Assembly (NCBI GenBank): GCA_045545475.1
Contig: JAZQAZ010000024.1
Location: forward strand, 1 to 62,749
Source of the DNA: Clostridia bacterium
GTDB taxonomy: Bacteria; Bacillota; Clostridia; CAKSNL01; HGM11501
Direction of reading: 5' to 3'
Length of the DNA: 62,749 nt
Shown: piece by piece, positions 1 through 62,749 of the stretch
Layout of the letters: every line of letters starts with the position of its first letter
Numbering within the stretch: the first letter of the stretch is position 1
The notes under the pieces: model-generated
The model's input: the letters and a program-made list of their open reading frames with translations, nothing else
Database searches by the model: none
Told to the model about the DNA's origin: nothing
Made by a program: the position numbers and the translations under genes

Positions 1-5
1 GCGCA

Positions 6-113
6 GTTTTGGTTTAGGGATTTTTCGACTCAGAGAAGCATAAAAAATGCAGGTATACTGACGTATATCTGCATTTTTTTGCGCACTATCAGCGAAAAAT
101 AACAAGCCAAAAC
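6..113. repeat. Long imperfect inverted repeat (REP/MITE-like intergenic hairpin)
   Basis: Nested arms gttttggttt/aagccaaaac, atttttcg/cgaaaaat and aaaaaatgcaggtatac/gtatatctgcatttttt around a 4-nt loop; may extend past the window edge. Confidence 0.65.
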
Positions 114-158
114 CGGTTTCTCCCTAAGGAGTACCGCCCAACGGCAGTGCTTTTTCTT

Positions 159-3083
159 TTATTTTTTAACGTAACCGAGCGATACCATTTTATCATAAAG
201 AATCTCGCTTAAAGCGTCATAGCCGCGATCATTAAAGTGGCCACGGTTGTTTTTGCCTCTCAGGAAATCAAGCGGAATTCTCTCAAGGTCAAAATCTGTC
301 TCGTTTTTGTCGTTCTTCACGATTTCCCAGCGTTTTAAGGTTTCTTCTGAAATCATAACCTCTCTTACGACAATACACTTATCACCGAATGCTTCCTTAT
401 ATGCCTCCTCATATGGAAGGAGTTCTTCTTTTGTTCCTTCAACAGGAGTAAGTATAATATAGCTTTCTCCGCATCCCGCAGATTCAATCATATCTTTTAA
501 TATCTTTACAAGCTCCTCAGGACTTTCTCTGTGAAGGGATGCATTTGCAAGTGTAAATATACCAATATTAGTGGATTTTTCAGCCGCCGCAAAATTAAGT
601 TTTGTTCCCTTTGTAAGCTTAACTTCTCCACCGGATGATTTTATAAATCTTACTTCTCGAAGTTTTCTTGGAGACACCGTATAATCAACTGCGAATGACA
701 ATATTCCGGAAATGTCGCCTATCGTGCATTTGTTCCAACCGCCAAGTCCGCTTCTGGGAACGATTTCACGTCCGTCGGAAAGAGCAATCTTTATGGGTGT
801 TCCTCCGGATGCAGACAACGTTACATCTTCTGCAAGAACTACATCATATGCTCCCTGACGGGCCGCAACGGTTAAAGCATTTTCATTCTCTCCGCCAAAG
901 GCCGTAACCTTTATACCTCCGGTCAATTGGTATAAGTTTTTATCAAGGGTTTCTGTTGCAGCTCCGGCAGATGCGGCAACACCGTCACCCCAGATACCTA
1001 TGCTCTTTTTATACTTAATCTTTACTTGTCTTGTTTCGCCGTTCCATTCCACCTCTGAACCCATTGCTTCAGAAATAAATCTTATGGGAACCATGGTGGA
1101 ATTATTAATGATCTTCGGTGAACTGTCCAAGATTTTTACTCTTCCGTTTACCATGGCACGATTTGAATCTATCTTAAGTTCAATCTCCATGTCATCTCCG
1201 GAAATGCTTACCTTACGTTCTTCCGCATTCCATGAAACCCTCGCTCCGAGAGTTTCCGAGACAAATCTCACAGGAACCAGTGTTCTTCCGTCCATAATAG
1301 TAGCAGGACTTACAAGCAATACTTCTTTTCCGTCATTATCTGCAACCTCAGAATCAATTGTAAGAGTAATTATTCCACCTGTTTTTTCATTGAACTTAAG
1401 ATATTCTTCAACATTTACAGCGTATGCCTCTTCACCTTTTATAATTTCAAGTTCGGCACCGGTGCCATGGCTTCCGCCATAGCATTTAGTCATTCTGTAG
1501 CATATTGTCTTAACTTTTACGTCATCAAAGGAAATTGTTTGTTTGCTCCTGTCAGAATAGCCTGTTCCGTAGTTATACTTTCCGTCTCCCAAAAGAACAT
1601 ATCTGAAGCCGTCGGCAGAACCGTAAACCTCTGCAGCATCAACTATTCCCGTTGTTCCCGCAGGACGTGGCGTATAACGTACACCGGAAATCGTAACCTC
1701 TTCGGGGAAGGTAATAAACACATCATAGGGTGCATCGGACTGCTCTGTCACAACACCGTCTACCGCCTTATACCAGGAGTGCCATCTTGTATCCGGGTTT
1801 CTGTCAAAAAAGCTTGCCAGATTTCCGGCACTTGTTGCAGAGTTTGACTCAATAACCCATGAAGAGCTATAAGGAATAGTATCTGCTTCAGGAGTTCCCT
1901 TAGGAGTCACGGAACTAGCTTTAATATTCGGAACCGAGAGCGTTACCGCCTCTTTAGATTCAACATTAACAGGGGTAAGCTCTCCGGATGACTTACCCTT
2001 TAATATCTCAAGCTCGGCTCCGGTTGCATACCCTCCTGCACCACCTGTAATTCTCACAAGAATAGCCTTTACTTCAGCTTCTTCAAATGCTGTTTTTTTA
2101 CTACTTCTATCTGTTCCGCTTGCATAACTATATACATCCGAGGCAAGCTTTGTAAAGTTTTCGCCGTCCTTACTTCCGTAAAACTCAATATGGGATATAC
2201 GGCCTGAGTTGCTGTCCTGTCTTGGAGTATAACGTATGCCCGATACCCACTTTGCATAAGGAAATTCTATGGTAATCTCAAGAGGCATTTCATCCCTCTT
2301 TGTTATTTCCTTTTTCGCTCCGTCATAATAGTACCAACTGTGCCAGTAGGTTGTTTTATCTCGGTCAAAAAGGTTGTTTATTCCGCTATTTCCGAAGGAA
2401 GAGCTTGCCGTAATTTTCCAGTTGGTGCTGTATTCATAAGCGTCTCTTGCCACCTCTCCCTTTGGCTTCATACCGTCAACGATTGCGACATGCTCCTTTG
2501 ATACAGAGGTGTTTTTCGTTTCGTCATCGTCCTTGTCCTCAGGACTGCTTTTTATAAACTTAAGCTCCGCACCGGTGCCGTAACCTGCGTGACCGTCAGT
2601 TATCACAAACTTAAAAGCTTTTGCCGTCACCTTATCAAACAAGGTAGTTTTTTCTTTTCTGTCATTCACATCTTCGCCGTAAAAATCGTCTTTGATGTGA
2701 GTAAAATTAACGCCGTCGGCAGAATAGTAAAGTGAAACTCTTTTCGCAACTCCGGCACTGCTGTTGTCGTTATTTATCACCTGTCTGGGAAGATAGCGGA
2801 TTCCCGCAATATTTTTAGGTGTCGGGAATGTAACGACAATTTCAAAAGGAGGATTATCCCGACTTATAATCTGACCGTCTTTCACCACATAAGCAGAATG
2901 CCAATATGAATTTATATTGCCGTCAATTAAATTTCTTATTGTACTGTCTCTGTCCGAGTTAACCTCAATTTTCCACAAAGACGAAGGTGCATACTCATCC
3001 GTTGCCGCCGTAACCGCACTCACCAAAGATAAGGAGAGAAGTGCTATTAACATTAATGATATTATTTTTTTCATATACATCAC
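159..3083 (-). CDS. Secreted protein: three F5/8 type C (discoidin) domains, copper amine oxidase N-terminal domain, C-terminal SGNH-like domain
   Basis: Signal peptide; three repeats of WHS.Y...GIRY.PR...G.GAELE; GRTLVPVRFVSE and STMVPIRFISE motifs; WGDGV...GHFNDRGY at the C-terminus. Confidence 0.85.
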   Translation of the reverse strand: MMYMKKIISLMLIALLSLSLVSAVTAATDEYAPSSLWKIEVNSDRDSTIRNLIDGNINSYWHSAYVVKDGQIISRDNPPFEIVVTFPTPKNIAGIRYLPRQVINNDNSSAGVAKRVSLYYSADGVNFTHIKDDFYGEDVNDRKEKTTLFDKVTAKAFKFVITDGHAGYGTGAELKFIKSSPEDKDDDETKNTSVSKEHVAIVDGMKPKGEVARDAYEYSTNWKITASSSFGNSGINNLFDRDKTTYWHSWYYYDGAKKEITKRDEMPLEITIEFPYAKWVSGIRYTPRQDSNSGRISHIEFYGSKDGENFTKLASDVYSYASGTDRSSKKTAFEEAEVKAILVRITGGAGGYATGAELEILKGKSSGELTPVNVESKEAVTLSVPNIKASSVTPKGTPEADTIPYSSSWVIESNSATSAGNLASFFDRNPDTRWHSWYKAVDGVVTEQSDAPYDVFITFPEEVTISGVRYTPRPAGTTGIVDAAEVYGSADGFRYVLLGDGKYNYGTGYSDRSKQTISFDDVKVKTICYRMTKCYGGSHGTGAELEIIKGEEAYAVNVEEYLKFNEKTGGIITLTIDSEVADNDGKEVLLVSPATIMDGRTLVPVRFVSETLGARVSWNAEERKVSISGDDMEIELKIDSNRAMVNGRVKILDSSPKIINNSTMVPIRFISEAMGSEVEWNGETRQVKIKYKKSIGIWGDGVAASAGAATETLDKNLYQLTGGIKVTAFGGENENALTVAARQGAYDVVLAEDVTLSASGGTPIKIALSDGREIVPRSGLGGWNKCTIGDISGILSFAVDYTVSPRKLREVRFIKSSGGEVKLTKGTKLNFAAAEKSTNIGIFTLANASLHRESPEELVKILKDMIESAGCGESYIILTPVEGTKEELLPYEEAYKEAFGDKCIVVREVMISEETLKRWEIVKNDKNETDFDLERIPLDFLRGKNNRGHFNDRGYDALSEILYDKMVSLGYVKK

Positions 3084-3089
3084 TCCCCC

Positions 3090-5093
3090 TTACTTTGTAA
3101 CGGTTACAGGATTTGTAGTAAGTGTTCCGCTTTTCACACCCGGATTTTCGCTTGTCTTCATTCCCGAAACAACAGCATAGTATGTTCCGCTTTCCGAAGG
3201 AGTAAAGCTCATTCCGTAAGCACCTATAACTTCCGAGGATTTCTTTTTATCCTCGCTCATCTTATACCACTTGAAGCCGGAGGCAACACCGCGAAGCTCA
3301 ACCACCAGTGTGCCGTTTTCTTCTTTTAACGTGGCACCCATTAAGTTGCTTTCGTCAAAAAGGCCCTTGACATTATTGCTTCCTGTCCAGTAGTTTATTC
3401 TGTTTTGCATCCACTCTCTGTACTTGTTAAGTTCACTTTCCCAGATATCATTCTTCTTCCAGCGTTCAATATCCATGGCAACGGAAATTTTATAAGCTTC
3501 TGCCATTTGATTAATTGAAATTCCGTTATTTGCGAATGTAGGTTCTCCCAAGAAAGAATCAATCAGCGGAAGAAAATCCTTTTCGTTTATGTCATAAAGC
3601 CTTTCCATAAAGTCACCTTTGGTTATGAGTGTTTTACCCAGACCTGTGCCGACAATAAGCGTGTTATAGGGATTATAATCCTTTGTGGCACCGTTTCTTA
3701 TCCATGCATAGCTTGCCATCACGTTTTCATAGTCCCACATAGGTCCGAAATAAAGCAATGTATCGTTTCCTGCGGGCTTCGATATATATGTGGAGTTACC
3801 AAGCTGTTCACGGCAGTAGAAGAAGTTTTCCAAAATAAAACGGGATGCCATGGAATCCATGTCGATATATTCTGAATAGTGCTTGCCTTTATCATTATAT
3901 CCTGACGCAGAATATACAGCATTTTCATAGTCCTGAACATACTCAGCAATATAGGCAACCTGCTCTCTTGTGGCAAACTCAGGACGCTTTACCGTGTAGC
4001 CTCTGCCCTGCTTTGTTACAAACCAGCAGTTTTCTTTCTGGTAATACCCGTCACCCTCAACGATATATCCACCCGTAATGTCCGGTTCATCAACCTGATA
4101 AGCCGCAGAAGACCAGTATGCATAAACCTTGACACCTGCTGCAATGGCACTGTCATTTTTATCCGTTACCTGAACCTGTGCACCTAAAGGACCGTCTGCA
4201 GTGAAATCCTCCTGGTCGGGAATATCCACAAGGGATGAACCAGTGTCAATCTTTTCTGTTATTTCGTAAAGCCCTCTATAATCCCCGTTACAGTAAAATT
4301 CTATCATCCTCGTATGTACGGGATAGTAGTTTCCGGGCATTTTTGTTGCCGCCTCTAAAACCATCTGATTTACGAGATAGGTTTCGTCCTGTTTGGATGC
4401 AGAGCTATTTAAAAGACAATACTTTTTGCCTGCTCCTGCTCCCGGAATAATATCGGCCTTGTCCTCAAGTGTAATGTTGTAAGGCTTCTTGCCTGTCCCT
4501 CCGCCACCCCAGGTTGCATTACCTCTGCCTTTGATTTTCTTAAGGCCGGCATTATACAAAACCTTTCCGTCAACATCAATAATAAAGGCTGTTCCGGCTT
4601 CCTGGTTTCCCTTAATGGAGTTAACATAGTCAAGATTACCTGTAGGCACTGTAAGGAAAATAGTCGGAAGATTTTCAGACTTCATAATATTTATGTAGGC
4701 AAGCTTTCCTGCGTTATTGGAAACTATTGCGGGATAGCGATAATTTTCAATGGTGCAGCCTGCGAAAAGATACTTAAGGTCAACAGCATCACCGCTTTTA
4801 AAAGTTGTCGCTTTTCCGCCTCCCTTATCTGCCTTTAACTTAAGTTCTCCGTCTCCTTCAAAATAAAGCCTTACCTTGGACATATCGGTTGCACTTGGCA
4901 AATAAAGATAGCCGTCTCTAAGCTTTATGTGCGACGTATTTGCTTCGCCTTCCTTCGCTGAGGCAACCGCCTCGTCGCTTATTACAGCATACAAGCTGTA
5001 AGGATCGGCATCCGCTGCGGATACAGCACTCACACAAGCTAAAATAAGTGTCATACACAACAGAATAAGCATGATTTTTCTTATGGTTTTCAT
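3090..5093 (-). CDS. Secreted CotH kinase-family protein
   Basis: Signal peptide; KGRGNATW, KKPYNITL, YRGLYEITEKI and GPMWDYE motifs; GGAGG RBS. Confidence 0.85.
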   Translation of the reverse strand: MKTIRKIMLILLCMTLILACVSAVSAADADPYSLYAVISDEAVASAKEGEANTSHIKLRDGYLYLPSATDMSKVRLYFEGDGELKLKADKGGGKATTFKSGDAVDLKYLFAGCTIENYRYPAIVSNNAGKLAYINIMKSENLPTIFLTVPTGNLDYVNSIKGNQEAGTAFIIDVDGKVLYNAGLKKIKGRGNATWGGGGTGKKPYNITLEDKADIIPGAGAGKKYCLLNSSASKQDETYLVNQMVLEAATKMPGNYYPVHTRMIEFYCNGDYRGLYEITEKIDTGSSLVDIPDQEDFTADGPLGAQVQVTDKNDSAIAAGVKVYAYWSSAAYQVDEPDITGGYIVEGDGYYQKENCWFVTKQGRGYTVKRPEFATREQVAYIAEYVQDYENAVYSASGYNDKGKHYSEYIDMDSMASRFILENFFYCREQLGNSTYISKPAGNDTLLYFGPMWDYENVMASYAWIRNGATKDYNPYNTLIVGTGLGKTLITKGDFMERLYDINEKDFLPLIDSFLGEPTFANNGISINQMAEAYKISVAMDIERWKKNDIWESELNKYREWMQNRINYWTGSNNVKGLFDESNLMGATLKEENGTLVVELRGVASGFKWYKMSEDKKKSSEVIGAYGMSFTPSESGTYYAVVSGMKTSENPGVKSGTLTTNPVTVTK

Positions 5094-5132
5094 GTTTTTC
5101 CCTCCTTAAAAAAATACATTTCCCTTATTTTA

Positions 5133-5161
5133 ATTTTACCACATATAGTATGCAGTGGCAA
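5133..5161 (-). promoter_or_regulatory. Sigma-A promoter for the cotH-like / F5/8 operon
   Basis: TTGCCA-17 nt-TAAAAT with extended -10 TG on the minus strand. Confidence 0.6.
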
Positions 5162-5205
5162 GAAAAAAATCAAAAAATATTAATATATTTTGACTAAATA
5201 AATAG

Positions 5206-5234
5206 TTGCATTTAAATCTATTTAGTAGTATAAT
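5206..5234 (+). promoter_or_regulatory. Sigma-A promoter for the murA operon
   Basis: TTGCAT-17 nt-TATAAT. Confidence 0.7.
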
Positions 5235-5293
5235 AAATTAGATAGAATAAGATTATTATGTCTGTTGACATATTTTATACAGGAGAATGATTT

Positions 5294-6550
5294 ATGGAAA
5301 AACTTGTAATCACAGGCGGAATTCCATTGGAAGGAACCGTTGATATAAGCGGTGCAAAAAATTCAGTTCTTGCAATACTCGCAGGAACACTCTTAGTAAA
5401 CGGTGCATGCCGTATCGAAAACATTCCAGATATCAGCGACGTTTCCGTTATTTTAAGTATGATAGAATGTTTCGGAGCAAAAATTGAAAGGCCCGACAAT
5501 CATACAATAATAGTGGATGCTGAAAATATAACCTATGCCGTTCCCGACTATGAGCTTGTAAGACGTATCAGAGGCTCTTATTATTTGATAGGTGCACTCT
5601 TAAGCCGTTTCAGAAAGGCAGAAATCGCCATGCCCGGCGGCTGTAATTTCGGAACACGCCCCATCGATCAGCACATAAAAGGCTTCACAGCTCTCGGTGC
5701 CGATATCGACGATTCAAGAGGAGTTATAAAAGCTACTGCCGAAAATCTTGCCGGAAGCTCTATTTACTTAGATAAAGTAAGTGTTGGTGCCACAATAAAC
5801 ATTATGCTGGCAGCATGTAAAGCCGACGGAGTAACGGTTATTGAAAACGCAGCGAGAGAACCTCATATCGTAGATATGGCAAACTTTTTAAATTCCATGG
5901 GTGCAAACATCAAAGGTGCAGGAACAAACAGAGTTAAAATCAAAGGTGTTTCCGACATGAAGGGCGGCACATACCAGATAATTCCAGACCAGATTGAAGC
6001 AGGAACATTTATGATTGCCGCAGCAGCAACGGGTGGAAATGTTTTAATAAAAAACGTCATTCCCAAGCACATGGAATCTCTCACAGCAAAGCTCATTGAA
6101 GCCGGTGCCAAAGTTACCGAGCTTGACGATGCGATAAGGGTTGAAGGAACAGGCAAGCTTAAAGCCACAAATGTGCAGACCATGCCTTATCCCGGCTTCC
6201 CCACCGATCTTCAACCTCAGATGGTTGCTCTTTTAACAATTGCCGAGGGCTTAAGTGTTATGGTGGAAGGTGTATGGGATAACCGCTTCCAGTATACGGA
6301 CGAGCTTATAAGAATGGGTGCCAAGATTAATGCTGCAGGCAAAATGGCTACAATTCAGTCTGTTCCCAAGCTTTACGGTGCTCCCGTCAAAGCAACTGAC
6401 CTTCGTGGAGGTGCCGCAGTTGTAATTGCCGGCCTTATGGCTGAAGGTGTAACCGAAGTTACCAATATCACATTGATTGACCGCGGATATGAAAAATTCG
6501 AAGAAAAGCTTCGCTCTCTCGGAGCAAAGATAGAGCGTGTAGAAGAATGA
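5294..6550 (+). CDS. murA: UDP-N-acetylglucosamine 1-carboxyvinyltransferase
   Basis: ISGAKNS, PGGCNFGTRPIDQH (catalytic Cys), PYPGFPTDLQ, ATDLRGG motifs. Confidence 0.97.
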   Translation: MEKLVITGGIPLEGTVDISGAKNSVLAILAGTLLVNGACRIENIPDISDVSVILSMIECFGAKIERPDNHTIIVDAENITYAVPDYELVRRIRGSYYLIGALLSRFRKAEIAMPGGCNFGTRPIDQHIKGFTALGADIDDSRGVIKATAENLAGSSIYLDKVSVGATINIMLAACKADGVTVIENAAREPHIVDMANFLNSMGANIKGAGTNRVKIKGVSDMKGGTYQIIPDQIEAGTFMIAAAATGGNVLIKNVIPKHMESLTAKLIEAGAKVTELDDAIRVEGTGKLKATNVQTMPYPGFPTDLQPQMVALLTIAEGLSVMVEGVWDNRFQYTDELIRMGAKINAAGKMATIQSVPKLYGAPVKATDLRGGAAVVIAGLMAEGVTEVTNITLIDRGYEKFEEKLRSLGAKIERVEE

Positions 6551-7302
6551 GTTTTCATCTTGCCACAATAGCCAGCGGGAGCAGCGGTAACTCCAATCTT
6601 ATCATTTCGGAAAATACACTCATCATGTCGGATTGCGGAATAAGTGGCAAAAAAGTTTTTGCAGGCCTTAACCATTTAGGTCTAAAAGCTCCCGATGCAC
6701 TATTGCTCACTCACTCTCATTCAGACCACGTTAAGGGTGCATACATACTTGCAAAAAAATTCGACATTCCTATTTATGCCACAAAAGAAACCTTCAGAGA
6801 CTGTTCTTTTATTCCCGGAGAATACATGAAAGAAATTGTCCCGGGAAAGTCTTTTAATATCTCAGGTGTAAGCGTAATGCCATTTCAGGTTTCCCACGAC
6901 ACCGCTTCATCTGTTGCTTATACCTTTTCAAAAGACAACACCAAGGTTGCTGTTATGACCGATACAGGTGTTGTAACAGAAGAAATGTATTCTCATCTTA
7001 AGGGTGCAGAAAGTATAATTATCGAATCTAATCACGACGAAAAAATGCTTATGGAAGGCCCGTACCCTTACTTTTTGAAAAGACGAATTTCAGGCGACAA
7101 AGGCCATATGTCAAACAACCTTTGTGCCGCTATTGCCAAAAGACTATTAAACGACGGGACAGAGCATTTTATGCTTGCCCACTTAAGCGAACATAACAAC
7201 ACAGAAACCCTTGCATTTGGGGCAAGCACTGAAGCACTTTCAGAAACCGGTCTTTCCTACACCTTAAAAATTGCCAAAAAGGACGAACCTTCTGTCCTTT
7301 GA
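6547..7302 (+). CDS. MBL-fold metallo-hydrolase (YycJ/WalJ-like)
   Basis: ASGSSGN, THSHSDH, ESNHD, YPYFLKRRI, GHMSN, AHLSEHNN; ATGA overlap with murA. Confidence 0.92.
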   Translation: MSFHLATIASGSSGNSNLIISENTLIMSDCGISGKKVFAGLNHLGLKAPDALLLTHSHSDHVKGAYILAKKFDIPIYATKETFRDCSFIPGEYMKEIVPGKSFNISGVSVMPFQVSHDTASSVAYTFSKDNTKVAVMTDTGVVTEEMYSHLKGAESIIIESNHDEKMLMEGPYPYFLKRRISGDKGHMSNNLCAAIAKRLLNDGTEHFMLAHLSEHNNTETLAFGASTEALSETGLSYTLKIAKKDEPSVL

Positions 7303-7317
7303 GAAAGGATTATAACT

Positions 7318-7938
7318 ATGCAAAAAATCACAGTAACTTTCATATACGGAAAAGACGATACCAGGAAACTGAAATATCGTCTTACAGGTGACGTTCCGAT
7401 AGGTGTTATGCTTGAAAAGCTCATCGGCTTTCAGTTTATCGTGGACTCGGCAGATCCCAAAACCTTTAACGTCTTGCACAAAGGCATTCAGATTGAGGAC
7501 TTATCAAAAACCTTCGAAGAATGCGAAGTTATTGACGGCGATGAAATTTATCTTGTCCCCACAGTTTTTGAGCCCATCCCTCCCCTTCCTGAAAACGATG
7601 CTCCCTTAAAGACGATTCCTGCAAAATCAAAAGATAAGACTGACTTTTCAGAATCAGAACATCATCAGCATCACCACAGACAAAACCAGAATCGTCAGGG
7701 CGGAAACCGAAACAATTCTCCCCACGGAAATTACAGACGTGGAAACCATCAGCAGGGACAGCAAAAAAAGCAGGGTACTTCTCAGGGCGAAAAAAAATCA
7801 CAAGGACAAAAATCTGTACCGCAGACAGCACCTCAGACAGAAAAAAAGGATGCTCCGATTCCCTTTAAGCCACATTCCAGAAACTTCCACAGAAATCACG
7901 GAAGAAAACCCGGAAATACTCCTAATAAATCAAACTGA
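7318..7938 (+). CDS. Ubiquitin-like (YukD/EsaB-like beta-grasp) domain plus disordered Q/H/N/G/R-rich tail
   Basis: First ~80 aa follow the beta-grasp pattern ending KGIQIEDLSKTFEECEVIDGDEIYLV; the rest is low complexity; AAAGGA RBS. Confidence 0.7.
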   Translation: MQKITVTFIYGKDDTRKLKYRLTGDVPIGVMLEKLIGFQFIVDSADPKTFNVLHKGIQIEDLSKTFEECEVIDGDEIYLVPTVFEPIPPLPENDAPLKTIPAKSKDKTDFSESEHHQHHHRQNQNRQGGNRNNSPHGNYRRGNHQQGQQKKQGTSQGEKKSQGQKSVPQTAPQTEKKDAPIPFKPHSRNFHRNHGRKPGNTPNKSN

Positions 7939-7939
7939 T

Positions 7940-7976
7940 AAAAAAGCATTTGAACTAAAAGTTCAAATGCTTTTTT
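7940..7976. terminator. Bidirectional intrinsic terminator
   Basis: aaaaaagcatttgaact-aaa-agttcaaatgctttttt between convergent genes. Confidence 0.9.
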
Positions 7977-7979
7977 CTT

Positions 7980-10900
7980 TTACTCCATATCAAAAAGTGA
8001 TGTCTGGCTACTTTCAGAAAGTCCCTTCAAACAACCTGCATTGGCAAGCAAATCCGTTATTGCCTTACCGACATGTGCTCTCTGGCGTATATCCTCAACA
8101 GAGAAGAATTCTCCTCCCTCTTCTCTAGCTTCCATAATCTGCTTTGCCGCAACAGCTCCAAGATTTGCAATTGATGAAAGCGGCGGTATTATTCTTCCGT
8201 CTTCTCCCTTCAAAAACTTTGAAGCATGAGATTTGTATAAATCCACAGGAGCAAATTCTATTCCTCTTGCATACATTTCACGGCAGATTTCAAGAATAGT
8301 CTGAATATTCTTTTCACGTGTGGATATAGCCTTTCCCATTTTTTCATATTCTTTTATCTTGTCATTGGTGAAATCATATCCTTTGGTCATAAGCTCATAG
8401 TCAAAGTCATCAGCACGTACAGTATAATATGCAATATAATACTCCGTAGGTCTATGCACCTTATACCATGCGATTCTGAATGCATTTGTTACATATGCAG
8501 CCGCATGAGCCTTGGGGAACATATACTTAATTTTAAGACACGAATCTATGTACCATTCAGGAACATCATGTTCTCTCATCATGTCCATCCATTCGTCTTT
8601 AAGGCCTTTACCTTTTCTGACGGACTCCATTATTTTAAATGCGTCGCCGTTGGGAAGGCCCATTGCAATTAAGTACGCCATAATATCGTCTCTTGTACAA
8701 ATACAGCTGTTCAGCGTACAGGTATTTGAATTTACAAGATCCTGGGCATTTCCGAACCAAACGTCAGTACCATGGGAAAGTCCGCTTATTCTGATAAGCT
8801 CGGAAAATGTCTTGGGCATTGTTTCAACAAGCATATTTCTTACTATTCTGGTTCCGAATTCCGGGATACCGTAAGTTCCCACAACGCTGTCTATCTGTTC
8901 AGGAGTTACGCCAAGTGCCTCGGTTGATGAAAAAAGACTCATAGTTTCCTTGTCATCAAGCTGAATGTCCTGTACCTTCGTATCGGTTAAATCCTCAAGC
9001 ATTCTTATTACCGTCGGATCGTCGTGTCCCAGTATATCAAGCTTTAAAAGGTTATCGTGAATCGAATGGTAATCGAAATGCGTTGTTGTTACGTCACTGT
9101 CAGGGTCATCCGCAGGATGCTGAACCGGTGTAAAGTCATGAATGTCAAGTTCCTTAGGACATACTATAACTCCGCCGGGATGCTGTCCGGTTGTTCTCTT
9201 TACGCCGGTACATCCAAGCTTAAGTCTTTCAACCTCAGCTTCCCTCACTCTTACATTACGTTTTTCGAAATATTTCTTAACATAACCGTATGCTGTTTTT
9301 TCCGCAACTGTTCCGATGGTTCCTGCCTTAAACACATATCCTTCTCCGAAAAGCTCTCCCGTATATTTATGTGCCTTTGTCTGATAATCTCCCGAGAAGT
9401 TAAGGTCAATATCCGGCACCTTATCGGCGTTGAATCCCAGGAAAGTTTCAAAGGGTATGTCATGGCCCTCCTTCATAAGCTTCGTACCGCACTTGGGACA
9501 CATTTTATCCTCCAGGTCACAACCTGAAAGACCGGGTGAAACCTTTGGAAATTCAAGATATTTACACTCGGGGCAAAGATAGTGTGCAGGAAGTGAGTTT
9601 ATCTCCGTAATGCCTGATAAAAACGCAACAAAGGAAGATCCAACAGAACCTCTCGAACCAACTATATAACCGTCATCGTTGGACTTTTTAACAAGCTTCT
9701 GTGCTATCATATACATAACATCATAACCGTTATTTATGATGGGGTTAATTTCACGTTCCAGTCTGTCCTGTACAAATTCAGGCAAGGGATCGCCGTAAAG
9801 GCGATGTGCCTTTTCATAACAAAGACGCTTTAAGTCCTCCGCACTGTTTTCGATTGTAGGAGGATAGTTTCCGTCCTTTATCGGAATGACATCCTCTATC
9901 ATATCGGCAATTTTATTGGTGTTTTCAACAACCACTTCATACGCTCTGTCTCCGAGATACTTAAATTCTTCAAGCATCTCTTTAGTGTTTCTGAAATATA
10001 ACGGTGGCTGATTGTCAGCGTCATCAAAACCTTTGGAATCCATAAGTATTCTTCTGTACACTTCATCCTCGGGATCCAAAAAGTGCGTGTCGCATGTGGC
10101 AACAGTAAGCTTTCCGAGCTTATCGCCCATCGCAAGAATTCTCTTATTGTATTCTATAAGCTCTGCTTCGCTTTTTACAATACCTTCCCTTATCATGAAG
10201 GCATTGTTTTTAAGTGGCTGAATTTCAAGATAGTCATAATAGGATGCAATAGTTTCAAGCTCCGACTCGTTTTTACCGTCCACCATTGCACGATAAAGTT
10301 CTCCCGCTTCACAGGCAGAACCCACAATAAGTCCTTCTCTGTATTTTGTAAGAAGACTCTTGGGGATTCTAGGCGTTCTTCCAAGATACTTAAGATGCGA
10401 CTCTGTTATTATTTTATAAAGATTTTTTATTCCCTTGAATTCCTTTATCAAAATAATTACATGATAGCAGTTTTTAGTTTTTCTTACATCAATCTGTCCG
10501 CCCAATGTCACATTAATATCCGTAACGTCCTTAATACCCAAAGCTTTCATTTTTCTTAAAAATTCGCTCCATATAGCACCTGTTACCTCGGCATCATTAA
10601 CTGCTCTGTGATGGTTGGGGTTTTCGATATTCAAGTGATCTGCGATTATGTTAAGCTTATGTTTTTTAAGTTCTGGAAGAAGTGCCTGTGCAAGAATAAG
10701 TGTGCAGATTATGGTGTTATCAAATACAAGGCCATTTCTCTCTGCAGCTACTTTTATAAATCCCGTGTCGAACTTTGCGTTATGGGCAATAACCGGTGCT
10801 CCGTCACAGAAATTCAGAAAAGCCTCTATGGCTTCTCCTTCAAGCGGTGCTCCGGCAACCATTTCGTCGGTTATTCCCGTAAGCTCGGTGATATTAGACG

Positions 10901-12209
10901 GAATGTGACGGCAAGGGTCAACAAAGGTCGAAAAGCGTTCAATAACTTTGTCTCCACACATCTTTACCGCACCAATCTCAGTTATAACCTCGGTATTTTT
11001 ATCAAGACCTGTGGTTTCAATATCAAAAATTACAAATTCATCTTCGATGGAATGTTCCTTAACATTCTTAACCGCATCTATTGTATCGGGAACAAGATAC
11101 CCTTCAACGCCGTAGAGAATCTTTATGGGATTATCTCCTTTTGCCTTAAGTGCTTCAGGATAAGACTGAACAACACCGTGGTCGGTTATGGCAACCGCCG
11201 GCATTCCCCATTCAATAGCACGCTTGACAACCGACTTTGCAGAGCATACGGCATCCATGGCAGACATCTGAGTATGGCAATGAAGTTCCACTCTTTTTAC
11301 CGGTTCATCATCGGTTTTCTTTTTCTTCTGTGCCTTTTCAATATTCCTTACTGCAATTGTTTCCTCTCTCTCAAAGGGATCGTTACGAAGCTCGCCCTGT
11401 ACACATACAGTAGCTCCCACCTTTATGCCCTCCAAAATTTCCTCAAGCTTATCTGCAGAAGTAAAGAATTTACACCCAATTGAGTTGGTAAGGTCAGTCA
11501 TAATAAACTTAACGATAACCTTCTTACTCTTAAGCTCTTTTGTTTCTACCGCAAGGATATCTCCTTTTATTATTACTTTGTCGGTTTCTTCCGATATATC
11601 ATTAATAGCAATAATTTCGCCCTTTATACTCTTACCAAGCAACACATCGCCGTTTGTGGTTTTTATCACAACTTTTTTCTCCTTCTTTTCTTCCTTCGCT
11701 TCATAAACGATTTCGGGAAGATCCGGCATCTCAACCTTTTCTTTCTTATCGATAAACTCAACATTAACGAAAAGATTGGTCTGATCCAAAATTATTTTAT
11801 GTATAAGTTTATCGCACTTTTTCATGACGAGCATTTCCATTCCGCCATGGATTACGGTTATCCTAAGCGTTTCGTCCGAAAACTCAATCCTGCTTCCCAG
11901 AAGCATATAATAAAAAGCAGGCTCCGCCTTTTTCACTTCCTGTAAAAGATTAGGATAGTAGGACTTGAAAAACTCTTCATCCATTGATGCATTGGCGTAA
12001 AACACCGATATATTGCTTTCGGCAAGCTTGTAAAAGCCCTTCATATCTTTTTTAAGAGCGTCAAGCTCAGAAAGGGATGATACGTCATCCAGCGACAGTA
12101 CCAAAGATATTTTCCTGGTTTTTTTATTAATTTCAAACTTAATTACTTCTGCTTCGCTTAGTTTATCCGAAACTTTTATTCCTTTTAGCGTTTTTCCCAG
12201 TGTTCTCAT
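7980..12209 (-). CDS. polC: DNA polymerase III PolC-type alpha subunit
   Basis: PHP motifs (VELHCHTQMS, AITDHG), exonuclease DIETTG, GSRGSVGSS, VPDIDLNF, KYMFPKAHAAAY. Confidence 0.98.
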   Translation of the reverse strand: MRTLGKTLKGIKVSDKLSEAEVIKFEINKKTRKISLVLSLDDVSSLSELDALKKDMKGFYKLAESNISVFYANASMDEEFFKSYYPNLLQEVKKAEPAFYYMLLGSRIEFSDETLRITVIHGGMEMLVMKKCDKLIHKIILDQTNLFVNVEFIDKKEKVEMPDLPEIVYEAKEEKKEKKVVIKTTNGDVLLGKSIKGEIIAINDISEETDKVIIKGDILAVETKELKSKKVIVKFIMTDLTNSIGCKFFTSADKLEEILEGIKVGATVCVQGELRNDPFEREETIAVRNIEKAQKKKKTDDEPVKRVELHCHTQMSAMDAVCSAKSVVKRAIEWGMPAVAITDHGVVQSYPEALKAKGDNPIKILYGVEGYLVPDTIDAVKNVKEHSIEDEFVIFDIETTGLDKNTEVITEIGAVKMCGDKVIERFSTFVDPCRHIPSNITELTGITDEMVAGAPLEGEAIEAFLNFCDGAPVIAHNAKFDTGFIKVAAERNGLVFDNTIICTLILAQALLPELKKHKLNIIADHLNIENPNHHRAVNDAEVTGAIWSEFLRKMKALGIKDVTDINVTLGGQIDVRKTKNCYHVIILIKEFKGIKNLYKIITESHLKYLGRTPRIPKSLLTKYREGLIVGSACEAGELYRAMVDGKNESELETIASYYDYLEIQPLKNNAFMIREGIVKSEAELIEYNKRILAMGDKLGKLTVATCDTHFLDPEDEVYRRILMDSKGFDDADNQPPLYFRNTKEMLEEFKYLGDRAYEVVVENTNKIADMIEDVIPIKDGNYPPTIENSAEDLKRLCYEKAHRLYGDPLPEFVQDRLEREINPIINNGYDVMYMIAQKLVKKSNDDGYIVGSRGSVGSSFVAFLSGITEINSLPAHYLCPECKYLEFPKVSPGLSGCDLEDKMCPKCGTKLMKEGHDIPFETFLGFNADKVPDIDLNFSGDYQTKAHKYTGELFGEGYVFKAGTIGTVAEKTAYGYVKKYFEKRNVRVREAEVERLKLGCTGVKRTTGQHPGGVIVCPKELDIHDFTPVQHPADDPDSDVTTTHFDYHSIHDNLLKLDILGHDDPTVIRMLEDLTDTKVQDIQLDDKETMSLFSSTEALGVTPEQIDSVVGTYGIPEFGTRIVRNMLVETMPKTFSELIRISGLSHGTDVWFGNAQDLVNSNTCTLNSCICTRDDIMAYLIAMGLPNGDAFKIMESVRKGKGLKDEWMDMMREHDVPEWYIDSCLKIKYMFPKAHAAAYVTNAFRIAWYKVHRPTEYYIAYYTVRADDFDYELMTKGYDFTNDKIKEYEKMGKAISTREKNIQTILEICREMYARGIEFAPVDLYKSHASKFLKGEDGRIIPPLSSIANLGAVAAKQIMEAREEGGEFFSVEDIRQRAHVGKAITDLLANAGCLKGLSESSQTSLFDME

Positions 12210-12225
12210 TTTATTCCCTTTCTGC

Positions 12226-13248
12226 TTATAATTTTTCTATTTCTTCAAACAATTCTTCTATTATCCTGTCTTCGGATATTTTTCTCACAGCTTCTCCTTT
12301 CTTGAAAAGAAGAGCCTCCCCTTTTCCTCCTGCAATACCTATATCCGCCTCTTTTGCTTCTCCGGGGCCATTTACAACACATCCCATAACAGCAACGGTG
12401 ATATCCTTATTAATCGAGCTTAAGCGGCTTTGTACCTCCGAGGCAATCCCAATAAGGTCTATCTTAGTTCTTCCGCAGGTAGGGCAGGAAATAAGCTTGG
12501 CTCCGCCTCTCAAATCAAGAGTTTTAAGAAGTTCAATTCCCGCTTTTACTTCCTCAACCGGATCTGCTGTGAGGGATACTCTCAAAGTATCTCCTATTCC
12601 GTCAAGCAAAAGTGCTCCGATTCCTGCACTGGAACGGATAATTCCCGAATAGCTTGTTCCTGCTTCGGTTACGCCCACATGAAGCGGATAAGAAAATGTC
12701 TTACTCGCAAGACGATATGCTTCAACGGTAGTTTTAACATCCGAAGATTTCAAGGAAATGGCCATATCGTAAAAATCACAGTCTTCAAGCATTTTTATAT
12801 GACGACGTGCACTTTCCACCATATTTTCCGGCGTAGGATGAGCAAGATCTTTTTCAAGCGAACCTCCGTTTACACCGATTCTTATAGGAACACCTTTCGC
12901 CTTTGCCGCCTGGGCAACAGCCTTTACCTTGTCCATAGAGCCGATGTTTCCGGGATTTATTCTCACCTTGGATACTCCTGCATCAATGGATGCAAGAGCA
13001 AGTTTATAGTCAAAATGAATGTCAGCAACTACCGGAATCGGACTTTTTGTGCAAATTTCCTTCATTGCCTCTGCCGCTTCCTTATCGGGTACTGTAACCC
13101 GGATAATATCGCATCCTGCCTTATGGAGTCTTTCTATCTGAGAAAGTGTCGCCAATACATCCTTTGTGTCCGTATTTGTCATGGACTGCACGCTTATAGG
13201 TGCTCCGCCGCCTATTTTTACATTTCCGACATTAATTTGTTTTGTCAT
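12226..13248 (-). CDS. ispG: (E)-4-hydroxy-3-methylbut-2-enyl-diphosphate synthase
   Basis: VQSMTNT, RINPGN, HVGVTEAG, SCPTCGR, MGCVVNGPGE. Confidence 0.98.
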   Translation of the reverse strand: MTKQINVGNVKIGGGAPISVQSMTNTDTKDVLATLSQIERLHKAGCDIIRVTVPDKEAAEAMKEICTKSPIPVVADIHFDYKLALASIDAGVSKVRINPGNIGSMDKVKAVAQAAKAKGVPIRIGVNGGSLEKDLAHPTPENMVESARRHIKMLEDCDFYDMAISLKSSDVKTTVEAYRLASKTFSYPLHVGVTEAGTSYSGIIRSSAGIGALLLDGIGDTLRVSLTADPVEEVKAGIELLKTLDLRGGAKLISCPTCGRTKIDLIGIASEVQSRLSSINKDITVAVMGCVVNGPGEAKEADIGIAGGKGEALLFKKGEAVRKISEDRIIEELFEEIEKL

Positions 13249-13250
13249 TT

Positions 13251-14333
13251 TTATTCCTCCGCCTTTTCGGCTTTCTTTATCATAAGACTTCCGTCTTTTT
13301 GCGGAACAACCGTATCCGAACCCATTTCACCCTGCAGGCTATCATAGGTTTTACGCCACAAAAGATTAAGCTCTTCATCGTATTTCGCCGCAACGGTTTC
13401 ATTGTCAGTCCATGTTGCCGATATATACGGTGGCTGCGGAACATTTCTTACAGGGCGTTCTGCCACAATTATGAATCCGCCGTCATCCGTGGCCGTTAAG
13501 TTTCCGCAGATTTCAGTTTCTGATTCTTTTAATATTTTTCCGTTTTTATCTATCAGAATAAACTTGTTTACCATTTCCTCATCTTTGGCATAATGCTGAG
13601 AAACAATGACCTTTCCCGAAGAAAGCTCGGCTATATCAGAAATTATCTGCTCCAAAGGCTCGGATTCCCATATAACTTCGCCATCTTCCGATACTTTGGT
13701 GATAACAATTTCAACTCCGTTTTCCGTGGCTTTGCCGCAGGATAAATACGCCGCCGTATCGGAAAGATAGTCTGCGCTTCCCGCAAACTGCACCCTTTTG
13801 CTCCATTTAAGCTCAAGTGTATCCTTATCAAAAAGAGCCGCAAAGGGGTTATTTCCGAATACAGATTCAGCAGACTGGCTGTTTCCCGACACTAAAATAC
13901 CCATATTTTCGTTATAGCTTGCAGTATAAGGATAGTCGAAATCGCTTCCGCCATAGGTCTTTTCCAAAAGAAGCTTATCATACTTTGCAATATATACATC
14001 TCCGGGATACGAGCCGTCTGAGGTTTCGCCTACAGCAATATAACCGTCATCAGTTTTTAATATAACGGCAGACTCATCCTTTTCCTTTATCATGCTGTAA
14101 GCCTCTGTTTTTTCAATAAATTCCCCGGTCATTATTTCGTAGGCAAACTCATCTTCAACAAAGCGTTCATTTATGTCTTTTGTGTTCACATCTTCAAGGG
14201 GGACATACATAGGAAGCAAAGTACCTTCCGTCACAGTTACAAACTCTTTCTGCTCTGAAATTTCAGGCATATCATTACAGCCACTTACGAATACAGTCAT
14301 AATAATCAAGCTATACAATGCCACTCTTTTCAT
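13251..14333 (-). CDS. Lipoprotein, probable beta-propeller-like fold
   Basis: Start MKRVALY after GAGGTG RBS; lipobox VSGC; repeated YGGS / AKYD...WRKTY strands. Confidence 0.7.
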   Translation of the reverse strand: MKRVALYSLIIMTVFVSGCNDMPEISEQKEFVTVTEGTLLPMYVPLEDVNTKDINERFVEDEFAYEIMTGEFIEKTEAYSMIKEKDESAVILKTDDGYIAVGETSDGSYPGDVYIAKYDKLLLEKTYGGSDFDYPYTASYNENMGILVSGNSQSAESVFGNNPFAALFDKDTLELKWSKRVQFAGSADYLSDTAAYLSCGKATENGVEIVITKVSEDGEVIWESEPLEQIISDIAELSSGKVIVSQHYAKDEEMVNKFILIDKNGKILKESETEICGNLTATDDGGFIIVAERPVRNVPQPPYISATWTDNETVAAKYDEELNLLWRKTYDSLQGEMGSDTVVPQKDGSLMIKKAEKAEE

Positions 14334-14364
14334 AAATTCACCTCTTTTGGTTTTAAGGGATAAA

Positions 14365-14391
14365 ATGTGCATCCTAAAAAAGGATGCACAT
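14365..14391 (-). terminator. Hairpin downstream of the carboxypeptidase gene
   Basis: atgtgcatcct-aaaaa-aggatgcacat followed by a T-run on the minus strand. Confidence 0.65.
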
Positions 14392-14395
14392 GATA

Positions 14396-15703
14396 CTATC
14401 TTTTTTCCGTGCCTCTGCTTTTAATTCGTTCTTTTTTTCTTTTTTCGTACTCAACTTGTCTTATTAATATGAGTACAAGAACTACAGCAAGAACTGCAAG
14501 AAGAGCTATTCCGATTATTTTTCCTATTACTCCGACGAAAGCACTCCACCACGAATATTCATATACCTTATCCGCAGTAAGTGTTACTTCTCCCAGATAT
14601 TCGTCGCCGTAAAAAATTTCAACCTTACCAAGCTCGTCTTCAGGCGTGAGAGGTGCAAGCAAAGGAGTATTTACAGTAACCTTGGTGGTAATTAGGCTTT
14701 CATCAACATCCTTGCGGAATACAGATGTAAAGTCATCTTTAGCAGCAAGCTTTACAGTTTTCTCGCCTTTAGCGTATTTTATGCTCTTTTCATCATAGAA
14801 TTCGCCCTTTTTAATAACCTGCTTGCTTACATAGTTTTCAAATCCCCATTCCATCAGGGCCTTAGTGTCCACATATGCAGTATTAACACCGTCTATCACA
14901 CTTGCTCCGAGGATTACGGTTATAAGGCGTACTCCTTCTTTTTCAGCAGATGCAACAAGACAATTTCTTGCGGCATCTGTATATCCTGTCTTTATACCTG
15001 TAGCAGGACTGTAGAGGTAGCTGGATGTTCTTGCGTTTGTAAGAAGATTATTTGTTGTATTGAAATTTCTCGGCCCGTCATATATTTCGGTTTTCGGAAG
15101 CTCAAAATATGTAGTTTTTACAATTTCTCTGAAAGCGGGAATTTTCATTGCTTCAACTGCAATTTTCGCCATATCGGAAACGGTTGTGTAATGATTTTCA
15201 TCAGTAAGTCCGTGTGTATTTACAAAGTGTGTACCTTCGCACCCCAAATCCTTGGCTTTTTCATTCATAAGTGTTACGAAATCGCTTATGCTTCCCGATA
15301 CGGCCTCTGCAAGCACATTTGCCGCATCGTTACCGGACACTACCATCATACCTTTTATAAGTTCATAATTGTTGAAAGTTTCCCCTTCAAAAAGGCCAAG
15401 CTTACTGCTGTCCCAGGATATGGACATAACAGCCTCGTTGCTGACTGTGGAAGAAGCTTCGAGATCCAGTTTTTCCAGTGCAAGTAATGCCGTCATAATC
15501 TTAGTTGTAGATGCAGGATATTTTCTTTCTGACGAATTTTTCTCAAGCAATACCTCTCCTGTATCCATATTAACCAGTATGTAGTTGGAAGAGCTTACAA
15601 CAGGTCCGCTGACGGTTCCATCACTCTCAGGAACAGCCATTGACACAGATGTAAAAATCAGACAAAAGCACATTAAAAGTGCAAAAAACTTTTTATTTTT
15701 CAT
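14396..15703 (-). CDS. D-alanyl-D-alanine carboxypeptidase (peptidase S11)
   Basis: PASTTK (SxxK), SGN (SxN) and KTG motifs; C-terminal membrane anchor. Confidence 0.95.
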   Translation of the reverse strand: MKNKKFFALLMCFCLIFTSVSMAVPESDGTVSGPVVSSSNYILVNMDTGEVLLEKNSSERKYPASTTKIMTALLALEKLDLEASSTVSNEAVMSISWDSSKLGLFEGETFNNYELIKGMMVVSGNDAANVLAEAVSGSISDFVTLMNEKAKDLGCEGTHFVNTHGLTDENHYTTVSDMAKIAVEAMKIPAFREIVKTTYFELPKTEIYDGPRNFNTTNNLLTNARTSSYLYSPATGIKTGYTDAARNCLVASAEKEGVRLITVILGASVIDGVNTAYVDTKALMEWGFENYVSKQVIKKGEFYDEKSIKYAKGEKTVKLAAKDDFTSVFRKDVDESLITTKVTVNTPLLAPLTPEDELGKVEIFYGDEYLGEVTLTADKVYEYSWWSAFVGVIGKIIGIALLAVLAVVLVLILIRQVEYEKRKKERIKSRGTEKR

Positions 15704-15818
15704 AATCTACCTTCTTCATTTTTAATATAAGTATATTATACAATAAAAGACAAACTTTAGCAAGAGGATTTTGATAAATTATGTATTAAAAAAGAGTAGA
15801 CTATGTCTACCCTTTTTA

Positions 15819-17075
15819 TTATTCTGCAATAAGCATATCTACAGCATGCATTATACCGATTTTTGCCGACTCGTAAGTAAGGCCGCCCTGCATATAAGCG
15901 ATATAAGGTTCTCTCATCGGGCCATCTGCCGAAAACTCAATGGATGAACCCTGAACAAATGCCCCTGCTGCCATAATAACCTGATCGGAATATCCCGGCA
16001 TATCCGAAGGCACCGGTGTCGCATAAGAATCTATAGGAGCACCCTTCTGTATCCCCTGGCAAAACTTAACCAGTTTTTCGGGGTCATTAAAGAGTATTGC
16101 CTGAACTATGTCGGTACGTTCATCACAAGGACTCGGCGATGTTTCATAGCCGAGAGCATCCATTGCCGCCGCACAGAGAAGTGATGCCTTCATAGCCTGG
16201 CATACAACGTGAGGAGCCATGAAAAATCCCTGATACATATATCTTAATTCATCTAGGCTTGCTCCCGCTTCTCTGCCTGTTGCAGGCGTTGTAAGACGGT
16301 AGCCGCAAAGCTCAACAAGATCGTGTCTTCCGGCAACGTATCCGCCCATTTTGGCGATACCGCCCCCGGGATTTTTGATTAAAGAGCCTGCCATTAAATC
16401 AGCACCGTAATATGTGGGCTCGTGCTTAGAGACAAATTCACCGTAGCAGTTATCCACAAAACAAATTGTATCGGGACTTACACTCTTTACCGCCTCTATA
16501 ATATCTCTTATTTCAAGTAATCCGATATCGTGATTCCATTCATAGCCTCGGGAGCGCTGAATGTGCACCATCTTTACCTTTTCCTTTGAAAGATATTCTT
16601 TAATTGCGGGAATGTCTGCATGGCCGCCTACCAAATTAACCTGGGCGTATTTTATTCCGAAGTTTATAAGTGAGCCGTTTTCGTTTCCGTCAAGCCCGAT
16701 TACTCCGTCAAAGGTATCATAGGGCTTTCCCGTTACCGCAAGAAGGGTATCACCGGGACGAAGCACTGCAAAAAGTGCCGTTGAAATGGCGTGAGTGCCC
16801 GAAATCATAGTGTATCTTACAAGGGCATCCTCAGATTCGAAAACGTCGGCATACACGCGGTCTAAGGCGTCACGCCCCATATCGTCATAGCCGTAGCCCG
16901 TTGTTCCGTTGAGATGTGCCGCACCGATATGGTTATCGGCAAATGCCTTTAAGACCTTTGCCTGATTGTATAAACAAACCTCTTCAATTTTTTTGAATTT
17001 TTCGGAAACCGCCTCTTCAGCACGGGCGATTATATCCCTTGTTTTATCCGAAAACTTATACAAATTTCCAAGCAT
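15819..17075 (-). CDS. Methionine gamma-lyase family PLP enzyme (YnbB/aluminium-resistance type)
   Basis: TTGYGYDD.GRD, SGTHAI, FVDNCYGEF, GSLIKNPGGG. Confidence 0.92.
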   Translation of the reverse strand: MLGNLYKFSDKTRDIIARAEEAVSEKFKKIEEVCLYNQAKVLKAFADNHIGAAHLNGTTGYGYDDMGRDALDRVYADVFESEDALVRYTMISGTHAISTALFAVLRPGDTLLAVTGKPYDTFDGVIGLDGNENGSLINFGIKYAQVNLVGGHADIPAIKEYLSKEKVKMVHIQRSRGYEWNHDIGLLEIRDIIEAVKSVSPDTICFVDNCYGEFVSKHEPTYYGADLMAGSLIKNPGGGIAKMGGYVAGRHDLVELCGYRLTTPATGREAGASLDELRYMYQGFFMAPHVVCQAMKASLLCAAAMDALGYETSPSPCDERTDIVQAILFNDPEKLVKFCQGIQKGAPIDSYATPVPSDMPGYSDQVIMAAGAFVQGSSIEFSADGPMREPYIAYMQGGLTYESAKIGIMHAVDMLIAE

Positions 17076-17647
17076 TATATTTCATAGCCCAGAGAAAATG
17101 CCTTTAAGTTGATATCAAGGAATTTTTCCGGTACTGTCTCCTTTATAACTTCTGTCCATGTTTCCTTCGGAATGTCGGTGTTCTTGGCAAGCAAGCCTAT
17201 CAATACAACATTTACCGCCTTGGAGCTTCCCGCCTCGGTTGCAAGGCTTAAAGCATCAATTGCCGTTATATCAACTGAAAGTGCCTTGATTTTTTCAATT
17301 ATTGCTTCGGGATATTTTGCCTTGCCGATAATAACGGGCATAGGATCGATGTTCTGAGAGTTCACAAGAAGTCTTCCACCCTTTTTAAGAAACTCAAGGC
17401 TTCTCATTGCTTCAAGCTCTTCAAATGCCATAATAATATCGGCACATCCTTCTCCGATAACCGGAGAATATACATTTTCGTTTCCGTAGCGAACATAGGT
17501 TACAACGCTTCCGCCTCGCTGGCTCATACCGTGAACCTCGCTTACCTTAACGTCATATCCGCACTTTATTGCAACATTACCTAAGATTCTGCTGGCAAGA
17601 AGCGTACCCTGTCCGCCTACGCCAACTATCATAATTGATGTATTCAT
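17075..17647 (-). CDS. iorB: Indolepyruvate:ferredoxin oxidoreductase beta subunit
   Basis: GVGGQG and SEVHGMSQRGGSV; adjacent to iorA. Confidence 0.93.
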   Translation of the reverse strand: MNTSIMIVGVGGQGTLLASRILGNVAIKCGYDVKVSEVHGMSQRGGSVVTYVRYGNENVYSPVIGEGCADIIMAFEELEAMRSLEFLKKGGRLLVNSQNIDPMPVIIGKAKYPEAIIEKIKALSVDITAIDALSLATEAGSSKAVNVVLIGLLAKNTDIPKETWTEVIKETVPEKFLDINLKAFSLGYEI

Positions 17648-19377
17648 TACGCTTCCTCCTTTTTAAGTGCTTTCTTTGCACAAAGCTGTGCACAGTAGCC
17701 ACATCCGTTACACTGAGTCTTGTCGATGTTGATCTTTTCACCGTCAAAGCTTATTGCGGGACATCCTATCTTTAAGCACATCTTACACTTTACGCAGTCG
17801 CTTGTAACAGTCATTTTGCCTTCGTACTTAACGCTCTTTAAGAGTGCGCAGGGACGCTGTGCAATAATAACGGAGGGCTCTTTTTTGGAAACCTCTTCCT
17901 TTACAACAGCCTTAAAGCCCTTAAGGTCAAAGGGATCGGCAACTCTGATATTCGGAACGCCGATTGCCTCGCAAAGCTTTACAAGGTCAACCTGAGGAGC
18001 AGCTTCGCCTCTTATTGTCTTCCCCGTTAAGGGATTGTCCTGATGACCTGTCATACCTGTTATGGAGTTATCAAGGATAATTACTGTGGAGTTACCCTTG
18101 TTATATACAACATTGATAAGACCCGTAATACCGCTGTGAATGAAGGTTGAGTCCCCAAGCACTGCAACAGTTTTTCCGGAAACCTCGGGATTTGCCTTAT
18201 CCATACCGTGAGCAAGACCGATTGATGCACCCATACATACGCAGGCATCAACGGAAGACAAGGGTTCAAGTGTACCTAATGTATAGCATCCGATGTCGCC
18301 GCAAACACGAAGACCTAAGGACGATAAGGCATAGAATGTTCCTCTGTGAGGGCATCCTGCACAAAGTACGGGAGGACGCATGGGAGCGTTTTCTTCCACC
18401 TTTACGCTTTCAGCTCTTTTTTCGCCAAGCACAACCTCTTTAATCATATCAGCGGAATATTCGCCGATTAAAGTGAAGGCATCCTTACCGATTACTTCGA
18501 TGCCCATTGCCTTTATATGCTCTTCAAAGAAGGGATCAAGTTCTTCAATTACATAAAGCTTTTCAACCTTTGATGCAAATTCTTTTATAAGGTTGTCGCA
18601 AAGAGGATAAACCATACCAAGCTTTAAGTAAGACACCTTGTCGCCCAGTGCTTCCTTTGCATACTGATAGCAGATACCTGATGTGATAACACCGATTTTT
18701 GTATCGTTGTATTCAACCTTGTTAAGGGTAGATGTATCAGAATATACCGATGCGTCCTTTAATATTCCCTCCAAAACGGGATGACGGCGTTTTGCCATTG
18801 CAGGCATCATTACGTTTTTGATGGGGTTTTTAACGTATTCCTTTTCAATTTCTTCCCTTTCGCCCACTTCAACAAGACTCTGAGAATGCGAAACTCTTGT
18901 TGTAAGTCTTAAAATTACAGGAAGGTCAAACTTTTCACTGATAGCGAAGGCTTCCTTTGCAAAGCTTAAGCACTCCTGGCTGTCGGAAGGTTCAAGCATT
19001 ATAGCCTTGGATGCTTTTGCATAGTTACGGCTGTCCTGTTCATTCTGTGAGCTGTGCATACCGGGATCGTCCGCAACGCAGATTAAAAGACCTGCGTTTA
19101 CGCCCGTATATGTAGCTGTAAACAAGGGGTCTGCTGCAACGTTTAGGCCAACGTGCTTCATTGCACAGACAGATCTTCCTCCGCCCATAGCGGAGCCGAT
19201 TGCTGTTTCAAGTGCAACCTTTTCGTTGGGCGCCCACTCAACGTGAGGGCAAGGAAGTGTTGCCATATATTCCATTATTTCCGTGCTGGGTGTTCCGGGA
19301 TAAGCAGATGCAACCTTTACGCCTGCTTCGTATGCACCACGTGCAACGGCGTGATTACCGAGCATTAACTTTTTCAT
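17647..19377 (-). CDS. iorA: Indolepyruvate:ferredoxin oxidoreductase alpha subunit
   Basis: YPGTPSTE, NEKVALE, LCAGCPH, GDSTF.HSG, two C-terminal 4Fe-4S motifs. Confidence 0.95.
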   Translation of the reverse strand: MKKLMLGNHAVARGAYEAGVKVASAYPGTPSTEIMEYMATLPCPHVEWAPNEKVALETAIGSAMGGGRSVCAMKHVGLNVAADPLFTATYTGVNAGLLICVADDPGMHSSQNEQDSRNYAKASKAIMLEPSDSQECLSFAKEAFAISEKFDLPVILRLTTRVSHSQSLVEVGEREEIEKEYVKNPIKNVMMPAMAKRRHPVLEGILKDASVYSDTSTLNKVEYNDTKIGVITSGICYQYAKEALGDKVSYLKLGMVYPLCDNLIKEFASKVEKLYVIEELDPFFEEHIKAMGIEVIGKDAFTLIGEYSADMIKEVVLGEKRAESVKVEENAPMRPPVLCAGCPHRGTFYALSSLGLRVCGDIGCYTLGTLEPLSSVDACVCMGASIGLAHGMDKANPEVSGKTVAVLGDSTFIHSGITGLINVVYNKGNSTVIILDNSITGMTGHQDNPLTGKTIRGEAAPQVDLVKLCEAIGVPNIRVADPFDLKGFKAVVKEEVSKKEPSVIIAQRPCALLKSVKYEGKMTVTSDCVKCKMCLKIGCPAISFDGEKINIDKTQCNGCGYCAQLCAKKALKKEEA

Positions 19378-19409
19378 GATAGTTCTCCTTTATCATTTTT
19401 ATCTTAATA

Positions 19410-20144
19410 TTATACTATAAATTTGTCGTCTTGTAAAGCATTTGAGCCAAATAAATAAAAAATTGCCGAAGAAAAATTAAAATATGCCTTGCTTAAAAGA
19501 CCTTTTTCCTTTTTATCTATGCCACCCTCGTAGTAATAGTCAAAATAGCTTTCCGCACACTTTTTAGCTCTTTTATATAAAACGGATGTGTCAAGACGTG
19601 TAATACATCTTTTCATATCCGCCTCTAAAAACGCCATAGCGATTAAAAGCCGCTTTCCCTTGTCGGTTAAGGACAGTTCATCGCCACATGCTCCTTTGGC
19701 TTTCTTTGCTGCCGCATAAAGGAAAAACGCAGAGTCTGTCATTTCATAGCTTCTTTCTTCCGTTATTGCATCAGTTGGTGCTTTGCTGTTATAGGTTATT
19801 CCGTCAAAACCGCATGCTTCTTTTATTTCAGGAAAAGCGATTTCTTCGCCAAAATATTTCGCACATTCAAAAAGAGTTCTTTTCACAGATTCGATTCTTT
19901 TATCGGGCGTATCAAAAGCAGGGATTTTCACATTAAGATAGTTATTTAACAAAGCTTTATACCAAGTATCGTCGGGGTAAAAGTTTGTAAAAATCCCGTC
20001 TTTTTCTGCCTTTATTCCGCCGAGTGAAGATGTATCCGTATCAATATTAGGAGCATAGAAGCAAAGCTTGCCTCTATGCTCTCTTAATGCAAGAATGTTT
20101 ACATTAAGCCTTTCTGCAAGGCTTGAAATTGCCCCTCTCATCAC
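19410..20144 (-). CDS. Hypothetical protein resembling the ArgRS N-terminal and DALR anticodon-binding domains, without the catalytic core
   Basis: GIFTNFYPDDTW resembles the ArgRS N-domain GFINF motif; C-terminal half follows the DALR helix pattern; no HIGH motif; sits directly after DUF1934. Confidence 0.55.
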   Translation of the reverse strand: MMRGAISSLAERLNVNILALREHRGKLCFYAPNIDTDTSSLGGIKAEKDGIFTNFYPDDTWYKALLNNYLNVKIPAFDTPDKRIESVKRTLFECAKYFGEEIAFPEIKEACGFDGITYNSKAPTDAITEERSYEMTDSAFFLYAAAKKAKGACGDELSLTDKGKRLLIAMAFLEADMKRCITRLDTSVLYKRAKKCAESYFDYYYEGGIDKKEKGLLSKAYFNFSSAIFYLFGSNALQDDKFIV

Positions 20145-20572
20145 GCTTCACGTATAGACATGGAAAGGGAGTTTGCCGATTGCGGCACGTTGTCGATGTC
20201 AATAAAATAGTCAATCCTTATGTCGCCTTCACTCTCCCCTAAATCCACCTTCAGCTTGTCTGTAATTGTGCTTACTGTAAAGCTTCCGTAGGGTGTTTCA
20301 TAGTGGCCCATATGGGTTTTACCCGATTCAAAAACCATATATGTATTTCCGCCCTCGGTTCCGGTTCTTGACATAGTAACAACATTTCCGTCAATTTTCA
20401 GCATTGTCTGAGTGCCTTCTTTAAATCCGGTTACTTCGCTTTCTTCATAAACTATATATTTTTTGCCGTTTCTCTCGTAATATCGACCGCTTGTGACAAG
20501 CTCAAGATCGTCATTTTCTTCTTCCTGATCCGTAAATACGCCGCGTATCGATATGATAATATCTTTTTTCAC
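20141..20572 (-). CDS. DUF1934 (YwiB-like) protein
   Basis: YIVYEESEVTG, MVFESGK, YETPYG; GTG start with GGAGG RBS. Confidence 0.88.
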   Translation of the reverse strand: MKKDIIISIRGVFTDQEEENDDLELVTSGRYYERNGKKYIVYEESEVTGFKEGTQTMLKIDGNVVTMSRTGTEGGNTYMVFESGKTHMGHYETPYGSFTVSTITDKLKVDLGESEGDIRIDYFIDIDNVPQSANSLSMSIREA

Positions 20573-20628
20573 GAAAAATTCGCCTCCTTTTTTAAGTATA
20601 TCACAAATTCGCCTTCATTTCAAAGGAT

Positions 20629-21852
20629 TCATTTGGAAAGAACCAAATGGCAGGGCATTCCGTTTTCGTATACGGGATAGCTTTCGCCCATAATTAAAGG
20701 TCTTGCATATTTTATAAATTCTTCCGTAATGCCGTTACCCTCGGAATTAATGTATTCAGAAGGAACCATCTTTTCCTCGTTTGCGATTTTGGATATATCC
20801 ATTGCTTCAAACTTTATTTTATAGTCGCCGCATCTTACATAGCCCATCATTTTGCCTGTTGTGCCTGAAAGTGCCTCACGGAAAGCCGCACTTCCGTTTG
20901 CCAGGGCTTCTTCAACGTCCGTCTTGCTCTGTAAGTGAGCAGCACATCTCTGGAAGACGTTTAATTCCACCGCTCTTGCCTTTACGCCGATTTTCTCTCT
21001 TACGGCATTTTCCAGTACTTTTCCGGAGCCGCTTAAATACTTGTGTCCGAAATTGTCAACCGCGCCTGATGCTGTGCTTTCGCAGACATATACGCCCGAC
21101 GCATCCTTGATTCCCTCTGATATTGCAACAAGAACAACCTTTTTCTCTGACAAGCATTTTTTTACATCTGATAAAAATTTATCCATTGAAAAAGGAACTT
21201 CCGGAAGGTAGATAAGGTCGGGCGACGTGCAAGTTTCGTCCTTTGCAAGGGCACTTGCCGCCGTAAGCCAGCCTGCATTTCTTCCCATAACTTCTACGAT
21301 TAAAACGCTTTCAAGGTCGTATACGTTGGTATCACGGTGCATTTCCTTGACGGCTGTCGCAACGAATTTTGCCGCACTTCCGTAGCCGGGGCAATGGTCG
21401 GTCATAGCCAGGTCATTGTCGATGGTTTTCGGAATACCCATTATATAAATTTCATAATCCTTTGTTTTTGCATATTCACTTAAACGGTAAACCGTATCCA
21501 TGGAATCGTTTCCGCCGATATAGAAAAAGTATCTTATGTTATGCTTTTCAAAAATTTCAAAAACCTTGTCATAAACCGAAGAATCCTTATCAGGCTTCGG
21601 CATTTTATAACGGCAGGAGCCAAGGTATGCAGAAGGTGTGTGAATAAGCTTTTCGAGATTGCCTTCCTTGGAAAAGGTTTCGCCTAAATCCGTGAATTTT
21701 TCTTTTAATAAACCTTCAATTCCGTTTACCATACCGAGGATTTTACCCTCGAAATCTGAAGTAAGTGCTTCTTTTATAACACCCGCCAATGATGCATTTA
21801 TTGCCGCAGTGGGGCCACCCGACTGTCCTATTACCATATTACCTTTAATCAT
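20629..21852 (-). CDS. 6-phosphofructokinase, probably PPi-dependent
   Basis: GQSGGPT, GGNDS (Asp at the donor-specificity position), PKTIDND, EVMGR. Confidence 0.9.
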   Translation of the reverse strand: MIKGNMVIGQSGGPTAAINASLAGVIKEALTSDFEGKILGMVNGIEGLLKEKFTDLGETFSKEGNLEKLIHTPSAYLGSCRYKMPKPDKDSSVYDKVFEIFEKHNIRYFFYIGGNDSMDTVYRLSEYAKTKDYEIYIMGIPKTIDNDLAMTDHCPGYGSAAKFVATAVKEMHRDTNVYDLESVLIVEVMGRNAGWLTAASALAKDETCTSPDLIYLPEVPFSMDKFLSDVKKCLSEKKVVLVAISEGIKDASGVYVCESTASGAVDNFGHKYLSGSGKVLENAVREKIGVKARAVELNVFQRCAAHLQSKTDVEEALANGSAAFREALSGTTGKMMGYVRCGDYKIKFEAMDISKIANEEKMVPSEYINSEGNGITEEFIKYARPLIMGESYPVYENGMPCHLVLSK

Positions 21853-22003
21853 ACCTGTCGCCTCCGATAATTATTCTTATAACATTATATCAAAAATTTA
21901 TAAAAATTCAATATTTTACTTGAAGAAATTAAAATTTGTGGTAAAATATATAAAGAAGTATATAATATTTCAAGATAATTTGTTAAAGAAAGGAACAGCT
22001 TTT

Positions 22004-22486
22004 ATGAAAGAATACAGCAAAGTTATTTTTGAAACCGAAGAAAAGGACTATTTCTGCCTGTGGTTTACCGACATCAATTCAGGTTTTGTCACCGAAGAGG
22101 ATCACGTTGCCTGCTTCCGTGATGAGGATGTTTTCGATGCATATTGTAAGGCTAAAGGCTTCACACCCAAAGACACCATGCTTTTTGATCTCTCCTCTCT
22201 CTTAAGCTTTGCTATCGGCAAGGATAACGATTTTGACGCATCAACCCTTCTTAATTTCTGGAACATATGCTCAGACCTCGCTTTTACCTTAAAGCTTGAT
22301 TTCGTGGGCGACGATGATAATGAAACCTTATCCGAAATTTATGATACGCTGTTCTTTTTGGAAACTGCGGACGATGACGAGGTTTCCGAGGAAGATGCCA
22401 CCATTACGGAGGATGATTTGTCGGATTTACGCGAAATCGTAGCAGAAGGCTGCAAAATGATTATTGGAAACTTAAACGCTATATAA
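22004..22486 (+). CDS. Highly acidic hypothetical protein
   Basis: Start MKEYSK after AAAGGA; the longer ORF-track start overlaps the PFK gene. Confidence 0.75.
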   Translation: MKEYSKVIFETEEKDYFCLWFTDINSGFVTEEDHVACFRDEDVFDAYCKAKGFTPKDTMLFDLSSLLSFAIGKDNDFDASTLLNFWNICSDLAFTLKLDFVGDDDNETLSEIYDTLFFLETADDDEVSEEDATITEDDLSDLREIVAEGCKMIIGNLNAI

Positions 22487-22493
22487 AATGCCG

Positions 22494-22533
22494 AAAAGAA
22501 TAAAGAACGCCCCTGCGGTCTTTATTCTTTTTT
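22494..22533 (+). terminator. Intrinsic terminator
   Basis: aaaagaataaaga...tctttattctttt plus T-run. Confidence 0.65.
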
Positions 22534-22537
22534 CATA

Positions 22538-22566
22538 TTTACAAAATTCAAGAAAAGTTGTATAAT
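22538..22566 (+). promoter_or_regulatory. Sigma-A promoter for rlmH
   Basis: TTTACA-17 nt-TATAAT. Confidence 0.65.
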
Positions 22567-22584
22567 AAGCTTGAGGTTTTAAGT

Positions 22585-23064
22585 ATGAAAATTAAATTAA
22601 TTTGCGTCGGCAAGCAGAAGGAATCATTCTTCAAGGATGCCGCCGCCGAATATATAAAAAGACTTTCCCGCTTTCACAAGCTGGAAATAATAGAGATAGC
22701 CGAAGAGCTTAAGAAAGAAAATCCCTCGGAGGGTGAAATTGAAAAGGCACTTTCCGATGAGGCTGAAAAAATATTAAAGTCTGTGGGAAAAGGTGCATAT
22801 ATCGTTTCCCTTGCCATAGAAGGAAAGCAGATTTCAAGTGAGGACTTAGCTGATACCCTAAAGGGTTTAAGCGACAGCGGAACAAGCGAAGCTGACTTTA
22901 TAATAGGCGGCTCCCACGGTCTTTCAAAGGATGTTTTATCCTCCTCTGACTTTCTTTTAAGCTTTTCAAAAATGACATTTACCAAAGAGATGGCACGGGT
23001 TATATTTTTAGAACAGCTTTACCGTGCATCCAAAATCTCTGCGGGAGAAACCTATCACAAATAA
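22585..23064 (+). CDS. rlmH: 23S rRNA (pseudouridine1915-N3)-methyltransferase
   Basis: MKIKLICVGK, FIIGGSHG, SFSKMTF, LEQLYRA, YHK terminus. Confidence 0.95.
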   Translation: MKIKLICVGKQKESFFKDAAAEYIKRLSRFHKLEIIEIAEELKKENPSEGEIEKALSDEAEKILKSVGKGAYIVSLAIEGKQISSEDLADTLKGLSDSGTSEADFIIGGSHGLSKDVLSSSDFLLSFSKMTFTKEMARVIFLEQLYRASKISAGETYHK

Positions 23065-23076
23065 GGAGCGTTAAAA

Positions 23077-24024
23077 ATGGAACTGGCATTAAAGGTAGGC
23101 ATTCAGGTTATTATAATTTTCATTTATATGACCATCGGCTTCATCCTTTCAAAAACCAAAAAAATAAATACTGACGGTGTAAAGCAGGTTACAAATATCC
23201 TTCTTTTAATTGTTACACCCTGTGTTCTTATAAAATCCTATCAGGAAAAAATTGCCGAATTCAGCCCTGATTTGTTAATGGGGCTGGGCATCTCTGCCCT
23301 TCTTGCGATTTTAATTCACTTTGTTGCAATAGGCATAAGTTCACTCATTTACCGCAAGGAAGAAAGCGGCATATACAAGGTTAACCTCTTTTCTGCAGTT
23401 TACTCAAACTGCGGTTTTATGGCTATTCCCCTTCTTTCATCAACGCTCGGAAGTGACGGAGTATTTTACGGAAGTGCATATCTTGCAACCTTCACTATAT
23501 TTTACTGGATACACGGCGTAATCGTATTTACGGGAACAAGAAAATCCATCACATTAAAATCGGCATTTTTAAATCCCGGCGTAATCGGTACTGCCGTTGC
23601 AATGCTTTTATTCCTTCCCAAAATCACACTTCCCGAAATTGCAATGGAAGCGGTAAGCGGCATTGCGGGCTTGAACACTCCCCTTTCAATGATGATACTG
23701 GGAACTTATCTTGCAAATATCAGCATTAAAAAGGCGTTAAGCCGCCCTTCACTTTATTCGGTATCCTTTTTAAGGCTTTTGTTTATACCCCTTGTATCTG
23801 CAGTTTTAGTTTTCCTTTTAAGGTTTATTTTCCCCATCGACACAGTAATTGCAAATGCAATTTTAATTCCCGCTGCCTGTCCCGTTGCAGCAATTTCGGT
23901 GCTTTTTTCCACAAAGTTTGACGCTGATGCCTACTACGCTTCGGAGCTTGTGGCGATAACCACATTAATTTCAATTGCAACCATCCCCTCGGTTATAGCG
24001 ATTTCGTCGCTGTTTATTAAGTAA
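23077..24024 (+). CDS. AEC (auxin efflux carrier) family transporter
   Basis: Multiple TM helices; YSNCGFMAIPL, NPGVIG, TPLSMMILG. Confidence 0.9.
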   Translation: MELALKVGIQVIIIFIYMTIGFILSKTKKINTDGVKQVTNILLLIVTPCVLIKSYQEKIAEFSPDLLMGLGISALLAILIHFVAIGISSLIYRKEESGIYKVNLFSAVYSNCGFMAIPLLSSTLGSDGVFYGSAYLATFTIFYWIHGVIVFTGTRKSITLKSAFLNPGVIGTAVAMLLFLPKITLPEIAMEAVSGIAGLNTPLSMMILGTYLANISIKKALSRPSLYSVSFLRLLFIPLVSAVLVFLLRFIFPIDTVIANAILIPAACPVAAISVLFSTKFDADAYYASELVAITTLISIATIPSVIAISSLFIK

Positions 24025-24068
24025 TAAGCAAAGAGTATGACCCCTCTTTGTTTATAATAAAATTTATC

Positions 24069-24097
24069 GGCGCTACATCCTTTAAGGAGCAGCAGCC
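24069..24097 (+). promoter_or_regulatory. Candidate cis-regulatory hairpin (pan-motif-like) next to the RBS
   Basis: GGC-GCU-AC-A-UCCU-UUA-AGGA-GC-AGC-A-GCC stem with unpaired As directly before AAGGAGG. Confidence 0.4.
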
Positions 24098-24112
24098 AAG
24101 GAGGTTTTAATT

Positions 24113-24694
24113 ATGAATAACAAAAGGTCAATGTCAACAGAAAAAATGGTTTTTGTGGCAATTATGACAGCACTTGTCGTATTGCTTCAGACAATGGCGA
24201 TTGTCACCAGGATGTTTGGATTATTTTCTTTTTCCTTCGTCCTCGTTCCGATTGTTTTGGGCGCCGCAGTGGCAGGTCCAACAGCCGGAGCCTGGCTCGG
24301 ATTCGTCTTCGGACTTATGGTTTTCATAACCGGAGATGCAGGAGCATTTTTAGCCGTAGACGTTCTCGGAACAATCATTACCGTTATGGTAAAAGGTGTA
24401 CTTGCCGGTCTTATCGCAGGACTTGTTTACAAGATGCTGTCACGTTTTAACACATATGGTGCTGTGCTGGCTTCTGCGGCAATATGTCCTATCGTTAACA
24501 CAGGTATATTTTTACTCGGATGTAAGCTTTTCTTTTACGAAACTATCGTAGAATGGGGCGTAGCCGCGGGCTTTGAATCCGTAGGAAAATATATGATTAT
24601 AGGGCTTGTTGGAACAAACTTTATAGTTGAATTTGCAATAAACCTTATCTTAAGCCCGGTAATTTTAAGACTATTAAAAATCAAAAAAGCGTAA
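24113..24694 (+). CDS. ECF transporter S component (PanT-like)
   Basis: About six TM helices; AIMTAL, VPIVLGA..GP.AGAWLGFVFG, CPIVNTG. Confidence 0.85.
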   Translation: MNNKRSMSTEKMVFVAIMTALVVLLQTMAIVTRMFGLFSFSFVLVPIVLGAAVAGPTAGAWLGFVFGLMVFITGDAGAFLAVDVLGTIITVMVKGVLAGLIAGLVYKMLSRFNTYGAVLASAAICPIVNTGIFLLGCKLFFYETIVEWGVAAGFESVGKYMIIGLVGTNFIVEFAINLILSPVILRLLKIKKA

Positions 24695-24732
24695 TAAAAA
24701 GCGATTGACCGTTGGTCAATCGCTTTTTATTA
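24692..24732. terminator. Bidirectional terminator
   Basis: taataaaaagcgattgacc-gtt-ggtcaatcgctttttatta between convergent genes. Confidence 0.85.
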
Positions 24733-25195
24733 TGCTCCAGGCTTCTTTTAGTTTTTCTAACGAAAAGCTTGCATTTGCAGGTGATGTGGACGGAAGGCAG
24801 ATTGCTTTCCGTCCTAATTTTTTCTCCGTATATTTTATATAATACTTTTCAGCCGTTTTTCCGTTGACGAAAATTTTTGCAACCTTTGAGTTTTTTATAA
24901 TCTCGGATAAGTCATTTGCAACTGCATTTTTAATGGTGCTGTCGGCACTTCCCTCTATGTCGCAGGAGGCTAAAACGTCCCACAAGGCAAGGTTGTGCCT
25001 TAAAACAAAGCTTCGCTTTTCCTCTATGGTTAAGGGCGTATCCTCCCCGAAAACAAGGGCTAAAACGTGCCAGAAGCGGTTTTGCGGATGGCCGTAGAAA
25101 AACATCTGTTCACGACTTTTAACCGAAGGGAAACTGCCTAAAATAAGCACCCTTGAGTTTTCGTCATAAAGCGGCGGTATTGGGTGTTTTATCAT
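24716..25195 (-). CDS. DNA-deoxyinosine (hypoxanthine) glycosylase, UDG superfamily
   Basis: LILGSFPSVKS, YGHPQNRFW, LWDV, LPSTSPANA. Confidence 0.92.
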   Translation of the reverse strand: MIKHPIPPLYDENSRVLILGSFPSVKSREQMFFYGHPQNRFWHVLALVFGEDTPLTIEEKRSFVLRHNLALWDVLASCDIEGSADSTIKNAVANDLSEIIKNSKVAKIFVNGKTAEKYYIKYTEKKLGRKAICLPSTSPANASFSLEKLKEAWSIIKSD

Positions 25196-25207
25196 TTAAT
25201 CACCTTC

Positions 25208-26062
25208 TTATATTCCATTGGGAGAAAAGGGCTCCTCCAATGTAAAATGCCCACCGAATTGCGGATTTTCTTCTCCTTCAATATTTATCTTAACCATTTC
25301 GATTCCTTCAACTTCGCAAAGGCTTTTCACTATGGACATAATTGCCATATATTCTTTGGTTGAGCCTCCCGTGTTATGCTCTCTGAATTCTGAAGAGAAA
25401 TCTATCGTACAAAGTCCGTCCTTTGTGGTAACTGAAATAACGGTTATATTTCCGTACAAGGAAGGGTTGAGTTCCTCGCTTTCGGGCCCTTTCATCAACT
25501 CGCTTAATATGCTTTTTTCGATACTTCCTCTGATATGGATTTCTCTTACCTCTTTTTCAAGATTCATAACATCCTTATCAGGAAAATAAAGTGTGACTTT
25601 CGCTTTTTCCGAAACAATGAATTCCAGACTGTAAATTTTCTTATCAAAATCTCCGGTTTCCCGAAAATCCATAACTTCTTTGTTTATGCGGTATTTACCG
25701 GGTTCAAGCTTTCCGTAAAGCCATTCCCAGTTAACCTCCATTTTTCGTTCTCCGCCCTTCGGGAGCATATAGGCAACAGAATTCCAGCTAACATTTACAT
25801 CATCAGCTACTATAAAAGGCAATTCCTTCCATTCGCCTGCTTCTTCTTTATAAAGTGCATACCAATCCCCTGTCTGAAGCTCACCGGTTTGTTTTCCGTT
25901 CATCTGATTAAAGACTATGTTCATTCCTGATGGGGTTACATTTTCTGCCGACAAGGTCAAGCCCCATTCATCTTCGGCAACTTTTACATCTTCCACCTTA
26001 ACAATCCTCGTGCAAGCTGTAAGGGTAAGTAAACTTAATAATAAAGCAATTATTTTTTTCAT
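25208..26062 (-). CDS. Lipoprotein with Ig-like and GerMN domains
   Basis: Lipobox LTAC; YGKLEPGKYRI; TLYFPD...ELMKGP...GGST.E...SIVKSL. Confidence 0.85.
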   Translation of the reverse strand: MKKIIALLLSLLTLTACTRIVKVEDVKVAEDEWGLTLSAENVTPSGMNIVFNQMNGKQTGELQTGDWYALYKEEAGEWKELPFIVADDVNVSWNSVAYMLPKGGERKMEVNWEWLYGKLEPGKYRINKEVMDFRETGDFDKKIYSLEFIVSEKAKVTLYFPDKDVMNLEKEVREIHIRGSIEKSILSELMKGPESEELNPSLYGNITVISVTTKDGLCTIDFSSEFREHNTGGSTKEYMAIMSIVKSLCEVEGIEMVKINIEGEENPQFGGHFTLEEPFSPNGI

Positions 26063-26075
26063 AGCTCTGCCTCCT

Positions 26076-26921
26076 TTATGCTATGGCTTCACTGCCCACG
26101 TTGTAATCTGTCCACGTACCCATCTGAGGCCAGGACGCAGTACAATCAGTGAAGAAGTATGCACCAAGCCCGCTGCGCCATTTTTTCGCCTCAAACTTTA
26201 TTACTGCGAGGCCGAAATACTGCTCTTCTGCATTCCGGCTGTCAGTTATGGAAAACAAAAGTCCGTCTTCCCAGTAAAGCTCATCCTTTTCAATAAAGCC
26301 CTGTTCTCTTAATTCTTCAAATGTAAGCTCTAAACATTCTTTATCGTGTGCCTTTGCAAAAATATAGCTGATTGCAGACTTTTCGCTCTCTGTAAGCTCT
26401 CCCGGTGCTTTGCTTAAGTCAATGCTTAAATATTTTATATCTCCATTTAATCCAGAATCTTTTTCCCATAAATCTTCAAGCACCTTTAAGTATAGACCGC
26501 TTAAATCATAATATGTTCCGCCGGGATTTTCTTTCGTGCCACGAGAGTGTCCGTTAATTTTTGTGCAGAAGGCTGTGATATCAGCAGGCACACCTTGCTT
26601 TTGTGGAGCATTGTTAAAATCGCCCTTGTAATAAACATCTATGGGCATACCGTCTTCCAGATTTTTAAATTCAGCCTTTTTGCCGTCAATCAAAATTTCA
26701 ATGCTTTTTGCATCAAGGAAATAGACAGAAGCTTTTTCCGTTCCCGCAAGGATAAGATTTCCGTCTTTTGCCCCGTCAATAATTTTAAGTGTTATATGTT
26801 CATACTTTTCATCAAGATATGACTCATACTTTTCAGTCGGTCCGTTCACATCTTTCGTTCCACCGCATCCCGAAAGAAATGCCATGCATACAATTAAACA
26901 TAAAACTAAGTACTTTTTCAT
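26076..26921 (-). CDS. Hypothetical lipoprotein
   Basis: Start MKKYLV after GGAGGTG; lipobox LSGC. Confidence 0.8.
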   Translation of the reverse strand: MKKYLVLCLIVCMAFLSGCGGTKDVNGPTEKYESYLDEKYEHITLKIIDGAKDGNLILAGTEKASVYFLDAKSIEILIDGKKAEFKNLEDGMPIDVYYKGDFNNAPQKQGVPADITAFCTKINGHSRGTKENPGGTYYDLSGLYLKVLEDLWEKDSGLNGDIKYLSIDLSKAPGELTESEKSAISYIFAKAHDKECLELTFEELREQGFIEKDELYWEDGLLFSITDSRNAEEQYFGLAVIKFEAKKWRSGLGAYFFTDCTASWPQMGTWTDYNVGSEAIA

Positions 26922-27007
26922 ATCGCACCTCCAAATATTATACATCAAGACATTTTTTACAAAAGTCTTTTCATATATAATACAAATTATAGTGCAAAAA
27001 GGTTGCA

Positions 27008-27277
27008 ATTACGACACATAAGGTTTAGATGCAACTTTCAAAGGCTCCCTTGTGTAAAGGGAGCTGTCTAAAGGTAAAAATTATGCCTGTAACATAATTT
27101 TTACCGATGACTGAGGGATTGTTTTTACAATTCCCTTCTTTATCCCTCTACCTATCAGCGAATTTTGCTTTTGCAAAATATCGCCTAAAGGTCCCCCTCC
27201 CTTTAGGCAAGGGAGGCTTTTTTGTTTTCGACAATGTTCGATACATCCATATTGCGAGGCATAAGGTTTAGATGCAA
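27008..27277. repeat. REP/REPIN-like composite hairpin element bracketed by a 27-bp direct repeat
   Basis: Direct repeats at 27008-27034 and 27251-27277 (identical core cataaggtttagatgcaa); internal hairpins gctccctt/aagggagc, ggtaaaaattatg/cataatttttacc, cctccctt/aagggagg. Confidence 0.75.
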
Positions 27278-27321
27278 ACACTTTTTGTTAAGTCAAGCTA
27301 AAAAAGTGCTCTTTATTTCTT

Positions 27322-28241
27322 TTATTTAAAAGCAATAATATTTTTTGCAGTATATTCGTCAGTAATTAATGTGTCAATCATTTGAGTTCTCAGAGCACCT
27401 ATGATTGCCTCCGTCTTATCTTTTCCGCTTGCAACAGCAATAGTTTGTTTCGCATTTTTTAAAGCATCTATTTCTGCACACAAAGTATTCTCGTATAATT
27501 CTACTATATTTCCGTCTTCATCGAAAAAATGCGTAGAAATGTCCCCGATTGCAGATGCACACTTCTCGTTATATCCAAAGACTTTACCAAAGATTTGTAT
27601 GATTTCTCTGCTTCCTATTCCGACAATTGCAAGATCAATATCATTCCATAAATCACAAAGACTTTTATAGCAAGAAGTTTTTTTAAAAAGCTCACAATCA
27701 CCAATACAGTCCGGTCGATAAGGGAACCATGCATATTTTACCCTTGCACTTATTTTATCTGCAAAACTCCTTGCAAGTTCATTTGACAAAAAATAGGACT
27801 GTTCCTGGTCCGTTGCACCAAAAAGAGGAAAAACAATATTATTTGTAGTCTTGATATCACTAAATTCGTAAATCAATCTCTGAATAGTACGCCCCCACGA
27901 AATCGCAATTTTCTGATTTCCTTTTTCTATTATTGATTGGATATAGGTTACTGCTTTTTTTACAGTCATTATTTGGCAAAGTTCTTCGTCAGCACTGCTC
28001 ACCCCACATATAACTGCATTTCTAATATTAAATTTATTGCAAAGTTTCTGTTCAAGTTCCTTACAATCAATCTCCGGATTGTGAATTTTGATTTCCACTA
28101 TTTTTTCTTTTATTGCATCATTTAGTAATTTCGAAACAGTTTGACGAGATAAATTCATCATTTTTGCAATCTCGTTCTGCGTGTGTTTTTTTCATAATAT
28201 AATATTGCCGCTTCCCGCATTTGTTTTTTCTCAGCATTCAT
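27322..28241 (-). pseudogene. SorC/DeoR-type sugar-binding transcriptional regulator, frameshifted in an A7 tract
   Basis: ATG at 28241 with AGGTGA RBS reads MNAEKKQMREAAILYYEK; one more A at 28186-28192 joins it to HTQNEIAKMMNLSRQTVSK and the sugar-binding domain (ISWGRT, AIVGIG, LITDE). Confidence 0.8.
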
Positions 28242-28274
28242 ACCCTATCACCTTTTGTACTCATTTTATTTATT

Positions 28275-28303
28275 ATTATAACAACTTTTTACCGCTCTGT
28301 CAA
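28275..28303 (-). promoter_or_regulatory. Sigma-A promoter for the regulator
   Basis: Exact TTGACA-17 nt-TATAAT on the minus strand. Confidence 0.8.
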
Positions 28304-28339
28304 TAAGTTAACATTTGTAATTGACAAATGTTAACTTAT
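28303..28339. promoter_or_regulatory. Operator palindrome overlapping the catabolic promoter
   Basis: Perfect 16-bp inverted repeat ataagttaacatttgt-aattg-acaaatgttaacttat. Confidence 0.8.
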
Positions 28340-28349
28340 GTGGTATAAT
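28321..28349 (+). promoter_or_regulatory. Sigma-A promoter for the sugar catabolic operon
   Basis: Exact TTGACA-17 nt-TATAAT with extended -10 TG. Confidence 0.85.
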
Positions 28350-28379
28350 AAATTAAAATCTAAAGAAGGAGCAAAAAAT

Positions 28380-29249
28380 ATGTTAGTTACTATGAAAGAA
28401 ATGCTTGCAGATGCAAAGAAAAATCACTATGCAATTCCTGCATTTGATGTAAGCAATTATGAAATGATGAAAGCAGTTTTGGAAACCTGCGAAGAAGAAA
28501 AATCTCCCGCACTTCTTATGACACTTGGTGTAGATACAGAAGGAAGAAACCTACAGCTTCTTTCCTCTATGGTCAGAGGGGCTTCTGAATATTTTAAAAT
28601 CCCAATTTGTCTGCATATGGACCATGCAACAGATATTGACTTTATTAAATACGGTTGCGACAACGGATACAGCTCTGTTATGTATGACGGTTCAGTACTT
28701 TCCTTTAATGAAAACGCAAAGAACACCGCCATTGTTACTGAATATGCTCACAAAAAGGGCATTACAGTTGAGGCGGAACTTGGACATGTCGGTAATGCAA
28801 GCGTTGGAAGCATCAGCGAAACGGGATTAGACACCGACCCCGGTGAAAGTCTTACCGTTCCTGAGGAAGTTGCAAAATTTGTAGAAATTACCGATGTTGA
28901 TGCACTTGCTGTCGCTATTGGTACATCACACGGTGTATATCAAAAGACACCGGAACTCAGAATTGACAGACTTGATGAAATAACCGCTGTATGCGACAGA
29001 CCCCTTGTACTTCACGGCGGAAGCGGAACTCCTGATGACCAGATGCAAAACGCAATTCATCACGGAATTACAAAAATAAACATTTATTCTGATGTCCTTT
29101 ATGCTCTAAATCAGGGTCTTAAAAATTATTTAAACACTATGACAAATCCCTCAACATGGCCATTCCTTGTGTATGAGGATTCTATGAAGATGATGAAAGA
29201 AGTTGTGCGCGAGAAACTCAGGACATTTGGTAGCGCAGGAAGGATATAA
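28380..29249 (+). CDS. Class II ketose-bisphosphate aldolase
   Basis: LHMDHA, VMYDGS, VEAELGHV, AIGTSHG, LVLHGGSG, KINI. Confidence 0.93.
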   Translation: MLVTMKEMLADAKKNHYAIPAFDVSNYEMMKAVLETCEEEKSPALLMTLGVDTEGRNLQLLSSMVRGASEYFKIPICLHMDHATDIDFIKYGCDNGYSSVMYDGSVLSFNENAKNTAIVTEYAHKKGITVEAELGHVGNASVGSISETGLDTDPGESLTVPEEVAKFVEITDVDALAVAIGTSHGVYQKTPELRIDRLDEITAVCDRPLVLHGGSGTPDDQMQNAIHHGITKINIYSDVLYALNQGLKNYLNTMTNPSTWPFLVYEDSMKMMKEVVREKLRTFGSAGRI

Positions 29250-29258
29250 GGTGATAAT

Positions 29259-30497
29259 ATGAAGACAAGAGCAACTCGTCTTTATGGAGCAAATGATGCA
29301 AGATTGGAAGAATTCGAACTTCGTCCCATAACATCAGGAGAACTTCTTATTAAGATTATTTCAGACAGTGTGTGTATGTCTACACATAAAACAATTATAC
29401 AGGGTAAAAATCATTTAAGAGTTCCTGATAATGTAGCAGAACACCCAATTATGCTCGGCCACGAATTTTGTGCCGAGGTAATTGAAGTCGGCGACAAATG
29501 GAAAAATGAATTTTCTGTTGGCGACAAGGTTGTTATGCCGCCTGTTCTTTCATATCTCGGTGGATACGAAACAGTAGGTTATTCCTTTGAAGAAATTGGC
29601 GGTGTTTCTACCTATTCCATTGTTTATGAGCATATTCTTGATAACAATTTTTTGATTAAGTTAAACAGCAACTCTTATTTCAATGGTTCACTTATCGAAC
29701 CTGCATCTTGTGTTATAAGAGGATACAAAGCAAGTTTACACCTTGACGAAAACTACAATCCTGTTACTGGCATTAAGTCCGGCGGAAAGGTTGCCATTCT
29801 TGCCGGATGCGGTCCTATGGGACTTGTTGCTATTGATATTGCTCTTCACGGAGATGTCAAGCCCTCTATGGTGGTGGTAACAGATCTTGACCAGTCAAGA
29901 CTTGACCGCGCCGCATCTATCTTCTCTGCGGAAAAGGCAAAGGAAGATGGAATTGAGCTTGTGTTTGCCAACACTTCTGACAAAGATATACTTATGGATA
30001 TTTCAGGTGGCAAAGGCTTTGACGACGTATTTGTATATGCCCCTGTTCCTGCAGTTGTTGAGCTTGGTGATGCTATTTTAGGTTTTGACGGTTCTCTTAA
30101 CTTCTTTGCAGGTCCGTTGGATAAGAAATTCAGTGCTAATTTTAATTTCTACAATGTTCACTATGCTCAGCACCATGTAACTGGAACAAGTGGAAGTACG
30201 CCGGAGGATATGAAAGACATCGTAAAACTTATCGGTGAAAACCGCCTTGACCCATCTGTTATGATAACTCATATCGGTGGTATTGATGCCGCAATTGACA
30301 CAACTGTAAATCTTCCAAACATCCCCGGCGGAAAGAAACTGATTTACACACATATTGAGCTTCCTCTTACCGCACTTACTGAGTTTGAAAAGCTTGGCGA
30401 AACTGATGAGAGATTTAAAGTTCTTGATGAGCTTGTAAAAGCAAACAATGGTTTGTGGAATACGATGGCAGAAAAATATCTGTTGGAAAATTTCTAA
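29259..30497 (+). CDS. Zn-binding dehydrogenase, L-sorbose-1-phosphate reductase (SorE)-like
   Basis: DSVCMSTHK, GHEF, AGCGPMG, FNFYNVHY, THIGGI, IPGGKKLIYT. Confidence 0.85.
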   Translation: MKTRATRLYGANDARLEEFELRPITSGELLIKIISDSVCMSTHKTIIQGKNHLRVPDNVAEHPIMLGHEFCAEVIEVGDKWKNEFSVGDKVVMPPVLSYLGGYETVGYSFEEIGGVSTYSIVYEHILDNNFLIKLNSNSYFNGSLIEPASCVIRGYKASLHLDENYNPVTGIKSGGKVAILAGCGPMGLVAIDIALHGDVKPSMVVVTDLDQSRLDRAASIFSAEKAKEDGIELVFANTSDKDILMDISGGKGFDDVFVYAPVPAVVELGDAILGFDGSLNFFAGPLDKKFSANFNFYNVHYAQHHVTGTSGSTPEDMKDIVKLIGENRLDPSVMITHIGGIDAAIDTTVNLPNIPGGKKLIYTHIELPLTALTEFEKLGETDERFKVLDELVKANNGLWNTMAEKYLLENF

Positions 30498-30537
30498 TAT
30501 TCTTTTTAGTTTATTAAAATACATTGGAGCGAATGAT

Positions 30538-32097
30538 ATGAGCAATGTTGGATATGTTTTAGGTATTGATTTAGGAACCGGTGGTGCAAGGGTTGGCATT
30601 TTCGATTTAAAAGGGATTCCGGTTGTTTTTTGTAGCGAAAAAGTCTCACTTTACACCCCTGCCTCCGGTCGTGCAGAGCAGGACGCCAATGAATGGTGGG
30701 AAGCAATATGCAAAGCTTCCAAAAAAGCTATTGAAACAAGCAATATTGACCCATCGAGTATCAAAGGAATGAGTCTTGATACAACTTGTTGCACTGTCTT
30801 ACTTTCCGGAGATGATATGGAGCCATTGCGAAATGCAATTATGTGGATGGATGTCCGGGCTTCAGAGCAAGCCAAGAGAATTTACCAATCCGGTCACGAT
30901 GCGCTCAAATATAACGGCTATGGGATGGTCTCTGCTGAATGTTTGCCAGCCAAAGCACTCTGGATAAAAGAAAACGAACCCGAATTATGGAACAAAGCAA
31001 CAAGATTTTATGAATGTGCAGATTGGTTAATTTATAAACTTACCGGACAATATACCGCCAGCATTAACTGTGCTTCTGCACGTTGGTATTATAACTCCGA
31101 AGAGGGCGGTTATCCTATCGATTTTTATGAAAAAATCGGATTGGGAGATCTGGCCCAGAAGCTTCCGTCCCGGGTTTTACCTATGGGAGAGTTTGTCGGT
31201 GGACTTACAGCACAAGCGGCAAAGGAACTCGGGTTAAAGGAGAGCACACCTGTCGGTGAAGGTGGTGCAGATGCATTTGTAGGCGTGATAGGTTTAAATG
31301 CTGTGCAACCGGGGAAACTGGCATTAATTACAGGCTCATCTCACCTACACATTACTCAAGTGGCAGAAGAAATTCACAACAAGGGAATCTGGGGCTCTTA
31401 TCCTGATTGCATAGTTAATGGATTGCAAATGGTAGAAGGCGGTCAAACATCCACCGGTTCAATTATAGAATGGTTTGTTAACAATCTTTGCGGAACAGTG
31501 AAAGAAAAAGCCGCTAAACAAGGTAAATCTGTTTACGATTTATTAAATGAAGAAGCAGAAAAATTGCCTATTGGCGCTGATGGATTGGTTTCTCTTGATT
31601 TCTTCCAGGGAAACAGAACGCCTTATGTGGATCCTGATGTAAGGGGAATGTTTTATGGTCTCTCTCTAAATCATACACCGGCACATATGTACAGGGCCAT
31701 TATCGAGAGCATTTGTTACGGAACGGAAGCTATTATTGAGGTGTTTCGTCAAGCCAATTTCGACCTTCACGAGATAGTTATATCAGGCGGAGCAGTAAAG
31801 AGCCGTTTTTGGATGCAAGTACACGCAGATGTAAGCAATGTTCCGATTATTGTTCCACAAGTGACAGAAGGTCCTTGTCTGGGCTCTGCAATTTTAGGTG
31901 CCGTTGCCGGCGGCGTTTATCCGGATATTCAAACAGCTGCCGAAAATATGACTTCTGTTGATTATGTGATAGAGCCAGATGCCGAACAGCATGAGCAATA
32001 CCTCTTCTACCATGAAAAATATAAACAGTTTTATGCATTGGCAAAAGACTGGATGCATCAAGTAACTTCATATAACACAAAAAACAATGGAAGGTGA
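30538..32097 (+). CDS. FGGY-family carbohydrate kinase (ribulokinase-like)
   Basis: GIDLGTGG, MWMDVRA, EGGADA, FQGNRTP, SGGAVKS. Confidence 0.92.
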   Translation: MSNVGYVLGIDLGTGGARVGIFDLKGIPVVFCSEKVSLYTPASGRAEQDANEWWEAICKASKKAIETSNIDPSSIKGMSLDTTCCTVLLSGDDMEPLRNAIMWMDVRASEQAKRIYQSGHDALKYNGYGMVSAECLPAKALWIKENEPELWNKATRFYECADWLIYKLTGQYTASINCASARWYYNSEEGGYPIDFYEKIGLGDLAQKLPSRVLPMGEFVGGLTAQAAKELGLKESTPVGEGGADAFVGVIGLNAVQPGKLALITGSSHLHITQVAEEIHNKGIWGSYPDCIVNGLQMVEGGQTSTGSIIEWFVNNLCGTVKEKAAKQGKSVYDLLNEEAEKLPIGADGLVSLDFFQGNRTPYVDPDVRGMFYGLSLNHTPAHMYRAIIESICYGTEAIIEVFRQANFDLHEIVISGGAVKSRFWMQVHADVSNVPIIVPQVTEGPCLGSAILGAVAGGVYPDIQTAAENMTSVDYVIEPDAEQHEQYLFYHEKYKQFYALAKDWMHQVTSYNTKNNGR

Positions 32098-32717
32098 TAC
32101 ACTTGAAAAAAGTACTGATAACAGGCGGAAATGGAGACATTGCGAAGTCAATCAAGACTCTTCTTGAATCAAAAGGCTACGATGTTTATGCACCATCCCG
32201 CCACGAAATGGATGTAACTGATTGGAACAGTATCGAAAAAAATATGAAAGAATTTATTCCCGATATATTGATAAATAATGCGGGATATGTCGTTCCCTGT
32301 TCCATTAAAGAGGCTAATTTGGAAAACGCAAAAAAACACATTGATATAAATTTATCCGGTGCATTTTACTGTGCACAGTTGGGGTTAAAATATAACCCCA
32401 ACCTTGAAATTATCAACGTCGGTTCCGCTGCTGCTATAGAAACCCACGCTACCTGGAGCGAATATTGCGCAACCAAAGCCGCGGTTGTTATGGCGACAAA
32501 ATGCTGGGCGGAAGATGGAATCTTTTCTGTTTGTATTTCCCCCGGAAGAACAAAAACAAAAATGAGAAAAAGCTTATATCCCGACGAGGATCAAAGCACA
32601 TTGCTGGATCCGGACGATTTCGCTAAAGTTGTGTATAATGCCGTTATACACAAGTACCCATCCGGAACTCATATTGTTGTCAGAAAACAAAATGTGATGG
32701 ATATCCTTTCAGAATAA
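32094..32717 (+). CDS. Short-chain dehydrogenase/reductase
   Basis: TGGNGDIA, NNAG, YCATK. Confidence 0.9.
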   Translation: MIHLKKVLITGGNGDIAKSIKTLLESKGYDVYAPSRHEMDVTDWNSIEKNMKEFIPDILINNAGYVVPCSIKEANLENAKKHIDINLSGAFYCAQLGLKYNPNLEIINVGSAAAIETHATWSEYCATKAAVVMATKCWAEDGIFSVCISPGRTKTKMRKSLYPDEDQSTLLDPDDFAKVVYNAVIHKYPSGTHIVVRKQNVMDILSE

Positions 32718-32756
32718 AAGAAATCTTCACTTGTCTGAACCATAAATAATTACATT

Positions 32757-32798
32757 AGCAAAACCGCCGATTGATTACAACCAATCGGCGGTTTTGCT
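32757..32798 (+). terminator. Terminator hairpin of the sugar operon
   Basis: agcaaaaccgccgattg...caatcggcggttttgct. Confidence 0.8.
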
Positions 32799-32908
32799 GT
32801 AGCTATTAAAACAACAATAAATCTTCCCTACATTTCTAATTGCTCGTGTCAAGTCAGGACAAAAACATATCATAAATCCATTCTACCACAAAAGCCTTTT
32901 CAATACAA

Positions 32909-32943
32909 GAAAAATCCGTGTGGCAAAAGCCACACGGATTTTT
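32909..32943 (-). terminator. rpoC terminator
   Basis: aaaaatccgtgtggc-aaaa-gccacacggattttt. Confidence 0.88.
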
Positions 32944-32945
32944 AA

Positions 32946-35900
32946 TTATGCGAAGTAGTTAATGTCGCTCATCTCGATGGGGTGTTCAAGCTCGATATTC
33001 TGATAAATATCAACGCCTGTACCTGCGGGGATAAGCTTACCGATAATAACGTTTTCTTTAAGACCAAGTAAGGGATCGCTCTTACCCTTGATTGCAGCTT
33101 CGGTGAGAACTCTTGTTGTCTCCTGGAAGGATGCAGCGGAAAGGAACGAATCTGTAGCAAGAGCCGCCTTGGTGATACCAAGAAGGACATCCTTACATAC
33201 GGGAGGATTGGTTCCGTCTTTTTCTGCTGCTTCACAAGCAAGGATATAATCAAGTCTCTCAACCATGGAGCCTACTAACCAGCCGGTATCTCCTGCTTCC
33301 TCAACACGCATCTTCTTCATCATCTGACGAACAATAACTTCAACGTGCTTATCGGAAATTTCAACACCCTGCTGACGGTAAACTCTCTGAACTTCCTGAA
33401 TCATATAGCAATGAACAGCGTCCTTGCCCTTGATACGAAGTATGTCACCGGGGTTAACGGGACCCTTTGTAAGAGCATCGCCTGCTTTAACCTCGTCTCC
33501 GTCCTTAACCTTGAGTTCAACGCCGTAGCGGATTGTATAGGTCTCACTCTCGCCTGTTTCATTATTTGTAATAATAGCTTCTCTCTTCTGCTTGGTTTCG
33601 CTGATCTTAACAGTACCGTCGATTTCGGTAATTGTTGCAAGTCCCTTGGGCTTTCTTGCTTCGAAAAGTTCTTCGATTCTGGGAAGACCCTGTGTGATGT
33701 CGTTTGACGCAACACCACCGGAGTGGAATGTTCTCATTGTAAGCTGTGTACCGGGTTCACCGATAGACTGAGCAGCAATGATACCAACTGCTTCACCGAT
33801 GTTAACGGGTGCACTTGTTGCAAGGTTTTCACCGTAGCACTTAGCACATACACCGATTCTTGCACGGCAGGTAAGAACTGAACGAACCTTAACTTCGGGG
33901 ATTTCAGCATTTTCAATTGCATTTGCAACATCGTCTGTCATAATTACGTTCTTCTTAGCAAGAATTTCGCCTGTAGCGGGATCTACAACGTCCTCTGTGG
34001 GAACTCTGCCGGAAAGACGTGAAGAAATGGATTCTATCATCTCGTTTCCGTCCTTGATGGAAGAAACTGTAATTCCGCCAACTGTTCCGCAGTCTTCTTC
34101 TCTTATGATAACATCCTGGCTGACATCAACAAGACGACGAGTAAGGTAACCGGAGTCAGCTGTCTTAAGAGCTGTATCGGTAAGACCTTTTCTTGCACCG
34201 TGTGAAGAAATGAAGTACTCAAGGATATTAAGACCTTCACGGAAGTTTGCACGGATGGGAATTTCAACCGTACGTCCCTGTGTATCCGCCATAAGTCCAC
34301 GCATACCTGCAAGCTGTCTGATCTGATTCTTACTACCACGGGCTCCGGAATCAGCCATCATGAACAGTGAGTTGTAGGGATCCAAGTTATCCATAAGTGC
34401 TTTTGTAATCTTCTCGTTTGCCTCTTCCCAAGCCTTGATAACGTGTCTGTAACGTTCTTCATCGGAAAGCTGACCCATCTTGAAGAGCATTTCAATTTTA
34501 TCAACCTGAGCTTCTGCTTCAGCAAGATATTCCTTCTTCTTCTCGGGAACAACCATATCTGCAACAGAGATTGAAATTGAACCGATTGTGGAATAGTGAT
34601 ATCCCATTGCCTTAAGATCATCAAGCACAACTGCTGTCTTTGATGCTCCGTGCTTCTTTATGCACTTATTGATAATCTTTCCGAGACCGCTCTTTCCTGT
34701 AAGAGTAACGATTTCATACTTAATTGCATCTGTCAAAATTTCTGCAATTTCAGCTTCAAGTGCAGCAGCATCAGAGTTTGCAAAGTCAACTATGGGAGCT
34801 TTTCTCTTTACAAAGCCAAGGTCCTGAGGAACCTTTTCGTTGAAGATAATTCTTCCGATTGTAGCATCAGTAAAGCCTTCTGCCACATAGGTTTTCTCTT
34901 CGCCTGTATTCTTATCTTTAATTACCACGTCCATTACACGCTTAACCTTGATGGGTGCATGCATCTGGAGATCACCGTTTTCATATGCCAGCATAGCCTC
35001 TGTGGGGCTTGCAAAATACTTACCTGCTCCAAGCTCATCAGCACGCTCCATGGTAAGGTAGTATGAACCAAGAACCATGTCCTGTGTGGGAACTGTAACG
35101 GGCTTTCCGTCCTGAGGCTTCAAAAGGTTGTTTGCAGAAAGCATTAAGAATCTTGCCTCTGCCTGAGCCTCGGGAGAAAGAGGTACGTGAACAGCCATCT
35201 GGTCACCGTCGAAGTCGGCGTTAAATGCTGTACAAGCAAGAGGATGAAGCTTAATAGCTCTTCCCTCTACCAAGATGGGTTCAAATGCCTGAATACCAAG
35301 TCTGTGAAGTGTAGGAGCACGGTTAAGAAGCACAGGATGCTCTTTAATAACTGTTTCGAGTATATCCCATACCTCAGGCTTAACACGTTCTACCATTCTC
35401 TTCGCACTCTTAATATTGTGAGCAATACCCTCATCAACGAGGTTCTTCATTACGAAGGGTTTGAAAAGTTCTATAGCCATTTCCTTGGGAAGACCGCACT
35501 GATAAATCTTAAGTTCGGGACCAACAACGATAACCGAACGTCCGGAATAGTCAACACGCTTACCAAGAAGGTTCTGTCTGAAACGTCCCTGCTTACCCTT
35601 AAGCATATCGGAAAGAGACTTAAGTGCTCTGTTACCGGGGCCTGTTACAGGTCTTCCGCGACGGCCGTTGTCAATCAGTGCGTCAACAGCTTCCTGGAGC
35701 ATTCTCTTTTCGTTTCTTACGATAATTTCGGGTGCCTTAAGCTCTAAGAGTCTCTTAAGACGGTTGTTTCTGTTTATAACTCTTCTGTACAAGTCATTCA
35801 AGTCACTTGTTGCAAATCTTCCGCCGTCCAGCTGAATCATAGGACGGATTTCAGGAGGAATTACAGGAAGAACAGTCATAATCATCCAGGAAGGAGAATT

Positions 35901-36722
35901 CATGTAAACTGTAACTTCTGTGATTCCGTTTTCGCAAAGCTCATTGATTTCGTCCTGATTAAGAACATAGTTATAAGGATAAACTGCACCTGTAACTTCG
36001 TCTTTTACAGCCTTTGCAAGAGGACGGCCGCCAAGGCTTACTCCGGGAGTAAGTGTAGCAGTTTCAGTCTGGCGGAAAGCTTCGATTACTTCAAGTCTCT
36101 TAACTATTCTCGCCTTTTTCTGTCCCTGTGCTCCCTCAAGCTCTTCATGAAGCTCTGCGGAAAGCTGTTCAATATCAATGTCCTCTAAAAGTTCCTTGAT
36201 AGTTTCTGCTCCCATACCTGCTTTGAAAGCATCACCGTACTTTTCACGATTTTCGTGGTATTCCTTTTCACTTAAGCACTGATACTTTTCAAGCTCGGTT
36301 CTGCCGGGATCAACAACCATGTATGCTGCAAAATAGAGTACCTTTTCAAGGAGTCTGGGAGATACGTCAAGGAAAAGACCTATTCTTGAAGGAATTCCCT
36401 TGAAGTACCAGATGTGGGATACGGGAGCCGCAAGTTCAATGTGGCCCATTCTCTCACGTCTTACCTTTGCCTTTGTAACTTCTACGCCGCATCGGTCGCA
36501 GACAATACCCTTATAGCGAACTCTCTTATATTTACCGCAGGCACACTCCCAGTCCTTCTGAGGACCGAAGATTTTTTCACAGTATAAACCGTCACGCTCT
36601 GCCTTAAGAGTTCTGTAGTTTATTGTTTCAGGCTTTTTAACCTCGCCATGGGACCAAGCGCGAATCTTCTCCGGCGATGCCAGACCGATTTTTATTGAAT
36701 TAAATGTGTTAAATTCTACCAT
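32946..36722 (-). CDS. rpoC: DNA-directed RNA polymerase beta' subunit
   Basis: [32 protein letters not shown]. Confidence 0.99.
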
Positions 36723-36740
36723 AATCTTTTGGCCCCTTTC

Positions 36741-39700
36741 TTACATAAAATCGTCTTCGATGTTATCTTCCGCAAACTGTTCTTCGTTTTCTTCAAACTC
36801 GGAAAGAATATCATCATCCATCAAAGCATCATCTACATCTTCGTCTTCCGAATCAAAAATGCTTTCGCTTCCTTCTTCGGGCACGAAGCCTGCTTCTTCT
36901 CTTCTGTCGTCTACCATATTACGCTTGAATTCTTCAAGTGTATCCTGTGAAGGATCATCGTAATCGTCAGCATCGGTATCCTTAAGTTCAATTTCTTCAC
37001 CGGAATTGCCCACAACTTTGATGTCCATACCAAGGCTCTGCATTTCCTTAATGAGTACCTTAAAGGACTCGGGAATACCGGGCTTGGGAATGTTTTCTCC
37101 CTTAACGATGGATTCGTAAGTCTTAACACGTCCTACGATATCGTCAGACTTAACGGTAAGTATTTCCTGAAGAGTATATGCTGCACCGTAAGCCTCAAGT
37201 GCCCAAACTTCCATTTCACCGAATCTCTGTCCACCAAACTGAGCTTTACCACCCAGAGGCTGCTGAGTAACGAGAGAGTAAGGTCCTGTGGAACGTGCGT
37301 GCATCTTGTCATCAACAAGGTGTAAGAGTTTTAAGAAGTAGATATAACCAACAGTTACAGGGTTATCGAAGGGACGACCTGTTCTACCGTCATAAAGTGT
37401 AGTCTTACCGTTTTCATTGCAACCTGCCTCTTTAAGAAGCTTTGCAATATCTTCCTCGCTTGCACCGTCGAATACAGGTGTAGCAATCTTTACACCGAAC
37501 TTGCTTGCCGCCATACCGAGGTGTACTTCCAGCACCTGTCCGATGTTCATTCGTGAGGGAACGCCCAGGGGGTTAAGAACGATTTCAAGAGGTGTACCGT
37601 CTGCAAGATAAGGCATATCCTCCTCGGGAAGAATTCTTGAAACGACACCCTTGTTACCGTGACGACCTGCCATCTTATCGCCGACAGAAATCTTTCTCTT
37701 CTGTGCGATGTAGCATCTTACGAGTTTGTTAACTCCGGGAGGCATGTCGTGGGGTTTTACTCTTGTAAATACCTTAACGTCAACGATGATACCGCATTCA
37801 CCGTGAGGTACACGAAGGGATGTATCTCTTACTTCTCTGGACTTTTCACCGAAGATTGCACGGAGAAGTCTTTCCTCGGGAGTAAGCTCTGTTTCACCCT
37901 TAGGGGTAACCTTACCAACTAAGATATCCCCTGCTCTTACCTCGGCACCAACTCTTATGATACCTCTTTCATCAAGGTATTTAAGAGCATCTTCGCCGAC
38001 ATTGGGAATATCATATGTGATTTCTTCGGGACCGAGCTTTGTGTCTCTGGCCTCGGATTCGTATTCTTCAATATGAATTGTTGTATAAATATCTTCTCTT
38101 ACAAGTCTTTCGTTAAGAAGTACGGCGTCCTCGTAGTTGTAACCTTCCCATGTCATAAAGCCGATAAGCATATTACGGCCAAGTGCAAGTTCACCCTGAC
38201 TTATAGCGGGACCGTCACAGATTACGTCGCCTTTCTTAACCCTGTCGCCACAGTTTACAATAGGCTTCTGATTGAAGCATGTACCCTGGTTTGAACGTGT
38301 GAACTTAACAAGCTTATGCTCTTCAAGCTCACCGTCATCGGTACGGATTCCGATGTAGTCAGCGGAAACCTTTTCGATGACACCGTCATTCTTAGCAAGC
38401 TGAACAACACCTGCGTCACGAGCCGCTTTATATTCCATACCTGTTCCTACGATGGGAGAATCAGTACGGAGAAGCGGTACTGCCTGACGCTGCATGTTAG
38501 AACCCATCAGTGCACGGTTTGCGTCGTCGTTTTCAAGGAAGGGAATCATGGCAGTAGCAACGGAAATGAGCTGCTTGGGCGATACGTCCATGTAGTCTAT
38601 CTTAGCCGCTTCAATTTCCATGATCTGGTCACGGTAACGTGCCGCAACCTTCTTGTCAACAAACTTATTGTTTTCGTCGATAGGCTCATTTGCCTGTGCA
38701 ACAATATATTCATCTTCCGTGTCTGCTGTCATGTATTCGATTTCATCGGTAATTATGCCCTCGCCCTTTATAACCTTACGGTAGGGTGCTTCGATGAAAC
38801 CGTACTCATTAACTCTTGCATAGATGGAAAGAGAGTTGATAAGACCGATATTGGGACCTTCAGGAGTCTCAATGGGACACATTCTGCCGTAGTGAGTGTA
38901 ATGAACGTCTCGAACCTGGAAGCCCGCTCTGTCTCTTGAAAGACCGCCGGGACCAAGGGCAGAAAGTCTTCTCTTATGAGTAAGCTCAGAAAGAGGGTTA
39001 TTCTGGTCCATGAACTGCGAAAGCTGTGATGAACCGAAGAATTCCTTTATTGTAGCAACAACGGGACGAATATTTACAAGGCTCTGGGGTGTAGCGGAAT
39101 CAAGCTCCTGAATGGACATTCTTTCTCTTACGCCACGTTCCATTCTGGCAAGACCCATGCGGAACTGATTCTGCAAAAGTTCACCTACGCAACGAAGTCT
39201 TCTGTTACCTAAGTGGTCAATATCGTCAACGCTTCCGATTTCATTTATTAAGTTAGCAGCATAATTGATGGATGCAAAGATATCATTAATTGTAACGTGC
39301 TTGGGAATAAGCTCGTCATGACGGGAAACGAGTGCTTCTTTTATAGCTTCTTCGTTTGCACTGTTTTCGATTATGTCCATAAGAACTTCACGAACAACCT
39401 TTTCGGTTATACCGAATTCCTTGGGATCGAAAGAAAGATACTTCTCAGCATGAACCATGTCATTAGAGAATACCTTTACGGGAGATGCATTTGCTTCAAC
39501 AGCCTTGCTTCCGGGATAAACCATAACAACGTTTACACCTGCATAGTCGATGTTTTTTGCATCTTCCTTGCTTATAACCTTACCTGCTTCAACAATAATT
39601 TCGCCTGTTTCGGGATCAATAATGTTCTCAGCAGCGGTATGTCCTGCTATTCTTCCGATCATCGAAAGCTTCTTATTATATTTGTAACGACCAACCTTTG

Positions 39701-40580
39701 CAAGATCGTATCTCTTGGGATCAAAGAATAAATTGTTGATGAGAGTCTGCGCACTGTCATCTGTAGGAGGCTCGCCGGGACGAAGCTTCTTATAAATTTC
39801 AAACATAGCTTCGCGCTTATTAGCTGTAGGATCTTTTTCCAAAGTGCTTCTGAGTCTTTCATCCTCACCGAACACTTCCATAATTTCAGCTTCTGTATCA
39901 ACACCTAAAGCCTTGATAAGCTGTGTAACAGGAAGCTTTCTTGTTCTGTCGATACGAACATGGAAAACGTCGTTGGAATCTGTTTCATACTCAAGCCATG
40001 CACCGCGGTTGGGAATCATCTGAGAGCTGATTAAAGGCTTACCGTTCTTGTCTCTCTCCTTGGTAAAATAGATACCGGGAGAACGAACAAGCTGAGATAC
40101 GATAACTCTCTCTGCTCCGTTTATAATGAAAGTACCCTGATCGGTCATTAAGGGAAAATCTCCCATGAAGATATCCTGTTCCTTAATTTCACCCGATTCC
40201 AAATTAATGAGTCTTACTCTTACCTTTAATAAAGCGGCATAGTTTGCATCACGCTCTCTGCACTCCTCAATAGAGTACTTAGGCTTATCGTCCAGATGGT
40301 AATCGATAAATTCAAGCATGAGCGTACCGTTATGATCTTTGATGGGAGAAATATCACGGAATACTTCCTTAAGTCCCTCCTCTAAAAACCATTTGTAAGA
40401 GTTTTTCTGCACATCAATAAGGTTAGGCATTTCAAGAACCTCATCGATTTTAGAAAAGCTCAGCCTGGTGGTTTTGCCCATTTTTTCCGGATGCAATGCG
40501 ACGCCTGTTGTCTTTACTTTTTCGCAGATGTCGGTAAAGAACTTTTCGTCTCTTGCACCAAATTCGTTAAACTGTGCCAT
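36741..40580 (-). CDS. rpoB: DNA-directed RNA polymerase beta subunit
   Basis: [30 protein letters not shown]; ATG at 40580 after AAAGGAAGG. Confidence 0.99.
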
Positions 40581-40630
40581 ACTGACCTTCCTTTCCAAGC
40601 CTGACGGCTTAAAAAATTGTAAAAAAATCC

Positions 40631-40659
40631 TTGCATTTATGCTGTAAATATGCTATTAT
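40631..40659 (+). promoter_or_regulatory. Antisense sigma-A-like promoter inside the rpoB leader
   Basis: TTGCAT-17 nt-TATTAT with extended -10 TG. Confidence 0.55.
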
Positions 40660-40703
40660 CATACTGCAAGGGCATATTCGACCACAATACAGTATGGAAT
40701 ACA

Positions 40704-40732
40704 ATTATATCAAATTTCACGCTTTAAGTCAA
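40704..40732 (-). promoter_or_regulatory. rpoBC promoter
   Basis: TTGACT-17 nt-TATAAT with extended -10 TG on the minus strand. Confidence 0.8.
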
Positions 40733-40804
40733 GAGCTGAAACGCATTTTTTTGGTAAAAATATACACAAATTCCTTTTAATTTTAAGGAATTTTTTCTAT
40801 ATCC

Positions 40805-40830
40805 GATATTTAGCCAAAAGGCTAAATATC
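40805..40830. promoter_or_regulatory. ArsR-type autorepressor operator
   Basis: Perfect palindrome gatatttagcc-aaaa-ggctaaatatc just upstream of the ArsR RBS. Confidence 0.75.
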
Positions 40831-40844
40831 CAAGAGGTGAGTAT

Positions 40845-41123
40845 ATGGATGATAAAATTTTCAAGGCACTTGCAGATCCGGTAAGAAGAAGGATAGTAGA
40901 GCTTTTGGCCGTACGGGATATGTCTGCCGGGGATATCGCATCAAAGTTCGACATAACAGCCCCCTCCATAAGCCGACATCTGTCACTTTTAAAAAGTGCA
41001 GGTATCATCACAGACAAACGTATCGGGCAGAGAATAATTTATTCTTTTAATCCGCTCCCCCTTCAGGAAATCCTTCAGTGGATTTATGAAAACCTGGGAA
41101 ACGTATGGGTAAAAAAACAGTAA
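40845..41123 (+). CDS. ArsR/SmtB (SdpR-like) transcriptional regulator
   Basis: FKALADPVRRRI, AGDIA, SISRHLSLLK, GQRIIYS. Confidence 0.92.
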   Translation: MDDKIFKALADPVRRRIVELLAVRDMSAGDIASKFDITAPSISRHLSLLKSAGIITDKRIGQRIIYSFNPLPLQEILQWIYENLGNVWVKKQ

Positions 41124-41152
41124 AAGCTTGGCAGCTAAGCTGCCAAGCTTTT
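41123..41152. terminator. Bidirectional terminator
   Basis: aaagcttggcagc-taa-gctgccaagcttt. Confidence 0.85.
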
Positions 41153-42146
41153 ATTTTGCATCGTGTTCCGATCTTGTCTTTGAAAATACCGTCACTCCGT
41201 CATCATTTACCTTAAAATAATAAAACTCCGTTTCTTCCGGGTAAAGCGCTGCCTCTATCGCCGCCTTACCGGGATTTGCAATGGGCCCTTTCGGGAGACC
41301 TGGATAAAGGTAAGTATTGTACGGCGAATCAATTTTAGTATCGGCAATTGACAATACATCCTTTCTTTCCGGGAGTATATACTGCACCGTTGCACAGGAT
41401 TGAAGTGCCATTCCGATTGCCATTCTGTTATGAAAAACTGATGATACCTTCCCCATTTCGGAAACGCTTCCGGCCTCTCTTTCGATGACCGACGCCAATG
41501 TCACAATCTGGTCAACCGTCATATTAAGTTCACGGCATCTTTTATCATAATCATCTGTCCAATGTGACGCAAAGTTATCCAACATGGTTTTAATGATTTT
41601 TTCAGAGGTTGCCGTGCGAAAAAACTCATATGTATCGGGAAAAAGATATCCTTCCGTGCGGCCGCTTCTTCCTGTAACTTCCTTTATGTGCTTTATTCCG
41701 TAATCCTTTTCCGCCGCTTCAAGAAATTTTTCCTTCGGAATACCGAATTGCTCTTCTACGGCTATTGCAATCTGCTTAAGCTCATACCCCTCCGGAACCG
41801 TGAGCGTAACTGTGTTGTTTCCGGTCCCGTTATTTATAAGCTCGTCGACTGCCTGTCTATATCCCATACGCTTATACATCGTATGGGTTCCTGCTTTAAG
41901 AGAGATATCCGCCCCGCTTGCAGAAGCATATCTTTTGAAAAGAAATCTGTATTTTATTACGCCGGCCTTATCCATTTTTTTTGCCACATCCGAAAAGCTC
42001 TCTCCGTCTTCAGCCGTTATTGTTATAATTTCACCTTCGCTTTTTCCGTTATAGTCCATAAGCACGTCTATAAAAAGAATAAGAGCGAATATGGCTATAA
42101 GTATTAACAGCGTTTTTCTCTTATTTTTTCTTTTTCGCATCGCCAC
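41151..42146 (-). CDS. mltG: Endolytic transglycosylase MltG
   Basis: N-terminal TM; VPEG, EGYLFPDTY, LASVIERE, SPYNTY...GLP.GPI.NPG. Confidence 0.93.
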   Translation of the reverse strand: MAMRKRKNKRKTLLILIAIFALILFIDVLMDYNGKSEGEIITITAEDGESFSDVAKKMDKAGVIKYRFLFKRYASASGADISLKAGTHTMYKRMGYRQAVDELINNGTGNNTVTLTVPEGYELKQIAIAVEEQFGIPKEKFLEAAEKDYGIKHIKEVTGRSGRTEGYLFPDTYEFFRTATSEKIIKTMLDNFASHWTDDYDKRCRELNMTVDQIVTLASVIEREAGSVSEMGKVSSVFHNRMAIGMALQSCATVQYILPERKDVLSIADTKIDSPYNTYLYPGLPKGPIANPGKAAIEAALYPEETEFYYFKVNDDGVTVFSKTRSEHDAK

Positions 42147-42681
42147 AGTTTATCACTTCCTTCTCTGTGATTATATAGTCCATTTTTATATCATGAGCTT
42201 CGGTATAAACTTCATCAATTATCTGCGATGAAAAGGCCAGTCCCACCTTTACGGAATCGCTTCTTTCGAGAAATGAATCATAACATCCTTTGCCGTATCC
42301 GCATCTTCTCCCGCTTTTATCAAATACAAGTCCCGGAACTATGGAAAAATCCACATCCTTATTTTTGATAGGTCTCTTCACGGCCGGTTCTCTTACATTA
42401 AATGTCCCTTTTATAAGCTCATCATCTTTTAAAATTTCACAAGGGGTAATAATTATTCCCTCAGTCACCGGAACGCAGACCCGTTTTCCCATAGACAGAA
42501 TTTCTTCCAGAATATAATCTGTCGGTGCCTCTTTCTCAAGGCTGAGATAAAGCATTATAAGTTTTGCTTTTTCATATTCCGGAATACTTAAAAGCTTATT
42601 AAATGCCTTTTTGCCGAAGCCGTCTTTTTCGCCATCTTCCCTTAACCTTCTTCCGAGGGCTCGCAGTTTCATCTTATCCAT
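42121..42681 (-). CDS. 5-formyltetrahydrofolate cyclo-ligase
   Basis: VPGLVFD..GRRCGYGKGCYD, EAHDIKMDYIITE. Confidence 0.9.
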   Translation of the reverse strand: MDKMKLRALGRRLREDGEKDGFGKKAFNKLLSIPEYEKAKLIMLYLSLEKEAPTDYILEEILSMGKRVCVPVTEGIIITPCEILKDDELIKGTFNVREPAVKRPIKNKDVDFSIVPGLVFDKSGRRCGYGKGCYDSFLERSDSVKVGLAFSSQIIDEVYTEAHDIKMDYIITEKEVINCGDAKKKK

Positions 42682-43210
42682 AAATCATGGCTTTCGAAAG
42701 CTTTTCCGAGCTTTCCTTTGTTATATAGGAAACTATGGCAAGAGCCATATCCATAGCTGTACCTGCTCCTCGGGAAGTAATGAAGTTTCCGTCAACTACC
42801 ACCTTTTCCAAAGTAATAATCGCACCATGGAGCTTATCTTCAAATCCCGGATAGCAGATCGCTTTTTTTCCTTCAAGGAGTCCCATCTCTCCCAGTACAG
42901 AGGGGGCCGCACAAATAGCCGCAACAAGTCCGCCTTTTTGTGCCACTTTTTTTATAAGCTCAACTGCATCCTTATTTGCCGCAATGTTGGGAGTTCCGGG
43001 AATTCCGCCGGGAAGTATAATTCCTTCGGGAACGCTCTTTGCCGCATCAGATATTAATATATCAGCCTTTACCGTAATGCCGTGTGAGCCTGTTACGAAT
43101 TCTCCCGTAACCCCCACATTCTTAACCTCTATTCCCGCTCTTCTTAAAACATCGGTCTGTGTAAGAGCTTCGATTTCTTCAAAGCCTTCTGCAAGTAATA
43201 TATAATACAT
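42674..43210 (-). CDS. DJ-1/PfpI family protein
   Basis: GFEEIEA, ILPGG, AAICAAP, TSRGAGT. Confidence 0.93.
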   Translation of the reverse strand: MYYILLAEGFEEIEALTQTDVLRRAGIEVKNVGVTGEFVTGSHGITVKADILISDAAKSVPEGIILPGGIPGTPNIAANKDAVELIKKVAQKGGLVAAICAAPSVLGEMGLLEGKKAICYPGFEDKLHGAIITLEKVVVDGNFITSRGAGTAMDMALAIVSYITKESSEKLSKAMIYG

Positions 43211-43270
43211 AAAAACAATCCTTTCAATATAATGTTAATATATCTATGATATATTATCCTGAAAAATTTG

Positions 43271-44083
43271 TCAAGCTTTCTGTTTTTTTCTGAACTCCGT
43301 CGGGGTAGTTCCCACTTCTTTTTTAAACACCCTGAGGAAATTTGAAAAGGAAGAAAATCCCGCTTCATAGCAGATATCCGTTGCCGACAACGTACTTTCC
43401 GAAAGAAGAAACTTCGCACAGTTTATCTTCTGCCTGTTAAGATAATCCGTATAATACACTCCTTCATTAAGATAAAAGTACTTGCTGAAATACACCGGCG
43501 ACTTGCCTATTACCCTTGCCACCTCTTCCAAAGACGGATTTTCCCTGTAATGAATTTCGATATATCTTTTGGCAAGCAGAAAAGGAGCTTTTTCTTCCGT
43601 TTCATCCATTTCACCAACCTCGCTCATAATGGTGATAAAAACACATTCTATAAGCTTTTTTATCAAGGTTTCCCTTGAATAGTCATCATAGTGCATAGCC
43701 GAACCGATATTCTCCATAAGATTCCTTACATCTTCGATTTTCTCCTCGGTCAGATTAATAAAGCGGCTGTAGTTTTTACTGAAAATTTTATCAAAAACAC
43801 TTCTTGGCAAAAGCTTGTCAGAAAAATAAATTCCGAAAACCTCTATTTCGCCCTCGCAGGAATATTCGTGGAAATCTGCAGGTGTCATTATCCATACACT
43901 GCCTCTTCTGTATCTGTATTTTTTGCCGTTTATATGCTGCTCGCCCGTTCCCGAAAGTACAATTTCCACCTCGTAAAATTCGTGGCTGTGAAGTTCGGCA
44001 TTTTTTCTGTATTTTATATTTCTGACATTTATACTTTTATTCCCTTTAAGAAAATTCTCCGAAAGTCTCTGCATTTTTTCCAT
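43271..44083 (-). CDS. AraC family regulator (cupin plus HTH)
   Basis: LHSHEFYE; EAGFSSFSNFLRVFKKEVGTTPTEFR; divergent from the large surface protein. Confidence 0.93.
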   Translation of the reverse strand: MEKMQRLSENFLKGNKSINVRNIKYRKNAELHSHEFYEVEIVLSGTGEQHINGKKYRYRRGSVWIMTPADFHEYSCEGEIEVFGIYFSDKLLPRSVFDKIFSKNYSRFINLTEEKIEDVRNLMENIGSAMHYDDYSRETLIKKLIECVFITIMSEVGEMDETEEKAPFLLAKRYIEIHYRENPSLEEVARVIGKSPVYFSKYFYLNEGVYYTDYLNRQKINCAKFLLSESTLSATDICYEAGFSSFSNFLRVFKKEVGTTPTEFRKKQKA

Positions 44084-44239
44084 AAGTTTTCTCCTCCCGT
44101 CTTTGCCATTTTACATCTTTTGTACAATATTTTCAAGGAAAATATTAAAAAAATGAAGTTTATCATTTAAATATTAGTATATCTTTCTCATTTTTTGTGT
44201 TAATATGTTTATATAAGGATTTTAAAAGGAGGAAATTTT

Positions 44240-47200
44240 ATGAAAAAGCTATTATCCTGTCTTATCACTTTGTCTTTGCTTATTCAGCTTGCAGCAGTTA
44301 CGGCATCGGCAAATGAAGCACTTTCTGTTTTTGACACAGCAAGCTTTGTTTTCAATGCAGAAAACGGCATAAACAATCCTGAAGATGCCACATTTACAGT
44401 TCCTTCGGGCAAAACCGTAAAAACACTCACACTTGACGGTAATACCATATCCGAGGGTGACGGCGTAACTAAATGGGACACCTTCCCCTGTGCCGATAAA
44501 AACTATACCTATGATGCTTCCACCGGCATTTTTACCATTTCAAGACGTTTTATCGGTGTTGATACAGACCTTTACGGAAAAAGAAGCCTTGATTTTGTTT
44601 TGGAATTCACAGACGGCGAAAAGGGAATTATCCGCTTAAACGGCGTGTATAACTATCTCAAATTTGAAGGCACTGTGCAGGACTATTCCGAAAGCAACAT
44701 ATCGGGCTATAAGAAAAACGAAATAAAGCCCACCTCATCGTGGTCTGTCTGTTCCACATCTGCAAGAGAAAAGGCATTAAATTTAATTGACGGCGTTACA
44801 AACCAGTACCACTCCTATTATAAAAACGAAGGCTCCACCATCATTTTCCGTGACAATGTTCCCCACTATATTGATATAGATACAGGTGCGGCAACGGAAA
44901 TATCGGGTGTTATGTATAAGCCCAGAAAAGCAGGCACAGGCGGATGCTTTACCTCGGTTATTTACCAGGGCTCAGATGACGGAATAAACTTCACAGACAT
45001 AAAGGAAGACACCTATGCAGGCGACCTTTCCGTAAAAGTTACACATTTTTCTGAGAACGTGACCTACAGATACTACCGTGTAAAGGTGGAAAATGCCATA
45101 TCCGGATACGGAACGGGAGACGAAATCCATTTTCTTAAGCCTGTCCTCTCCATTTCCGATAAAACCATCGATGTATCCGGCTCATTTGATGCATCCTTCC
45201 CCGTATCATTAAAGAGTACTGTAGTTTCAGAGGCCCTCGTTAACGGAGAAGCACTTCCTGAAAATGCATATACCATTTCCCCCTCTTCCCTTAAGCTTTC
45301 GGAAGATTATATAAAGACTTTGCCTTTGGGAGATTATATGTTCAAATTTACTTTTGAAGACTCTTATGCAGAATTTAATATAAAAACCATAAATTCCGCA
45401 TTGGCATTAGCCGATGCCAAAGCCAACGCAAAAGCCGAACTTAATAGCTACGGCACCGATGTTTCCTCTTACCTTGCCTCTGTGGATTCCGCCCTTACAC
45501 CTGATGCTGTAACAGAAATCCTTGATTCTGCGGCAATATCATTTGGAGCAAAATCAATTAACCTTCCTTACAGAAACACTTTCAGTATTAAAAATGCCAC
45601 ACTTTTAAGCGAAACGGTTTCAGATGAAGGAAAGGCTGCCAATGACACTAATGTTGTCACCTGTGCAACTGACATTATCACTGCAACAGGCCTCGGCAGA
45701 GCCATAGTAAAATCAGAGGGCAAGCTTTATCTTGTAAAGACAACGGCTGCAGACATAGCACTTGTCATTGTATCGGGACAGAGCAATGCCGCAGGCGACT
45801 CATCGGATTACACCGAAGCTCCCTCTGCAATAGGCAAATATAAAGGCAGATATCTTGTTACAAACTCTATGAACTGTGCGCTTCCCGTATCCGGAGTAAC
45901 AATAGAAGAAGCAACCTACACCGCAGAACACGGCGGAAGACCATCAGATTCTTTTATATCGGAAACCTGGTCTCAGAAAGGATGGTCTGCAGCTGAGGCA
46001 AGTCAGTTAGGTGCAAGACTTTCCGATGAATGGAATATGACCGTATGGGTAATAAATACCGGAATATGCGCCCGCATAATGGACGACTTTGATCCCTCAA
46101 AAGCCACACATAATGCTTACAGCTACACCGTAAGTTACGCAAATAAGGCAAAAGAAGCCATTTCAGCTGACCCACACTATGTGCTTGATGAAAGCAAAAC
46201 CGGCTTTTTCTGGCTTCAGGGCTGCTCCGACGGTATAGGCACCGCCAGTGCAAACACTATGGAAGAATATACCGAAATGTTTATGAATATGTATAAAGGC
46301 TGGAAAAAGGAAATTGGTATAAACTATGCCGGCATCTGGCTTGTAAGAGCCGGTGTAAATTCAAATGGTGATAAGGACTTTTATATGTCAGGGCCCCGTC
46401 TTTCACAGCTCTATCTTGGCAACTCCGCAAAGGAAGAGCATAAAAACATCTACCTTATAATGAACACAGATATATGGCGTACCAATGAAGGAGTCAACGA
46501 CTACTTTACCGAAAAATATCCCGATGCAGAAGCATTCAAGGCATACTACGGTTATGACCGCCCCTCAACCTATGCAGAAGTCAAGCCTGACCTTCATCAC
46601 AGACAGAAGGGCTATAACGAGCTGGGTGACGAGGCAGGCGATGTGATAGCAGACATTATGAACAAAACCAATGCTGTTCCGGAGTGTGCCGCACTTTTCG
46701 GCTATGACGGAAACGAAGTGCCGATGGAAGGCTTCACATTGAAGGTAAATGAAAGCGTTCTGGCTGTTCCCGTTTCAACCACCACATATTTCAATGCAAG
46801 CTTTAACCTTACAGTCAGCGTTGACAATGAAAATGTTGCCTCTTTTGACAATGACACCTTTACACTTAAAGGCATTGGCGAAGGTAAAACCGTTGCCCGC
46901 ATAAAGTATGACGGCAAGGTTCTTGCAAGCTATACCGTTACGGTATCGGGAGTTTCCGATGAAATACTTTCAGAAAGAAGCAATTGGACAATCACAGCAT
47001 CAAGCATTGAAGGAACGAGAGGAAATCCTTATAACCTCGTTGACGGAAGCACGGCTACCAGCTTTGTTGCAGACATCAAGATTAAAACTCCTCCCCACCA
47101 CTTCGAAATACTGCTTCCTGAAAAAGCCGAGGTTTCCGGTGTTGGTTTCGATTCATACACCGATGCCAACGGCTACCCCTTAAAGTACGAAATTTATGCC

Positions 47201-47389
47201 TCCGCTGCCGAAGAAGGAGAATATGAGCTTGTAAACAGCGGAAGCTTTGACCGGGCAAGCGATGCACTTACATTAAAATCCCAGACGATAGAATTCGGCA
47301 AAAATGTAACCTTGCGAAAGCTTAAATTTGTATTTACCGAAACCGTAAACGGCTATGCCGCAATGTCAGAATTTTATATATATTCCTGA
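44240..47389 (+). CDS. Secreted multidomain protein: F5/8 domains, Ig-like domains and a sialate O-acetylesterase (SASA/SGNH)-like domain
   Basis: Signal peptide; GQSNA, LQGCSD and DLHH esterase motifs; two discoidin repeats; ends at a TGA in frame with the next domain. Confidence 0.82.
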   Translation: MKKLLSCLITLSLLIQLAAVTASANEALSVFDTASFVFNAENGINNPEDATFTVPSGKTVKTLTLDGNTISEGDGVTKWDTFPCADKNYTYDASTGIFTISRRFIGVDTDLYGKRSLDFVLEFTDGEKGIIRLNGVYNYLKFEGTVQDYSESNISGYKKNEIKPTSSWSVCSTSAREKALNLIDGVTNQYHSYYKNEGSTIIFRDNVPHYIDIDTGAATEISGVMYKPRKAGTGGCFTSVIYQGSDDGINFTDIKEDTYAGDLSVKVTHFSENVTYRYYRVKVENAISGYGTGDEIHFLKPVLSISDKTIDVSGSFDASFPVSLKSTVVSEALVNGEALPENAYTISPSSLKLSEDYIKTLPLGDYMFKFTFEDSYAEFNIKTINSALALADAKANAKAELNSYGTDVSSYLASVDSALTPDAVTEILDSAAISFGAKSINLPYRNTFSIKNATLLSETVSDEGKAANDTNVVTCATDIITATGLGRAIVKSEGKLYLVKTTAADIALVIVSGQSNAAGDSSDYTEAPSAIGKYKGRYLVTNSMNCALPVSGVTIEEATYTAEHGGRPSDSFISETWSQKGWSAAEASQLGARLSDEWNMTVWVINTGICARIMDDFDPSKATHNAYSYTVSYANKAKEAISADPHYVLDESKTGFFWLQGCSDGIGTASANTMEEYTEMFMNMYKGWKKEIGINYAGIWLVRAGVNSNGDKDFYMSGPRLSQLYLGNSAKEEHKNIYLIMNTDIWRTNEGVNDYFTEKYPDAEAFKAYYGYDRPSTYAEVKPDLHHRQKGYNELGDEAGDVIADIMNKTNAVPECAALFGYDGNEVPMEGFTLKVNESVLAVPVSTTTYFNASFNLTVSVDNENVASFDNDTFTLKGIGEGKTVARIKYDGKVLASYTVTVSGVSDEILSERSNWTITASSIEGTRGNPYNLVDGSTATSFVADIKIKTPPHHFEILLPEKAEVSGVGFDSYTDANGYPLKYEIYASAAEEGEYELVNSGSFDRASDALTLKSQTIEFGKNVTLRKLKFVFTETVNGYAAMSEFYIYS

Positions 47390-47797
47390 AAATCCGCTCC
47401 CGCAAAGAATGAAGTATCCGAAATCAGGCTTACAATAGGCAACAGCACAATCACAAAAGTAACGGATGGCGTGGATGTTCCGGTTCAGTTTGATGTTGCT
47501 CCCATTATCAGAGAGGGGCGCACCTATGTTCCCGTAAGAGGAATATTTGAAATCGCAGGCGCTGAAATTTTATGGGACGGAGAAAAAAGAGCCGCCACAG
47601 TAAAAACTGACTCAAACGAAGTAGTTGTTATAATCGATAACCCCGAGGCTTTTGTAAACGGTAAAGTCGCAGTTATGGATGCTCCTCCCGTAATTATTGA
47701 CGGACGAACCTTGATTCCTTTAAGATTTATCTCCGAAAATCTCGGCTATGAGGTATCATGGGACGGAGAAACGCAGACTGTTACAATAAAGCTTTAA
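47390..47797 (+). CDS. Copper amine oxidase N-terminal domain, in-frame continuation of 44240-47389
   Basis: Frame stays open after the TGA (KSAPAKNEVSEIRLTIG...); GRTYVPVRGIFE and GRTLIPLRFISE motifs. Confidence 0.75.
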   Translation, partial: KSAPAKNEVSEIRLTIGNSTITKVTDGVDVPVQFDVAPIIREGRTYVPVRGIFEIAGAEILWDGEKRAATVKTDSNEVVVIIDNPEAFVNGKVAVMDAPPVIIDGRTLIPLRFISENLGYEVSWDGETQTVTIKL

Positions 47798-47804
47798 TAA
47801 AATT

Positions 47805-47837
47805 AAAAATCGGCAGATAAAATCTGCCGATTTTTTT
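47805..47837 (+). terminator. Intrinsic terminator
   Basis: aaaaatcggcagat-aaa-atctgccgattttttt. Confidence 0.88.
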
Positions 47838-47911
47838 CTTTACAGAAAAGAAAAACTGTGGTATCATATGATTAAGAGTGGTTTTATTAATATTCTGAAA
47901 GGATTGGTATT

Positions 47912-48346
47912 ATGAAAAAACTCCTACCCCTCTTAATGGCATTCTGCCTCATTTTCACATTGTGTGTCTCGGCATCCGACATTTCCATTATTGTTGACGG
48001 AAAAGTGCTTAAAAGCGATGTTCCTCCCACAATAGTTGAAGGTCGCACCATGGTTCCCATGCGTGTTATTTTTGAAGAGCTTGGTGCATCTGTTACCTGG
48101 ATTCCGGATTCTCAGATGATACGTGCAACATACAAGGAGCTTATAATCGACCTTAAGATTGATTCTAAGCTTTTAATAAGCTGTAATGTGGCAACCGGCG
48201 AAATAAAGAAAACAGAGCTTGATGTTGCTCCCTTTATAACCGACGGAAGAACACTGGTTCCCGTAAGAGCAATATCCGAAGCTTTGGGTGCCGAGGTTAA
48301 CTGGGACAATGACACAAGAACAGTTACAATAAAAAGTGCAAAATAA
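47912..48346 (+). CDS. Secreted copper amine oxidase N-terminal domain protein
   Basis: Signal peptide; GRTMVPMRVIFE, GRTLVPVRAISE. Confidence 0.88.
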   Translation: MKKLLPLLMAFCLIFTLCVSASDISIIVDGKVLKSDVPPTIVEGRTMVPMRVIFEELGASVTWIPDSQMIRATYKELIIDLKIDSKLLISCNVATGEIKKTELDVAPFITDGRTLVPVRAISEALGAEVNWDNDTRTVTIKSAK

Positions 48347-48350
48347 CAAT

Positions 48351-48385
48351 CAATAAAGCGGTGTGGAATCCACACCGTTTTATTG
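48351..48385 (+). terminator. Terminator hairpin
   Basis: caataaagcggtgtgga-a-tccacaccgttttattg. Confidence 0.7.
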
Positions 48386-48435
48386 TATATTTCTCCTTCT
48401 TTTTGCCAATACTTAATAAAAAAAGGAGGATTAAT

Positions 48436-49041
48436 ATGTCAGAATTCAATAACTCAAAAACCAAAGAAAATTTAATGAAAGCCTTTGCAGGCGAATCCCA
48501 GGCAAGAAACCGCTATACCTTTGCCGCAGGCCAGGCAAAGCAGGCAAATCTTTATGTAATTTCAGCGGTGTTTGATTTTACCGCCTGCCAGGAAAAGGAG
48601 CACGCCGAAGTATTTTATAACTTCTTAAAGGACTTGAGCGGAGAAAATATAGAAATAACAGGAACCTACCCTGTTGATATCCACGATTCTGTAATCAAGC
48701 TCCTTCGTGCCGCAAAGCACAACGAATATGAAGAGCACGACGATGTTTATAAGTCCTTTGCAGAAACCGCACGTGCCGAGGGTTTCCCCCAGATTGCTGC
48801 AACCTTTTCCAATATTGCCGAAATTGAAAAAACTCACGGCGACCGTTTTTCCTACCTTGCAGACCTTATGGAGAAAAATCAGCTTTTCATTTCCGATGTT
48901 ACCTGCGACTGGGTTTGCTTAAATTGCGGAAACATTGTTTCCTCCAAGGAAGCCCCCGAAATCTGCCCCGTATGTAAGCACGACAAGGGCTATTATATCC
49001 GATTGGAATTAGCACCCTATACCTCCATTTCCTGCAAATAA
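48436..49041 (+). CDS. rbr: Rubrerythrin
   Basis: AFAGESQARNRY, EKEHA, CLNCG...CPVC; AGGAGG RBS. Confidence 0.93.
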   Translation: MSEFNNSKTKENLMKAFAGESQARNRYTFAAGQAKQANLYVISAVFDFTACQEKEHAEVFYNFLKDLSGENIEITGTYPVDIHDSVIKLLRAAKHNEYEEHDDVYKSFAETARAEGFPQIAATFSNIAEIEKTHGDRFSYLADLMEKNQLFISDVTCDWVCLNCGNIVSSKEAPEICPVCKHDKGYYIRLELAPYTSISCK

Positions 49042-49068
49042 AAAGATGAGGCAAAGCCTCATCTTTTT
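49040..49068. terminator. Bidirectional terminator
   Basis: aaaaagatgaggc-aaa-gcctcatcttttt. Confidence 0.88.
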
Positions 49069-49071
49069 ATT

Positions 49072-50073
49072 TTACAATTCACCTATAAAATACGCCTGAG
49101 TGTTTGCTCTTCTTCCATTTTCGTCAATTACGTCAAGTCTTATATATTCGTCCTTTTCCTTTATTTCAAACACTGCTTCCGTAAGAGGAGCATCTTTCGC
49201 ATCGCATCTTGCCGTTCTTCTGCCTTTAGTTGAAAGGGTGATTTTTGAAGCAGGCGAACACTTTATGTGTACCTCCCCATCCTCCACATAAAGCTCTTCA
49301 ATGATGGGACCCGTGGATGTGTAAAAATCACCTTTAAGAAGTGCATTTATAATATTATCATATGTAAGGCTTTCTGCATTTACCATAAGGAATGTGCCAA
49401 AAGAATCGCTTAAAGGATTTTCCTTGTTGTGATTGTGATTATCGTCACCGCTTGTTGCAAAAATTCTTTTTCCGTCCCTTAAAAAGTCGTCAAGCACATT
49501 TATATCGTATTCGTAAAGTCCCCCGTCGTTTACGCTGGTATTGAAAATTTCAACGCCCCATAATCCCTCATAGCCGCCGTAATCGCCATAGTTTTCAAGG
49601 GACCATCTCGGGTGGTTGTAGGCAACGAAAAAGCCTGCCTCGTTGGCCTTTTTAATAAGGTCGTTTATTCCGTCTTTTCCGTAAACTCTGTCATAATCGG
49701 TATCGTCTTTATTTATCTTAGTTCCTTTGGAAAAGTGGTCGAGCACCGAATTGTAGCAAACAGAATAGTCATTATCTTGCTTTTTCGCATAGATGTTAAG
49801 ATGACACACCTTCATGTTAAGATTAACCAATGTAGATTCTTTAGGAAACTCTTTTATGGCATATTCCGCACTTGTTATAGTTAAGAAATCTTCATCATCG
49901 AGATATGAATTATTGTTCACATGTTCGTGATCGGTTATGGCAAGAAAGCTGTAACCCTTTTCTTTATACATAGTTTTAAGCTCTTCAGGCGTAAATGTGC
50001 CATCTGAAAGAGTGCTGTGGCAATGCATGTTTCCCTTGTAGAATTTTTTGTTTTTATCAAGCAGTATTTTCAT
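49072..50073 (-). CDS. PHP-domain metallohydrolase
   Basis: HCHSTLSDG, AITDH, NHP, DDNH. Confidence 0.88.
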   Translation of the reverse strand: MKILLDKNKKFYKGNMHCHSTLSDGTFTPEELKTMYKEKGYSFLAITDHEHVNNNSYLDDEDFLTITSAEYAIKEFPKESTLVNLNMKVCHLNIYAKKQDNDYSVCYNSVLDHFSKGTKINKDDTDYDRVYGKDGINDLIKKANEAGFFVAYNHPRWSLENYGDYGGYEGLWGVEIFNTSVNDGGLYEYDINVLDDFLRDGKRIFATSGDDNHNHNKENPLSDSFGTFLMVNAESLTYDNIINALLKGDFYTSTGPIIEELYVEDGEVHIKCSPASKITLSTKGRRTARCDAKDAPLTEAVFEIKEKDEYIRLDVIDENGRRANTQAYFIGEL

Positions 50074-50777
50074 TTTATCACCCTTATTCCCGTATCAATT
50101 ATATATTCGTAATAAGCCGCACCTGCAACAGAACCGATTTTTGCAACCACAAAAAGGTTTCCGTTTTCCCCTATGAACATCGGCATATCCATATTAACCG
50201 CATCATCAGACATTGTATAATCATAAGCGTACATAAGGTATTCCTTACCCTCGGGATCGCCGTATATCTCTTTATACTTCTCTCCTGCCGCCTTCTTTAT
50301 CTCACCAATAAATGCTTCTTTTTCAAGGCCGGACAATAAAAGAAAGTCCTGCACTTTTTCAGCTTTGCCTGTAACAACATTTATGCTGTACGCCCCGTAT
50401 GAGGTATAATCGCTGTCATAAAGTGCTTTCACAAGAAATGACAGCATTTCGCCCTTTATGTATGTCTCATATGAAACGCTGACAACAACAAGACTAAGCC
50501 CGTCTGCCATGGATGTTTTTTCGTTTTCGCAAAGCTTGTAAAAATCTTTTTTAATTTTATCGTTTAGTTCCTTTGCATCTTCTGATTCCAAATTAAACTC
50601 AGGGATTTTATAGCTGTAATTATATGTATTTCCCAGTTCGTCTGTGTACAATCCCTCTTCCGAGAAGAATTCCGTGCAAAAAGCTTGTGCATCAAAAGCA
50701 TTTTTTTCATTTTCAAAGCAAGCTGAAAGTACAAAAACAAGCATAAAGCTAAGAAATATACATATTATTCTTTTCAC
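50070..50777 (-). CDS. Hypothetical lipoprotein
   Basis: Lipobox LSAC; overlaps both neighbouring genes by 4 nt. Confidence 0.75.
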   Translation of the reverse strand: MKRIICIFLSFMLVFVLSACFENEKNAFDAQAFCTEFFSEEGLYTDELGNTYNYSYKIPEFNLESEDAKELNDKIKKDFYKLCENEKTSMADGLSLVVVSVSYETYIKGEMLSFLVKALYDSDYTSYGAYSINVVTGKAEKVQDFLLLSGLEKEAFIGEIKKAAGEKYKEIYGDPEGKEYLMYAYDYTMSDDAVNMDMPMFIGENGNLFVVAKIGSVAGAAYYEYIIDTGIRVIK

Positions 50778-52126
50778 AAAGAAGCCTCCTCTTTTTTAAG
50801 ACCATTAAGATAGTTTACCAAAAGCGGAATTGCGAATGCAAATGTCAGAAAGTCTGTGATGCACTGAGCAATCTGAAGTCCTGTAAGTCCAAACGCAAAA
50901 TCCATTATTAAAATAACAGGTATCAGGAAAAGTCCCTGTCTTGCCGATGCCATAAAGGATGCAGAAAGTGTCTTTCCTGTTGACTGGAAAAGCATGTTAC
51001 ACATTACGATAATCGAATTAAGCGGAAACGCCACAGAATATGCCTTTAAGGTGAATGAGCCGATTTTTATAACCTCGGCATCGTCTCTGAAGGCTGCCAC
51101 TATTTCTCCCGAGAAGAAAAATCCGATTGCGGATATTATTATAAGAAATCCCAATGATGCTTTTACGCAAAACCAGAAGGATTTTCTTACACGGTCAAAA
51201 CGCCTTGCACCGTAATTCAAGCTTACAACAGGCTGGAAGCCCTGTCCAAATCCTATGAGAGCCGAATTTGCAAACATTGAAACTCTGGAAACAATTCCTA
51301 TTGCCGCAATTACCGCATCGTTATATGCGCCTGCCGCATGATTAAGTATCATAGTTGATACGCTGGCAAGCCCTTGCCTTAAAAGTGAGGGTAAACCGCA
51401 TTTGAATATTTCCTTCTGATAGTAAAAATCCGCCCTGAAGTTTTTAATTGAAAGCTTTATGGCACTTCCCTTACTCATTCCGACAAGTAAAAGGCAAAAG
51501 CTTATTAACTGGCTTATTACGGTGGCGATAGCCGCACCTTTTACGCCCATACCACAGCGGAATATAAGTATCGGGTCAAGCACCACGTTTATAACAGCAC
51601 CGGTTACAATTCCCACCATTGCGTAAACTGCACTTCCCTGATAGCGAAGCTGATTGTTTAATACAAACGATGCCATCATAAAAGGTGCTCCGATTAAAAT
51701 AATACGCATATAGCTTATTACTTCATCGATAATAGTAGGCGTTGCACCAAGCATTTTTGCAAGGCTCGGTGCAAAGACAAGCCCTGTAACGCAAAGGATA
51801 ATTCCCACAAATACCGCAGAGAAAAATCCCGTTGATGCCACATAAGATACCTCGTCATAATTTCTTTTTCCAAGCTCTCTTGAAATAATGTTTCCCGAAC
51901 CATGCCCGAAATAAAACCCAAGCGCCTGAATTACCGCCATAAGGGAAAACACAACCGCAACCGCCGCTGTTGCTTCGGTTGATAGCTTTCCCACGAAAAA
52001 ACTGTCTGCCATATTGTAAAACGCCGTAACAAGCATACTTATTATGGTAGGGATTGCAAGACGCAATATAAGTGGCTCCACAGGAGTTTCCGTCATCATT
52101 TTATACTTTTTTTCGTTTGCATCCAT
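50774..52126 (-). CDS. MATE family efflux transporter
   Basis: LAIPTII, YNMADSFFV, NVVLDPILIF, GAAIATVISQ. Confidence 0.93.
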   Translation of the reverse strand: MDANEKKYKMMTETPVEPLILRLAIPTIISMLVTAFYNMADSFFVGKLSTEATAAVAVVFSLMAVIQALGFYFGHGSGNIISRELGKRNYDEVSYVASTGFFSAVFVGIILCVTGLVFAPSLAKMLGATPTIIDEVISYMRIILIGAPFMMASFVLNNQLRYQGSAVYAMVGIVTGAVINVVLDPILIFRCGMGVKGAAIATVISQLISFCLLLVGMSKGSAIKLSIKNFRADFYYQKEIFKCGLPSLLRQGLASVSTMILNHAAGAYNDAVIAAIGIVSRVSMFANSALIGFGQGFQPVVSLNYGARRFDRVRKSFWFCVKASLGFLIIISAIGFFFSGEIVAAFRDDAEVIKIGSFTLKAYSVAFPLNSIIVMCNMLFQSTGKTLSASFMASARQGLFLIPVILIMDFAFGLTGLQIAQCITDFLTFAFAIPLLVNYLNGLKKEEASL

Positions 52127-52144
52127 CTTTTCACTTCCGATTTA

Positions 52145-53425
52145 TTACATATGTCCGCCGTCAATCTCCGCCGTATTTTTTCCGTGAATAACAACGGTTT
52201 TATCCTCCGGCACATATTCGTCGGGGAAATGAACCATAATATCAGCATTTTCAAGCTTTTTCTGAAGATTAGTTATATTGACATCTGCCGCATTAACCTT
52301 ATCTCTTAATGCCATACACGCCGTATGTGCCGCCGCCTGTCCTGTGATAATCGCAGGAGGAATAACTCTTAAAACGTCCCAGCCATAGCCTTCGCCGGAT
52401 GCCGATCTTCCCGCTGTCAGCATATTGGGATAATCCTTTCTTGTTATGCATCTTAAGGGCACTTCAAAAAGGTGGTCTCTGTGTTCAAAGTCATTTATAG
52501 CACAGATTGAATCATCAAAATGCTTGTAAGCATCGCTAACCTTTAATGCATAGTCCCCGTCAAGACGGCAGGTAGTACGAAATTGCGGCATAAAAGGAAG
52601 GTGGGTTATTTCACGGGCAAAACGGTCTGTTCCCTTTAATCTCTTAAGCACCAAAAGCTGATTTCTTACAAGATAGTCCGTTACCTCTTCAACCGTAAGA
52701 CCTGACCACTTGGGAACGTTGTCCGGCTGATTGTCGCCGAAAAGGTTTACACCGCCTCCCGAAATCCCCGTAAAGGCACGATAAATATTTTTTTCCTTTA
52801 CCGCCTTTTCGCAGGATTCAAGAGTTATCATTTTCGCCATATATGTAAAGAAATTTTCGCCCGGAACAACGGGAACTCCGCCGTGACGGAGCACGTCACA
52901 ATCCCCCGTTACGTCGATTAACATCTTACATCCGTAATACTCTGTGCCCGATTTGCTTTCCGTAATAACACCCTTGCAGGTTTTGCCCTCCATAACAGGC
53001 TCGCATGCGATACAGTCAAAGAGAATGTCCGCACCGGATTTAACGATTTCTTCAGTAAGCTGAAGGGCGAAAATATCGGGAGAAAACCTTTGGATATATC
53101 TTACGTTTGTGGGCTCGGCAGGCTCACCGTTTTTCCATTCTTCGGGAATTGTATCAAAGCCCACCTCTGCGCTGAGGCGCACCCATTTTTCGCATAAGCC
53201 GAATATAATCTGCTTACCGCGTCCGTTACACATGGGGACGAAGAGATTTATAAGTCCCAATGTTGCAAGACCGCCAAGGATATTTGACTTTTCCAAAATC
53301 AGAACAGAATGACCTTCACCTGCCGCAGTAACCGCAGCCGCAACACCTGCGACACCGCCGCCGCAGACAATAACGTCATACTGTTTTTTCATTGTAAGTT
53401 TTTTGGTTAATGTAATAGTATCCAT
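52145..53425 (-). CDS. FAD-dependent oxidoreductase
   Basis: VCGGGVAG, LGGLAT, IDVTGDCD, NMLTAGR, TGQAA. Confidence 0.88.
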   Translation of the reverse strand: MDTITLTKKLTMKKQYDVIVCGGGVAGVAAAVTAAGEGHSVLILEKSNILGGLATLGLINLFVPMCNGRGKQIIFGLCEKWVRLSAEVGFDTIPEEWKNGEPAEPTNVRYIQRFSPDIFALQLTEEIVKSGADILFDCIACEPVMEGKTCKGVITESKSGTEYYGCKMLIDVTGDCDVLRHGGVPVVPGENFFTYMAKMITLESCEKAVKEKNIYRAFTGISGGGVNLFGDNQPDNVPKWSGLTVEEVTDYLVRNQLLVLKRLKGTDRFAREITHLPFMPQFRTTCRLDGDYALKVSDAYKHFDDSICAINDFEHRDHLFEVPLRCITRKDYPNMLTAGRSASGEGYGWDVLRVIPPAIITGQAAAHTACMALRDKVNAADVNITNLQKKLENADIMVHFPDEYVPEDKTVVIHGKNTAEIDGGHM

Positions 53426-53438
53426 ATCTTTTCTCCTT

Positions 53439-54473
53439 TTATACTTCGGAAATTATCTTCTTATTTACATAGTCAAAGCAAAGTGCAGTTTTCTTTCTCA
53501 TATAGTGGTCAACATCTGCACCGATTCTTATTATCTTTAAGAGCCCAAGCTCCGTATCGATACCGACCACATTAAAGCAGTCATAGCTTTTTGTGCCCTT
53601 TACTCTCTTCATATCGCCGTGGGCATCCCAGTATGTGCCGTTTTGCACAACCACATTAAGCACACCCTTGCCAGTAAGACCGAATTCGTCGTAGTGCTCG
53701 TGTCCAGCAAAGTTGCAAATGAAGCTTCCGCCGTTTTCGATGAATTCTAAAATTATATCCTCATATAAAACTCTTCCTCTGTGGTCAAAGTCATAAGCGG
53801 TTCTGGAGCGTTCATAGGCTTTATGAATAGCTCTGTAATCATCTAAAGATGTATATTTTGTTCCGAAGTTTTCTTCGATATATCCCGTTCTTTCGTGCTG
53901 TGCGGTAAATACGTGAAGTCCCTTTTCCAATGCATCTGAAAGAACTCCGCGAAGCCATACCCTTGTCTCCCATGTGTCATAATAATCATCAAGTGCAATC
54001 ATTCTTATGTTGGATTCAGAAAAGTCCTTATAATAGCTCATGGAATGAGGAACATCCATAAAATTAACATCCCAGTTTTCTATATGATTGAACAAAAGCT
54101 TATATACGCTTTCCTTTTCAGCTAAGTGCCAGGGATAGTCTCCGGGGAAGCAATCGTGATTTCCGTTGGTCTGATAAATTACTTTCTCGCAACTTTCTCC
54201 CTCCACGTAAAGATCCTTATATACAGTCTGATCTCCTCCGCAGTAGTCGCCGGTGTGAAGAACGAAACCTATATAATCCTTGTAATAGTTCACATATTCA
54301 ACCATTCTGTTCCAGTTATCACAAACTGCGTGCATATCCGATGCGTGAACAAAGGTAAGAGGCATATACTTATCCCCAAAAACCTTTCCGAAATTCATTC
54401 TTGATCTTTCTTTTCCCGCCTGAAGCACAAACTGCTCTGATTCTTTATTTAATTCGATAATATTATCTGTCAT
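53439..54473 (-). CDS. Calcineurin-like metallophosphoesterase
   Basis: SDMH, TGD, GNHD, GHEH. Confidence 0.88.
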   Translation of the reverse strand: MTDNIIELNKESEQFVLQAGKERSRMNFGKVFGDKYMPLTFVHASDMHAVCDNWNRMVEYVNYYKDYIGFVLHTGDYCGGDQTVYKDLYVEGESCEKVIYQTNGNHDCFPGDYPWHLAEKESVYKLLFNHIENWDVNFMDVPHSMSYYKDFSESNIRMIALDDYYDTWETRVWLRGVLSDALEKGLHVFTAQHERTGYIEENFGTKYTSLDDYRAIHKAYERSRTAYDFDHRGRVLYEDIILEFIENGGSFICNFAGHEHYDEFGLTGKGVLNVVVQNGTYWDAHGDMKRVKGTKSYDCFNVVGIDTELGLLKIIRIGADVDHYMRKKTALCFDYVNKKIISEV

Positions 54474-55465
54474 AAAATCTCCTCCAAAAACCATTCTTTT
54501 TTGTACTCAAGAGATATTGTTTCATCGTCATTGAATATAACAGGAAGCCACACATAAGAGCATTCAAGAAAATTTTCTGTGTTGTGGCGTTCAAACATCA
54601 TTATGTATTTATCTTCTGTGCCTTCAATCTTGAAAGCATATGTACTTTGGGTATTAAAGGTTGTTTTCGTATCGTCTCCTATGCAAGGATCGCCTATACA
54701 TTCCCAATCCTGCATAAGGTTATCAGTTCTGAAGGCTTTTGCCTGATTGAAATTCCAGCCCGTAAGGTCTGATGTAACAATATAGTACTTGCCCCTGCGG
54801 TAAACTATGGCAGGTGCTTCTCTCCAGTATGCCGCATCAATTCTTGCATATTCGTCTGTGCAGGAAAGATAGTCATCCGACAGCTTTACTGCATAAAGAC
54901 ATCTGTCCTCTTTTCCGTTTTCTATAACATGGCGGTCATAAATGTAATACGCCGTTCCGTCCTCGCACTTATATAAGGTGTTATCGCGGACAAACTTTCC
55001 GTCCAGGGGGCGACAGGTTCCGAGCCACTTATATTCCCCGTTCACCTTGTCGCAAACCGCAACACCCGCCTCTGCAGTGCCGGGAGCAGTTCCGTGGTCA
55101 CCGGGGTATGCCACATAGTGACACCACATAACATACTGCTTTGTTTTTTCGTTATATATAATCTTCGGTCTTTCAAGGCGCATAGGTGCTTTAAGGTCCC
55201 CCTCCGCATCCACGGATACCGGAAGAATTACGCCTTCATATTTCCAGTTTAATAAATCATCAGATTCATACATAACAACGCCAACTACCGTGGCAGCTCC
55301 GCCTTCTCCCTTTCCCGCCATGGGCTTTGCCTGAAGAGCCTGACCGTACCAGTGATATTTTCCTTCCGCAAAAATCACGCCACCGTCACTGGCGTTTATG
55401 ATATTACCATCGGTATCGTACCACTGCACAAATTCCGTTATTTCACCGTGTTTAAAGCTGTTCAT
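54470..55465 (-). CDS. Glycoside hydrolase family 43 (subfamily 24-like)
   Basis: YHWYG, DLLNWK, LERPKIIYN, REAPA, TGW, NTQST; no signal peptide. Confidence 0.85.
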   Translation of the reverse strand: MNSFKHGEITEFVQWYDTDGNIINASDGGVIFAEGKYHWYGQALQAKPMAGKGEGGAATVVGVVMYESDDLLNWKYEGVILPVSVDAEGDLKAPMRLERPKIIYNEKTKQYVMWCHYVAYPGDHGTAPGTAEAGVAVCDKVNGEYKWLGTCRPLDGKFVRDNTLYKCEDGTAYYIYDRHVIENGKEDRCLYAVKLSDDYLSCTDEYARIDAAYWREAPAIVYRRGKYYIVTSDLTGWNFNQAKAFRTDNLMQDWECIGDPCIGDDTKTTFNTQSTYAFKIEGTEDKYIMMFERHNTENFLECSYVWLPVIFNDDETISLEYKKEWFLEEIL

Positions 55466-55594
55466 AAAAACGCTCCTTCCTAAAATTTCACATGATCCCA
55501 TCTTATAACAATATTATACCACTCAGAAAAGTCTCCGTCAATATGAAATAGTTGCTATACACAGGACAAAGTTGCTGTTTTACCTTAAAACACA

Positions 55595-55621
55595 AAGCCC
55601 CCGGAAAAATTCCGGGGGCTT
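55595..55621 (-). terminator. Terminator hairpin
   Basis: aagcccccggaa-aaa-ttccgggggctt. Confidence 0.8.
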
Positions 55622-55632
55622 GCATTCTTTAA

Positions 55633-56541
55633 TTATTTACTTATCACATAAAAACCTTTTTTACTTTCGCTGAATATAAGCTCGGTGTCCCATTCTTCCA
55701 GGGTTCTCGTTATGCTTGCAGGGTCCAAAACAGATACCTTTCCGTCCTTTTCGGAAAGAAGCACTATAAAGTGTCCGTTGTCGGTAAAGTGTCCTTTTTT
55801 CATACTTGTAACAACGACACTTCCTTCTTTAAGAAGACTTTTAAACGTTTCAAAATCGCTTGTAAAAACCTCCCTGCCCTTTAAACCAACGACAGGCGGA
55901 TATGCACTCATAAGAGTCCATTTTGTGCCGGAGCCGGGAACATAAAGGTCGTTTTCAAGTGTCCAGTCTATAACATCAGAAAGGGTTGTCCTTTCTTCTT
56001 TTGCCACATAGTTTATCGCCATTGTAAGTGCAATGGGGCCGCAGCCTGATCTTGCAACAGAGGATGTTCCGTAGGGCATATCCAGAAACTCCGGATTGTT
56101 TTGCGATATATAAAAGCCCCTGCTTTTTTCATCCACCGACGGATGTGTAATTCCCATAAGATTGCGGTCAAGCATATTGTGCTTTTTCATACTTCCGCAT
56201 TCCATTATAAGGTCACTGTTATCCTTTTTAACAAGGCAAACAACCCCGTCATGCTCTTTGAAAAGAAACGCCTGTTCCATATAATTTTCAATATCCGCTT
56301 TTGTTATGTCTTTGACATCCTTTTCAGCCATGACACTTATATAAAAGCTTATTTCTTCTTCATTATAGCTTTTTTCGTCAACAACATATATCTTTTTTCC
56401 ATCAAGCGACAATTCTTTAGTCACTTCATCAAACATGCTCCTGAATACAGTCTTTTCTGCAACTTCAGTTGTTTCTGTGCATCCTGTAAAAAACATCATA
56501 AGAGCCAACAGAAACAAAAAGCCGGCCCACTTTGCTTTCAT
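55633..56541 (-). CDS. Lipoprotein with peptidase C39-like domain
   Basis: Lipobox FTGC; SGCGP, GHFIVL, VLDP. Confidence 0.87.
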   Translation of the reverse strand: MKAKWAGFLFLLALMMFFTGCTETTEVAEKTVFRSMFDEVTKELSLDGKKIYVVDEKSYNEEEISFYISVMAEKDVKDITKADIENYMEQAFLFKEHDGVVCLVKKDNSDLIMECGSMKKHNMLDRNLMGITHPSVDEKSRGFYISQNNPEFLDMPYGTSSVARSGCGPIALTMAINYVAKEERTTLSDVIDWTLENDLYVPGSGTKWTLMSAYPPVVGLKGREVFTSDFETFKSLLKEGSVVVTSMKKGHFTDNGHFIVLLSEKDGKVSVLDPASITRTLEEWDTELIFSESKKGFYVISK

Positions 56542-56554
56542 ACAATCCTCTCCG

Positions 56555-57250
56555 TTATATATTTATCTCAGCCGTATGAGGTCTGTGATCCGATGCAATA
56601 ATTGCAGGAATGTCCGCAGATATAACTTCTATATCTCGGCTCACAAATATGTAGTCAATCTTTATCTTCGGCTCATCCGAAGGGAAGCTGAAAAGAGGGG
56701 CGGAAAAAGCCGCAGCTGTATCCCTCATCCGCTCCCTGATAGGCATCAGAATCTCTTCTTCGTGAGTTATATTAAAGTCACCCATAAGAATACATTTTTT
56801 ATTTTCTAAGTTCTCTAAAACCGTTCTGATTGCGTTTTCCTTTTCGTCATCATTAAGTCCGAAATGAGTTACTAAAACGGTGATACCGCCCTCTAATGTA
56901 ATTTTGAGAAGGCATCTTGTTTCATGGGTAGGAGTCTTTTCGGCAGCAGAGTCGGGAATCATAATTTTCTCCCACTTTACAACAGGAATCTTTGAAAGAA
57001 AGCCGTTGCCGTAGGGATTTTCTCCCCCTACCATAATAGCTTCACCAAAACCGTAATACTTCATTCCTGTAAGAGAGGATAAAATTTTCACCTGCTCGTC
57101 ATACTCGGGATTTGTTCCCTTACCTCTCATTTCGTTAAGTCCTATAAATTCAGCACCACTGTCTTTTATTACTTTTGCCATTGCCTCAAAGTCAATTTTC
57201 TTGGTAATGTAATTTTGACAATGCTGAGTGTTAAATGTCATTATTTTCAT
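56555..57250 (-). CDS. Endonuclease/exonuclease/phosphatase family protein
   Basis: TFNT, GLNE, YGNGFLS, THF, MGDFN, IDYIF, SDH. Confidence 0.92.
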   Translation of the reverse strand: MKIMTFNTQHCQNYITKKIDFEAMAKVIKDSGAEFIGLNEMRGKGTNPEYDEQVKILSSLTGMKYYGFGEAIMVGGENPYGNGFLSKIPVVKWEKIMIPDSAAEKTPTHETRCLLKITLEGGITVLVTHFGLNDDEKENAIRTVLENLENKKCILMGDFNITHEEEILMPIRERMRDTAAAFSAPLFSFPSDEPKIKIDYIFVSRDIEVISADIPAIIASDHRPHTAEINI

Positions 57251-57258
57251 GTTGCACC

Positions 57259-58113
57259 TCACAAAGTTATTGTTTCACCACTCTTTACCGACAGGGTTTT
57301 TCCGTCAATATTAAGCCATATTTCTTTTAATGTAGGATTATAAATCTTTCGTCCGTCAGCACTTGTAACAAGAGAGTTATATGCTTTCACATAATCGTAT
57401 ATTTCAATGTTCGTTGCATACCAGGTATCAATCTTACCGGAGATTTCACTGCAAAATTTTTCAATCAAGTTCCAGCCGTCATTACCGTCAAACTCATAGG
57501 TGTGTCCCCATAGATAAAAGAGTCTCGGATACATAGCTGAAGAATAAAGGCGTGTTTCGTCAATTTCAAGGAACTTTTTCACCATATCAAAAAGTGCAGA
57601 ATTTTTATGGTGAGCCGTAGGCATCCAGGAAAGGAAATCCGATGGAAGCATAAAGCTGTCATTATCGCCGCCAAGCGTACGAGAATATACTACGCCCATA
57701 CTCTCTATTAAAGTGCGCAGCGTTTCATAGTCGTTTCCGTTGTGCATTGCTTTTACTCCCGAATCGGGGTATGCCATACCGCGGATTATCATATCAAAGG
57801 TCGCTTCAAGCTCCTTACGGCATTCCAAAATATCCGTAATTGCAAAAGCAGGCTTTAATCCCGCGCCGGGAGCCATATGATTCTTTCCGTGAAGGGCAAC
57901 CTCGTGTCCTTTACCAAGAATATGCTCCTTTATTTCTTCAACTGTTATTCTGTTAGATGCACCTAAAAATCCGCTGTTTATATTAAAAGTGCCTTTAAGT
58001 CCGTAGCGGTCTAAAATTTCGGCAAAACGCAAATCCTGCCTTACTCCGTCGTCATAGCTGAAGGTTACCGCCTTTAATTTTCCGCCGGGGTATCTCATAA
58101 ATACATATCTCAT
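57259..58113 (-). CDS. Polysaccharide deacetylase (CE4-like)
   Basis: TFSYDDG, GTFNINS, HEVALHGKNH, MAYP, YLWGH. Confidence 0.9.
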   Translation of the reverse strand: MRYVFMRYPGGKLKAVTFSYDDGVRQDLRFAEILDRYGLKGTFNINSGFLGASNRITVEEIKEHILGKGHEVALHGKNHMAPGAGLKPAFAITDILECRKELEATFDMIIRGMAYPDSGVKAMHNGNDYETLRTLIESMGVVYSRTLGGDNDSFMLPSDFLSWMPTAHHKNSALFDMVKKFLEIDETRLYSSAMYPRLFYLWGHTYEFDGNDGWNLIEKFCSEISGKIDTWYATNIEIYDYVKAYNSLVTSADGRKIYNPTLKEIWLNIDGKTLSVKSGETITL

Positions 58114-58193
58114 AAAATTCCTCCAAAAAAGCATTCACTCAAATAAAATCATATTACTTTTTCACAATAAAAGCAACAATATAATAAAGCCAA

Positions 58194-59093
58194 TTACATT
58201 GTTAAATTTTCAGAAAGTGCCTTTTCCACTTCCTCTTTTTCAGGTATTGATGGTGCAGCTCCCTTTCTCGACACGGCAATTGCCGATGCCATCGAAGCTT
58301 TTTCAAGTACGTTTTGTATGTTTTCACCATCAGCTATTCCCTTTATAAAGTATCCCGTAAAGGTATCTCCTGCTGCCGTGGTATCAATGACCTTTACATC
58401 AAAAGTATCGTGATAAGCTTCGGTTGTCTCATCAATATAAACGCATCCGTATTTCCCCATAGTAAGCATAATTTTGAGTTTAGGATATTTACTTTTTATA
58501 AATGAAACACTGTCTTTTGCGAACGGCTTTCCCGAGAGTCTTTTCATCTCCCCGGAGTTTAATATAATATATGAAAGATGGTTAAAATCAATTTCTTCTA
58601 TCTTTTCATTAAACGGCGATGGATTAAATATGATACACATATTTTTCTTATAGGCCTGTTCCACTATGTAAGAGACATTGTTTATCTCATTCTGCAAAAG
58701 AAGGATATCTCCTGCCTCAAAGTTTTCAAGAACGCCTGCTATATATTCTTCTGTTATCATACTGTTTGAACCGGAATAGAGAAAAATCGAATTTTCCCCT
58801 TCTTTATTTACCTGAATAATGGCATGTCCGTTTTTTACATCAAGCTTCTTTATCAGTGATGTGTCAACGCCGCTTTCTTTAAGAATATCTGTAAGAATTT
58901 CGCCGCCTTCTCCGACGCATCCGGCATGAAAAACTTTGGCCCCCGCTCTCGCAAGAGCTATTGATTGGTTGAGCCCTTTACCTCCGGGAAATATGTTAAG
59001 ATTATCGCTTGCCAAAGTTTCTCCGGGGGTTACAATATGATCCAAAGAATATACATAATCTATATTGCATGAACCGAAATTAAGAATTTTCAT
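58194..59093 (-). CDS. rbsK: Ribokinase (PfkB family)
   Basis: PGGKGLNQ, LLQNE, DTTAAGDTF, GAAPSIP. Confidence 0.88.
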   Translation of the reverse strand: MKILNFGSCNIDYVYSLDHIVTPGETLASDNLNIFPGGKGLNQSIALARAGAKVFHAGCVGEGGEILTDILKESGVDTSLIKKLDVKNGHAIIQVNKEGENSIFLYSGSNSMITEEYIAGVLENFEAGDILLLQNEINNVSYIVEQAYKKNMCIIFNPSPFNEKIEEIDFNHLSYIILNSGEMKRLSGKPFAKDSVSFIKSKYPKLKIMLTMGKYGCVYIDETTEAYHDTFDVKVIDTTAAGDTFTGYFIKGIADGENIQNVLEKASMASAIAVSRKGAAPSIPEKEEVEKALSENLTM

Positions 59094-59181
59094 AAAATCA
59101 CCTCTTTTTATTATATCACTAATAGTATTTTTTTCAAGAGCAAAAAAGGAAAGACTGAAAAGCACAGTCTCCCTTTTTATA

Positions 59182-60291
59182 TTATCTGAAATACACGGTA
59201 TATTCTTTTAATTTCTCTTTCCAGTTATAGTCTTCATGGTTTCCCGTGTTTCTGATATGGAAAACCACACGATCGGAATATACTTCAAAAGCCAAATACT
59301 GTGCCAGTTTAGGCGTTCCGGTTGGCACAAAGTACTTTTGTTCAGCCTCTCCGCCATAGCCTGTCAAACCATCATCCTCATAAAGGCTTCTGTCAAATGG
59401 GCGGAGTCCTCCCATATGCACAAAGGTAAATTCATATTCTTTTTCTTTAGAATCTGTTGCGGTAAGGTTCATATCAATCGGTAGGTTATCATCTTTTATG
59501 TGCAAAACTGCACCGGAGGAAAACTCCTTATAGCAGGACCTTTCCCCGTGAACGTGACCGTAAAGATAAAATGCGTTTTTATGGCCTTTAAATATATCGT
59601 AAAACAATACGGTATTTCCGTTTACCATCGTTTCTTTAAGTTCGCCGTCATTATAGTAATATATTGCAGACAAATGTCCCACAACGAAAATGGGCTTGTT
59701 CCCTTCGGGGTCAATTTCTGCCATTTTTTTCTTAACCCAGACAAGAGTTTCGTCGCTGTAGCTTCCCTCGTGGGAATTAAACGCCGTGTTGGGATCGATA
59801 TTTATTCCGATAAAATCAATGCCGTTTACCACATAATGGAATGCACCCCAGTAAAGCTCTCCGGGCTTTTCAACGGATGTTAATATGATTTTTTCATTAT
59901 CAGGAAGACTCCCGAATGCATTATCCATTAAGTCATAGAAATCAGTGGTGTTATAGGGCTCATTTTCCTCTGTAGCAATATCTCCAAGAATCATATCGTT
60001 GTTCCCGGCAACGTACATTACCTTGCCGTCCTTTGCACTTTCGGCAACGCACGCGTGCAGTTTCTCCTTAAGATCAAGGAAGTTTTTCTTGGGCCATGCG
60101 CAGGATTTATTCCAGTATGGATAATCCGATACATTATCGCCACCAATTAAAGCAATATCAGCCTTGCCGAACTCTTCCATTGCAAGCTCTTTAGCTTTGA
60201 TAAGCGAGCTTCTTACAGTTGTGGGATAGTCCAGCATCGCCTGCTGATTGTGTATGTCGGTATAACAAAATCCTGTTAATATTTTTTCCAT
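59182..60291 (-). CDS. Metallophosphoesterase
   Basis: TDIH, GGD, GNND, GHVH; GGAGG RBS before MEKIL. Confidence 0.82.
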   Translation of the reverse strand: MEKILTGFCYTDIHNQQAMLDYPTTVRSSLIKAKELAMEEFGKADIALIGGDNVSDYPYWNKSCAWPKKNFLDLKEKLHACVAESAKDGKVMYVAGNNDMILGDIATEENEPYNTTDFYDLMDNAFGSLPDNEKIILTSVEKPGELYWGAFHYVVNGIDFIGINIDPNTAFNSHEGSYSDETLVWVKKKMAEIDPEGNKPIFVVGHLSAIYYYNDGELKETMVNGNTVLFYDIFKGHKNAFYLYGHVHGERSCYKEFSSGAVLHIKDDNLPIDMNLTATDSKEKEYEFTFVHMGGLRPFDRSLYEDDGLTGYGGEAEQKYFVPTGTPKLAQYLAFEVYSDRVVFHIRNTGNHEDYNWKEKLKEYTVYFR

Positions 60292-60375
60292 TAGCTTATC
60301 CTCCAATTTTAAGTAATACATTAATTATACTACTGCTTATATAAAAAGTCAAAAGAAAATACAACCGGACGTATA

Positions 60376-60999
60376 CTAGCAAATTCTCAGTTCCGAATCG
60401 TAAATAAAATCCCCCTCTGAAAGATGGATTCTTTCTGCATTATATTTATCAAGGATTGTTTTAAAATCCATAAGCTTAGCCGTCATAATGGGATCTGAAA
60501 ACGGTATTAAATAAGATTTCATAGCACAACCAATAGGCATTACCTCAACAAAATTGCAATCGCCATCTATATATTCTGTTCTTCTTAATAAATTTAAAAT
60601 ATCATCGAAAGTGTATGCTCCGTTAATTATTACAGTGTTTCTGAAATCATCAAATCGTAAAGTAAGAGAAACGGCGTTATCAATTGCAGGATGATTCCCA
60701 AGTTCTGACATATGGTGTCCCCAGCCACCTTCAGCAAAATAAAAAGTATTTTCCAAATGATATGCAAAGAACAGCTCTTCAGGATTTTTAATTTCCTCAG
60801 CACAGCTTAATGAAACATCAGTGGTAAACCATCCTGTATTAGTATCAGGATGATGTCCCTGAAACAGTGTTACTATATCCATCCCCATAGGTTCATAATA
60901 CTCAAATGTTTCAAATGCATATGCGATAAGCTCTTTTACGCTTCTTTTATCATCAAATTCTATTTCTCCTCCATCAAAAAAGTTGTATTTTTGAATCAT
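60376..60999 (-). CDS. Hypothetical protein
   Basis: GGAGG RBS before MIQKY; EGGWGHH motif; no recognised family. Confidence 0.75.
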   Translation of the reverse strand: MIQKYNFFDGGEIEFDDKRSVKELIAYAFETFEYYEPMGMDIVTLFQGHHPDTNTGWFTTDVSLSCAEEIKNPEELFFAYHLENTFYFAEGGWGHHMSELGNHPAIDNAVSLTLRFDDFRNTVIINGAYTFDDILNLLRRTEYIDGDCNFVEVMPIGCAMKSYLIPFSDPIMTAKLMDFKTILDKYNAERIHLSEGDFIYDSELRIC

Positions 61000-61163
61000 A
61001 AAAAGGCATCCTCCCACTATTTTTATTTACAAAATATATTATACATTATTATTGTGGATTTTTCAAGATAAGAAAAAACTCATCCAAAGTTAAACCTCCT
61101 TTTCTTGCGAAAGAACAACAAAACGGAGCAGGAGTCAGGTAAAAAAGCAAAAATGTAATGTAT

Positions 61164-61634
61164 TTACTTTTCTGAATTCAAATATAAATGCAATATTTCA
61201 TCTATATATTCTTCATCAACTTCATAGCTATCGCTAATTTCATTGCAAACCCAAGCAAAATAATCTGAAATCGCCTCAATAAAAGAACGAAGAATTTCAA
61301 CCATTGTGCTATGTTCTGTACGAACAGGCAATCTAATCACTGGAACATCTTCTTTATTTGTAAACATGGGATAAGAAATAAAATCTGCCCAGTAAAAAAG
61401 GTAGCCAACCCTATTGCCATCTCTTTTAACCAGGTAATGCTTGTACTCAAAATCAACCCATACGGAAATAGGGATATTGAAATTCTGCTCAACCCATTTT
61501 ACAAATTTGCATAATTCATTTTGTGTTTCAATCGGAATTCTCTTATCAAAACCAATATCAAATCCACTTCCAACATTTTCAGATGTTTGCAAGTGGATAT
61601 CTTTGGTGCGAAACCACAAATTTTCCTTTTTCAT
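61164..61634 (-). CDS. Hypothetical protein
   Basis: AAGGAG RBS; ATGA overlap with the four-helix-bundle gene. Confidence 0.72.
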   Translation of the reverse strand: MKKENLWFRTKDIHLQTSENVGSGFDIGFDKRIPIETQNELCKFVKWVEQNFNIPISVWVDFEYKHYLVKRDGNRVGYLFYWADFISYPMFTNKEDVPVIRLPVRTEHSTMVEILRSFIEAISDYFAWVCNEISDSYEVDEEYIDEILHLYLNSEK

Positions 61635-61984
61635 TTGATATTCTCCTTCGCAGTCTGGCAGGACGAAATCAACATCACTCGAAGCGATGTGCATTTAGAT
61701 GATAATGCCTTAAAATTTTGGTCATCAATATATTTCGTTCTGAAAAGCAACTCCAACCAATATCCAGTTTCGCTTGCTTCTTTGAGTGCGATTTCAAGTT
61801 TTGAAATAAAATCTTTCTTGTCTTGTGCATCTTGTGCTTCGTGGATGTTGGCACAAATCGAAGTACCGCTTCTGCCAATTTGATTAGAAATGATAGATTC
61901 GTGATTTGCTTTCAAATGCTTTACAAGATTTATTATATCCACAGAAAAGTCCATAGAAAGTTCTGCAAGTTTATTTTCTTTCAT
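61631..61984 (-). CDS. Four helix bundle protein (23S rRNA IVP / Avd-like fold)
   Basis: NQIGRSGTSI.ANI.EA, DFISKLEIALKEASETGYWLELL; GGGAGG RBS. Confidence 0.92.
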   Translation of the reverse strand: MKENKLAELSMDFSVDIINLVKHLKANHESIISNQIGRSGTSICANIHEAQDAQDKKDFISKLEIALKEASETGYWLELLFRTKYIDDQNFKALSSKCTSLRVMLISSCQTAKENIK

Positions 61985-62005
61985 AAAACCGCCTCCCTTT
62001 TGCCA

Positions 62006-62034
62006 ATTATATCATAAAAACCGAAGCTTTTCAA
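62006..62034 (-). promoter_or_regulatory. Sigma-A promoter for the four-helix-bundle gene
   Basis: TTGAAA-17 nt-TATAAT with extended -10 TG. Confidence 0.65.
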
Positions 62035-62201
62035 TGCTGTATCGCCGATGGCGATATGATGCATTTGCTTTACAAATATGATGTTGCCCGTTTCACTCGC
62101 AATGATGCGATGTTTGCTAATAATACTAGGCGAAGCCGACATCATTTCCGAAGGAACCATCATTAGTGCAAGCGTCATCATTTGCCGTAGGCAAACATCA
62201 T
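62034..62201 (-). repeat. ATGATG/CATCAT-punctuated mini-hairpin array
   Basis: Four ATG(A/C)TG copies (62034, 62056, 62078, 62102) facing four CATCAT copies (62140, 62158, 62176, 62196), separated by small hairpins. Confidence 0.75.
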
Positions 62202-62244
62202 TCAAAAAATCATCTTTGTCTTGGTAGACAAAAGTGACTTTTCA

Positions 62245-62570
62245 TGGCTCCCCTGAATTGGACCATCGCAAATTTTGAAAAAATTTGCTGAGCGACAACT
62301 CAGGTTAATGACCATTTACCTTTGTGTAAACTACCAAGTGCCACTTAAAATATTAAAGATCCGGGCGACACCTTGTAGCAACAAAGCTTGTTTACACTAC
62401 CGTGCACAAGCTTTGCGCCGGACGACTTCGCAACGCTCCAGGCTTTGTTCCGATGTTTCACATCTCCACACGGCTAACGAGGAATATATGAACAGTTTTC
62501 ACTGTTGTATCTTAAGTCTCTGCTTGGATTACCAAGCGAGTATATCATCCCCTCTGCTCTCGCTTCAGGG
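62245..62570 (-). ncRNA. Candidate structured RNA or degenerate tRNA-Asn-like locus
   Basis: tRNA-Asn-like 5' end TCCTCGTTAGC (62483) and 3' end GTCCAATTCAGGGGAGCCA (62245); many internal hairpins; closing CCCUGAA/UUCAGGG stem. Confidence 0.4.
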
Positions 62571-62581
62571 TATTTGTTATA

Positions 62582-62614
62582 GAACATAACCACGGCCTTG
62601 CCGTGGTCATGTTC
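62582..62614 (-). other. Strong hairpin immediately downstream of the 5S rRNA (processing or pause stem)
   Basis: gaacataaccacggc-ctt-gccgtggtcatgttc. Confidence 0.6.
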
Positions 62615-62616
62615 GG

Positions 62617-62733
62617 TTCCGGCGGCGACCTATCTTCCCGGACCGTTGCCAGTCAAGTATTGTCAGCACTGCAGAGCTTAACTTCTGTGTTCGGGATGGG
62701 AACAGGTGTGACCTCTGCGTAATAACCACCGAA
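62617..62733 (-). rRNA. rrf: 5S ribosomal RNA
   Basis: Reverse complement reads TTCGGTGG...CACACCTGTTCCCATCCCGAACACAGAAGTTAAGC...GATAGGTCGCCGCCGGAA, 117 nt. Confidence 0.97.
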
Positions 62734-62749
62734 TATGGAGTACCTTTTT

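Follow-up and report, generated by a model that had tools for sequence, protein, structure and literature searches.

Mobile DNA classically inserts at tRNA genes, and in the tyrT operon of E. coli each repeat closes with a copy of the 3' end of tRNA-Tyr. RtT is summarised as a non-coding RNA that originates from the trailer of a tRNA operon and is released during tRNA processing (PMC4986893, citing Bosl and Kersten 1991). Displaced fragments of tRNA 3' ends, left as attL/attR repeats by islands and prophages that integrate into tRNA genes, are outlined in another report (bioRxiv 10.1101/2020.11.02.365908). Here we analysed an element found directly downstream of a 5S rRNA gene, at the end of contig C24 in a MAG of 2.74 Mb and 50 contigs (G000; 95% complete); the window denotes the whole stretch of 62,749 nucleotides that was analysed. 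RtT of the E. coli tyrT operon (RF00391) is its nearest functional analogy, the theme of a trailer-derived RNA being alike. The two differ in that no RF00391 match was obtained at E≤10 in 61900-62749, and in that the present element derives from tRNA-Asn and follows an rRNA operon, has other hairpin modules and is known here from DNA. The nearest structural analogy is provided by att scars, which likewise show a direct repeat of a tRNA 3' end below an intact gene within a fast-changing region; unlike these scars, elements of the present kind span only about 100-300 nt, have no integrase, contain inverted T-loop copies, consist of modules that are conserved and covarying, and also occur as 5' partial copies. 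Conceptually, it comes closest to the intervening sequences (IVSs) of 23S rRNA, which are extended hairpins within the loops of a stable-RNA gene and are excised by RNase III; in our case, the host is a tRNA copy. The likeness to tmRNA is one of topology only (tRNA-like ends that flank a large body, plus an encoded CCA), since the element lacks a T-arm, a tag reading frame and an acceptor stem of 7 bp, and G000 carries its tmRNA on contig C29 (19993-20335). Finally, bacterial tRNA genes with a group I intron in the anticodon loop also give a tRNA-like gene of well over 76 nt, but no Intron_gpI match was found at E≤10, the inserts at our locus lie in the D-arm and the T-loop, and the would-be exon parts are degenerate. 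A full-text literature search found no description of such elements, which is not proof that none exists.

Parts of the element and their relation to tRNA-Asn

Since Rfam places the 5S rRNA gene on the minus strand (RF00001, model positions 1-120, 90.7 bits), the finding has to be read on that strand, downstream of the gene (Table 1). A sequence-only reading of the locus had described a structured region with tRNA-Asn-like ends and a set of hairpins; all of these features exist, the correct strand being the minus one. The unit begins with TCCTCGTTAGCC at 62483, and the last base of GGGGAGCCA lies at 62245, which gives the 239 nt between the two ends that had been reported. Hairpins CAAAGCTTGT/ACAAGCTTTG (62415-62406 / 62392-62383), CTGAG/CTCAG (62303-62299 / 62292-62288) and GCAAATTTT/AAAATTTGC (62288-62280 / 62276-62268) are located within it. 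The AACAGT-GAAA-ACTGTT (62506-62491) and GCTTGG/CCAAGC (62537-62522) hairpins are present as well, but they belong to the spacer between the 5S gene and the tRNA-like unit rather than to the unit itself. The suspected long-range partners GTGTAAAC (62397-62390) and GTTTACAC (62331-62324) are indeed complementary, and in our reading of the alignment 8 of the 8 pairs are kept in the related genome G003 by way of G-U pairs and about 5 in the copies of G009. The minus strand folds at -110.9 kcal/mol (z -4.9), a value that none of 100 shuffled sequences equalled, and the fold of the plus strand is weaker (z -3.1).

Table 1. Features of the 5S-distal region of the window, listed in the direction of reading
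Feature	Coordinates	Strand	Basis
5S rRNA gene	62617..62733	-	Rfam RF00001; contig end just past gene
15-bp hairpin immediately 3' of the 5S gene, without U-tract	62582..62614	-	sequence
98-nt 5S-tRNA spacer with GCTTGG/CCAAGC and AACAGT-GAAA-ACTGTT hairpins and CCCTGAA segment	62484..62581	-	sequence
tRNA-Asn-like 5' end: acceptor 5' strand and D-stem start (TCCTCGTTAGCC)	62472..62483	-	
Hairpin P1 of the D-arm insert, GATGT-GAAA-CATC	62452..62464	-	covariation
Second hairpin GCC-T-GG / CCGGC, bearing the conserved GAGCGTTGCGAAGTCG motif (62438-62423)	62417..62443	-	
53-nt invariant core: 10-bp stem, inner CAC-GGTA-GTG mini-hairpin, tail TTGCTACAAGGTGTCGCCC	62363..62415	-	
D-loop-like remnant TTGGTAG, then GTTTACAC	62324..62337	-	order as TTGGTAGAGCAC of real tRNA-Asn
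Degenerate anticodon loop TCATTAA (real gene CTGTTAA), without U33 and anticodon-stem 5' strand	62305..62311	-	
3' domain: helix CCTGAGTTG/CAATTCAGG around hairpin GCAAATTTT-TTC-AAAATTTGC, in the place of the T-loop	62252..62304	-	
3' tail GGAGCCA: end of acceptor 3' strand, discriminator G, encoded CCA	62245..62251	-	
Terminator-like hairpin, then TTTTTT	62204..62243	-	sequence and fold

The proposed ancestry from tRNA-Asn was borne out by the relatives, in which real tRNA-Asn(GTT) genes occupy the same post-5S position. In G013, both assembled 5S-distal ends read 5S gene, hairpin, spacer and a normal tRNA-Asn(GTT) gene; the hairpin differs in sequence from that of the window and stands at the equivalent place, and the spacer corresponds in position to ours. 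In G011 and G013, real tRNA-Asn genes and partial units alike open with the first 12 nt of our unit, with one or two changes. From its 5' acceptor strand through GCCA, the element follows the order of a tRNA-Asn gene: the acceptor 5' strand and TAGC come first, and far downstream come TTGGTAG for the D-loop, TCATTAACC instead of CTGTTAACC of the tRNA-Asn gene for the anticodon loop, GTTGTCG for the variable region and the first part of the T-stem, and then CCAA, an acceptor 3' strand, G and CCA. The aligned block TTAACC is common to real tRNA-Asn and to all four known copies of the element, and the segment formed by TTGGTAG and GTTTACAC is probably homologous to TTGGTAGAGCAC of tRNA-Asn, as judged from its order.

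As had been anticipated, no full tRNA or Rfam match was obtained. ARAGORN found neither tRNA nor tmRNA in 55000-62749, and no Rfam family lay inside the element even at E≤10 (61900-62749). At nine related loci searched at E≤1, Rfam matched only real tRNAs, 5S rRNA and Gut-1, and none of the tRNA-like elements; both tools do detect the real tRNA-Asn genes of the relatives. Inspection of the tRNA parts agreed with this. The ends TCCTC/GGGGA pair over 5 bp and then run into two mismatches, instead of forming 7 bp, and GCCA is present; the anticodon arm was confirmed to be broken, with the loop TCATTAA, and a 9-bp hairpin occupies the place of a T-loop of the TTCRANY type. Having lost U33, the anticodon-stem 5' strand and the T-loop, the element is, on its sequence, unable to decode. 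The G000 assembly contains 35 tRNA genes and the tmRNA gene but no tRNA-Asn gene, most likely because copies linked to rrn operons were left unassembled. A plus-strand open reading frame (62275-62589, 104 aa) was considered as a coding alternative and set aside: tblastn in the relatives gave fragmentary matches, consistent with nucleotide conservation only. A simple consensus scan listed no promoter-like site between the 5S gene and the element and none inside the core, nor did it list the terminator-like hairpin at 62243-62204. Since no promoter-like site separates the two, co-transcription of the element with the rRNA, as suggested by the earlier reading, is plausible.

An invariant core, covarying hairpins and a joint between two forms

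A fuller form of the element, here called type W, is composed of H_a, H_b, H_c (the core), a variable region and the 3' domain. A BLAST search of 61 relatives located type W in G003, with one copy, and in G009, with two, and nowhere else; these are the homologues that the sequence-only reading had proposed to look for. Together with the copy in the window, the core family amounts to four copies in three species of one genus, and all covariation statistics given here are to be read as coming from few, related sequences. In G003, W directly follows the 3' part of a real tRNA-Asn gene and its terminator. At its far end W repeats this 3' part, whose T-loop now contains a hairpin, as well as the terminator, so that TTAACC-to-CCA and terminator form direct repeats about 320 nt apart. 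H_a (27 nt) is identical in G003 and G009. In H_b, 11 of the 19 pairs show compensatory changes between these two genomes, one is changed on one side, seven are unchanged and none is broken; the G-U pairs are formed on the tRNA-sense strand. The core of the window (62415-62363) matches G003 at 53 of 53 positions and each of the G009 copies at 52 of 53. By comparison, identity over the stretch from the core to the CCA is 77/118 and 64/117 for the two G009 copies. As a calibrator of neutral distance we used rpoB, whose third codon positions are 69% identical between G000 and G009; the PfkB kinase could not serve, having no orthologue in the relatives. Because the core is kept at 52-53 of 53 positions while the core-to-CCA stretch is at the level of rpoB third positions, the core is by this comparison under strong constraint and the remainder of the stretch drifts.

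The distribution of the core is narrow. Of 401 sampled genomes of the class, 3 contain a 41-nt part of it (62364-62404, at most 3 mismatches). A core 26-mer gave no match in viral contigs and a core 19-mer none in JGI metagenome contigs, and blastn against phages and plasmids found nothing. A 20-mer from the variant 3' end hit three JGI stretches; the two that were read (L015 and L017) are GC-rich and coding-like with no tRNA context, and this candidate was dropped.

For the 3' domain, the predictions agree on one nested fold for 4 of 4 copies in spite of changed helix sequences. In the predicted helix, the former anticodon-stem 3' strand and variable region pair with the 3' strands of the former T-stem and acceptor; a single hairpin lies within the helix, and G(G)GAGCCA stays unpaired in all four. 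GAGCCA itself is retained in every copy and in the real tRNA-Asn genes, and in every copy a terminator follows. This fold bears on the closing stem that had been drawn between CCCTGAA (62570-62564) and TTCAGGG (62257-62251): the two segments are complementary as claimed, but the local helix CCTGAGTTG/CAATTCAGG, alike in the four copies, competes for the same bases. It was not an acceptor-like closing stem that proved to be conserved: the ends pair over 5 bp only, and the conserved helix leaves GGAGCCA unpaired. The two copies of G009 have their 5' 140 nt in common and differ 3' of that.

The 5' third of the element in the window is of another type. This D-insert unit reads TCCTCxTTAGCC, about 58 nt with two hairpins, and GTYGGTAGAGCAC. 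G011 contains two such units, both upstream of real tRNA-Asn, and G013 contains three, one upstream and two downstream of real tRNA-Asn; the last unit of G013 is continued by a GTT-type loop, a T-arm into which 57 nt are inserted, and GCCA. Over the six units of the three genomes, the five pairs of hairpin P1 are formed in 30 of 30 cells and all five are changed on both sides, a degree of covariation matched by none of 500 shuffles. In a collection of 185,579 species, which holds 14 genomes of the order to which G000 belongs, the exact pattern of the D-insert unit was present in three records, namely G011, G013 and one uninspected Acidobacteriota record. A pattern match in G004 was taken as chance, its sequence looking like coding DNA.

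The D-insert unit meets W at a motif common to both, GAGCGTTGCGAAG (62438-62426), and the motif GAGCGTTGCGAAGTCG of the second hairpin also occurs in H_a of G003 and G009. Of the parts of W, the window has the core and the 3' domain; H_b is missing altogether, H_a is without its 5' half and H_c without its outer 5 bp. Thus, the copy in the window appears to be a recombinant between a D-insert unit and W in which the first two W hairpins were lost, rather than, as one of the earlier suggestions had it, a single tRNA gene disrupted by a single palindromic insert. The overlap between the two forms at the joint is only about 13-16 nt, and roughly 7 nt next to it, TCCGGCG (62422-62416), belong to neither form, are found only in the window and complete the GCCTGG/CCGGC hairpin.

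We also looked at this region in sequencing runs, searched as Logan assembled contigs that come mostly from relatives. The runs that share words with the window mostly carry gut-metagenome labels, several of which name sheep, goat or bovine sources, and no single run contained more than 0.23 of the sampled words. A contig from a sheep metagenome matches 62435-62596 with one difference and then diverges as an ordinary short unit, and contigs from two RNA libraries also end at 62435-62445; RNA-library and DNA contigs of relatives together cover 62435-62596. In four runs, no assembled contig, most being from relatives, bridged the joint near 62435; the junction therefore rests on this one assembly. 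In the same four runs no transcript of the element itself was seen: 62248-62305 had no cover and the rest of the element a depth of 0-12, as against 50-450 for the neighbouring array and about 16,000 for the 5S gene, in contigs that cannot show RNA levels or ends; neither this gap nor the lack of a bridging contig is a sign of absence. A contig from an RNA library reaches from within the 5S gene to the spacer (62547-62683), a contig not being proof of one transcript.

Trailers at other tRNA genes and the neighbourhood of the element

We then looked for trailers marked by a direct (at least 10 nt) plus an inverted (at least 9 nt) copy of the last 26 nt of a tRNA within 400 nt downstream of it. 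Such trailers were present at 9 of the 32 G000 tRNA genes with at least 300 nt of downstream sequence, and at none of the control positions (0/35 upstream; 0/28 at 2.0-2.4 kb downstream). In G000, 23 tRNA genes are operon-terminal, 20 of them with at least 300 nt of contig downstream. The layout begins just past the terminator with an inverted copy (9-14 nt) of the tRNA's own T-loop region, continues with 70-290 nt of hairpins and closes with a direct copy of the 3' end (10-23 nt, often through CCA) and a second terminator. If a trailer is taken more generally as a set of hairpin modules closed by a CCA-bearing copy of the local tRNA 3' end and then a terminator, the element in the window is itself one, ending in CCAATTCAGGGGAGCCA, a hairpin and a T-run, and this layout is also seen in G003 and G009 and at the nine tRNA loci of G000. 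Behind tRNA-Thr and tRNA-Gln, the remaining tRNA 3' end is not resumed after the second copy.

Modules recur among the trailers, and one of them includes an H_b-like motif (CCGGTGG...GATGAAG); the module motifs that we counted are low-copy, with 1-4 per genome. A recurrent module made of the hairpins GACAGTCC-GGTG-GGACTGTC and GGCTTTTC-CGCA-GAAAAGC follows tRNA-Tyr in G009 and G007, tRNA-Ser(GGA) in G007 and G010, tRNA-Thr(CGT) in G000 and W in G003. Its flanks match the local tRNA each time, and its stems carry compensatory changes. At tRNA-Tyr of G000, a Gut-1 array stands in place of this module.

The metallophosphoesterase encoded downstream of the element is 95% identical in protein sequence between G003 and G000, yet the elements between this gene and the tRNA-Asn site differ; the region therefore turns over fast. 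According to Pfam, NCBIfam, PHROGs and PADLOC, the other downstream genes encode an IVP-family protein and two proteins with no significant family match, and no transposase, integrase, recombinase or nuclease gene was found beside the element. A mobile origin would therefore be one without an identified engine. At the nine other trailers, open reading frame lists, which were all that was consulted there, gave no evident recombinase or nuclease gene and no recurrent protein gene.

Just downstream of the element lies an array of small hairpins (62204-62040), with spacers that read AATGATG first and CATCAT after; it is predicted to fold into nested helices and gives a weak Gut-1 match (24.7 bits). 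The 23S_rRNA_IVP-family gene is located 260 nt downstream, not within the element, and a promoter-like site of its own was listed for it. Gut-1 RNAs stand directly after tRNA genes and ahead of 23S-IVP-family genes. To our knowledge, neither an organism nor a function has been assigned to Gut-1 since 2010, and the arrangement of Gut-1, tRNA and 23S-IVP gene may be the more useful lead.

Origin of the element and its significance

The explanation that we put forward, with confidence that stands midway between doubt and certainty, is that of a non-decoding, tRNA-Asn(GTT)-derived trailer element of which the copy in the window is a recombinant. It would be a rearranged tRNA-Asn(GTT) paralogue at the usual post-5S site of tRNA-Asn, in which the middle of the tRNA copy has been replaced by hairpin modules of a lineage-specific, tRNA-associated element family. 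At the DNA level, it would have arisen by partial duplication of tRNA-Asn, followed by module insertion and recombination. By read-through, the rrn transcript would extend over the element and end at the hairpin at 62243-62204, and the inherited 3' end (closing helix, free GGAGCCA and terminator) could give the RNA a defined and stable 3' end. The conserved core would be the selected part, its candidate partner being a protein or the element's own propagation machinery.

An invariant core flanked by sequence at the neutral level, together with compensatory changes, is also what one expects of an RNA that is useful to the host, and a structured ncRNA cut from the rrn precursor by tRNA-processing enzymes is a rival reading that we consider rather unlikely. 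Here, the tRNA-like ends would act as handles for processing and stability, the 53-nt core would be the functional module and the role might be that of a decoy or regulator specific for tRNA-Asn, as proposed for the RtT RNAs. The 11 compensatory and 0 broken pairs of H_b with their sense-strand G-U pairs, the covariation of P1, the GAGCCA and terminator of all four copies, the better fold of the sense than of the antisense strand and the uninterrupted path from the 5S gene, with no promoter-like site, all speak for it. Against it, the copy in the window has dispensed with the conserved 5' half of H_a and with H_b, close relatives vary in the presence and composition of the element, and the distribution covers 3 of 401 genomes. 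Moreover, the ends pair over those 5 bp only, no intact 5' acceptor strand can be recognised at the 5' end of the full-length relatives, and the conserved 3' helix leaves 7 nt unpaired and no acceptor stem, so that a tRNA-derived ncRNA with an acceptor-like stem, the other suggestion of the sequence-only reading, does not fit as stated. Neutral decay would be expected if the elements were scars of integration, and this the invariant core and the compensatory pairs contradict. According to that improbable account, islands bearing an integrase would have entered the T-loop or anticodon loop of tRNA-Asn repeatedly, each time displacing the old 3' end and regenerating the gene, and their later deletion would have left short remnants. 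The direct repeat of TTAACC-to-CCA and terminator in G003, the 10-23 nt direct repeats of the trailers, often through CCA, and the hypervariability from the tRNA-Asn site to the phosphoesterase gene are in its favour; an att-type repeat is present in G003, and the window has no intact tRNA-Asn upstream. No integrase is nearby, however, the tRNA-Thr and tRNA-Gln trailers stop short of the remaining tRNA 3' end, and the 5' partial units upstream of intact tRNA-Asn in G011 and G013 are not a product of 3'-end integration.

The possibility that a 5S-distal partial tRNA-Asn unit was wrongly joined to a type W element of another locus has to be weighed given that the window ends in a collapsed rRNA repeat, that contigs of three runs (X1, X19 and X3) end or diverge at 62435-62445 with none bridging, and that no run holds more than the above fraction of sampled words. 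We nevertheless rate such an assembly chimera as very unlikely, because the overlap of about 13-16 nt is below usual assembly word sizes and because about 7 nt that are found only in the window complete a hairpin; mis-assembly, named beforehand as something that would undo the finding, left no evidence that we could find. A working tRNA-Asn gene whose introns are removed from the RNA is extremely improbable. The tRNA-Asn order is intact from the 5' end to the CCA and a 95%-complete assembly has no other tRNA-Asn gene, but neither group I nor group II introns matched at E≤10; in the 'exon' parts U33, G34, the T-loop and the 5' strand of the anticodon stem have been lost or altered, and the ends pair over 5 bp only. 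Furthermore, contigs of the four runs showed no joints over the element, and relatives have normal tRNA-Asn genes beside such elements.

Beyond the trailer-element reading favoured above, we can formulate an order-wide conjecture, to which we give little credence: operon-terminal tRNA genes would spawn 'shadow' RNAs that carry the 3' sequence of the parent and its CCA and are matured by the tRNA machinery, the Asn version being a tRNA-specific mimic. Such a 'shadow' Asn RNA might titrate some factor recognising the uncharged 3' end, or might serve as a handle for the neighbouring cassette of Gut-1 and a four-helix-bundle (Avd-like) protein. If true, this would amount to a new class of tRNA-templated regulatory RNA and to a tRNA counterpart of the rRNA intervening sequences.

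In this uncultured order of the ruminant gut, about a quarter of the tRNA genes (9/32) are affected, and an RtT-like theme is developed far more elaborately, with covarying and partly invariant hairpin modules on copies of tRNA ends. Should the elements give rise to RNAs with a job, they would form an undescribed tRNA-specific class; should they be selfish, they would represent a new kind of miniature element on stable-RNA genes without a visible enzyme. Either way, they account for assembly breaks in the rRNA- and tRNA-proximal regions of such MAGs and for tRNA finders missing or miscalling genes there.

Hairpin modules and altered tRNA ends

Several tRNA genes of G000, the genome to which the window belongs, are followed by trailers built of hairpin modules. 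A conserved two-hairpin module was found, in G000 and in stretches compared with it, after tRNA-Thr, Gln, Ser and Tyr genes. At each site, the local tRNA's sequence from the T-loop to the 3' end is copied on both sides of the module, once inverted and once in direct orientation. Compensatory changes occur in the stems of this module, such as GGTGG/CCACC versus GACGG/CCGTC. In the trailer of tRNA-Leu(CAA) (contig C2, ~91000, minus strand), the acceptor 3' strand in the copy is changed from CCGGC to TCATC; the insert carries, upstream, a GATGAG complementary to this altered strand. Pairing of the two yields a new acceptor-like stem of 6 bp, after which come A and CCA. A separate peculiarity was seen at tRNA-Pro(CGG) (C6:4869-4945, minus strand), where a 14-nt copy of the gene's own 5' end lies at most 400 nt upstream; among the 35 tRNA genes of G000, this was the only one with such an echo within 400 nt upstream.

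Coordinates of the features described (C, contigs of G000; L, sequence stretches compared)
Feature	Location	Strand	Basis
Conserved two-hairpin module	G000 C34:58118-58260, C47:11063-11200, C10:171100-171400 (-); L079, L080, L081, L084
Long hairpin immediately 3' of the 5S gene	window 62582-62614 (-); L005 87-120; L032 87-120
Type Z, third tRNA-Asn-derived element type	L002 590-930; L008 ~1100-915 (-); L037 1-155; G000 C40 ~59200 (-)
23S_rRNA_IVP / TIGR02436 four-helix-bundle genes	window 61631-61984 (-); G000 C18:1930-2238, C47:57490-57795, C48:43336-43626
Small-hairpin array	window 62040-62204	-	sequence, fold, weak Gut-1 (RF01706) match
Genes of 176 aa and 213 aa, between IVP-family gene and metallophosphoesterase	window 60376-61694	-
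Gut-1 loci	G000 C48:43088-43264, C48:54511-54585, C47:57276-57430, C9:1890-1965		Rfam matches
Further Gut-1 loci	G000 C4:20558-20734, C20:74007-74078, C31:41-217		Rfam matches

Type Z elements and the 5S-adjacent hairpin

Type Z elements have a GTT-type loop (GGCTGTTAAC) and a conserved body of the form GACCGCG..CCGGTG..GATGAAGGGA..TTCGGAAGAAACA. They also have a T-arm whose loop holds a hairpin; GGGGGAGCCA comes next, with a terminator after it. A body resembling that of type Z was also present downstream of tRNA-Ser(GCT) in G000. The long hairpin next to the 5S gene lacks a U-tract and is possibly a processing stem; in another genus it keeps its position but differs in sequence.

Gut-1 RNAs, tRNA genes and the 23S_rRNA_IVP family

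The listing for Gut-1 RNA in PMC2864571 gives 'human gut only', with organism and function not known. G000 holds nine Gut-1 matches over the Rfam gathering score, spread across seven loci, six of which have a tRNA gene on the same strand 36-254 nt upstream, the seventh lying at a contig start. In relatives, Gut-1 was also found after tRNA-Asn-type elements (53.8 bits in L037, 43 bits in L035).

The small-hairpin array of the window, downstream of the tRNA-like element, matches Gut-1 weakly (24.7 bits, E 0.023). Its spacers read AATGATG about five times and then the complement CATCAT four times, and its fold (z -3.4) consists of nested helices from which side hairpins branch. In RNA-library contigs of relatives, depth over this array was 50-450, far exceeding that over the tRNA-like element.

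The protein genes beyond the array include a 176-aa and a 213-aa gene, for which searches of Pfam, NCBIfam, PHROGs and PADLOC returned no significant match; the closely related genome G003 has non-coding elements in their place. The 23S_rRNA_IVP / TIGR02436 family of G000 is weakly Avd-like, and all four of its genes lie directly downstream of a Gut-1-type array. Two of these four arrays (C47 and C48) exceed the Rfam cut-off; the other two are variants identified by eye, with different spacer words (AATGATG in the window, GCTAAAT on C18). From locus to locus, the spacer word and its complement vary jointly. The association of Gut-1 with the 23S_rRNA_IVP / TIGR02436 protein family looks like a previously unreported link.
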